From Ophelia neglecta (Eukaryota), in assembly GCA_965285935.1 (NCBI GenBank), contig OZ260666.1, forward strand, positions 48,732,001 through 48,796,000: a stretch of DNA of 64,000 nt. Reading direction: 5' to 3'. The notes beneath the pieces are model-generated. The model worked only from the letters and a program-made list of their open reading frames with translations. It searched no databases and was not told the origin of the DNA. Positions 1 to 64,000 of this stretch are shown here, piece by piece. The stretch's first letter is position 1. Each line of letters begins with the position of its first letter. The position numbers and the translations under genes are program-made.

Positions 1-1
1 A

Positions 2-1180
2 AAGACAAACCATACCAATCTCTGCGAGTGCACCACTATGTTAGATATCTACTGTAGCGGCCTTCAGAAGGTGCCCACATTTTACAGGAACGATATTGTA
101 TACAACGGATTATACATGTCTAGACAAAATATAAGGAATCTCCCGAATGTGGTATTCTTTAATCTTATGGTGAAGAAAATTGAGCTAAACTTTAACCCAA
201 TCGGTGACAATATCGAGGTTAATGCTCTGGCTGGTTTGGAAAGGACTTTGGAACAATTATACATGGGTGGGTGTCGAATAAGGACTTTGCCCACAGGCAT
301 GTTAATAGGACTGGAAGCAATGAAGATTCTCCATTTGTGGGGTAATCAAATTCGTGATCTCCCCCCTAACTGGTTTAAAGGAGCGGCCAACTTAGTGGTA
401 CTACTTTTGTGGGGAAATCAAATCCGCACTGTTGACATCGATTCATTCACTGGGCTCACCAGTCTGCGGACATTAGATTTGGAGAGAAATCAGATAACTA
501 AACTGGACCAAAAAATGTTCCGGGATCTGACAAATCTTCAATCACTACACCTCGGGGAGAATAATCTTATAACTGTAAATGGGGAGACATTTACCTACAT
601 GAGCAACTTAAAAGTACTAAATTTGGATGCTAACGGTTTGGAATTTATTTGGCCAAAGGCATTTGATGGTCTTAGGAATCTAATGATTTTAAGCTTACAG
701 GATAATGCAATCGATCTAATATCGGACCAAGTTCTGGGTCATCTACGAAACCTGTCAGTTCTAAGGCTACAGAACAACCATATTAAGCATTTATGGGCGA
801 AAAACTTCGACGGACTTCGGGCCTTGCAGAGCATAGACCTATCTCATAACATCTTAACTGAGCTGCCCGAAGGTGTCTTTCGGCAGGCACCTAAGCTTTT
901 GGAGCTCTATCTAGACAATAACAATCTTACATCTCTGACCAAATGTATACTTCACAAACGTTCACGCCAAAACCTACGTACACTGTCACTAGTGGGTAAT
1001 CCCATTGTGTGTGACTGCGAAATGTCGTGGACCGTGAATCTACAGGCCCGGGGAGTATCAGTCTGGGGAACGTGTCATCATACCCCGAAGGAAATCCTAC
1101 TCAAACTGACGCCAATTACTTACAAATCAAACTACTACCTGCTCAGCGAACCATGTAATGACAAAGATTGTCGCATGTAA
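2..1180 (+). CDS. Extracellular leucine-rich repeat protein (LRRNT + about 13 typical 24-aa LRRs + LRRCT), 5'-partial, no intron within window
   Basis: The frame is open from base 2 (KTNHTNLCECTTMLDIYCSGLQKVP, an LRRNT CxC...C pattern), so ATG38 is probably internal. Repeats such as LRTLDLERNQITKLDQKMFRDLTN and LKVLNLDANGLEFIWPKAFDGLRN follow. LRRCT is LSLVGNPIVCDC...WGTC...C. TAA at 1178-1180. No transmembrane segment. Confidence 0.95.
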   Translation, partial: KTNHTNLCECTTMLDIYCSGLQKVPTFYRNDIVYNGLYMSRQNIRNLPNVVFFNLMVKKIELNFNPIGDNIEVNALAGLERTLEQLYMGGCRIRTLPTGMLIGLEAMKILHLWGNQIRDLPPNWFKGAANLVVLLLWGNQIRTVDIDSFTGLTSLRTLDLERNQITKLDQKMFRDLTNLQSLHLGENNLITVNGETFTYMSNLKVLNLDANGLEFIWPKAFDGLRNLMILSLQDNAIDLISDQVLGHLRNLSVLRLQNNHIKHLWAKNFDGLRALQSIDLSHNILTELPEGVFRQAPKLLELYLDNNNLTSLTKCILHKRSRQNLRTLSLVGNPIVCDCEMSWTVNLQARGVSVWGTCHHTPKEILLKLTPITYKSNYYLLSEPCNDKDCRM

Positions 1181-1299
1181 ACCTAAGTGCATTCGGCTTT
1201 GTAATACTGGCAGGCGAATGTGATCATTTCATTTTGCGCAAACCCTCTGTTTCATTCGCCGAATCAAATGATACATTCTAGGCGGAAAACATTTCGCGA

Positions 1300-2800
1300 C
1301 GACAGCAACCGCCTTTTGATTTGCTTATCAGATAGAAGAAGTAATGAGGCTAGAGAACGAGCGTGTGTGTCATCGACCAGTGTGGGGATATTAACATCAA
1401 TGTAAGTTTCATCCATAAATTATGGGAGTTTCCTGTTTGATCTAATATCAATGTAAATTGCAAATGCCAATGTCAGCTCTACTGATCAATTATGCATGTC
1501 GATCATTCTCCGAGGGCTCTAACTTCCCAGCATGCTTAAGGTGAGAGGAAGTAACTCGCCATCAAATACCAATGTCAATGGACAGCAAGGTGACAAAATG
1601 AGAAAGGGAATTGCCTAGTTACTGTTCTAATTGTTGGAATTATATGTCAATCAACGACAGGGAGTAAGGTGGCTTGAATGGGCATGGATTTAAGAAAGCA
1701 GTTATTCCACTGCTCTCTTTAGAATTTTTGTTTCTGCATGCACATTTATTTAAAGCTGCTCTGCGTCCATTTATAAAGGCATAGAAACCAGTTTCTCAGA
1801 ATAATTCAACCTCCCAGCAAAAGAACTAAACCACTTCTCGCAGGGAAATCAGGTGTGCACCACTCCCTATGAAAGTCGTCATTATTCAGCCATGATAAAT
1901 ACTATCCACAATAATTTATTTCCCGTTCTTTCGAGCCGGCATAATATAATTACTAAGGAAGAGAAAAGTTTTCTATTTGTGAATACACTCTTTGATAAAT
2001 AGGATTTGAAATTTAATGGCGGAGGAAGACGAGCCAATAGTCCATTTGCTTTATTCCATTAAATGATTGTTTAGATTTTAGTGACGAATGATCAGGCGAG
2101 TTTGCAGCTTGATATTTCAAAGCGAGTCTTCTCACAAAGGACTCACCCAAATATCTGGATCTCATGCATATGTCTATGAATGTTTTTTCATAAATGGGGC
2201 CCTGGACGAATTTATACTAATGTATTCTGCGGTCAGGTCAGAACCTCGTATATTTATTTTCTGAAATCCAGCACAAGTATAATATAATTTGAACTTGAAA
2301 CAACTTTAGGGTATTTACTATAGAGTTACTAATACCACTCAGTTCTTTTACAATTTTCGGCTGTCAACTATTTTGGACCATTCGCATACTACTAGGGTTA
2401 ACAACCAATGTTTCTTGATTTTTACTTAGTTAGTTCAACCCTGAGCTTAACTGACTGGCTAAGATGCGCGTTTGAACATTAATAATATTCTTCGTCAATT
2501 CCTCAAATTTTGATACAAATGGGTGGTTTTGACATGACACGTGGCCATTGCAGGCCATCTTTTCTTCAATGTGAACAATTACGGTAAAAAGGACTTCCCC
2601 AACGTGTCGGAAGCTAGTTCATTCATTATCGATGGATCGACTATGGGAATAAGATCTGAATCTCCAGTATGATGGAGTCTAACTGGATTTAGTTCCAATG
2701 GTCGTCATCCGAATAAACATTAATTTGATTAAATTTTTATTTTTAATTATGACGCCCTGCACGTTTGTCCTGGAAGGTTTGCGCGACAAGGAAAGTGGCT
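1300..2800 (+). pseudogene. Decayed LRR gene relic A
   Basis: Broken frames give NCKCQC (about 1457), LLELYVNQ (1631), SLEFLFLH (1716), KGIETS/RII (about 1775-1805) and RHNIITKEEKSFLFVNTLFDK*DLKFN (about 1937-2015). Nucleotide similarity to 8220-8980 and 16830-16950. Confidence 0.55.
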
Positions 2801-3949
2801 ATAATTGTTATTTTACTCCGGATACTGCTCAAGTATCTGAAAATTAAGAAGCACCTACCTGGAGGACTAGGCAAACACTAAAACGTTAATCAATAAGCCA
2901 CTGATAGATAATTAAAACGCTGAATATATCACGTTACCATTTATGTGTTAATTACACCTTAAGTGTGGTAAAAGTACAATTATGGTGATTTGTATATTGA
3001 TACCAAACAATGTTTCATTATTGTAATTGAATGGCCCTGGCTATAAATTTAAGATAAATTGTTAACCCTGTTAGTCAGTCATGTTATCATGTCTTACTTA
3101 CACCAAATTTACTGATATTTGCCAACATCTGAAACATTTGGCTTCACTGTTTCTGTAATTTGACATTGAAAAATACCGTAAACTATTGTAACAGAAATTA
3201 TCCTATGTATATGCATCAGCAATGTTGTTTATGTATGCATATTTTTAACTTTGTGCGATCTTTTTATTGACATTGTACATATTCTAGTTGATGTTTAATG
3301 GCAACTCCTTCACAAAAACAGTATGTAATAACTATATTACATAAACCAGTGTCAGATGTAACGACTTAAACTTATGTGTCTATGCAATTGGAATAAACTG
3401 TATAAGCCTTTCAAATTCCAGTTATTTTTATTAATTTATACCGAAGTTTTCAAATTTTCTATATGGATATTAGAGCTCTCTATAAGGTAAAAGCTAGCAA
3501 TATTTTCTCATGAAAGCAAATGATATACAAAAGCAACAAGCTTTGCACGTCTTTTTGTAAAATTATTATTTGTAAACATATTAATAAATAATAAGGTTTG
3601 CCTAGAATTGGCAAAAATCCACTCTTTTATATAGGCCCAAATATCATACATCACAGACTACAAGCCACAAGGGTTGGCTTGTACCCTTTGAGGTAAATAC
3701 TGGACATTTTTCTTGTTGGCAAGGTATACACTCGAAGAATAAGGATATATGTGATGGCATTGCATCGGTGATAGATTCTTGTTCTTATCATATTTCTAAA
3801 ACACAAAGCACGATGCATCTAAACCCCTCAGTCGAAACCCATGTCACACTATTATAAAAGAGAAAAAGGAGAGAGAAAAAAGTTGTTCCATGCCTCGTCA
3901 TAGTCCCGATTTATTGGAGTACCCCAAAAACAAGATGACAAGGAACACA

Positions 3950-5000
3950 AATCCTCAGCCGGTGAATATAAATGCTTTCATATCAGTTCAACAAGTGTTG
4001 TCGTAGGTTTTGCAAAATTAACCATAGACACTATTCATCTCATATCATATGACCATAAAAATTATAATTATATTTACCAGACCCATATCATATATATTCC
4101 TCAATAAAAACATGTACATTCACTGAAAAAAGTGTGTCTGACCCTTCCAACATATTCATCTTCAAAGACAAATTTTACTCCCGTTTCCTGGGTCGATATG
4201 TAGGTCACAAAGAGAAAGTTCATACATTATTGCAATCTGTGAGAATTGCTTTGAATAAGCATACTCGATGGAACGCCTTGTTTGCCATTAATGAATAGCA
4301 AATGTATAAGCAAAGGCGTCGGTATACATAAGTATAAAGTGTAAAATATAGGCACATAGCTAAATTAATCAGGAACAGGAAGGCACTATTAGATTGATCG
4401 ATATTCTCAAGCTCATACCCTAGATTATAATTAGGACAAGCTTTGGTATCTTCGACGTCATCGTGCTTGATAAATCATTCTTGTCAAGGACGGCATCTGC
4501 AATTTAGCCCATAAATAATATTCATATGCGGAATACAAAAAAATTACGTGGCATGTAGAAACCGGGAACCTGTACGCAATAAGGAATGGCTCGCATGTTA
4601 CTAAGATATATAGTAACATGCTACTAAGATATGTTACCAAGATATATTTACAGAGTTCCCATCGTTTTTAGATAAGGCGGGTTATCTGTTTGCTGTACCG
4701 CGGCCCTGAGAAACTAGCTTTTTGTAGAGAAACCGATGTCTTGGTTTCGTAAATATGGTGATATGGCGTATTCTGCGTCCAATATGCCAGAAACTGTCCG
4801 AGAGCAGGGACGAAGGTCCATATACTCGCAATGGAGAATAACATACATTATGTGTATAAATCCAGCAAATAATCTTACGTGTAAACTAGGTAAACGAGCT
4901 CATAATCTCTATGTAAAAGGTGACAAACTTCATACATATATGTATATACAGAAACACTTTTCTATAGCATTATATTGAAGTAAGATTTTTATGAAAACTG
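3950..5000 (+). pseudogene. Decayed LRR gene relic
   Basis: VNINAFISVQQVL (3962), QHIHLQRQI (4148), LQSVRIALNK (about 4230), TKVHILAMENNIHY (4810), DKLHTYMYIQ (4922); many stops and frameshifts. Confidence 0.45.
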
Positions 5001-6059
5001 GTGGGCTCCTATATCACATGTCAGACAAGCAGATAGAATAAAGTTGACTGATGCTGGCGTTATTGGAAAAAACAGAAACATTAACTTTGCAAACATTTAT
5101 TTTGCAAAGTAACGTTACTCGCGAAAATCTGCAATTCCAAATGTCGATAATGGACGCGATTTGTCATTTGCTAGAACTAACTTGTACCATATAGCTTTTC
5201 AACATGTTTGTAGGCGCTGGAAAGACAGACTGGACTTAAAATAATGAGCTTTTCATGAGAAAGTGCATGAAATACAGCCAGACGGCTAGACAGCCTCTGC
5301 AGGAAACGGTAATTGATAGCTATAATGGTAGTGGAGAAGCTCAACAGGAAGACATTGTCAGCAAACGGCACAGCCGTAGGAAGACCGCTATGGCCATACA
5401 AGTGCCGGCCCTCGGTCAGGTAGCAGCGTCAGGTCCTGGTTAACAATCACCCCTGTTCATGAGCATAGCCTGTTGTGTTAGTTCAAAACAATAATTTTTA
5501 TTAAGGATGGCAACTTTTACGTGTAGTTCACGTTGATTTGCTCCACGGGCGAGCTTCCAATTGTTTCCATACAAATGAGGATTGCTATTTGAAGTGGGAC
5601 ATGAGTTCCTAGCGAAATATTGCAAGTGAAGTCATCAGCCATCTGTACAAGGACCTGATAAATGTTCCACGCACAAAAATAAAGATTCTATACTTAAAAC
5701 GGCATTTACAATGAATACTTGAGAGTTATTGGTGTAGCTCATAACTAATAGAAAGGCTGTCGTATAACAAGATAATTAGTTCCAATTTTACTCATTATCA
5801 AGTGCGAAATTCACAGCATATGTTGAAAATTAAAATCAAATTAAAGCAGGCTCTCGTAACAGTTGAGAAGAACTTTTTTACGTGTACAAGTGTACCAATT
5901 TACTATTCTCACCACACAGAGGGATCTGGATTGGGTACAAATTAGCTTCATGTCCTGAAGTCTCTTCAGTCGCCTTTGCTTTTGGCGAAATCCTGTGGAT
6001 TTCGTTTACACTTCTTGTTTAAATGTAATGTGTGGTAATAAATATTTCTCAACACATAT

Positions 6060-7170
6060 TAGGTCAGTAGTACTATCATTTATCAAAGCTCATCAGGCTC
6101 TGTGCCAGCTAGGGAGGGCCGAGTACTGTGCTGGTTTTGCTCGACGGAAGTGCAGCGTTATATACAGACGAACACTGGACCCTTAAGTCTCCGCCGACTT
6201 AAGCACAGTCCGGGAATAACTGGACATGACCAGATACAATCGTACCTGATATATTGCCGCCAGCGTATATTTGTGCTGGATTCAATATCAGTTAAAGTGT
6301 TGTAACTATTGTTGCAATCCCAAAAGGTCCTTGCAAGGCACAGTCATCTTTATGATCAACGCGCTCTGCCCGACTAGTTCGTCCATATAGGAATAACCTC
6401 CTGTTCCACATGAAAGCCGACGGACCCAACTTTATATCACCTGCAGTTCTAATGAATGTGGGTCCACTGCTCAGATTGAGTCATGCATTGTGGTCATTCA
6501 GAACTAGATGAAACAAAATTTTCTCCATCCGAATATATGATTAATTCATCCATGCTCGGGATTCTCTAGATTATGCAAGCCTTAAAGTTGGAGAAGTTAC
6601 AATGAAGCTTCAACTTCCGTTTCAAGTCACAGGAGGCTTCTTGACGCTTGTATGTCATTGAATAGCCAGGTGAAGGTCATTGTAAGAGCAGCCAACCTCC
6701 ATTTTTGCACATAGACACATTCGGGTGATAGCTTTGCCAGTAATCAGCCTAAATTATAATCCATACCTTAGGGACAGGCTAGACTGTTTAAATGCCTTGT
6801 TAAGTGGATTGCCTGCACATGAGATCTTCCTCTTCAGCGGATGCGGACGGGTCAGTAGCTCCACTTGTTATATCCAAGTGAACGGCACCTGGATTGTGTT
6901 CAGTCTTTGGCAGCATTATATTCAAATTGCACTGCTCGCCTTTAAGGCAAATCATGGCCTTGCCTCTATATAATTGGCAGAACTGATACAGCTTTATCAG
7001 CCAACAGCAGTTTGCGTTCCTCTGTCAAGCTGATGCATGGGAAACTAGTATCTTGAGCCACGTCTGCCGACAGAGTTTCTAGGTCCCTTGTGTATGGAAT
7101 CAGCTGCCACTCGAGATCTGAGAATGTTATCCATCATGTTATAACGTGTAACTAAGCGACCTCTATCTAA
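6060..7170 (+). mobile_element. Degenerate L2/CR1-clade LINE, reverse transcriptase and C-terminal region
   Basis: Collinear RT motifs: VLVLLDGSAAL (LLDLSAAFD-like, about 6128), LRRLKHSPGITG..IQSYL..RQRI, FHMKADG/QLYI (YADDTQLY-like, about 6404), RLDCLNALLSGLP, LLAFKANHGLA, and WNQLP (about 7095). Confidence 0.85.
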
Positions 7171-8219
7171 AACATGTACAATGTATTTGCAGACGTGTTG
7201 ATCGTATATCAATTATCCTTCCCTTTTAACTTTAGTTTTAATGACATGTAATTTACTGAAGTTTTATGTAATACTATAAGCCATCAGTTAATATAAAATG
7301 CCTATGAGCTTTGATATTATAGGCCCTTTTAACTTTTTCGATGCTAGTTATTAAACGCTGAGGCTATGCTGAAGTGGAGGTCATGTGACTTCTGCATGTA
7401 AACCAAATCCAGGGTTAAGGCTAGGGCTGGGATTGGAGTCAGAGTATTCAAGGCTATTATTGTGTGTAAAGCTCATGTGTCGCCTCCGCAAGGCCCCAAG
7501 CCTCCGTGCCTCTTCAAAAGCCATGTTCAAAACATTAACATTATGATGCTGTAGCTATGAGCAATGCCCCTGCACTCTGCATGAAAGAAATTCCTTTATT
7601 TCATCCTCTGCCAGTGTTTTACTAATTGTTCGCAAAGTAAATAGCTCAAAATGTAGTTCCGGCATAAATAGAACCTCGTCATTGCGCCTGTCCCTAGTGA
7701 AGTGCACGATGCCATTTTATTTCATAATGATATTACCCGCGACAGGCGTATCATCTGCCAAATACCTTCCATATTGGTATCAGTTTAAATTTAAATGCCA
7801 GGTTTTGAAGCATTCGAATTCTCGGAAAATCGAATTGATGTTTATATTCATCGCGCGCAAAGAAATAATCGACGTAGTTCTGCGCAGGTGACAGACTAAA
7901 ACTTTATAAAAGCCCCTGATATGCAAGAATCGATTACCTTATGTGCGATCTCATTATTCACTGTTCCGTCAATTCAAATATCTGAAGCGAGGATGTCGTT
8001 TTTCTTCAATGAGAGTACATAGTTTTTCTCTAGTAAATTAATGTTAATTTATTTTCTAGTTATGTAAGTCAACCATGAAAGCATTGATAGTCCTACTGAA
8101 AAGAATAAAGAAAACTAAAAAAAAAAAAAAAAAAATCGCTGCCTTCATCTCATATTGTCTAAAACGCTGCAGAGAACCTACAGTGCTGTTATCCGCATTA
8201 TTATAGTTTTAGTCAAATA

Positions 8220-9480
8220 ACACGGCAATCCTCTTATCTCTTGCCAATTTGAACAAGGAATCGGCGAGGAAAGGGAACGAACAGGTGTGTTGTCGAGCAA
8301 CGACCATTGATTTACATCTAGCATTGTGTTATAACCTGAGTTATGGAGCGAGGTGTTTGATCTAATATAATAGTTGATTTCTAGTGCCACTGTCAGCGAA
8401 CAGGATCAATTATTCATGTTGATCATTCTCCTAAGGTTCTTTTCTTCCAGCCCGCATATAAAAGGCAGGAAAGATATTCCATATTATATCAATCATAGAC
8501 GCCAAATACGAATTATTTAAAAGATTAAATGGAAGTGTTCAACTGCTGCTGTATTTGGGCAAATCAGACTGGAATTTTTCTCCTATATAGCAAATTACTG
8601 TATATAGCTATTCGCTAAATTGTATATATCCTTTCTACACTTATTTTTCTAACCTTTGCTGTAACTCAGGCGCCACAGAAAGCCATTTAAGTAGACACTG
8701 ACTTCCCAGAATAATCAATAATTTGCTCTCTCAGCAATGAAATTAAGGAATTTCGACCGGGGATCAAATGATTGGCGGTTAATGATGCCAACTAGACATT
8801 GGCATGTTTATTCTTTAGAACAGGCCAGTAACATAGTTTTAAGTGCCGCCCTTATAGCAAGAAATGTGAGACATTTCCCTGTCAAATAATTATGTAGGTG
8901 TTAAAGTTCGAATCAATAAACATGGCAAATTGATGCCATTTTGATTTCAAAGCTGAACGAGTTATTTCAAAAGCCATGCGCTTGGACTGACGGGATTCCC
9001 GGGGATGGAGTGTAAAGGCAATTTGAAGCTAAAACTATTGGTGATGAAGACCCAAAACCTTTGTTCTTTAGCCAATGAAGGTTTTTTTTTATTGTGATAA
9101 GACCTTCCAGCCTATCTCTTATGTAACCCCATCGTCACCAATATAACATTGCGAGCCTCTAATGCCAATATGTTTTACTGGCGAAAAATAAGCAATACAA
9201 GTCTTCAACCACTGATTGTACAGGTGTTTATTATAAGCAGCTGGCGTTCCTCGTTTTCTTTCGTCTTTTTGATGTAAAAATCTTTGATTTATATCACTCC
9301 AATACAGATTAAATTACGGAAGGAAGCACTCCATTATTTATATATATGGTAAATTGTTTATATATATGGTATCTATGGGAGATCATGTATTAATCATGAT
9401 ATCAGGATGTGATTCATCTGCACGAAACTAATCGCATATCGGTAATTCAAACTTCCCTCCACTGCCTGTTAATGTTCATA
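8220..9480 (+). pseudogene. Decayed LRR gene relic B (paralogous to relic A)
   Basis: Shares tgtttgatctaatat, tgcca.tgtcagc, gatcaattat.catgt.gatcattctcc and cagaataat...ctc.cagcaa with 1430-1820. Peptides LSNEIKEFRPG (about 8729), ISLSNNYV (about 8873), IHLHETNRISVI (9412). Confidence 0.55.
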
Positions 9481-11479
9481 GGCTGATGTAGGATGAAAGG
9501 AATGGCTTAAGCAATTTTTGCTAAATGTGAAGGCAAACTTAAAGGAAAAGTACAAATTTTCCACATAAAAGTTGAATTTTAAGAGCAGTACATGACATTG
9601 TGTTTTATTTAACAGCTTTGAGATTATCCATATTTGCTAGGGTAATCTTGGTACATGTGGCGCTTTCAAAAAATGTCATATAATAAGGGCATGCGATTCC
9701 TTTTTTTTTTTTTTTTGCTTGAGTATTTTATATACAATTAACAATCTTGTTAGTTTTTTCATTGATTATTTTACTTGATTATAACTTGGATTACATCTTT
9801 CTCCTCGATTTATTTTCTGTGTTATGCCAATCTTTGTCCACATCAAATGGTCATCATGTTTTTAATACTATTGTTACCAAACACTTTTTCACCAGTTGAT
9901 TGCCATCTAAACAATGGTCCAATCTTTTTTATAATATAAAACTGTTCAGGAGACTACATACTTGTGGTTTGGGGCAGATGGGTCACATACTGTGATAGTG
10001 AAAGTTAGACTGGTGGTTTTAAGTATTACCCTTAATAGACCAGATAACTTAGAAATGTGAGACTCATTTCATTCCCATTTGCCCAAATTTGGAAGAAACA
10101 AAGTCAGTGAGTTTATTATTAGTATCTTTGTAATTCCCATGTATGTTTGGTTTGGGTCATAGCCCCCGCCCTCAACTTATCATCGTACAAATCTGTTATA
10201 TCGAGTTATATTTTAACATGGCCCTGCAACGCAGCTTCGGCTGGACTCGCCCGGCATGGTAAGCTACAAGACCAAACTTGCTCATATCGAATTTTAGATT
10301 GGCAAAACTCCCGTAAATTTTGATGTGTTTAAAATACGCATGTAAAAAGACGGAAACTACACTGGGCGTTCTATTCCCGAAAACGATCAGGTACATTAGG
10401 TTTCTTATTTTAGGAAATTTTAGTTTTACGATTATATTGATCGGTGTTTCGCGCTAATTTACAAGTAATGAATGTTAATATATACGAGTAACGATCCTTC
10501 ACTGCTATCATACACGAATTTCCTGAGTCGATAGTGTCGAAGTGGTGTAACTGCGATGGCTTTCAATAATTCATGACATGGTATTTTCCTACATTAATTA
10601 TTCTACATATGTAATAGGCGCTGGCTTCATACCGATTCGTTAGAGATTGTTTCTGTTAACTGCCGTTGCAATTTACTGTGAACAATGATGTAAGAAATGT
10701 TCTTGTACGCAGAGATGTACATACCCAATATACATCTCTGATGTACGTATTATGAAAGACCAAACAAATAGTACAGGAAAAGAGATGAATGGTACAGACA
10801 AGGAAAATCACAGAAACATTGGCTCCAAACAAAAATACAGCAGGAGAAGGAGAGATTTCCGTCTTCGGTAATAAGAACCAATACATGACAAATACATCTA
10901 TTGTGGTTTTGTATTTGTGTGTCATTGATTTAACACTGTCACCATGCCTTATGAGCTGAATTCATTTGAAAAAAAGCGACGTGTTAATGGTTTTAGTAAG
11001 CCTGGTTAGGTGAATTGTCCTTAGCTATCACTAATAACCTGCGTACGAATTACTGAGGACATTTGTTACAAAACGTTATATTAAACATTAATAATATTTT
11101 TGAAATTATTATCTTTCTTAAATTTCAAAAACCAAAACAATCTTCTCCTTACCAACCGCATTGCACTGGGCCATTTTGTTCCGTTGTTTCATATACATTT
11201 GCTATTCATTTTGCTTATCGTAAACGATATCAATTTTTTGTTAGAAATTGGAATCAACAAGGGCCGTAACGTTTTCTCGGTGATGGAATGAACTTTATTA
11301 CTAATACTAGCAGAGAGCGTGCATGCCTCAATACGCAACAAATGTCAGAAATAAGTTTCATTAGCATCACTTATTAGTTAGAAGCTAAATACGAATTTAG
11401 CCAGATGTATATAATGTGTATTGCATGAAAAACGTACTGCGCTTAAGGTGCAATCGTTTTTGCAACTTTCTTTGTTTTA

Positions 11480-12560
11480 ATTTACAGACATTCCACTATA
11501 TAGTATAGACTATAACCTAGACAACCAATTTCGGAGAGCATATTGCTTAAAAGAACCAGTCTCATGCTGCCTATGCATATACAAAGGAACTACATATCAA
11601 TCAAAATGGTAATAAAAGTCAGGCCGAACATATTGGTGATTTTTTGTAAGCGTTGATAGGATGGTGTGTGCGCTTTGCCTATAGGTCTTCATGAAAACAT
11701 TTACTGAATTTAAAGTGACTAATAAGACCGGGATTGACTGGATTTTTATTTACCCCTGTAATATCTGACTCTGTAATTCTAGGTTAACATCACTTCTCAC
11801 TATAAGAAAGAATCAATACAATATGTAATAAGACACATGCATGACCCTTGGTCTAGGATGAGTGCAATTTATCATTCTACACTATCCAATGGTCTCCTAA
11901 ACTTAGAATGAATTCTAGGAATGTTGGGGCCGATAAAACCGGAAAAGGATCACTTCAACAGAAGAGTATCTTGTGAACTACCACGATTAGCTTTCAGGTA
12001 TTTAAGGGAACAAGCATGAATAAATATGTTAAACCAGCTTCTGGTTGAAAATAAGTGATGAACCATTAGGTTAAACAGGATCCGAAATAATACAGGATTC
12101 GATCAAATTAGGTTTCCACTCATACACACAAAAGGAAATGATTTCATGCTTTAAATTGCCATCACCTACAATGAAATGTCGTCTGCCGCTCACCATGATG
12201 TATTTTCAAAACAAAGAAAGGAAATGAATAAACAACAGTTAATTGTATGCAGGGCATTATTACCAGGAAAATAAGGCAGTCACATATTCTCTTTAGGCCC
12301 GCTACTGCATTGCATGAATAGTGTCGAACGACAAATTGAATAAAGTCATTTGGCATACAGTCACCTAATTGAATAATCATACAGTGTGTGCATCTATATT
12401 GAGGTTAAGGTTCTACTCCGCTTGCTCATCAATTGGGTTAATCAAATAATGGTAAAAGCCGGCTTTGGGAACAATTCATGTTTTGTATTTCACAAATATA
12501 TTAGCATGACAATAGACTGGTTGCCCCTGGGATTGAAAATGGCATCAGTTCGATTCGTAG
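11480..12560 (+). pseudogene. Decayed LRR gene relic ending in an LRRCT-like segment
   Basis: TKELHINQN (11581), ALPIGLHEN/LLNLK*L (11672-11720), NGLLNLE (about 11888), ELPRLAFRYLRE (11975), then ..INWVNQ..NSCFVFHKYISMTIDWLP resembling an LRRCT. Confidence 0.5.
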
Positions 12561-13989
12561 TATCTTCTTCACAGGATATTGTGCATTTTTCAACTTGCTT
12601 ATTGGTCAAGGAATAGCTCCTTAGAAAGTAAAAAACATTAATACATTTTCTTCTAAATGGGTCTATATCCAGTTTACAACTTATATACACTTTCAAATTT
12701 GAATGAATAATTATGCAGCAACAGGTTAAACAAAAATATATGAATAATATAATAAAGGTATGAATAAAGTAATGCATTATAAAAAGACTACAACTGAGAA
12801 TTATATCAATGTTCAAAATATGTCCTGTAGTTAAAAAAAAGATAATAATGATAAAAAATTAAATAAACACGAGAATAAAGAGCATCTTTTATAAAGATAT
12901 ATTAACATTTAAATCACTGTCTAAATAAACTAGTTTGAAGTTGGCGTTTAAATTCCGTAATAATGTAATTGGCCTTAAGTCCGTAGACCTAAAGTATTGC
13001 AATTTGCTTCGGGCAAAAAAATACATTGAAATATGTGTAATGCAGGCTTTTTTGCCTCGAAATCAGTTGTATGCAGTTTGCAGCACTACATGTGCTGTTG
13101 GGTAACAACTTAGTGTACATGCAACATAAAAACCGTCTAATAGATAAAATCATTCAATTTAGATGATTAAGAATCAATATTGTATGGAACAGTACAATAG
13201 AAATGAGAAACATTGGATTGTCAAACCGCGCTTGGGTGCTATGGACATTGTGTGGATGCTATAGGTACTGCCAAAGAAAAATGACTAACAGTTGTGAATT
13301 CGTATTATTTAGGTGTTAATTTATTGACACCAAAGGTAAATTATCTAATTTACCTTTAATAATGCAAATATCAGTAATTTTCAACCACCTCAGATAGCAG
13401 TTGTTTGCCAGCATGGCAGCCGCAACGAGTAAAACAAATAGGAAATAATAAAGCTATAGACCAGACCCGTTTCTGGTAGCGTTGTGCCTAATACGCTTTT
13501 TGTGTACAAACTTTCAGTTTTATTAACTGTTGCTTAGAACGTTGACTTTTAGTGAAATACATTTAATGATAATCAACTACAATTGAACACTTTTGGATAT
13601 TTTGATAAACAACTGCTGGGAGGATTATATATTCGTAGTATATCAGAATGCAATGATAGTTTCGGTTATTTATGATTGACTGCAAAATTTCATAAATAAG
13701 AGGTTCTCAGACCCCAACTGAGTAAACAAAATAGTTTGCCTCTTTCTGCCTTTTATAAAGTTTGAATAGTGGGTTCTCAATTCTGGTAAACTGTGAGAAG
13801 TTGGGTACAAAACAATCATTGGAAGTCCAAATTTCCTGTTTTTACTCTTGAATGCTTCAGCTTTGCCCCTGACACTAGATTATATGCTTGGAGGCTAGAT
13901 CACCAAGACTGTATAGGGAAAATCCAGTCAGTTACGGAGATCACTTTGACACATCCTAGCAATCGTTTATGGCTGCACCGTTTATAACC

Positions 13990-14250
13990 CCCACCCCCCG
14001 CCTTCGACGATAGACTTCCCCGTTTTATCCCAGGGGATAAGAACCTTTCCCACTTGTACATTACCATCGACAGTATAGTCTGCCTATCCCTCGAGATTGT
14101 AAGAGCCTGCTTATACTGTTCTGGCAACCGTATTCCCCTGAGCATGACAGATGGCGAACATCCTCCAGCACCGACTCGAAATCAACCCTTATCTTGTATT
14201 CCAGACTCCAATGAGAACTCTCATTGGCACGTGGTCCCCGGAACTTGAGG
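13990..14250 (+). pseudogene. LRR gene N-terminal relic
   Basis: DRLPRFIPGDKNLSHLYITIDSIVCL..CLYCSGNRI parallels the intact gene's KVPTFYRNDIVYNGLYMSRQNIRNL..IELNFNPI. Confidence 0.4.
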
Positions 14251-14869
14251 ATTTCACCCTACGAGTGACATGTCTGTACTCGAAGTGACCTACGTGTATC
14301 TGTACAACACAGGAAGTTGAATAGTAGTATTTCATTCACTTTAAATGTTAAAAAGGTTCTCTTCGAAAAAACGCGGGAGTGAAAACCAGGCAGACAAAGT
14401 TAATTCATTAATCAAGAATGGTTCATTAAATCAGTTTGAAATCATCAAGAACCGGCAGCCACCAGACTATATATAATATGAAAGGCAAAGCCTCAAACCG
14501 AGCGCAGAAGTGCCTGCCTCACTGACCTCCGTTTGGTATCGTGCGGTTGGGAAAACGCCACAGACAAGTGCGGTGTAATAGGCCTCGCAGTCAACGGAAC
14601 CAGTATGGAACCTGGGTAATCTCTCTTCGAATATTGCCAGGGATAGGTATGGGTACCCTTTCATTATATGGGTAAATGCTTTATTTACACATATGTTACT
14701 GTAAGGCCTTCGCTGCGCGCGGTATAACACCCCAGCTCCCAACTCGTAATTCAGACACAAAATGGAGACATCAAGTTGATATCACATACAGTCAGACGTA
14801 ATCAACAGTTTTACATGATGCCAGTCTGAGCGCAAAAGGAACGATCGAGTCAGTGATCAACGTAGGACA

Positions 14870-16050
14870 GATATGAAATATGCCCCCTGACAGTCTATGG
14901 GGATCTAAATTCCCTCATAATTCTAGAGACTTAAGATGAAATTGTCCCAATAAACAAAAAATAAACCAAGTGAGTAAAAGGTCCCTGTATATTAAAAGGT
15001 AATAAATCTCCTCCATAAAACTGTAGTGTAGAATGCACATTTGAAACAAAAATCAAATAATGTTCAAAGTAATGTCAAACGAACTTCAAATTTGAATTAA
15101 GCCAGTATTAAGCAAGTATTTCTGATAGTGCAAATGGGTAGGATATATATTATTTTTCATTGTTTTATTGATTTGTGTAATAATTGCAACGGAAAATATT
15201 ACTGTATCAATGGGTTTACCACGATTGACATTAGTGTAGCATTGTAAACCAACAGTCAAACTGACGCTAAAGATGTTAAATTTGGCTCACATGGGCTATT
15301 CAAGTTAATATAGCTTTAACCCACTTGCCAAGCTGAAAAATGCGTACATAAATTTAAGATAAAAGCATTTATCAATCAGTCCCTAAATCATCCAAAACCA
15401 TCAGATGCAGGCCATTAAACTTGTGGCAGTTCCCTAACGTTTAATAGGCTAAGCCTGAATTTTTTACAAAAAAAGATGGAGGGAAGACGGGGAGGGGGGG
15501 GGGTTAAGGGTGGCTCAGTCTTCGGTCTGCGCAAAATAGTGTCAGGTATTACTTTTAACGCCACGGGAGAAACGTAAACTCGTGTCATCACTAGAGGAGG
15601 ATAAGGAAACTTGCTGAAATGGGAGGGGTTTGGTTGTTTCTCGGCCAAGGGACATGTTGACCAGGAAAGCATCGAGATGGGTTTTTCCTTTTTCTTTTCT
15701 AATCTTGCCAAACGAGGAGAGCACTTACTATTATTGACAAAACCTACTCATGAAATCAAGAACTGATTATAGTTGAGTAAATTTGAAACTCGCTGTCAAT
15801 GTTTTATTGGTTTACTCCCTATCCGACAACTTTAGGGGGAAAGAAAAATAATATTATGTTAAATTTGTTCACAAAACATTACTAGCGTGTAATCAACGAG
15901 AATGTACGCATGATAGATGTTTCGAGTCTTTATCCCTCTCCCCTCCAGCTGAAAACTGGAACATACCCATGCCAGGCTTTAGACGGACACGAGGTTTTCT
16001 AAGCATTATAACCCTAATTCGCCCATTGGAATCCATTTTAGAGCAGTTTC
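14870..16050 (+). pseudogene. Decayed LRR gene relic
   Basis: VYGDLNSLIILE (14893), ILKGNK (about 14989), ELSQY*ASISDSA (about 15094), TLKMLNLAH (15264), LAKLKNAYINLR (15324). Confidence 0.5.
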
Positions 16051-16829
16051 AGACATGTGCTACCGTCTGGGACCATGGCGATAGGAGAAGAATTTTCAAT
16101 TTTATCCAACAAAAAAATCCGCAATACCTAGCACAACGTTTGATTTGCAACCCGTTATTAGACAGTTTTATGCCGCAAGAGCAACTCGGCCAATTTCATT
16201 TAGCCGCACTAGCTCTTAAAAACGCGAAGAATTGTGTGTTCTAATTTGAATGTTTCAAAAATAATAAGCATAGGTGACAGGACTGAAAATGAAGCACGTT
16301 AAGAGGATCGGGTTTATCTTTGTGCCTTTCCACGCTAATGATAAGAAATTAAAATCGAGGTCAAAAAACTAACCTATAGGTTAGTAGGTAGCAAGAAATT
16401 TTGCTCTCAAACATGTTGGTCCCGAACGTTTTGGTCCGAACATTTTCGTCACGGACCTTTTGATAGGCCTGTTATATGTATATGGGATGTAGATGCAAGC
16501 CCCTAAGAGGACTTATGTAAAAATATATTGAAAATATTCTGATTTCTCACATTCTTGTTTCAAAGTCACTCGTTTTATTAGATACACACATAATCATATG
16601 TTCAAACCTAAGTATCACTCAATGGTACGAATAATTTGTCAGCTATCTTTGGCTTTTATTATTTTAATTCGAAAAGCAAAGCCTTTCGACCAGACCGCAG
16701 TCGTCTTGGAATTGTGGCAACTAAAGCGCCGAATAAGGGATTAAACCAGTTGTGTATTGACTTAAGGCTTTCATTTTGTAACATGTAACATGTTGATTAA
16801 TTATTGGCTCGTTTCCCTACAATACAAGT

Positions 16830-17400
16830 ACTTATTGCGAGTGCCAATGTCGACTTATTTAGTGTGAATGTCGATCATACTCCGACGGCTCATTGGACAA
16901 GCATACTTAGGGTAAGTGGAGGATAAAATGACATCAAATAACTGTCTTGTCAGCATATGATTGTTGCTCCAGATGTACGCAACGTAATTCAAATAGGCAT
17001 ATAGAGTATATCGGAGTGAGCCTATAAGGTATCGAACACCTGATTTCCTTGGAGAAAATTCAATAGGTTTTTTGCGCTATAGCCCTAATTTTAACTCGCC
17101 CATAGAGGTAGATGTAGACTTACGAATTTGGGCTCGCAGTGCAGTAATGCATTTCGATCGTGGAGCGTGCGAGATAGGTGTCTTAATGCTGTACCAATGT
17201 CAACATGATATATCACTTTTCAAGGACTATCAACATGGCTACAAGTGCGGTGGCTCTAAAAAGAAGAAATGAAAGAAAGTGCGCAATTCTCTCTCAAATA
17301 ACCTCGAGCCGCGCCCGGGACTCATCTGAAGACCCTAAACGTCTCATAAGACCCTGTATCAGTTTCAACAAGTTTGTCGTTTCTTGAGTCCGTGCTCCTA
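16830..17400 (+). pseudogene. Decayed LRR gene relic C (paralogous to A and B)
   Basis: tgcgagtgccaatgtc...atgtcgatcatactccga...agcatacttagggt..catcaaata matches 1459-1570. YCECQC, LGENSIGFL (about 17048), LKTLNVS (17326). Confidence 0.5.
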
Positions 17401-18553
17401 TAATTTGTTTTGCAAGACTTCCAAGAATAACCAAATCTAGTGATCTCTTTTGTCCAGTTCGTCCAGCTTGTCAGAGCTCTGATTAGTTCATTTTACATTA
17501 AGCAATAGAATCTGGAGAAAAAGATATACATGCAAAAAGAAATTAGCCAGAATGTATTGGCAATGAACTGAGTAGGTACAACAGCTCATTAATGTTGTCC
17601 TTCACTTTGTGTGAGATGATTAATTAAAGAGTTGGTATATGTTGCATATATATATCAAATACATTCGCCAAGTAATCTATAAGCTCTAATGTTCCATAGG
17701 CAAGTTCAAATAGAAATTAGTGAAAACGAGAGCAGAACACATAAGTTGTTAGTGCCTGTGATGTATTACCATTCACTGTTGAGTGGTATTGCACTGGATT
17801 TCAATATTCGATAAAAACGACTTTTGCCCAGAAGTTTTATGCTATAGTACAGACACGATGTGGCATAATGAGTTTTATTTGCGTGGAGTAACTGTATTTG
17901 TTTTGTGTGTGTAATCTAGTATTGCCAAAACGAAAACAGTCCATAAAATGGGGCTCAATTTACCAGGAACCATTAAATACAGGCCCACGTAACATCCATA
18001 CAAATTAGTTTGGGACCCACTATGAATGGAATAAAATAAAAATATATAATGACAATCCGTGTCATGGGATGGTGTTATCAGTGTTCCATAATGTAAGCCA
18101 AACCATAAAACGAACGAGTAATTTGTCATCGTAAGGCGCCGACGGCTTAGTCCCTATAATGGGAGACTACAAACGAAATGGTCCTCAAAGACATAGTATA
18201 GTTAAGGAATGATGTAAAATACCCTCGCACTCTGACAAGGAAAAAGTTATTTTTATTCCAAACAGCGCGACAACAGGATGAAAGCAAGGCAAGAACAACC
18301 AGTACGTCACACTTTGATTGTAATGCCTTAAGAAAAGGTGGGTGGATACCCGAAAAACAAGGCCAAATCATTGGTCATGAATATTCCAATAAATAGGTCC
18401 GAAATAACCAAGAATCAGCAGCCACAGCCCCACACACATCAACAAGTCAATATCCAGGTCCGAAACAGTAAACAAGCATGTAACAAAATAAATTATTTCA
18501 AACGCGTTCAACTGAAACATACAATGATGGTAATATTTATATAAATGACACAG

Positions 18554-18590
18554 ATACTCGCCTTACCATGGGCTAGGCCAGTATGCTAGT
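18554..18590 (+). mobile_element. Possible Helitron-type 3' terminus (hairpin followed by CTAG|T)
   Basis: atactcgcct (18554-63) pairs with aggccagtat (18575-84) with one mismatch, then gCTAGt. The 5' end was not identified. Confidence 0.35.
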
Positions 18591-19379
18591 CTGTAATGAT
18601 TAACTGAGGTGTGAAATGGAACCATTTTGGACTATTATATTTGTCTTTTGAGGTATTTTCTTAACTAAATGCGTGCATATTCCAGGTAAATGACCAATCT
18701 CCCACAAGTAGTATATAATGACTTTATAAATTTCCCCCTATACATAAAACAAATGTAACGATTTAACGATGTGCGCGAGTTTGAGTGTAGGGTAGTGTGC
18801 TTAAAATTTGCATACAAGTGCGTAAATTTATTTAAAATGGCAGTTATAATTATAAGTAGTATTGTTTCTTTCATTTAAATTAAATGAGAAAATAAACAAA
18901 TTTTGATTTTCGAGTGTTAAATTATTGACAATAGCGACATGGGTGACAAAAAGCCAACAAGCTTTGATGTATTTAAATATTTATGTAGACCTACCCGTAT
19001 TTCAAATATCCTTGTATTTTAAGCATTCAAATCAACTTGTTTTCACATAATATCCACAGAACATCTAAATGCATGCATGCTTCAACTAACTACATATAGC
19101 TGACTAATTAGTGTAATTCTATTTAAGTTAATTTATAAACTTTCAATTATTGCAGTTATAGCATTGGTAAGTATTGGGTCAGTTATTTTAGTTATATAAT
19201 AACAATTGAATGTTTGCACGTGGTTGTTTTTATCTTCATGTCAAACTCTTCTGGACTAGGTAAACACCTGACACTGTGGATGCAATGTTATTGTGACATG
19301 TTTTGTCTTATTGGCATTATATGACCAAATAAGGTAATATATCTATCCATTCAGCTACTGGTGAAACTGCTAAAAAAGA

Positions 19380-21540
19380 GAGGAAAGAGATTGGATTCGC
19401 CATAATCCAAGTACATTTCCATTGAATAATGCTACATACAACACCGCCACCCACCACAGACTCACAAAACAGCATTTCCAATATCACAACTGAAAGTAAT
19501 TTCGGTACACAAAGACACACATAAAGCAGCCAATGTCTATGGATGTTGATTATTAAGATTAATTCTAACATGCGTGGTTTAAGATTTCATCCGTTTCCAC
19601 CTCAACAAGCCTAAGACGAGTGTCTACTTCACCATGTGAAGTAGACACCATGATCGAATATGGCGTGTAATCAATACCAGACTACATCGCCTTGAGAGCT
19701 CTCTCCGCAATACTATGTTATTACAATAACAAACCAAAATAGATTTATAACACTCATAGATAGATAAAGAGAAAATACCAGCAAGAGACATTTCCAGTGT
19801 TTACAGCCGAACTTTTATATTTTCATTTATTTTGATTATATATGCTAATAAGGTGCCTTGTGCCTAACTTATGAAATATTCTTCCACGCAACTCTTTTTT
19901 AGTCAGTTTCTCAACAGTCCGGTGATTACCAGCAAGTAAACTTTTAATTGCTAATTGTTGAATTTAACGCTTATAGCTTACACTGTGTATTAGTTTTACT
20001 TTGAATTTCAATACGTTGCTACTTCCCACTTAAGAAAGTAGCCCTATGAGAGCAAAGTATGAATGAAAAGTGTCATATCGCAGGAGAATAACATAATAAC
20101 AAGATTTGGTTCCACACTCAATGCTACAGACGAGGGAAAGGGGGGATGGAGATAATGAAATAAAGTTCAGATATACGACAGTATGTGGGGATGTTATGCT
20201 AGGGTCAGGGGACTCCCTTTAATAATCGACTTGGGTATTAAAATAATGCTGAAATCCCACTTAGAAATAATTTAATGTGACGCATGAGAAAGAGCTTCAA
20301 CCGAAAACAACGTTGTCCATCAGAACAAACTAGCATTTATTGTATGTAGCAGTTGCATAATTACGTTGGTATTGCTCTGCACGCTTATGTGTATATGTAC
20401 ATAACCAGGTGATAATGATTAAATAATGATGATATGATTGTATAGAATCACTCATGTTCAAGTTTTATAGGCCATATACATATTACGACATCATACACCG
20501 TCGGTGCCAGCAGAAATATTTTTATAGCATTGCTCTTTAGAAGGATGATACAAATAAATGCACATTCGTCCTTCTTGTTCAAATGAAATCTATGAACAGT
20601 TATTACTATAGATAATATTTCAGTGTAATTACAAATTACGAGGTAAATGATGCCATATTATCTTCTTCTGTACAAGGCCATATTGTCAGAATGGAATAAA
20701 CCTGTCACTCTTTAATTCTAGATGAACTGTACTGGCAACATTCAAATAAAGTTTAGTTGGCAGACACTGGGCTCTGGTTATACATCAATCGTCATTAGGC
20801 CTAATATTTGATTTTGATGCTTAAATCTTGATGTTATTTCTTTAACATTTACACCCATTTCCCGCTTCTCTGTCTGCGAACGTAAGTGATTTCCAACCCT
20901 TATTTTATTTCATGAACAAAAAATGTAGTTTATCCAAGGGTTAATTGGGTAGGTAAACGAATCCCTTTGACATCGAGCCCAACTGAGAGCAGTCCTTGCC
21001 AACAACCGGGCGTTAACATGTAACTGGATTGCGGAAATTCAAAATCAACAAAGAAAAGCACTACACACGAGCAAACACCATCTGCAGCTCTTACAAATGG
21101 CTATTGGTGGCACACGGTTCACTGTTTAAACTTTGCCAAGAAGCCAACAGTAATTGATTGCACAAATATGAACAATCTTAGAACGTTTTTTCTTCAGAGC
21201 TTCAATCACATACGGCTTTGAAAGATTTTATACCGAGGTACATACTATATTGCAAGAAGGAAATTACGCAACATGCCAAATTGGTTATCATCAGTAAGAA
21301 ACCTCGTCAGCAAGGTTTGCGCTAGTGCTGGAAGAACATTTTAGGTTTAACAAAAGGATTAGGGATGGGTTGACACATAGGTTTAAGGATTATGTCCAAA
21401 TCTCTGAATTTACCTCCGCGCCTCCCCTTTATTCAAAAGCCGATTTAAAAGTACTGATTATGTAACGCATAGTTTTAACTCGACATTACTAGACAATGAT
21501 AATCAACCGATATAATCCTTATTGCTTTGTATTTAACAAA
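19380..21540 (+). pseudogene. Decayed LRR gene relic(s)
   Basis: SQNSISNITTE (about 19461), LHRLESSLRN (19682), ILPRNSF (about 19878), TNMNNLRTFFLQSFNHIRL (21162), DLKVLIM (about 21442), RYNPYC (about 21508). Confidence 0.55.
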
Positions 21541-22049
21541 AGCGACATTATTTTCTTGACCAAGAAATTCTATATTTTTTCCAAGAAACATTATCAATCA
21601 TCCGTGCATAATCAGAAGCGGCGCTTCCGCAAATAAAGTACGATTTATTCTTGGATAAAAGTGTCGAATGACATTATAAAATCAATACACAGTATCTCTG
21701 TTAATTTACACCGTATTGTTCGTTGGTGTTGGAATTCAAACAGAAACAACCGGAAAAAGTTCTTATTTACAATATAAGGAAAGCGTGCGAGGTCGAAAAT
21801 GCATGAAACTTATAAAATGATAGTTTAAAACCATTTGCATAGCACGACGAATAAACTGTTCTTATGTTATTACCAAACTGTTATAAAAATGTTGCTAAAA
21901 ATAATTTGGTAACATGGATCTATAGGAGATGTTTCAAGAGTTGTATACATTAAATTTGCAAGGGTTCCTTCTTTACTAGACAATCATGAAGTTGAAAAAT
22001 ACAACATTTGATTGGTGTCGGTTTGCCAGCAGCTCAACTTTACTAGACA

Positions 22050-23240
22050 GACAGCCCTTAGCTAGTTTTACACTAAAGGACCGACAAAAATGCCGAGAAG
22101 CCGTTAGAAGTAATGCACCAGTTTGCCATCTATGCAAGGAAAACAGGTTTGCAGACAGACAGTTTTCTGGTGACTGGTAGTTATTATCTGACGTATACCA
22201 GACCGAGAGTCAGGCAGCGAGACAGATCATCGGTGACTGGCACAAAACAACCTTTCGCCTTTAGTTGCAAATAAAACAGATCCATAACCGGAATATGGTA
22301 TTATTATTTGATCCATGTTTATTGCGATACCATGGCATAGGAATGTAGATTATTAAATATAATAATTATAGCTTATAGTTTGAATATCACTCCTCAGAGG
22401 GCATGAAATGGCCATGTTTTGCATCAACCGCCTTCTGAGTTATTCTCAACAATTTCATAGAATGGAAATTTTAATGACCCAGTTATGACCTAGTGGTGAC
22501 TAAAAACTGTTGAAATCGTGAGCCAGTCGTAGATAAGCGTGCGACTGGTTGGAGAGCTCGTAGGTATCCGCCAGAGCGATATCAACCGCCGAAAGGCCTT
22601 GCTCATATAGAAAACTTCCGACCTGCGATTCCAAATCGCGCCCACACGTTTTACATGGTTGTGCCACTATTCGCACATGGTCGCACCAGTCGAGGTATGA
22701 TCACGGCTGAAAAAGTGCGCCGATTGGTCGTGGAACTGGACGTGAACTTCACGATCGTTAGTGCGACATGTCATGAACGGTCGCAAGACCTCGAGATTGG
22801 TTGTACCACCACTTTATAGCTATCAAAAACGTATATTTAGAGCATCCAAAGTGAAAATCTCCATGGCGTATGCACCAGAGCCGTCGAAAAACTTGATTTT
22901 ATGTTGGTCAGGAAAAGATGAAGCAGCAATAAAAGTGGCCGCAGCCGTACGACTCCAGCGGAGAAAACAACGAGAGAAGAAGGCGACATTACTGGGTGCG
23001 TCCCTGGATTCAGAGGCCATACTTCATGAGCCGCTATGCCAAATGCTGGAATGCAGAGGGAGTCTCTTTCAGTCGCTGGCCTCCACGATTAAAAGTACGA
23101 TCGTTCTCAGTTCGCCACTATTGATGGTACGAATGGTCTGGTCTTGCAGTTCACCGGGAATCTGTCTATCACCAACAGTAGCGACAGCACAGGGCCGGAT
23201 ACCAGGGTCCACGACAACACACGACAAACGAAGGATGTAA
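22050..23240 (+). mobile_element. PIF/Harbinger-like DNA transposon fragment (left end and transposase N-terminus)
   Basis: AAAVRLQRRKQRE, then after a frameshift RRRHYWVRPWIQR (22978-23016), the WVRPW motif typical of Harbinger transposase N-termini. GC-richer upstream region with TGCGAC/GTCGCA repeats; candidate TIR agctagttttacacta near 22060. Confidence 0.65.
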
Positions 23241-23729
23241 CATGTCCTTGCACATTAAAATGAAAGAGCATATTAAATCTCTTCGATAGTGCAGTAAAAA
23301 TAGTTGTAAACTATTTAAAGTGAACCAGTCAGGCATATATTGTGACTAAACATGTGTATCTGCAGCATACGATATTATATCAGTATGAAGCAGATGCACA
23401 TGACCCCTAGCCCTAGGATAAGAAGAATTGATCACAGACTCGCGAATGACTAGCGAGCAATACCTTTCCCTATTTAAGTCTGTAGAGCTATCTTACAGCA
23501 TATATCACTATGTGGTCATTTAAACCAGTGTTCAGCACATTGCACTGGTCTAAGATGCTTGGTTTATTGGTCATAGTTTAGACACTGAGAGTGCAGAATA
23601 GTTATGAGTTCCCTAGTAGGTATTTACTTTATGTTTTAGTACAGGTACCATATTAGCTACCACCAGTTTGTTAGAAAATCTTCCAGGATAATCATCTCAT
23701 GCCCCAATTCCTTCGCAAGAGCAAAACAC

Positions 23730-24040
23730 CGAGTTACTAAACATCCTGCCTCGGGTATTTCTAGGTCATAGCTTCTTGTTGACATCAATAATGTATGACA
23801 CATAGATAATCATGGCTCGCAATATGTGGCCCGGCTTTGTGTACCATCATGGATGCCCGCCTCTTCAATTTATGAAAGGCCTATGCTATATATACCCCCA
23901 CAATACTGAAAGCATCGTCACTTATTGAGCACTTGAGGTGGGCCCCGGTCAATGCGAGTACATCGACTGGCCTGTTATCCATTGACATTCTTATCTCACC
24001 AATTTATTCCGGAGATCATTTATATTGAGTTAGACTTTCC
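23730..24040 (-). mobile_element. LINE (CR1/L2-type) APE endonuclease fragment
   Basis: The minus strand reads LNINDLRNKL/EIRMSMDNRPVDVLALTGAHLKCSISDDAFSIVG ... MIIYV ... RSYDLE, collinear with the APE N-terminal consensus. Confidence 0.7.
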
Positions 24041-24460
24041 AAAATTCTTCTTCAGTTGAATCAGAGAACAGGCCACTGGTAATGTTTTTTCCTATTACAC
24101 CTCAGGCTGAATTTCTGTTATGCCTGTCATTGTCCGGAACATAGTCATGCTCGGAATCCTTCTTATGTAACAAATATGGAAGAGAACCAAGTGCGCACTT
24201 TCCACAGATCTGAACCAGTTTTCTGCTGTTTCAATGCCTGTGTCATTGCATGTAAATACATTTGCATTAAAACATTAAAATTTGAATTTATCATGGTGAT
24301 GCCTATGTCACCTCAGGCATCATGTTCTCCTCCAACGTATGGGGTCCCTGGTTGGGATCCCAGACCTAGTCCTTATTGGTTCCTCACTTATCCATGAATG
24401 CGCACTAAGTTTCCGAGTTAAGGGCAATTGCTGCCCCTAGCCCAATTCATGCTACTGTGA

Positions 24461-24595
24461 AGTGTACCACATGGTTGTGTCATACGACCACTACTTGTAA
24501 TTATGTTCATCCTTCCTTTAGGACTGATCATCGGGCTTTATGGTTTACGTCACTACATAAACGGCGATGACACTCAGATATATTTGTCTGTGAAG
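24461..24595 (+). mobile_element. L2/CR1 LINE reverse transcriptase core fragment
   Basis: SVPHGCVIRPLLVIMFILPLGLIIGLYGLRHYINGDDTQIYLS, a degenerate GVPQGSVLGPLLF...YADDTQIY. Confidence 0.8.
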
Positions 24596-25104
24596 GCTAT
24601 ATTTCCAAAACAGGGAAGAGTGTCTCTATAAGGTAAAAAAGAAGGCAGCTCACTCGAGGCCAGTTGTCAGATCTGCCACACATCATTTTCGGAAGTACGA
24701 AATATTCAGTACATTCAAAATAGCTTCTCGTGAAAGAACGAATAGACTTTACGTAAGCAGTCGCCATTTACGTAAGAGGAGTAAGCCCTTCTGACAATCT
24801 CCGATAATACATCTGATAGATCCTACGATCCAGAAACTGAAACTGCTTTCCTGCTGTTTACTACAGCATAACACACAGTTATTTTTGGCGGCCTTTATCT
24901 GCTTATGGTGCCTATTGTTATTTGTCATCTTTGTAACTGCTGATGTGTTTTTCTAAATTTAAGCAGGTTCTCGTCAATCGTACATAGGTGGTTAGAAATT
25001 ATGTCTTGAAATCAGGCACTGTTTTTATTTGTAATTAAAATGTAAGGGTATTAAAGGTTAATGTATGACGCCTTCGAATTCAGCGTGTTTATGATATACT
25101 TTGG

Positions 25105-25950
25105 ACAATGCAACAGGAATAACAATAGGAATATAAACATTGAACAGATTGCACCTATCCAATAAACCCAATAATTTCTGATCTCCCGCCTAAGATGTGT
25201 TCAGAAGCATGTCATTTGAAGGTAATATTTTGTGCAGAAATCAAATCCAAGCAATTGACGTCAATACTTACAGTTGGCCTTAAAGTCGAAAAAAAAAGAT
25301 TTGGACAGAAATCAATTGTCCGAACTGAACGGAGACATGTTCCATGACACAAGTCGTACATCAATGAATATCAAATTGATCAATTTGGATAGCCTCTATG
25401 GAGGAAAGTTTACCGCTCTGAGCTAGTTCAAAGTACTAGATAAGAATGCCAACAGATTAGCATTTGTGTGAAGTTTTCGATTGCTTTAGGACTTTTTATG
25501 GTTTCCGATTGAATGATAAGGCGATTGGGTATAGATTGAATCAAGCCTTTGGGGATCTGCGAAGGTTGACAGTATCACATCCATTGAATAAATTCATAAA
25601 TATGTATTGTCGAACCAATCGAAGGGCTAGACGCTTTCCACAGCATACTTATTCCCTGTAGTTTCTCGAACTTCTTCCAATGGAGTATATTTCGACATGC
25701 ATCCAAACTATTACACCTTTAGCTGGACAACAAAAGGCTCCTAACCTAGACCGAGTGCTTATTTTCCACCAGAGCTCAGTTAATACATAACAGTACTGGA
25801 TCTGTGAAATGCTGAAAGTGGACCAACAAGCTTAACGAGTATCGTTCTAGTGGCCAGGGTATCGCGGAGGAGGAGATGCTCCGACTAACATTGATCATCA
25901 ACGACCAAAACTACTACTTGTTCATTGAACTATGTCCTAAAACTGATTGT
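25105..25950 (+). pseudogene. Pseudogene paralog of the LRR gene at 2..1180
   Basis: Collinear nucleotide and peptide similarity: tgatctcccgcctaa vs tgatctcccccctaa; aaatcaaatcc; DLDRNQLSELNGDMFHD vs DLERNQITKLDQKMFRD; KVLDKNANRLAFV* vs KVLNLDANGLEFIW; LNDKAIGYRLNQAFGDLRRLTV vs LQDNAIDLISDQVLGHLRNLSV; aaactactacttgttcattgaactatgt..gattgt vs aaactactacctgctcagcgaaccatgt..gattgt. Multiple stops and frameshifts. Confidence 0.88.
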
Positions 25951-26399
25951 CTAATTCACTTTCCTGCTTCATATATGAAGAAGACCGTTTAGATGGGTAA
26001 AGAACAACGTTCTGTTGTCGCCAACTACAGTTATTTGTGAGGGCACCACGAAAGCTCAACTTAGAAGCTCCCCTCGTTCTCCTAGAACAGATTATGATGC
26101 CTTCAAAGCATAGGCTGTATAAACAATGGCTAGGACATTTCAAGATTTCGAGGTGAGCTTTCTTGGTGTGGGGACTGTCCCCAAACTCCTTGATTTTTAT
26201 AATAGAACAGACCCATGAGTCAGAGACCAGCAAGCATGGCTATACACCAATTAAATAGTAATTGACGCGCCAGTTCAGTTGAAAAATAGCTGGAAATTGC
26301 TCCTGTCAGCCAAAGGAGGTAGTTGGGAAAGTAGAACATAACCAAGGGTCTGGGGCTCCAAAAGATTTAGGGTTTATTCAACGGGGATTTATTAATTCC

Positions 26400-29300
26400 C
26401 ATATAGGGGGAGGGGATGATTCGATATCTAAAGGAGCATGGGATGTCATCCCCCCTCCCACATGAGAGGGCACAGGGTTTTCCAAAGCGCCTTCCCATAA
26501 CTGGTGGTAGAGATTTCATGACATGACATTTTTGCTTGAACTTTATCGTCGCGCCTTTCGCGAAAGCCCAGGATTTGAAAAAGTAGTGTTTATATGTTTT
26601 ACAGTATATATTCATAATAACCATGCAGTTATGATCCCGAATAGACAAAGGTGATTTTCATGTATTTGCAACAGGGACGTACCCAGTATTTGGATAGCAG
26701 GGTTCGATTTTTCTAAAGGAGCCAACCTAAAAATGAGCCAGCTTGAAAGTGAAGCAATGATACATTTCCCTTGTCGAAACTGAATACGATTCTGAAAAGA
26801 ACGGACAGAGGAACAATATTGAATATGTTAAACAATTGAAAATATATTCCATGTGAACTCAAATAATTCGCTACGAATTTTCTGCACGTATATTTGAAGA
26901 TCTTGATTATTGCGAAGACAAAGAACGCTCAATGAACGCCATTTATGTTTATCGGAAGACGAGAAAGTAATCCACAAATCATCAGTTCATACCCTCTGCA
27001 AGGTTTTATAACTTGTCAAAACCTGTCGCACTATATATCCCTATTTAACAATCTACACAATATATATGTTCTAGAATATATCTTCTAATTATGCCTAAAT
27101 TCATAAAATGAGTAGCAGCGATATGTTCCAATGTGTTTAAAGGTCGAAACAGTTTGTCTCACATCAGCGGCATAAATCTCCAGCTCACTTATGTGAGGGT
27201 CATTCTAGTTAGTGCAGTGATGTTGATTTTTCAAAACTGGTTATTAAGTGTATCTGAATATATCCCTGCACCTAATTAAAATAGGCGTTATGTTATTTTC
27301 TCGGAGAAACATGTTATGATGGGCGATCAATAAAACATTTCCGCATCTAATCTACTATTCCCGCCTTGATTTACCCATTTAACTCCGACTAGAGATGTGG
27401 TATGCACAATGGTCGAGAGACACAATATATCAGCAAATGTGCATGATTTATCTGGCAAATGTTTCATTTCCTCCTTTATAAGACATGACCGAAGTGACTG
27501 TCGTAGAAGCGAGCGGAAGTAATTAAAGAAAGGTGCATCTATTATTGGAACCATCTCCTTGGACAATGTGGGGCTCATATTTGGTACAATGGTTGGACTG
27601 GCTCAGTATCACCAGACATCCTTATTGTTCAATACTACAGAAAAAACAATGACTCTATGTAAATTACAAGTTACTCCAAGGTGAATAAATCAATCGAATG
27701 TTGTTCCATTCAACACCCCTAATATATAACTCAGGCATAGATTTGCCCAGTGAAATATAAATAATGCTAGCTGGTGGAATTTTCCAAATATGTCCCCTTG
27801 GAGAGAAGACTTTAAGCTCCTTAACAGACTTAAAACCTATAGAGTAAGTATTGTTCATGGACCGTCGTATTTGTCTATCATGCAATGAATACTAATCACC
27901 GCTGGAATGGAGCAGATAAGCTGAAAACAGGAAGAGATGTGGAAAACAAATTTAAGGGCAGATGAGTACCATCAACAGAATCGATAGTCTGGTTAGAAAA
28001 ACATTAATGTGACCAGATACCAATAAATATATACACGCGCTTAATTCTTTTCCCGATAAGCAACAAACAAGTATATTTTTCAACAATACCAATTAACCAC
28101 AATGCAAAAAAGGTAAAAAATGAATCACGCTATATTAAGTCAGATTCAGTAATTAAACGAGTTGTGGTGGTGTAGTTTTGTTATTTGTGGTTGGTTTCAA
28201 ACTTATGGCTCATAGGTTCCCTTTTAGGAACTTATACTTACACATATTTTGTTTGTTTTAGTGGCTATATTGATGAAACAGCACCTGGTACGTGATAGAC
28301 AAATCAAGATAAGACAATGATAATGATAAATCGAAGGATAAGTGTACGTTTCTACGAACACTGGTGAAAACAGTGATATAGTTCGAAAAAAGTAATAAAC
28401 AATTTCAATGAATATAAATGAAAGAAAAACTAGAAATAAAGTGTTATATGTTGCTTCTGGTTCATGGAATTTCTGGTATAAGTGATTATGCTTAGAAGTA
28501 AGACACTGAGGTAATTTAGGACCCAGCAATTCCAATACAATCGAAGAATAAAGTTACACAACATTTACTCTTTACGATGACATAACTAGCATTACCCAAT
28601 GAATCTCCAGTCGTGACATTGGCTTAAATAGGGCGCATAATAATTTAATCGTGCCATATTTTAGTTTGATGAAAAGGATTACGTTTTCCTCAGAGTAAAT
28701 TTTGTACTTATTGATTATCTTAGCTATATTGGAAATGATGGCAACGATGGCTATACTAATATTACAAAGGTCATGTAAGAAGCAGAAAGCATCAGCTTCA
28801 TATAATCCGGATTTGTCTCTATGAATGATTGAGTGTGTGACCTAGATCTCTTTGCCCAATGTGAGCAAACAAATGCAACTAATGAAGTATTCCCTAGCAA
28901 TTCCCTAGCCCCTGGTGAATGCAGTAAAGGGTAAGAGTATTTGCAGACCTGCTTGTGTTCAATGCTTCATTATTGCTAACATTCTTTCTAGCCAATGGAA
29001 CTGTATTGAAACCGCAGCTTATTGCCAGCCACTATAACACTAATAAAAGCTTAACTAAGACCAGGTTCTAATACCAACGTAAGATCATATTGGGGACAAT
29101 GCATACTGGCTTACAGTGTAAAATACGACAATGTTTAGGTTATATTTTCTCCTTGAGGCAAGTTCGCGGAAAGGATGCATTTCGATTCTGCGTAGAACAT
29201 TCAACATGGAATGTTTAATCATTTCGCTGAACATTCCATATTGAAATGTTATCCTCTTTTTCTTAAATCAGATTCTGTAAAAATTGATTGAATTAATTCA

Positions 29301-29730
29301 GGGAAATTCTTACAATATTTAATCAACTAAAATGGAGAAACAAGACAGAAATCTAACACATCAATTGCAATATGTAATATGACAGGTCACGTTAATTCCT
29401 AATGACCGATTTAACAGATTTCCCATGATGAACGTTTTGATTTTCTGCCAGGTAATCGTTCCTGTTTGTCCAACGGAGCTAGAACAAAATCACACATTAG
29501 ATCAACATTCCCATAAGTCATAGCTGTGTATATTCGTTCAAAGGTATGAGTTTTAGAACAGATATGAAATTCATCATACGATGCACATTCGTTTAAGGCT
29601 GTACAATGTGATCATGATCGTCAAACATTTAGATGTAAAATTGTTGGAAGTCATTTCCAATGACTTATTACCAGATGTCTAAGTACGTATTTAATTTAAA
29701 TGTGAACCAATTCCATGTCAATATGGCAGA
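26400..29730 (+). pseudogene. Long decayed LRR relic (one very long LRR gene or two adjacent ones)
   Basis: RIFEDLD (about 26887), RFYNLSKPVALYI/FNNLHNI (27001), GRNSLSHI (27142), KTFPHLIYYSRLDL (27333), HDLSGKCF (27442), EDFKLLNRLKTY (27805), TIFNQLK (29312), TLIPNDRFNRFPMMNVL (29389), FKGMS (about 29538), IVKHLDV (about 29617). Confidence 0.6.
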
Positions 29731-30689
29731 AGAATTTCGCGTACGAAAGCCCAAGACTTACATTAGTTATTATCTACCATAAAGCTCTTCCCATTAAAGA
29801 CAACTTAATAAAATGAATTTTTTTATAATTTTTTTCTTCGAGCGCTCAGAAGTTCTGCAAAGAACGAACTATAATTTAAAACTGACAAACCGTCTTGAGA
29901 TTTCACTAGTCAACAATTTTAGGCATCTTTTTGCACCAGCACAAATAAAATGGCACATTATTTCTTGTGTAATATCTGCATTGACCAAGCAATGTGCAAT
30001 TATACATTATTCATTTGAGTGATACATATCCTGTCTATCCATAAATATCATTTATGAAAATACTGGGTGTTAATGTATCCATGATCTATGTGGAAAATAT
30101 ATTCATATCTTCATCATTCATCTTAGTCGCGCCGACTGAATATGTCAACATATTTATTACTTTGATCTGCCTTCGTACCAGCTGAACGCATTCGTGAGCA
30201 AATCCAGCATAATGCTAGACCCAATTTTCCTTAAAGCATGTTCGCGCCATCACAACCTACGTGCGTCTGGCCCAACTCATGTTTGCGCCTCGTCAATTAG
30301 CGTTCGTCTACTTGACGACCTGTCTGCACCGACTTGCCCGAGGCCTGCTTCAACGTCTCCAATGTGATCATTCAACATCGTTTGTGTAAAATGAACAAAC
30401 GTCCTTCTTTGTGGTATTTACGTCAGCTCCTTTGGTTTTTTCTTGGAAAACCATGCATTATCAATGCTAGCTATAGCTATTATTGTTTATGATTTCAGTG
30501 AAGTATATGGAGTCATCAGAAACTGATTAACCTTGGCAGCAGGTTACTCGGTGTATCATCCACATGTTATATACACCCAAGTAGGTGTACATCACACCGT
30601 ACATCTGAATGAACATACAGTTTTCTTGTGTTTAAGTGGATCGGAGTCAACTTTTGTCATAACACCAAAATCTGGTAAAAAACACAAAT

Positions 30690-31270
30690 AAATAAGAAAA
30701 ATGTGATAGTTCTTGGAAATGAAATACGCAAGGGAAACCAAAAAAGTAGTCTGAATAGCCGTGGTGTTGCGTGAAGATATTAATGGCAGCAGTGTTCGGT
30801 AGGATGTGCTAGCAATGGACGACATTTATCTGTAGATGTACATATTTTAGGTATTAAGGAGAGAATGGGATCCAAATCGAGCTAAATGGTGCATATAAAT
30901 CATCGATTATTTCTCCTCGAATATCTTCAAATCTATATACTATATTTTGAACTCACGGCCATCTTTTATATTAAGTACAGCATCAATTTATCTCACACTG
31001 GTTAAAGAGGCGTGAAGCTGTCAGAGACCATTGTCAACAAATACTATTTCTAATAATTCATTTGGATCCAGATCATATATTAAAGTGTTTTAGATTGAGT
31101 TTTGTTCTTATGCCAATACGTTTTCTTCTCGTCATACCAGAAAAAGTACACACAGCTCGGAACTCTCCGTCGCCCGACCTTATAAATGTTCATTGATCAA
31201 GACCCTCTTTGGGAGATTCTTTGATGGGCTGCGCTCTCTTACTAGCGAGTGATCGTATATAAATTTGTTT
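30690..31270 (+). pseudogene. Decayed LRR gene relic
   Basis: VLGNEIR (about 30708), IDYFSSNIFKSI (about 30902), TISNNSFGSRSYIKVF (31043), FFDGLRSLTS (31217). Confidence 0.55.
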
Positions 31271-31399
31271 CGAAAAACATTAGTCCTAAAATAGGTTGTA
31301 ATGGGACCCTGAATAATAGAAACAATATAAGAATTTCAAGTACCTGCATGTAATTATACGTACGGTCTGCGCTAGAATTAACGCTGGGACGTTTACTAT

Positions 31400-31695
31400 A
31401 GCTTCGCGGATCTCATAGATCTGGCGTTTAATTTTCAATAGGCCGGCGTGTTTAATTATAGGCCAGCATTGTGTATCTTAATATTTATTATCATGTATAT
31501 GTTCAATTTGAAGTGATCAACCATCAATTCAAATTTAGGCCCGGCGTTTATTATATAGGGCCTACCGGATTTAATTTAGGCCGGGCGTTTATAAAAGACA
31601 GGCGTTTACCGTTTTAAGTGAATCTCATGGACCCGGCATATACTATATAAAACGGCGTTTAAAAGAGAATTTGCTTATTTCTGCGCTTATGGTAT
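31400..31695. repeat. Cluster of about 7 imperfect GG(C/A)CCGGCGTTTA(T) motifs, probable MITE-like element remnant
   Basis: ctggcgttta, ggccggcgtgttta, ggcccggcgtttatt, ggccgggcgtttata, acaggcgttta, gacccggcata, acggcgttta. Confidence 0.5.
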
Positions 31696-34549
31696 GTGTA
31701 AATATCTACACACATGATTTATTGATAGTATAATATGTACATGTAATGGTGAAAGCCGATTAATGGACGGTTGCTCAAAGGTAATGTTATATATAAATGT
31801 CATTTGCAACTGCCAATACTTTGTTGTCTATATTGTGCGATATCGTTGCATGGACTTGGAGGAAATGCTTTTAGACACTCTCTAGGGACGTTGTTGAGGG
31901 AAGTTTTTTGATTAATAGCTACTAACCCTGAAGCTTGACGAGCCAAAGGTATTTCCGTAGATTGGTCGTACTGCAGAGCCTTCTTTTCTGGCAAAAGAAT
32001 TTGGTTGAAAGAGTTTATGCCAGTGCTTCAGTGAATCCCCCCATGTCACGTTCACTTTGTCTGTCCGAGCTTAGTGGTCAACAAGGAATGGCCAAGTCCC
32101 GCAGGCAAAAGGGGTCAAGACTTTGTATTAGCTGCTGCCAGTATCAGCGGCAGCTCTGTTGCACCAGCTGCGACCTCCTGCCATTGATACAGCCAACAGC
32201 TGAGCTGTTATCTGTGTCATCATCATCGGAGCTGTTGGCTGCGCCCCAGATGAACTTCAATATTGATCTCCCGCGCATTCATAAATAAATTAGGGTTTTA
32301 CGCATATAAGGCCCTAAGCAAAAAATGAATGTAACTCCGGATCTATACATATTTTAAAGGCTTAAGGTTTCATACATGCATATGCAACTTTTTTCTTCGG
32401 AAGAATTGGTGCCTGATTCTGAATCACATAGCTATCGAACAAATTAGCGTTTGCAACTTTCGCTAGTTCTGCCAGTAAACAATAGGTACATGCCTGCAAG
32501 CCAATTTGACATTTTATCTAAAGAGCATATACCTAAGTAAACACATGCCTTGGAGGCTGGGTACATATACATGTACCTTGAGCATGCTGAACCTCATTAA
32601 ATAAGTATATGTTTTGGTAAAATTATTAAATCTGAGGCGATCAGCCTGTGGGATTTATAATGACCACAATTTTACCAGGGCCAGACGACACTTGAAGTGG
32701 AATTCATGCACCTCCCGGAGATTAATTGTGAGGTCCTGTTAGTGAAACGACACAATTACCTGTCAGCGTCTGGCGACAAACAGACGAGACAGGGCCGTCG
32801 GGAGTATCCAGGTCACCAGAAAACGAGTTTAATAATGTGATAGGAATATGTGCCTCGGGATATTGAGGGACGGCGAAGCTTCTATCAGTTGTGACTGACT
32901 ATACCAGAGGAGTTATTATAGCCATGCACCATGTAAAAACATTACCGCCCTGGTTATTTCATCTGAAGTGTCGGTATTTTCATTTACAAACACTTGGCGT
33001 GTCGAGTTCAGTTTACTGGGTGATAAATCACTATTTAACCATGCAAATTTGCATGTAACACCGGCACTGTCTTCCCGGCGATGTATATGCACGAAATATC
33101 ATTCGATTACATGAATAGCAGATTAAGACAAAATGGTCTGCACCCACTTCCGTTCTGCACAGTATGTGATATAGTTTATTTAAATAAATGATTACTTCTG
33201 GTCAATAAATATTTGGTATACTGATAAATGCTTCCATACGTATAAATGTTGCCTTAACATAAAAAGAACTTCAAAACATTGAACTCTTCAACAATACTAA
33301 GGTTGGTAAAATCAATAGATAGGTCTTAGAATTAAATACGTGATATTGTATGCTTTTATTTTTGGGACACAGTGTCACAAAAGTATCATTTTGAATTAAT
33401 GATGCCGATCATATAGTGTCTGGGTGCCTCCGCCGGCTAAAGACACAAAATGTACATATTATAGATGCCAACTAGATGTAAGGCGATTGCAAATTCAAGT
33501 TTTGATTAGTATGCTAGAATAGCTAGGCAGTTCGGAAGTTATACGCTTATCGTTAACAGCAAGTAATCAAGCGTTATATATAAAACGACCTCATAAAAAA
33601 GTTTTTTTTTTCCAGATAATAGACGAGTAAGTTATTTTAAAATTCAGCCCCAGCGTTTATAGACTGAGCCACCGGAAGGTATTAATTCTAAGTGCGTTTT
33701 CAGCTCTCCTTGTGAGCAGACGACTATAGAGGATGCCTCGTTGTTTACAAAAGATATTTTATAGTAGATTAGCCTGATTAAGCTGGAGGATGCTGGAGGA
33801 TGCTGGTTCGACGCTTGCTCGTGGAGGGTGATGATATGGCCATATATACTGTCCGTTACAGGCCTAATTTCCGGCTTGTGTCCGGAAGGTTATATATCTG
33901 ATAATATGGTCGTTGGCTCGTTGAGCTTGCGCGATTTTACAGGAAGTACCGATATCGAAGAATCTGCTTGCGAGATGAGTTACAAAGTTCAGCCGAACAG
34001 GCCACGGGAGACAATACGTAACTCCAGGGGAAAACGAGCGCCAACGGCCATCGTTGTAATTCGATGTTTCCTGAGCACCCATGGAAGCGTTTTTATTAAC
34101 AGCTAGGGCAACGTTTCACTCTGCTCACCAATATGAATATCAAGCATTGATTAGATGATCGGTTAGTTTATTATAACTGCAGCGTTGATATCAACAAAGG
34201 TCACTGATTTTCTATCTGCAAAAAACGGACAGACAAGTCTACTTTTGGCAATGAAGCTTCCTTTGTGCATTCCTACCCTGCACTCACAAATGCTTTGAAT
34301 TCCGATTCGGATGCAATATTGATATTCACAATAGGAACGTCAAATAGAAGAGTCCCTTATTCAGTAAAGCTACACAATAAACAACGGGGCCGTATTTGGA
34401 AAGCCGAGAGCCTGGTAACAAAATATATCGCATTATATGTAGGCTGCTACATCGAACCAAGCCAACAACAAGCTGTATGGTATGCTCAATGGGACGATTT
34501 GTATCTCCTTTTTTTTTCTATCAGCCGTAAGTGAATTCCTTGCCAGTGA

Positions 34550-37350
34550 GTTGCTTGAACCAGCGGTTGTACAATACAGAATATGCAAAGAAGGAAGACA
34601 AGAAGATTATCAATGTCTATTTTGAATGTGACCGAGAATTTTACAAGAAATAGCTTGCTTTGGTCGCGTTAAGGAACAACATGTGAATAATTACGAAGTG
34701 AAATTTGTTGTGGCCTATGATTTTGGTGTATAAAACCAGGAGATTCTCTCATTAAAACACCCGATAAACCAGATGGTCAACTACACTTTTTATGATATTT
34801 TTTTTCAAATATCAAATATATTTTATCGGCTACTATGACCTAAACGATTATAGGTAAGATGTATACCCATAGAATTAACTTCGAAAATGGGTGCGAACAT
34901 GTTTCACATTGGACGATAAAAAATAAACATAGTTGGCTACAGTAGATTTAGGCCTTCGATGTTTTGAGCATGATATACTGTGTTGACCAACACATTTGAT
35001 AAAAAATTGTGGTCATGTATATAGCATTCGTGTCAAGCGTAAATGCAGGCCTAGGCTATATATAAGGAAGGTAAATTTTGCCTCATTAAACGTATAAGTA
35101 CCTTGACAGGGAATATAAAAATCAAGCAGATAATGTCATAAAACATTAAAATGAAGCGCATTGCAAACAAAAAATGTCTCAATTTGGACACATTTTATTG
35201 TAAATTAGTGCATTTTTCATGAGCACGTGATGCTCGACAAGGTGTTCAAAGTACCATGCCCTGTTCCGGAAATGAATGTCCAAATCTATGACAAAGAAGA
35301 GGTATGATTTGGTTGATCTTAAAGCCGATTCATAAAGGACTAACATGGTGTTAAGAGCTGCTGATTCTTAAACATATCCATGAAAACGGACTTGCAACTA
35401 CTGAGTTGAGAATTCCAATACTCACAAAATCTATATATGGATAATATTTTCTATATCCCTTTACACCAACAACTGAATCTTTACTTGAGCATGGTTTGGT
35501 ACATTGTACTGACATTTTGGGCGGTGTTTTTGAGTCCCTCAAAGAACACCTAAAGCCAAATAATCGTCCTTTATGGTTAAGTTTACTTTATTCACTGTAA
35601 GAAAACAATATAAAAACTTTCAGAGCTTTATATGTAAAACCCATGTAAACACATGCTCCTATACAAACAAGCCACCGAAATTAACACCGATAAGAAACCC
35701 AGTGAAAAGGACGGTACTCGAAGGTTCAACAAAAATTAATTACATGGTGGTCCACAAAATCATTCTATAACATCACATCAACGTTTATAACTAGAATCAT
35801 GCCTGCCAAATGACCCTTTTCGATATTCATCTTAGAACCAAGGCTAGTAAATGCTGTATCTGCTCAGAAAACCCTTATAAATCCAGATGGGTTAGCATTC
35901 AATAAGTCGTGTTCCAGAAGAAATCATACAATTCGTCATACAGAATACGCTCTAGTACCTTAAACACTATTGATAAAAAGGACACATTATGTAGTGACCG
36001 ATATTTTATCCCTTTTTATACAGAATCACAGCCCTTGCTTTCATGTTGTAACACATCTTACACCTTTGCTGAATTCAATTTAGAAAAGCAAGTTGCACAC
36101 GGTCAATATATTCATGAGTTTTCAATCCCCATAGTTCCCAGTCGTATAAAAGTGCGGGCTCGACAAAATTTCAAATAAGCGACAATTTTTTGTAATAGGA
36201 ACATACAGAGATAGCACATCCGGTTCTCTAAAGGAAACTATGCTTCCTGGCTTTCATTGTAGCTCTCTCTTGAACGACTCTACGACAAAACGGACGTACA
36301 GAAGGATGTCCACTAGTATGTCCATAAAATCAAATTATTTATACATTTATGTGTGTTTTTGTCTGCCCATGAGACTTTTCCACTATGCGCTTACATTACC
36401 TGACTTAGGCACCCATATTCGATCACAATGAGACCTTTGTGGCTCAGCAGATTTATCAGCACAATCACTTGGGCAGTCTCTAGGTATATTTGCGGAATAA
36501 TGTAAAGGAAAAGTTTCACTACGTTGGCTAGATTTAATGATGCAACGCTAAGTATAGATATAACGGAACATACAGTAGATATCATCAGGTTACCAATGAT
36601 GCAGATGCCTGCAAAGGCTTACAACACCGATAATGAAGACCAAACACAGGGTGAATTTCCGAGGATACCTCGGAGATTATTTTCAGTCTTCTTCCCAATT
36701 CTGCGAGGTCGACTGCGTCGCAGTGTATTCAAAAGTAGCCTGAGATAAATGAGACCTTTGCTCTGAATAAACAAATTTAATGACATTAATGGGATTAGTT
36801 CATTTTGCCTCTGGTTGGACAATTCTTGAAATGTGTTCAACTAAGCATTTGCAAAAATAATGTCAGGATGATCTAATTTATATGATTGCTGCTGTTCGAT
36901 GTGCTGAATTTCCTCTCGATTTCCTAAACTTCCTAAAAAATGTGCATTTGTGTCTACAACGTAAATATCACGCAGCTGGTGTTTTATGAAGAGTGACTCA
37001 GCTGAGCAATGTTTTATCCGGAATTCTTCCTTTGGTAAACTTGTTTTTTCTCAAAATTGCTGCAAGGCTACACAAGTCTAATTGATTATAATCTGACGTG
37101 TGTAACGTTAGGCATTAACCTAAAGAGCATGTCGTCATATACAGCGAGATTTTATTCTGCCACAAAAGCATATATTATTGCGTAATCATTAGCTTCATGA
37201 TAATTACTTGCAACAAAGGTAAAGAGAGTTTCCCATAAATTTAACTGACTACTGACTACTGACTAATTATTGTGTTGCATGACGTTTTGGGGGGATTCTA
37301 TAAGCTGAGTCTATTGTTTCAATTTGCTGTTTTTGAGAGGGTAGAGTTTT
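34550..37350 (+). pseudogene. Decayed LRR gene relic(s)
   Basis: SGCTIQNM (34562), FSNIKYI (about 34802), GGVFESLKEHL (about 35520), LPNDPFR (about 35803), TFAEFNLEK (36062), LTLPDLGTHIRS (about 36390), VLGGFYKLSLL (about 37284). Confidence 0.4.
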
Positions 37351-40300
37351 CTGATGCGATTTACCAAATAATAATTTTGTGTGCATTTGAATTAAGAAAA
37401 AAAATCCTTCCGAATATGGCATGCATAACAAAGGTCAACTGTGAGAAGTCAACACTCTCCAAATGTCGTTCGACAGTTTATAGGGCATTTGAAGTGTTGC
37501 GTGTCGGGAGACATGTCCTTAGTAATAAGACTGTCGCTGTAGATTTATAATCTAATGTGTCGACCTCTCGAGTTTCCTATTCTTTTTTATTTTGTTGATT
37601 TTACCCACGTATTCCCTATCGCCTGACAAAGCCGAGCGGAGGAATACTGTTTTCCTATGGCATGCTTGTTGTTTTGTGCAAATGAGCTCATTTCGATCAG
37701 TCCGCTGAATCGAAAAATTGAGGGAATAATGTAGTGCATTATTTTTTCTTATCGATTTCTGCAGCTGTTTTAGGCGTGCTCATTACGAGTCCTGGAGGTT
37801 ATGGTAAGGTCATGGTAGGTTGAAGAGACAAGTTCGAGATGTTAAAAAATAAGTGTGAGCTTTCTTGTTTGAATATAGGGATGCATTTTATAAGGTAGAA
37901 TAATGTATGCAATACTTCCCAAAAAAATTATCTACATTGCTCTGTCACAGTGTTTGTCATGTTCTAAGGTTTTTGAAGACACGACTTACTAAGATTTTGT
38001 TGGGCAATGGCTGAATGGAATCTAGACTATCTCATGTTAACGTTGATTTGTATATAAGAGGAAGTATTAAGATTCAGTCTTTGTTCATCATCATTTGTGC
38101 AGATGGTTCAAGTTTCATTTTCATTCTAGTTGTTTAATAAAGATGTTTTATTGATGAGGATGGCTGACGGATTCCAAATAACAGAAGTTGGCGGTGTAGT
38201 ACCCGCTGCACTACTTCTTGCGGTAAAACAAACAAGAGTGTGGACTAGGTACAGTATATTTAGCCTAGGATGGCTAGGCACTTCGGGCATTCGGCCGCAC
38301 CTCTATCAAATTTTCGGTTGTTGTTGTTTCGGTTGCGCCATACTGGTTCCGGACTGGCACACTGAGGGCAAAAGAGTAAAAGTCGCAACGGTTGCTGTCA
38401 GCACCAAGCTTTGACGCTGGTGGCGCGCAACAAAGGAGGACTTTCAATTCTTTTGCTGGAAAAAATGGTGTTTTTGACGAAATGACATCTGTGTACTGCA
38501 CCTTAAGGTGCCAGGAACCCAATGGAGGTCGTCTGCAAGCCGCTCCTCTAAATAATCGGAGAGATATAAGAATACTATTTACCTGTTCCCGGAAATGGTG
38601 TATGCATGAAATAAACAACAATATATTTATCTTTGCCTTCGAATCATAATTTAAACCTCACATTATAACTAACGTTGGTCAGATCCATTTAATTCGGCAA
38701 CCAGCAGCGAAAATAACCATTAATGAAGGTCGCGTGACCGGATCTAGTATTGCTGCGGTGGTGCTGCGCTGTGCTTGGTCCAATTCAAGTTAAAAATAGT
38801 ATGATATTCCCCCCCCCCCCATCCCCCACGTGGGATCGAATGTAAGGGATCATGTGAGGGATCCGATTGAATCGAGTGAGAAAACGAACATATTCTCAAA
38901 ATGACATCGGATAACCCTCACTTAACATGTTAGAGATATAAGATTTATTTAGTTCTCTGCAACATGTAGGCATTGGACGCCCAGAATGGCCAAAGAATAA
39001 AAGTTGCAACGGTTTGCTGGTCGTACCACGATGTGACACTGGTATGATATGTATAAATTTGTATGATGGAAATGCAATATTCGTTGAGATTTATGCATTT
39101 TTTTAGCAAACTGTCCTGACGAATTAGTCCTCAAACATATATAATTGAATGTGAGTCGAGCAGCCTGTGGGGGTAACGATGCTGTTAGTCAGAAAAGAAT
39201 CTGTCAGCTCCCAGAAACCTGGAGGTGATGTTTGTGACAATATTATATTAACTGTTGGCGTTTTGTGACCAGCAGACAAGACTGCACCCTCGAGCGTGTT
39301 GTCATCAAGACAAGACGAGATTAGTATTGCGATCAAATTAGTTTTCCTACGACCAAATGTAGGGCTTTACCATAGCTGAAGAGCATTAAAAGACAAATAG
39401 ACAAAATACAACATGACCACCATCGCATAACACCAGTGTGCTAAGGCCTGTGTAATCATTTTATGGTTTTCTTAGCTAGCCTTGAGTGGTACAAATATAT
39501 ATCTACAATGTGCCATTGACTGGTTAGACTATTAGTATACGATAAATTTAGAATTCTGGAAAATCTAAATAGCAAAAGCAAATATCAATGCATTTTAACT
39601 GCAAATGTATTTATTGAGTGGATTATTTCTATCAGTATTTCTAACAGCATCCTCATTATAAATTGATTTGATGATTAATATCCTGTGTTACAAGTAAACA
39701 ATGAGGTGGGTGATGATGGAGGTATGTGTTCAAGCAATTGCCTGCAGCGAGGAAAATGCACTATCAGAGGTCAGAGCAGACCTTTGGAGACGGGTCATAA
39801 GGTAATGTGTTATGCCAGAAATGAGATATGCTTATGCGTCATGGGTTTATATTTTATTCATTGAGGACACATGTTTACATATATAATAAGGCGGCAGGTT
39901 TGCAGCCTTTATTCACAAGCCTTATGGATGTCTGCGCTGATGAAGCAAGAAGATGATACCGAAAGCACCACAATACCGTGCTTAGAGCCTGCTGGTTCTC
40001 GTAATTGTGTGCTTAATCGATTAAAACCCAGCTTAGAGTACATTTCCGATGTTATGGAGAACTTTTGAAATTCTTCATTCTCATTTTTGGGTTATATTAA
40101 TTTTATATGAAAACCATAATAAAATAATGCAGCATAGTCATATTTTCCTGCGTCAATGCAACCAATGCGCTGTATAATCCACGTTGTCCGTTAAGTGATA
40201 ATGTAATCATTTGTTTACAGTATATCACAATAAACTGTTTACACTACCCTCTTTCAATTAACAATAATTAGAAACTATAAAATGCCCGGTGCACGCCAAT

Positions 40301-40852
40301 CTTGTGGTTATTATTCAGGGTAAAAATACATTAACCTTAACCAAACTAGATCAGTGTTTATGAAATGTTCCAAAAGTTAATAAACTTGTATTTGTCACAC
40401 ATAAACGAAATAATGGCAACAAGCACACTTATTGGTGGGCCTTAAATTTAAGATGATTAACTATTCAAAATATGTGATTTTCAATTAATATTAGTATTTT
40501 GTCCCCGAATGCCACATCCGGTGAGAACTATTTTGTTTGATTCGTGTTATTATTTTTAAAGTATCTTATGAAGTCGGTTGGCGACATTGCCTTTTTGCCG
40601 ATTTTAGACCCCTTGTTACACCTCTGCGAAACTAAAGCAATTCGCATACAGTTTTTTTTTAGTTTATCTATAGTTAACGATGTCTGCCCCGATAATTTAA
40701 CACATGCAGGCATTTGTATGCGGTGTATTTAATGCCTATAACCTCTGGCGACAGCCTTTGGGGCCAAATGAAGCCACTTAACTGAGTTTGGGTTTATCAG
40801 TCATAATAATGCTCTTGCCCGGAGCTACAGCGGTTGTTATTTGAAATAGAGG

Positions 40853-40920
40853 TGCCACCTGCTCCACCTGCAACTGCCACCTGCACTTCCCGCGGCAACA
40901 TCGACCTGCACCACCTGCAC
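40853..40920. repeat. Short CCACCTGC(A) tandem-like repeat containing 4 CACCTG E-boxes
   Basis: tgccacctgctccacctgcaactgccacctgcac...cgacctgcaccacctgcac. Confidence 0.7.
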
Positions 40921-42976
40921 ACATATAAACCTGCCGGCTGCGTTTTACAGATGTCTAAATTATAAAGGGGCTAGGAGATTCAATAGATAGTCGTGCAATC
41001 TCAGTTTTTAATATTAAATCTAATCCTTATATTCTATTCGATAGTATTTATTCTGAATGCTATATGTTGGAATATTAGTGCGTTAGCTTTATTTGTTTTA
41101 TTAGCCGTTTACTGTCGACTCGACGATGCAGCATGAATCTGTAGCTGGATTAGACTAAGCACAAACTAAACAGTAAATAAGTGACACGCAGTTAAGGAAA
41201 TGTAACAGGTAACAACGGCCTTCTGCTTGCACTAGAGAAGCAGAGTATGCCTTCCGGAGTCAACCTTTCTGTACGAAAACGGGCATGTGCTCCAAATACA
41301 AGTATAAAAAGGAATGTAATCACGAGGAATAAAGGTTTCCCATTCGAATCATGATAATCAACAGCGGTACACGAGAAACTATTGACTAGTTTCTCATTCG
41401 ACTATCAATGTCGAAATGTTTTTATGCCCTTTATTTTGCATATGGATATTTGTATTAAGTTAATTAAGTATCCCTGCATTCAGTTTATATCAAAATGTGT
41501 TCATTTTACTCATTCCTTCCAATACTTTTCAGATAATCGAGGTCCTATCTGTAGCTGACACATTACTGGAAACGACCATACAGACATGAGCAACAAGATA
41601 CAAACAACACAATCTTTAAAACTAGGCTACCAAATGAACAATTCTAATTAGACAATACAACAATAACCTTCATATTCGTTTGGTACTACTTTTAAGTGTG
41701 GCTTGAAGACTCAAAGCTGCTTAAATTCGAATGATAGAAAATATAAGGATAATGAATACTATTGGTAGGCGGGAGGGGATACTGTTTGGGATAGTACCTG
41801 GACTTCCACACAGGGGGCGTTTGGGATACCGGCGCGCAAAAAGGAAAGAAATTGTGCCGTTACAAACAGCGAAGGCAGGATCGTTGTAATCGAGATCTCC
41901 CACCAACCCTCTCAGTCATCTTACATATGTGTTATAATATTTGCTGCATGGATCTGTCAAGAGGAGCTGGATACTAGTAGTACTATAGAGGCAGGCATTA
42001 TCTATAGGTGTAGTGTTCGAGAGGCAAGGTCGAAAGTGTTTTGCCCCATGGATGACCCTCGTAATGATGAGAGGGGTGTTACTCCTTGGATGGTCCCGTT
42101 CAACAACGTTAGGCCTACTGACTAGTGACATCAGTAGAATATAGTTTAAATCATGGGTCTGTGCATTGGGTAGCCAGGAGTACCGACCTGGCTTCGCGGT
42201 TTTCTTTGGGTTTCGATTATATTAGTGGTTGACGGGTGCTACTCCTTTGCTGGGCATTTCAGGCAGTCGTTTTGTAAACGAATGCTATGGATATTGAGGT
42301 ATTATAATGCCAGCTGCAGACAGATTGAATTGACTGCTGAATTATTTAGGGCAAATAAGATAGATTGATTTTGTTTCAGAGTGTATTATATGTCTGTTTT
42401 TTTCAAGTGCTTGGAATTATTGTGTTTGGTGTAAGAAAAAATATATCGTTTTGTACACTTCAGTTGGTCGTTAACTTAATTATTTAATGTGGTAATAAAC
42501 TTGTGATGATAACTCGTCATTGTTAGATAAACGTTTCGGGTGGAACTGTCTTTTTTTGCGCACAATAAACGTTTAGACTGTTTGCCGGTATGCTTATTTG
42601 TCTAAGGCTTGTTGCAGCAAAAGTGCAAATTTGGTATGTTCATCCCGAAAATTGAAAGGAATAAACATCTTTGATTTTGCGACGCCATGTCTGATATCAT
42701 ATCATTTGATATCATTGCATGAGATGTCATGAAAGGGGTGATTCCATTGGGTTTTTTACCTTTGCATTTTAATAAAAATAAACCTGTTGAAAATTATTCA
42801 GCTTAAGATCAAAGCTGCATGACACTATTATTTTAATAATCAAGGGCGGAACCCTTACTAGTTCTTCTAGATGCATTTTCTCCTCGTATTACCGTCTGCA
42901 TCATTCGAAGCCGCTTCAAATGGTCTTAATTTACTTAATATCCTCAAATTAATGCATATTCAATAGTTGAATATCA

Positions 42977-43072
42977 AGGAGACCACGTGACTGGTTCTGT
43001 GCAATATAAAATGTCCAGGAGACCACGTGACAATATAAAATGTCCAGGAGACCACGTGACTGGTTCTGTGCA
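42977..43072. repeat. Local tandem triplication of AGGAGACCACGTGAC (three CACGTG E-boxes)
   Basis: CACGTG at 42984, 43024 and 43053; the units share ctggttctgtgca and caatataaaatgtcc. Confidence 0.85.
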
Positions 43073-43739
43073 GATGGCTCACCTTTTAACAATGCAATTT
43101 TGTATAGTACGAAGTCTAAGCGGAAATTTTGTTCGTGCCTCGGGTATTTTAGTCGTTACCTTTATCCTGCAAACTGACATTCAATACACTACCATAGTGC
43201 TTAAACAAAATGCAGATCTCGCACGTCATATGCCTCTATTTATCCTACATACCTCTCCCGAGTACACACGATGATCGGCTTATGTCGCTGAAGCTGCTTC
43301 CAATCAATAAACTGCGAGTGACTAGATCTAGTGCATTGGTCTGTATAAGGCTTATTGATTGTTGTAAGCTCGGTTATCATAAGTGAAATACAGAAAGAAA
43401 CATGAAAATGCAATACTGCTGAAAATAAGTACAATTTCATCACTGGGCCATTGTATTTACAACCCCACTCTGAACACAACACACTAGCAACCTTACAGTT
43501 ATTTCCATAGCGTTGCGCTTCCTGCAATGTGGAACTTCTTCTCTGGACTTTGATTAGGGACGAACCATTACGCGGGGTTAAATACGGTACGAAAACAAAT
43601 TATTCTACTTAAGAAGAAGAAAATTGGTTTGTTTATCTTGCAAGACCAAAAAAGCTGTTAAGGGATATTGGGAAAGGGAATGCGCTGTAATCCGTTTTAG
43701 AGATAGTAAAGGACATGATACAATATCTGGAGAGGTCCA

Positions 43740-46700
43740 GATCTTCGTGAATACCGGCCTGTTTTTCTACCTGGAACTGCTCTCTTCTTTATACTACACT
43801 TCCGCATGCTGATTTAAAGTTCCGACAGAAACAACTCATAAATTGTTTTTTCAAAACAGGTTACCGTTTAACTAAGATGTAAGCCATAGCAATGATTTCT
43901 TTTAACACACTAAATGTTACCACATATGGAGAGCATCCCGATTTGTCGAGCTACTATACTTCTTCATCGACACTATATTTGTCCAGTTTGGCATTGAGGT
44001 GTTTCGTCAAAGTAGTGGTATTACTTGTTTAGGTATATAGGTGATTTATTTTCGTTCAATCACAAATACTTTAGACAATGTATAAGAAAAATGTACCATC
44101 ATTGTAGAATTTAAAGCTAACACTGACGGTCCTAAATGGTTGTTCTTTATTGGATATTTTTCTTTAAAGAACAAGATGGCATTTACGTTTATGAAAAAAC
44201 AGGTTCAATTGATTTTCCAATAATATCCATCCCATTCCTTGATAGCATCATTCTGATTTCTCCAGCACATCGGATGTATACTTAAGAGTTTCGAGCTAGT
44301 TTTTCGTCTAATTTTAACAAAAGAAGCATAGCCGTAGTGTCTTAATTACTGACCTAAGGATACGAACTCAGCAGGTTAAAACGATCTGTATAAGTGTGTA
44401 TCAATCAATGGCAAATGTTCTTATTTTGTTTTTTTCGCTCATAGCAGAAGCACAATACACAATATATTGTGTAATGTTCATAATTCCTAATCCTTGTCTC
44501 CACATGAAATCCGAAATATTTATATAACACTACTCAAATGATGTAGAATAAACTAAACAAAATTCCAGTTTTCCAGATTATAGCACAAGGGAAGACATTT
44601 GGATGAGTGCATTTAAGTCGTACATGGTTAAGGCTTCGGCGGAAGCCCTACATCCGTTTCACCCAATATTTTGCATTTATTTCATGGCCTGGTGTTGTAC
44701 CATTAAAGGCATTGCTTCGCCTTATATAGACGTTTTTACTAAAAACGAGAGATCGAGGTAAGAGTAACATCTGTTCTTTCAGGTAATTGCTGCAGCGCAT
44801 AGTGGTTTTCCTGAGGTATCATGAATTATAAATGTAAAACCGACTCTCTCGTTTTTTAATGACTTCTAGTCCAGTATGCCGGCCACATACACGTGTATAA
44901 ATAAATGAAATATCTTGAGGAATCAAGATGACAAATACGACAGCGGAAAACAGCCGCTGTGGTTCAGGAAACACGCTAAGTGACTTTTTTTTTAGCTCGG
45001 CAGTAAGAACAAAGAAGCAATAAAATGGCTGTCACATAACGTCACCGTTACGTCATTGATAAATATATACAACGGCATTTACTTCGAAGTGAAAAAGGCG
45101 CGAGCAGTATAATTGAAACCCACACAAATTTAACAATTGATAAATATAAAATCAGACTGTGTTTTTAATCTGCCCTCGATCTGCCCGTGGATGGCAATGT
45201 ATTCTTTATTACACATAGATATTGCAAACCTCGGGCAGATCTATAATCAGAAACGCAGGGGGATATTATGAACGTACTTTACGTGTATATAAATATAAAT
45301 ATTTTCAATTATAAATCTAAAAGAACCAGAAGTAACACAGGGTAAATAATAATTACATAAATGTTTGAAATTGCGTATTTTAGTGAAGCCGATTGGTTTA
45401 CACAAATAAAAAGAAAGCATGAGTGATAGGCCAGTCTTATTCAGGAGTAGATATTTAAACGTATAATGGCATTATTTTGTTATTGATGTTGCAAGTATTC
45501 TCTTGCGACCGGTGAGATCCGTGTATGAACACCGACCAAATTCCATATATTCGATTATTTGCAAAGCATGAGCGAAATGTTTACTATTTGTTTTAATTAA
45601 CTTTAAGGCTAGAAATGGTGTTCTCTAATTATAAAATAACTATTATCGTCCATCGAAGCAAATATTGATTGAATATTACGACTGTGATCATATAAGTCTA
45701 CTGTACTGTGTAGCTGGTCCGGGATATCGAGCCTCGTTCAGAGATGTTTATGTCTGGTATTAAACGTTCTTAGAACTTGGTCGTAGATGTATTTAGCAAT
45801 AAATGAAGAGAGAAACACAGTCGACACACGCTACTTTCCTCATTAAAAAAACGCAACAGGTGAAGCTTACCTGTTCGTAAATAAAATGTTACAGATATTA
45901 TACATTTGCGGAATTAATTATCCACTTCCATTAAACTGGAAATTATGAATTGTTGTTTACCATCGTGATTTCATTTCTTATGCCATTACCGTTCTGCCCG
46001 CAATATGAGCATATAAATTGTCACACAGCATATTCCCCATGCGCAGCGGTTAAATAATATTAATGTACTCCGAAAGTAAACGTTGATAATGTGAAACAAA
46101 CATGTGCTACACTTTTTATCACATTTTCGTAGCTGAAAATAATGCTTTCTGACGTTTTCAGGCGACGTTGTCGGACAGAATTTGTTTGAATAGTCTAGAA
46201 CGTCTCTTGATGCTTGAGGATCATGCAATATTTCTTTTTTTCCTGAAGATTTGTCCCGTTGCCGAGCTTTATACCATGGCAATCAATAGTGTGTTTTTAA
46301 TGCTCGAGCACTGCTCAAAATCGGATTTGCGCTATAATATTTGCAGTGCAATACTGTCGATGTATATTTTAGTTGCTATGTTGCCAAGCTGTGCATGTCT
46401 AGTTCAATATTGTTTTGCGATTAATCTTATTATTTGATATTTTTTCGTCTTAGTTGTCCATCCTTTTCATTTCATCCTTCGCGTTTAAATGTTTTTACAT
46501 ACTGGTTTTGGGCGATCAGAAACTGGAGGAAAACGGGACTGTATACCGGCAGACAATACAAATCTATTATCAACAAATTCAACACAATTGCACAACACGA
46601 GAGACCCACTTATATTGGTACACCGTTCAACAATGATAACTTACTTCGATTCATATTTGCCCAGACGATGTGGGGAACACGCCAGAAGAAAGGGTTTTAA

Positions 46701-48600
46701 TTCACGTTGGAATTAACACAACTTGCAGTTTTTTATCGATAGCCCACCGTTGTACAACACATAGTGCTTTTAATGACTGCATGAATTTAGAAAGAATTCG
46801 TGTCCAAACTCCATGAAACCGTTACACGGAATATTGCAGGTAATTAACAGCTGCGCTTCTATTAAAGAACAGGGACCAAGGATCTGGATATAACAAGTTT
46901 GTCATCTCCTTCTCGATTCGGACTTGCGGCTATTAATTTTACAAGAACGTGATCGGCCTTAACTAAATATGGTCAACAGTGCTCTTGATATAGCAAGGTT
47001 TTTTGCGCTACACCATACTGAAAAGGGATAAAATATGACTCATAGTCGATTGTTTGTTCCTGGGAGTAGCCAAAAGAACTCCTTTATCAAACGTATTCCC
47101 AGAGGCCACTTGATCTTTGCTCATGTGAAACGTTTGCATGCAGGATAACGGATTTTGTGCCTAATCTACCATGTCATGAAGGTATCCACTCTGTTTTTGT
47201 GTTGTTGTTTGGTTTGGGGGGGGGGGGGAGGTGGGGTGGAGGATGGATATTTCAAGAATCACAAGGTAGTTAATGATGAAGCTAGTAGGAATGTTTGTCA
47301 GATCGATGAATACCTCACTGAATACACACTTAATATCAAATTACCTGGCACACGTGAGTTTCGTTTCCCCTAAATGTTTGACCTGTATTCCACTGTCCAC
47401 GCTGAGCTTGGATAAAAAAAGTATTAAGTTAGTGTTATTGCTACTGATTGGTGAAAACAAAATTGATCAGTGCGCTTTCGTATTATTCACATCAGTTTTC
47501 CCGCAGTCGGACGCGGACATCCTTAGGACAACGCGCCAAACACATGATGACAGCGCTAGCTGTTTTTTTCAGGCCATCTTTTTGCGAGACGTTCAATTTT
47601 TATTATTTGTTACGATGAAGTGAGCGCTTGACTTACACGATGAGTTGAGCAGCCTCGACAGATGTCTTCTCAATAATCGCAAAGCGATTATTTGAAAGGG
47701 ATGGTAATAATCAACCCGATGGCGTGAATTTATGTTTTGTATCTTGCAGCTCGCTTCTTTTGAAAAGAAATATGCCGTACATCTAACCATTTTAGAAATA
47801 CAAGATATTCACAAGCACATTGTTCGAGGAGCTGGAGGTATTTATGCGTTAAAGATTACGGGAAGGGGAACCCAGCAGACAAACCAAAATTATTCATTAA
47901 GAATATACCATTAAATCGGTGCAAAATCAGCGGAACCAGAAGCCACAAGCCGCCAATCATTAATACATCAATACCCATCCCCAAAACGGCATATAAATTT
48001 TAATGCGAATTAAAAAAATAACATTACTTTCAATGAAAAGTAGTCATCAGTTTTTCCCTGATGCGATTCAGAACAAAAAAAAAGCGTCAGTGGTCAACGC
48101 GGGACAGAGATAAATTATGCCATGGGGAGTATAATATAATGATGGTGTTTGCTCTATCATAATTTTAGAGACTGACTACAGACTAAATTGTCTAAGAACA
48201 GTATATGATCAAGGAGGGATGTACATGTATAAGATCCCCGAGTCTTCAAGAGGAAAGTGGTAAACGACTAGGTTTCCTGTCGGACGCTATATGAAGTCAT
48301 ACTATGCCGCAGGAATATTGTCAGGTGACATTACATACCGTAAGTATCTCGAAAGGACGAATTTGTTTGTAATTACCAGCAGTTATTATCAATAACTACA
48401 TTGTCATGCGACGCTAGAATTTTACTTTGTCATTATCAGTCATGATATGCCCTTTCATCCATCTACGTAAACAAATCTTGTCACACATATATAATTTTGT
48501 TCAATAAACGATACACCCATCAGAACTCAGTCATGACACACAAAAAGGGTTATATTAACTCTGCATATTTGGGTAAGGATAACAAATCAAATATTGATTT
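43740..48600 (+). pseudogene. Decayed LRR gene relics
   Basis: IFVNTGLFFYLELLSSLY (43741), PDLSSYYTSSSTLYLSS (about 43937), CLNSLERLLML and SVFLMLEHCSKSDLRYNICSAI (ORF 46168), FIKRIPRGHLIFAHVKRLH (about 47084), SFVSPKCLTCIPLSTLSLDKKSI (ORF 47273). Confidence 0.45.
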
Positions 48601-51009
48601 TGGGACCACGTATACTATTACAGGAAGATCAAGGAATTTAGAGGCCATGGTTCAATATACGTAAATGAATATGGGACAGAATACAGTAAATCAGCTTCTT
48701 GCTACAGTGATCACTGTTGGATTTGCAAGGCTACTGAATAATACTGATACATTTCATTGATTTTAAATGTTTAGCATATTCTCTTATTGGCAAAAATTCG
48801 CTATAAAATTATCATAATATTACTTAAATTGCCTTAAATATGGATCAACGTTTAAAAAAGGAAGAGCAATTTGTCTCGAACTGTTTTTAAAAAATAATGG
48901 TTTTGTAAAATAACGTTGTCGTATTATTGAGGAAAAGTCTAGGCCTGCTATCCATTGAATGTCAATTAACGCACAAAAACATTGCTTCACATTTATTCTT
49001 TAAATTCAAACGATGATCAGACATGCAAGAAGATTTGCCTTTCACTTGGCACATTGCGGCTTCAAAGGCAGACACCAGGTGCATTCCTATTTAATTGGAC
49101 AGTTGGCTGAGATTTATGGTCTTCATCTACAGCACAGCCCTGCGCTAATGGCCTTACTCGGGTGGCCTTAAGGAAGATAACGTCAAAAGGCATCAGTCGG
49201 AACAATAATATAAGAACAGAACGTATCAGAGCTAGGTTAGGTACCTCCCTTTCTCCCTCTCTCTCTCATTAATCTCTTCCATTTGTTTGATTTCTGCCAG
49301 TATGTTTGTTACGTAAACGTCTTATTGCGCCACATAACTAAGATATATACAAACTTCTTTATTTCCAGTCAATGATTAATACGAGAAGCAATGATTTATA
49401 CCCAGTTCGTCTGCTGTTCGGATATGTATCACACACTTTTTGGATACTGGCACTAAAGCAATATATAGCCCGTGAAGAGCCTACCATCTTAAAAGTAGTA
49501 ACAAGGTGTCTCTTGTTTAACGTATACAAGTATGTATGAAGTACTGTAAAGGGAAAGACGTTACTACTAGTACTTAGAAATCAATGGTTATTTTCAAGAG
49601 CTGTGCACTTAAAATATCTCATTATACACGGGGAACATTGAGTTAGTTCAAGCTGAATACATTCAAAATCATAGGTTCAGTTTTGTGCATTTGTCTTTGG
49701 GCCATAAATAAGAAAATATCAATATGTTACATCAAAAACATATGAAGCTAAGGCCTAGTATAGTTCTTTACCTATACTACACCTTGATTTGTACACCGTT
49801 ATTTAATTACGATTGTTTAAAAGAATCGAGTAACCACATTTGTATATTTTAATACCTACATCTTATCGGTGTCAGTTTACTAACCCTTATAAGTTACTTT
49901 TATAAGTACTTTTATGTTGAACACAAGCGACGTGCTTTTGGTTTTGATGGTGTGGGACTCATTGTGAGAAATGGTGTAAGTTAATAACAGCCTCCGGCAT
50001 AAAAACGACGATTTCTCCTAACTGCATTTAACCGCGTAAACCCTGGCAAACTCATTTGCTCTACTTTTTCACCGATAAAATCAGAAAAGTCAAGTCAGAT
50101 TTAGAGAATGTAAGGCAAACGACAGGGCAGGAAGTACTTTTGGCCCCTAATAGAAATGCTAAAACGCCTAGATTTGCCCACGTCTCTATTATTTGTATTA
50201 GATTGAAATTACTAATATATGTTAACACACACTTCTAAATCACTGTTGTGACTTTTTAATATCCACATTTACTGCATGTTGAAGTCGGTAGAGTTGAACA
50301 CTGGGAAATTCAGGTCTCCACAGTCGGCAGGTTACTACTATCGCCTTGTAAGCTAGTTTATAAAGCACCATGTCACGTAACGAAAATGGCTTAGATTTCA
50401 TAAGCACCAGGAAACACGCCTAAATAATTCTTGTTATAAATTTAGTTTTTTATCAGTCCTTGTTTACCAAGATTACTTTTGTTTTAACAGTAACTAGAGC
50501 ACATTCTGTGAGATGTAATGACATCATGGAACATATCACGGCTTTAACAATGAAATACTAAAGGCTTTTTTGTTCAAAAAAGAGAATTTCTTTATAGGAA
50601 TGATAAAGTTAGTGTTGCCAGAAATGATTAATTGTCAATTGTTAATGTCTATGTGATCGCGCTATAATGGAGGAAGATTTATACTTTTAGGCTAAGAGGA
50701 ACACTAAAAATCTGAAACGAAATATTTGCCAGCTTTACAATTTATCTGAAAAATAAATAGCTGGCCTAATCACAATCAGTCGTGTTCTTTATCAATAATT
50801 TCTACTTTATAACTATCAGGAGTGAACTTCATAGTTTTAAGAATAATGCGGTGATAATATTGCCTATGTTAGGTTTGCTACCTGTAGGACAAAACTCAAG
50901 CATGTCACTGTAACAAGCTCAGATAGCCACAGCATAAAGGGTTAACGGCATTTATTTCATAATTCCAATTTTAGCTATGCGAATTGGTTATCGTTCACAC
51001 CTAACTCTG

Positions 51010-51930
51010 CGGTCAATAACACGCTTGCAGTTTGGTCTAAACTTCTGGAATACAATGTAAATCGACGACGAGTATACAAATGTATAACAGATTGGAGCGT
51101 GATACTTAATATAGCGATAACAGTAACGACACTGATAAGAATATGACTGCGGCCACTGGATTAATATTACTTCGAAAATGTGCTCTTTGTAATAATAGCA
51201 CAGTTTCACCCAAATTTCCCTTGTGTCCTGAGGCGGATGCAGAGGTAGTGTCTGACGGAAGCAATGATAAAAGTCGCGACACTGCATTTTATGCGTTTCG
51301 TTGTTTAGCGATTTCACCAACCATTAAATATGAGTACAATTGATGTATCTAATTTTATCTGATACTAAATTTAAACAGGGTGTCATAGTAGACAATTCGA
51401 CCACATACAACAAAGAATTTCAGAAGTACAGTTCTTAAGTCTTCTTCCTACTGGCAAGCAAACCAGAATCTTATATACATATTAGTAAGCTACATCTATA
51501 AATGTGCCATTTATTCCGTTCTGGCGACTTGGGGGTTTAAATGCTTGGATAACATAAAAAAGGAATCAAAAGACACATCGGTCGCACACTTCCCTTTTGT
51601 CCTCTGAATTTCTGACAGAAGTAGATGTACAAGGATGTGCACGGTAAAGTCCAGAGTACACACTAGACCAGGTAATCCGCACCAGAACTGATTGGAGGGA
51701 ACTTCTGGCTTGAAAATCAATGGGCCCATAAACGTCGTAATGGTTTTAGCAATTGGACATAAAATAGATACATCTTCAAAATTTGGGAATTCTGGTTCAA
51801 TCAAGCGAGATAGATAAGCCGATTACAAATTAAGAGTTCTAACTGTTCGTTTTAATGGCCACCGATATACACCATATGGTCTCTGATTTAAAGGACTGAA
51901 ACACAAAGTTCTGGAATTGATTTAGCCACA
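51010..51930 (+). pseudogene. Decayed LRR gene relic immediately upstream of the kringle-phosphodiesterase gene
   Basis: SITRLQFGLN (51013), TGLILLRKCALCNN (51155), WGFKCLDNIKK (about 51530), RVLTVRFNG (about 51833), FKGLKHKVLEL (51887). Confidence 0.5.
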
Positions 51931-52149
51931 TCCAGAAAAGCTCCGACACAGATATAGGCGGGATCAGGCCAACCGAGACCTGTGATTGATTGTTCTTTAC
52001 ACAAAATTCAGGTAAAATTTACAATACATTGCAATATATTTCCCTTTCAGTTTCGAAGTACACTATATGTTATCACAGTCTTTATTTTCATAAACTGATT
52101 CTTAGGTGTGCTTAAATTCTCTTTGTTAGGATCAACACGAGGAGTTATT

Positions 52150-52204
52150 ATGTTGGCCGGTTTATTGCTGATGGCAACAGGCGTTTGGCTGTCGAGAGTG
52201 AACG
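52150..52204 (+). CDS. Kringle-phosphodiesterase gene exon 1 (signal peptide)
   Basis: ATG..AAC G|gtatta; joins in phase 1 to give VNA-QDC. Confidence 0.8.
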
Positions 52205-54268
52205 GTATTATAACAATAATTCTTGAGATATAAAAAGGTCTAACCCCCCAGAAGATGTGTCTATTATGATAGCAGACGCGATATATTGAACAATCCCATA
52301 TGTCCCACACTAAAATTCACACATGAAACTTATCATTGTGTATTGTTTCTCTTAATGATAGCCCAGGATTGTTACAAAGCAAGCGAGTCCCACCTGTACA
52401 AGGGCACTGTATCCGTGACTAGATTGGGTTACACCTGTGAGAGATGGGACAATCCTAACCCCACGCACAAACGCGCCAGGAATCTTAGGTTTCCCGATCG
52501 CACCCTCTCGGACGCTGGTAACTTTTGTCGTGATCCTGACTATCTTGGACAGGTTCGTCTTAATTTTCTCAGTTTTTTCTGGCCATTCAGATATAATTGT
52601 TATATCTACTTATACATTTATTTTCATAATTATAACTCCTTAGTAAAACACGTAATAACCCGTGGGACAACATAGTAAACCCATACTACCTTCTTGAATT
52701 CACTTCGTCTATTTTGCAGCCATGGTGTTATACGACAAACCGAGCAAAACGCTGGGATAAATGTAATGTTCCAATATGCACCCGTACACAGGAAATCAAG
52801 GAATTGGAAGCACCCTCTAACGTCATTGAACCAGGTAGTGGTTAGTTTCGGGTTTAAACACAGCAAATAGATTTCAACTGTTACCTCTACGCCAAATAAA
52901 TCGTCACTCCTGTTATATTGATGTATGGTCTATATTTTTTTTACTAAAGGACTTGTAAAAAATATAAATTTTAGTTATTTATATGAATGTCATTGGTTGT
53001 AATAAACCGTATTGTTATTTTCTAGATAACGTCGCCGAACAAAGGGCTACCCATGTGGTCCACATTGGCGTTGACGGGTTGTTAGCTTCCTGTGTCCGAG
53101 ACGCCGGAGCTGGTAATATCATGTCCCGACTAGGTGGACAAGGAACGTTCACTCTGACGAACGCGCGGACAGAAGATATCACTACTTCCGGTCCATGTTG
53201 GACGGCTGTTCTTACCGGTTTGCCTATTAACCTGTCCGGAGTGACGGAAAATAAATGGCAGCCTGGCCAAACCACAAAAGTCAATGGCATTACCAATCCT
53301 GTTATTTCACCTTTTCCCACTATTTTTAGCACGCTGAAAATGCAGGAGAGGCGAACCACGACTAGTGCTTTCTACAGTTGGCCCTGGCTTAAGTACTTGA
53401 TGACTAGAAATGACCCAGCATCTGTTGATTCTGAATACCAATCCAAACCTGTAAGAAACGACTACGCCTCGGCGGACTTGAGAACTTTAGACTCTGCCCT
53501 GACACAGCTGAGACGTGTCTTGGCAGGCAGAGATCGCAGCTACACCTTTGTGTATTTCGGCAATGTGGATGTCACTGGCCACGAGCACGGCTATGATTGT
53601 AATTCAGTCCCCGAGTATAGGGATGCTATCCGAACCGTCGATAACCACGTAAGGAACAAATACTCACTGCTTTAAGACACGTTTAAAATCGGTCCATGTA
53701 AGTATAGGGTGTCTTGTGGATGTTCAACTGTCCTTTTTCTGCCTTTGTATGTTTAGGTTGGTCGTTTGCTCGACGTTGTTGACCAGATATCCAGGGATAG
53801 AACCGTTGTGATTCTGAACTCTGACCACGGTGGATTGGGTCGAAAGCATGCCATGCTGAACGATAAGACTGTGCACGTACCAATTTTCATCAGGGGTGCT
53901 GGCATTAAGCCAGGCCAAGAGTTCAAAACAAAGGTAAGAAAATATTTTTTCCCTACGTCGGCCTACACGGTATGAGATCATTAAAGATTTTTCAAGATTC
54001 GCGTTGGTTATTCTCATCTACAGAAATCAAGTTGATGTTGCCATATTACCAAACAAATATTCAAGTAAATTGACTAATCCCAATTTATATGTATTACACA
54101 TATTATATAATGAAATAGACATATATTACACACGTTTTATAATACAAAGCTTGTTTTGTTCTATAGATCCGCAATCTGGACATTGCTCCCACGGTCACCG
54201 CGGTCCTTGGATTGGAACCGTCACCATTTTGGAAAGGCAAGCCTCTGACCGAGGCCTTCGAAAAATAA
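52150..54268 (+). CDS. Secreted kringle + alkaline-phosphatase-superfamily (type I phosphodiesterase/nucleotide pyrophosphatase-like) protein, about 420 aa; join(52150..52204,52362..52552,52720..52834,53026..53648,53757..53933,54167..54268)
   Basis: All introns are GT-AG with compatible phases (1,0,1,0,0); total 1263 nt. Signal MLAGLLLMATGVWLSRVNA|QD. Six-Cys kringle CYK..YKG..TCERW..NFCRDPD..PWCYTT..RWDKC..C. AP motifs HIGVDGL, TTSGPCW..LTG, VDVTGH, SDHGG..H, LDIAPT..LG. Confidence 0.92.
52362..52552 (+). CDS. Exon 2, kringle N-half
   Basis: atag|CC CAG GAT TGT ... GGA CAG|gttcgt. Confidence 0.9.
52720..52834 (+). CDS. Exon 3, kringle C-half and linker (alternative same-phase donor after 52840)
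   Basis: ttgcag|PWCYTTNRAKRWDKCNVPICTRTQEIKELEAPSNVIEP|gtagtg. Confidence 0.88.
53026..53648 (+). CDS. Exon 4, AP-superfamily catalytic domain N-part
   Basis: ttctag|..HVVHIGVDGL..TTSGPCWTAVLTG..YFGNVDVTGHEHG..VDNH|gtaagg. Confidence 0.93.
53757..53933 (+). CDS. Exon 5, AP-superfamily domain
   Basis: tttag|VGRLLDVV..VILNSDHGGLGRKH..VPIFIRGAGIKPG..K|gtaaga. Confidence 0.92.
54167..54268 (+). CDS. Exon 6, AP-superfamily C-terminus and stop
   Basis: ctatag|IRNLDIAPTVTAVLGLEPSPFWKGKPLTEAFEK*. Confidence 0.92.
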   Translation: MRNLDIAPTVTAVLGLEPSPFWKGKPLTEAFEK

Positions 54269-54587
54269 TTAATTCAAATTAATATAACAAACTACATCGA
54301 TTTCGTTGACTTGTTACTGTTAACGTTGTTCAGAACAAAAACAATGACGTAAACAATTAGGAATATTTGTTGATTTAAGCTATTCGATTATTATTGAAGG
54401 AAATAATGAAATATGCAACATTTACCTGTGTTTGAATTCTCAGTTAAAACATCAGAAAGCTAATAGCTAGTCTCTGTGACTGATTTTGCTTTAAACAGGA
54501 GTTGCATTAAGAAGTTCCTCTTTGAAACGGGTATCGTTTGATATTGCTGTTTAATTCGTTATTTCTAATTAACTATTGGTTTCCGTT

Positions 54588-54593
54588 AATAAA
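54588..54593 (+). promoter_or_regulatory. Candidate polyadenylation signal (AATAAA) of the kringle-phosphodiesterase gene
   Basis: AATAAA about 320 nt after the stop, followed by GT/T-rich sequence; weak evidence in an AT-rich background. Confidence 0.35.
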
Positions 54594-54889
54594 TAAGTTT
54601 GTATCGATCATTTGTCAATTTTCATGAATGTCGCATTTTTCATGCGCATGCATTCCAGCTCATCTTACAATCCTAAAATGCGACTAAAGTGACTTTCTGA
54701 TAATGGTTGGTCTTAGTGAATATCCCCCATAAGGAGGTTACGGTTTTCATTCAGCTAAAAACATCAGTACAGAGTTCGAATAAAGTTCAAACGAAATAAA
54801 GGAACGCTTCTCTGACTTGTCATAAATGCTGCGTTTCGTGTTCAGACCGTGTGCAGCTAATCTAACAATACTGTGTTCAAAGAAATATG

Positions 54890-54945
54890 TATATACATGC
54901 ATACATACATACATGTGTACATACATACATACATGCATGCATACG
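54890..54945. repeat. Imperfect (ATAC)n/(ATGC)n microsatellite
   Basis: atatacatgcatacatacatacatgtgtacatacatacatacatgcatgcatac. Confidence 0.85.
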
Positions 54946-55439
54946 TTGAATAACATACTAATAGACTAATATATCCTTTGGGGCTACTATTAATTAAACT
55001 TCTTACTAGAACTATTTTTCCATTTTGCCCCGGTTGAGAATATATTTGTAAAAACCATCTGCAAACCAAAATGAAACTTTCTTCGCACGCCACTACCTCT
55101 CTTTAGAGGGGCTGGAAGCAAGGATTTCGACCCTCTATCCCATGGCCCTTGCGGCCCGTTTCTTATCCCACACACCTGACCGTGTTTAAAGAATTAGGCC
55201 TTCTTACCATGTCTTTTATTAAAACTGCAAGGGACAAAATTACTACTATTGAAAATGAATTATAACCCCAATTTTTACGAAGTAGCGGTTCTAGCGTTCT
55301 GGGTAAAAAAAAAACCATACTTTACTGTACTGAAATGGAAAGTTTATAAACACATTATTAATTATAATAGACCTCATTGGGTCTATAAATGGCAGCAAAA
55401 AGGAACTGAGTGTTAATGCCTGGTCGAACATTTAAATCA

Positions 55440-56500
55440 CCTATATTAGTTGCTTTGCTTATGCCTATTCAATGAAGTATACTACTATGCGAATTGGAGA
55501 AAATACACCTTTTTGCTGTTTATTTCATAACATGCTGTAACACGGTTATAGCTCAAAGCTACTTTAATGTGAAAAATGTCTATTTATTTGAGAAAATATG
55601 AACTTTCAACATAACGATGTGATATATCATTGCTTTAGGCCTGTTTCTGGTGCTATTATTGACACTGAATATGTCAGTTGACAGCTTGGTAACTACTTGA
55701 AGGCTAAGTTGTATTAATCAAGAACCGAATTAACACGAATCATTCAATGGCAAGTCTATAACTAAAGGGCCGCTCGGAAAAATAGCAACAGAAATTAAAC
55801 TTGAACTCAAAGGTGTTTATAACAATCCAAGCACAACCCAATGGTTAATAAGACCCAGTTAGATTTTTTTTCACCGGTTGGCGGAAAACATTTTCCAGGT
55901 AATGGCTCTATTTGATACCCGCAATATGAAGAAAGTGGCTGCCAAATATTTCTGGGATCATAGGAATTCATAGGATCACGGGACCCCCTTAAATGTTTGT
56001 TCAAGATACATAAAGCCGCTGCCAAGAGATCACACCAGTTAGAGCATATTACCTATTAAAGGGGTATATTTATCATTGACTGCAACATTTGCCTAATAAG
56101 GTACAAGTCGGTGTAAACAGGTAAATGACATCATCAATGACGACAGGTACATGTAACTATAGGATTAGGCAATCACGGATCCTGTCTCATAACTCATGCG
56201 GTAGTTAGGGAGAATTACTGGCTTAGTGTTCGAGGAATATGATGAAACCAAATTACAGTTGATGGGATGGGCAAAATAGGTATTGTACCTGTTCAGCAAT
56301 GAAGTATTTCATGAAATATTACAATGGGAATCTTGGCCCTTTTCAGCAATACGGTAAACATAGATACCATATACTGTGTTGCAAACTATGAATTCTTTGT
56401 GAAAAATTAATGAGATGGGTGCATGGCCATTTTTCGCCCACACACATAGCTCTCTGTAGGACGTTATTGACCAATACGTACACCTCAATCTTACATTGTC
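55440..56500 (+). pseudogene. Decayed LRR gene relic between genes 2 and 3
   Basis: TTMRIGENTP (55481), HESFNGKS (about 55734), HRLAENIFQVM (55872), LQHLPNKV (about 56080), FSNTVNIDTIYCVAN (56342). Confidence 0.45.
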
Positions 56501-57277
56501 AATGTCATGATTTCTTTTGTATTTCACAATGATTTATAGTCACCACCAGTGTTTACACTTAACACTGTTGTGTTGGTTAAGGTGCACAAGTCTTATGGGT
56601 CTTGCAGTTCAGCTTAATTTTCAGCCGCGTCATTACATATTGTTCTATTTACTGTAGTTCACAGAAGACCAACAATTTACATGCAAAATATGTCAGCATC
56701 TGTCAAGCTGTTGGGATCTAAAGTTTCTCCATGTGAAAATATAACTGGACGAATGTAAATGGCCTCATCGTTGGGGTATTGAAAAGTTCATACCTGATGA
56801 CAAATGTTGGAAAAAGAGGAATATGGCTAATCGATTATCTGGTAAAATACAATAATCTAAAGATTGCCGCAGAGTGTTGTCATTATAACTTCCCGGGATA
56901 GGCAAACACGGGAAGTGCGAAGTTTGCCTCCCCCTCTATATAGTCTGGTAGCCAATAACATCGAAGAAAATGACAAATACCTGTTTTCCATTTGAGGAAT
57001 CGAAAAAAGGGAATCAATACTGGTCAGAGATTATGGTGTTTACCATCTAGATTAGATTTGCCGAGTCACAGTAAAGATGGCCGCTTCAGACACGCTTTGT
57101 GCCTTCGGTTGGCTGGACTCTATCGATGAGGCACACAATGTTGGTGGCTCACTCTTTACCGCCAGTGGAGATATATGCTATGCTACGATCAAGGACCACC
57201 GCAGCAATTAACGTCTTGCTTCCTAGGAGACCCAGATCATGAATAGCCATTTTAATAGGAACCCACTCGCAACTACG

Positions 57278-64000
<6,723 letters not shown>

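Follow-up and report, generated by a model that had tools for sequence, protein, structure and literature searches.

The gene lies on the plus strand at positions 52150-54268 of the window, the whole 64,000-nt stretch of Ophelia neglecta DNA analyzed here, at 48.8 Mb along a chromosome-scale contig of 78 Mb (assembly, 762 Mb). Its six exons join in frame into 1263 nt (420 codons plus a stop codon), and every intron is GT-AG. Exon 1 (52150..52204) supplies the start codon and a hydrophobic, signal-peptide-like N-terminus and ends in phase 1 at a GT donor; the signal peptide was called by eye (hydrophobic core, V-N-A ahead of the kringle). Exons 2 (52362..52552) and 3 (52720..52834) encode the N-terminal two thirds and the C-terminal third of a kringle, with cysteines 1-3 and 4-6, respectively, and exon 3 adds a short linker before ending in phase 1. 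Exon 2 exceeds the Pfam cut-off for PF00051 (38.1 bits versus 34.3; 2e-9; profile positions 4-55), and exon 3 matches profile positions 60-79 (4.8e-4). Together they make 306 nt, a symmetric 1-1 module between phase-1 introns, and tblastn located this one kringle only in the window. Exon 4 (53026..53648) carries the first two thirds of a PF01663 (Phosphodiest) catalytic domain (52.6 bits versus a Pfam cut-off of 23; 7e-14; profile positions 1-193). Exon 5 (53757..53933) adds the catalytic core with S-D-H-G-G and a downstream His, recognized by Pfam as a Sulfatase/Metalloenzyme C-terminal core, and exon 6 (54167..54268) ends in the stop codon and encodes a C-terminal motif that is conserved, D-I-A-P-T ... 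L-G-L ... W-x-G. Exons 5 and 6 match 86 and 59 family proteins, the same homologues as those of exon 4 and in the same order. This combination of kringle and enzyme domains is well beyond chance. An animal-type LRR gene is present in the same 64-kb window.

The locus is an intact nuclear annelid gene whose predicted 420-residue product has a single kringle between a signal peptide and a PF01663-type domain of about 300 residues. The sequence-only reading had modeled it in this way, and the exon-by-exon Pfam matches, the GT-AG introns, and the open frame bear out its six exons, as the 1-1 kringle module does its phase-1 junctions. Spliceosomal introns, depth within the contig, and the LRR gene in the window attest to genuine integration in the host genome; contamination is ruled out by the introns and the position inside the chromosome. 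The sequence runs containing this stretch are DNA contigs of a single sample, and in three such runs exons and introns are covered without joints. Heterozygous sites in these runs comprise eight synonymous and five replacement changes, the latter mostly conservative, with none at catalytic residues. Searches and trees used exon 4 alone, or exons 2, 3, 5, and 6 singly; the gene model predicts that the kringle exons are spliced to the enzyme exons and that the product is secreted.

The two-metal ligand set and hydroxyl nucleophile of the enzyme part (Asp, Ser, D-x-x-x-H, D-H, and His) are complete and fall on family-invariant columns. The metal-binding Asp of IGVDG (53073..53075), the predicted Ser nucleophile of TTSGPCW (53187..53189), and a conserved Asn in T-E-N-K-W (53250..53252), all on the plus strand like the motifs that follow, occupy the invariant columns D108, S148, and N169 of alignment A1. 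They align with Asp54, the Thr90 nucleophile position, and the Asn of G-I-V-H-N, respectively, of the Xanthomonas NPP. D-V-T-G-H (53568..53582), which supplies the first metal site with an Asp and a His, lies on near-invariant family columns and aligns with D210/H214 of the same enzyme, and D-H (53823-53828) aligns with D257/H258. The His seven residues past D-H (53847-53849), conserved in at least 90% of the family, would be the third metal ligand. The motifs quoted in the sequence-only reading (IGVDG, TTSGPCW, DVTGH, SDHGG, and the downstream His) thus all occur in the translation on near-invariant family columns, and its assignment of Ser rather than Thr as the nucleophile agrees with T-T-S-G-P-C-W. 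Around the site, the family conserves aromatic residues (three Trp and one Tyr), and a near-invariant Arg or Lys is absent.

The fold was examined on P0003, a homologue 34% identical to the window protein. Its AlphaFold model (pLDDT 95) has the core of the alkaline phosphatase (AP) superfamily and in Foldseek matched NPP3, PhoK, LtaS-type enzymes, and sulfatases with a probability of 1.0 and query-normalized TM-scores of 0.7-0.76; the alpha/beta fold of the superfamily was thus found on this stand-in for the window protein. By profile, the nearest solved structures are the Xanthomonas NPP (5e-17), PafA, and ENPP1/3. Xanthomonas axonopodis NPP (PDB 2gsn/7mw8) and ENPP1-7 share with the window protein PF01663, the AP-superfamily core, and the aligned positions of the Asp, nucleophile, Asn, D-x-x-x-H, and D-H. 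However, the window protein has Ser for Thr, within S-x-P-x-W instead of T-x-P-N-H, its conserved His comes about seven residues past D-H, whereas about 100 separate D-H from the last His ligand in NPP, and it lacks the SMB or nuclease-like domains of ENPPs. A single-sequence search with the window enzyme reached the Xanthomonas NPP at an E value of 0.08 and ENPP7 at 0.21. The Ser nucleophile, together with the lack of the insert and this weak similarity, rules out ENPP membership, as already proposed from the sequence; the best relatives form the short family of about 300 residues. Members of this family, whether bacterial or eukaryotic, matched curated NCBIfam models far below cut-off in every case.

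An exhaustive protein search with exon 4 returned 510 relatives, the Owenia protein P0001 being 42% identical. Labeled animal matches came only from annelids and acanthocephalans, as judged from 50%-identity representatives, which hide taxa: Owenia fusiformis (two copies), Dimorphilus gyrociliatus, Pomphorhynchus laevis, and Neoechinorhynchus agilis. No labeled homologue from the well-annotated proteomes of model animals was among the matches looked up. The animal relatives have hydrophobic N-termini, and Cys residues are conserved across them. DgyrCDS8898 (P0224, 647 aa), an uncharacterized and unnamed predicted protein of D. gyrociliatus in NCBI/UniProt, likewise combines a signal peptide and kringles with the same short PF01663 domain, about 29% identical to that of the window. 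This protein and the Logan relatives P0009 and P0010 keep all catalytic positions, fall in the same animal clade as the window protein, and have their kringles and enzyme inside one uninterrupted ORF; exon 2 hits P0009/P0010 in their kringles (1e-19 to 1e-22). They differ from the window gene in kringle number (four in DgyrCDS8898 and two in P0009 and P0010, versus one), and DgyrCDS8898, from a compact genome, is uninterrupted, as opposed to the six exons of the window gene.

Two further kringle-enzyme loci occur elsewhere on the window's chromosome, at C9:66.76 Mb and C9:72.01 Mb. Each has about three kringles followed by enzyme exons, with five or six catalytic exons, and both keep every conserved catalytic position, as does the window gene. 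The intron within the kringle recurs in the paralogue kringles of this genome, and the position of the last intron, before exon 6, is common to all four loci, the fourth being a kringle-less, catalytically degenerate copy on C7. The window gene is a member of a multigene annelid family of proteins with a variable number of kringles ahead of the enzyme.

Relatives of about 300 residues are also abundant in bacteria (Planctomycetota, Acidobacteriota, Verrucomicrobiota, Bacteroidota, and Caulobacterales; 26-34% identity), in line with what the sequence-only reading had stated of this short family. Uncharacterized bacterial proteins annotated as alkaline phosphatase family protein/nucleotide pyrophosphatase (e.g., Echinicola strongylocentroti P0225 and Solibacter P0182) resemble the window protein in length and fold class and share its near-invariant residues, including the three Trp, but they lack a kringle; the accessory modules of bacterial members are PA14, LamG, hemopexin, and similar domains. 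In raw score, the best labeled bacterium (72.9 bits) comes close to the best match in the small-eukaryote clade (76.7 bits). A profile word search with A1 scored 8000 candidates and missed several of its own members, so that only names were taken from it; the ESM Atlas returned large bacterial clusters only, without taxonomic information, and a phage collection queried with a giant-virus copy gave a single unannotated match (26%).

The maximum-likelihood tree is unrooted and represents the window protein by exon 4. A 100/97 split sets all labeled bacteria, long multidomain proteins included, opposite the window, the other worms, giant viruses, and small marine eukaryotes. The window's clade comprises 31 rows (100/97; SH-aLRT of 99 in two quick trees), many of them unlabeled metagenomic sequences of which a few were assigned by gene context. 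Its labeled or context-identified members are animals (Owenia, Dimorphilus, and the two acanthocephalans), cellular small eukaryotes, and giant viruses; the animal group is moderately supported (82/82) and collapses under a simpler model. This eukaryote/virus placement emerged once unlabeled metagenomic relatives had been identified by their gene neighbors: Tom22/Det1/CGI-121 for P0029, split eukaryotic GCS exons and RabGAP for P0164, and a eukaryote-type phosphatidylserine synthase for P0008, with P0028 and L097 lying on giant-virus contigs. On this phylogeny, the catalytic domain falls outside every bacterial lineage, in a clade that spiralian animals share with giant viruses and small marine eukaryotes. 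Grouping with a eukaryotic clade, the outcome that the sequence-only reading had named as speaking against its transfer claim, is thus largely what the tree returned.

Taken as a whole, the data are probably best explained by an annelid multigene family of secreted kringle-phosphoesterases whose enzyme belongs to the eukaryote/giant-virus clade. The patchy spread of this clade would also be explained by a possible old transfer, either from a giant virus or protist to a spiralian ancestor or from animals to viruses, with the kringle fusion following later, in annelids; as an account of the gene, we consider this rather unlikely. With a support of 97/79, a giant-virus clade (P0028, L097, and P0165) joins the animals plus two environmental sequences, the small-eukaryote clade standing outside this group, and another giant-virus copy, P0026, lies within an alveolate/euglenid clade. 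Identity to the Owenia protein is 37% for an IMG/VR giant-virus copy, versus 33-34% for the best bacteria. The Hyperionvirus "alkaline phosphatase" A0A3G5AF19 and Mimivirus LCMiAC01 A0A481Z0X3 share the same minimal fold (TM-scores of 0.76/0.79; rmsd 3.0), and the confinement of labeled animal matches to annelids and acanthocephalans points the same way. The giant-virus copies, of which P0028 and L097 fall with the window in the tree, are single-domain proteins without a kringle, and P0028 has Trp at the later-His position. The unrooted tree gives no firm branching order for animals, the virus clade, and P0008/P0013 and no direction for any transfer; because the representatives hide taxa, the absence from other animals may be only apparent, and vertical inheritance followed by many losses accounts for the data just as well. 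A more specific version, in which undescribed annelid extracellular enzymes with one to four kringles acquired a minimal Ser-type NPP-like module by giant-virus/protist exchange instead of inheriting it vertically from the ENPP stock, with the kringles directing phosphodiester or nucleotide hydrolysis to a specific matrix or clot-like substrate, seems unlikely.

It is also quite improbable that the gene model is wrong, i.e., that kringle and enzyme belong to separate transcripts or that the kringle is an alternative cassette, with the enzyme starting at an in-frame ATG at 52983. This ATG lies inside intron 3 and opens a 230-aa ORF through exon 4, making a kringle-less and signal-less product conceivable, and the closest paralogue, the C7 copy, has no kringle within 12.6 kb upstream. 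However, the phases agree (1-1), intron 3, at just 191 nt, has a polypyrimidine tract and AG, and a product lacking a signal peptide would stand apart from relatives with hydrophobic N-termini and conserved Cys. The kringle-then-enzyme order also recurs at the two other loci in this genome and in single ORFs of dinophilid annelids. A noncatalytic binding protein (pseudoenzyme) or a decaying gene is very improbable. Loss of activity does occur in the family, since neither D-x-x-x-H nor D-H survives in the C7 sister copy, which has also lost the Asn and the later His, but the window copy retains all conserved catalytic positions, its open frame, intact splice sites, and an excess of synonymous polymorphism. 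The proposal of the sequence-only reading that a bacterial PF01663 gene was transferred to this animal lineage, acquired two introns, and became fused to exons for the signal and the kringle has in its favor the short fold, the many bacterial relatives, their close raw scores, and the lack of labeled model-animal matches, but lineage-specific transfer of this kind is not supported by the phylogeny and appears extremely unlikely, because every labeled bacterium lies across the 100/97 split, the domain is neither nested among bacteria nor absent from related animals (Owenia, Dimorphilus with the same layout, and two acanthocephalans), five or six exons make up the catalytic part of the paralogues, with one intron position common to four loci, and the gene sits deep within a chromosome.

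Within the favored reading of an annelid kringle-phosphoesterase family, the window protein is most likely an extracellular two-metal phosphodiesterase or phosphatase with a Ser nucleophile, positioned by its kringle. Given a complete two-metal site of the NPP/AP type and a Ser nucleophile, hydrolysis of phosphate esters via a covalent phospho-seryl intermediate would be expected. Because the site is lined by conserved aromatics and has no near-invariant Arg or Lys, phosphodiesters or nucleotide pyrophosphates might be preferred over simple monoesters, as in NPPs. The metals and the substrate class are extrapolated from distant NPP/AP enzymes, since no curated functional model matched the short family, and the kringle would most likely tether the enzyme to an extracellular protein or matrix ligand.

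In vertebrate kringle-enzyme mosaics (plasminogen, prothrombin, urokinase, and HGF activator), kringles bounded by phase-1 introns precede the catalytic domain. The window gene has the same arrangement in a predicted secreted protein, but its catalytic partner is a metallo-phosphoesterase instead of a serine protease. Kringle mosaics thereby gain a new catalytic partner beyond a repertoire until now made up essentially of proteases, receptors, and lectin-like proteins. The kringle-phosphoesterase layout is undescribed in the literature searched, although the Dimorphilus version is already in public databases. Searches for kringles with nucleotide pyrophosphatases or the alkaline phosphatase superfamily found no mention of it, those for Dimorphilus and kringle yielded one unrelated astacin review, and those for PF01663 gene transfer and giant-virus phosphatases had nothing on the short family. 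The gene also indicates that nonmodel animals retain a second, ENPP-independent lineage of alkaline-phosphatase-superfamily ectoenzymes. Giant viruses, picoeukaryotes, and bacteria of soils and waters commonly carry the family of about 300 residues, yet it has no curated functional match, and an animal member that is secreted, small, and folds well would be handy for defining its substrate. The case also calls for caution in gene-transfer calls, as a "bacterial-looking" animal domain fell in a eukaryote/virus clade. As for a plasminogen-type lysine-binding pocket in the kringle, a P-D-Y-L stretch, seen by eye, presumably occupies the place where plasminogen kringles have D-x-D.

Six exons can be read on the plus strand within window 51800-54600. 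Every intron runs from GT to AG, and the coding sequence totals 1263 nt, i.e., 420 codons plus stop (both checked by script). Exon 1 (52150-52204, 55 nt) is followed by exon 2 (52362-52552), which exceeds the curated cutoff of the Pfam Kringle model (2e-9), and by exon 3 (52720-52834), which matches the final 20 positions of the same profile. Exon 4 (53026-53648) matches PF01663 Phosphodiest at 7e-14 over profile positions 1-193, exon 5 (53757-53933) carries the C-terminal core common to the Pfam Sulfatase and Metalloenzyme models, and exons 5 and 6 (54167-54268) match the proteins found with exon 4, in the expected order. All searches were run one exon at a time rather than with a spliced protein. 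The kringle, the only one in the 64-kb window, has its six cysteines, and the lengths of exon 1 and of exons 2 and 3 together (306 nt) place phase-1 introns on both of its sides, as the sequence-only reading had proposed. An in-frame ATG inside intron 3 lengthens the exon 4 frame upstream by 14 codons (52983-53025, plus strand) and, if used, could give an isoform devoid of kringle and signal.

The best available support for the kringle and the enzyme being parts of one protein comes from comparable sequences: a single annotated product of Dimorphilus gyrociliatus, DgyrCDS8898, joins a signal peptide, four kringles, and the enzyme, and two Logan contigs of one SRA series that group with the animals, P0009 and P0010, each encode the enzyme together with two kringles in one open reading frame (ORF) without interruption. 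P0010 shares 80% identity with the Dimorphilus protein. Since the proteins of Owenia fusiformis (two) and of the acanthocephalans Pomphorhynchus laevis and Neoechinorhynchus agilis show no kringle, the fusion probably arose within annelids. The kringle-PF01663 architecture is real and unusual, as first suggested, but not unique to this genome, because the unnamed Dimorphilus protein already represents it in public databases. Full-text literature searches found no paper pairing a kringle with this enzyme family, and literature searches found none on the short family itself (PF01663 proteins of about 300 residues with a Ser nucleophile).

A profile search located four enzyme loci in the genome. 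Two paralogues on the same contig, both on the minus strand, each specify about three kringles and then the enzyme, in six exons at C9:66.76 Mb (G000:C9:66761974-66768000; L092, L003) and in five at C9:72.01 Mb (G000:C9:72011204-72016000; L093, L004); both keep the catalytic set intact, and in each one kringle is split by an intron at the place used in the window kringle. The fourth locus, C7:79.70 Mb (G000:C7:79702602-79704500, L002), is the sister of the window gene in the tree (support 100/99) and has both of its catalytic-domain introns, with no kringle within 12.6 kb upstream. Its reading frames are open. Its D-G reads D-A, Ser stands in place of Asn, N-C in place of D-H, and Arg in place of the later His, and D-x-x-x-H is lost. 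Given the loss of Asn, D-x-x-x-H, D-H, and the later His, this copy is likely a pseudoenzyme or in decay. The intron before the last exon occupies the same place in all four loci, near residue 275 of the kringle-less homologue P0003.

An exhaustive search with exon 4 retrieved 510 proteins at E ≤ 0.001 (best identity, 42%), which were sorted by names and gene contexts. Besides the annelid and acanthocephalan proteins, eukaryotic relatives occur in Capsaspora, the fungus Ramicandelaber, Perkinsus, Chromera, and Rhabdomonas, on metagenomic scaffolds with Tom22, Det1, and CGI-121 or with split eukaryote-type GCS exons and a RabGAP, and on a contig where the gene (P0008) abuts a eukaryote-type phosphatidylserine synthase. 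Giant-virus copies, all single-domain short PF01663 enzymes, lie on a 191-kb ENA contig with Rpb5, an mRNA-cap methyltransferase, and a protein kinase (L094), on a 27-kb ENA contig with an intein-bearing Rpb1 (L096), and on a 95-kb IMG/VR UViG with a class II aminoacyl-tRNA synthetase and a DEAD-box helicase (L097). Two of them rank among the closest nonanimal relatives of the worm proteins, and Hyperionvirus and Mimivirus LCMiAC01 proteins have the same fold (BFVD). Bacterial relatives come from many phyla, at 26 to 34% identity to the Owenia query. P0016 (L101), on a 3.16-Mb contig of Bacteroidota-typical gene context, combines two tandem enzyme domains with PA14 and Fn3-like modules; its neighbors (a TonB-dependent receptor, two aminotransferases, an aldehyde dehydrogenase, a 430-aa PF01663 protein, and metallophosphatases) look like a phosphonate or organophosphate scavenging neighborhood. 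A short-family member of a Bdellovibrionota MAG (L039:1414-2943) is fused to hemopexin repeats, a further case of this small enzyme joined to a binding module.

The unrooted maximum-likelihood tree (LG+C20+F+G4 by PMSF, ultrafast bootstrap and SH-aLRT) comprised 56 rows, with the window gene represented by exon 4 alone, bacterial loci (80) thinned by phylum to a minority, and fragments below about 170 residues and the multi-exon C9 paralogues set aside. A 100/97 split separates 31 rows (the window gene, its C7 paralogue, the other animal sequences, the giant-virus clade P0028/L097/P0165, P0008, the homologue P0013, and 12 clustered environmental sequences, two of them cellular eukaryotes by gene context) from 25 that include all 17 labeled bacteria, an alveolate/euglenid clade with a second giant-virus copy, and Capsaspora with the fungus. 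The identical split recurred at 97 to 99 in two quick trees built from different rows, and the window's side still lacked labeled bacteria after addition of 15 long multidomain proteins, among them P0016, bacterial by gene context. Rooting on a long three-row bacterial group makes the window's clade sister to a mixed bacterial/eukaryotic group, outside every bacterial phylum. The mixture model recovers the animal group with 82/82 support, and plain LG+G4 leaves it unresolved; the tree gives no settled branching order for the animals, the virus clade, P0008, and P0013. The catalytic domain belongs to a clade made up of eukaryotic and giant-virus genes. On the bacterial side of the tree, P0034 (518 aa) contains two tandem short-enzyme copies, and its C-terminal motif matches window exon 6 at 2e-16.

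The distribution of the eukaryote/giant-virus clade is patchy, which fits vertical descent with many losses. The same pattern might instead record old gene exchange in which protists, giant viruses, and a spiralian ancestor took part, a reading that we regard as improbable. The originally envisaged capture from bacteria with a gain of two introns, taken as a recent event, is contradicted by this eukaryotic and viral clade, by the presence of the gene in several spiralian lineages, and by its multicopy, intron-rich state here.

Alignment to Xanthomonas NPP and to the short family put the anticipated metal and catalytic residues on canonical positions. The enzyme is not an ENPP, in line with the sequence-only reading. 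On the plus strand, the Asp of IGVDG (codon 53073-53075) aligns with Asp54, the Ser of TTSGPCW (53187-53189) with the nucleophile Thr90, the Asn of T-E-N (53250-53252) with that of G-I-V-H-N, D-V-T-G-H (53568-53582) with D210/H214, and the D-H of SDHGG (53823-53828) with D257/H258. In Xanthomonas NPP the third ligand of the D-H site comes about 100 residues further on, whereas here a His kept in at least 90% of the short family follows after seven (53847-53849). In iPGM the third ligand comes shortly after D-H, and by this analogy the His would be the third metal-site ligand. Three Trp and one Tyr are near-invariant in the short family and no Arg or Lys is, from which we infer a possible leaning to diesterase or pyrophosphatase over monoesterase activity. 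No family member matched a curated NCBIfam model. P0003, the nearest full-length homologue lacking a kringle (34% identity to the window), was modeled with a 45-row alignment, and the model is confident (pLDDT 95.1, pTM 0.93). Its best PDB neighbors spread over NPP3, PhoK, LtaS-type enzymes, and sulfatases (query-normalized TM, 0.66 to 0.76), so that the predicted fold is a minimal alkaline-phosphatase-superfamily core lacking a close relative among solved structures.

The window (G000:C9:48732001-48796000) belongs to a 78-Mb contig of a 762-Mb, 223-contig assembly, the nearest labeled relatives found are annelid proteins, and the gene is a real chromosomal one. The stretch occurs in three sequencing runs, all DNA from one sample, and in no RNA run; the DNA contigs extend over its exons and introns alike, with no joints. 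They show 13 heterozygous coding sites, of which eight are synonymous and five change the amino acid (signal-peptide G/V, N/I, E/D, E/Q, and R/K). None lies at a catalytic residue, and the pattern points modestly to purifying selection. The window opens with a 380-aa intronless ORF (38-1180, plus strand) that consists almost entirely of LRR_8 repeats (E 1e-100) and encodes an animal-type leucine-rich-repeat protein, possibly truncated by the window edge.
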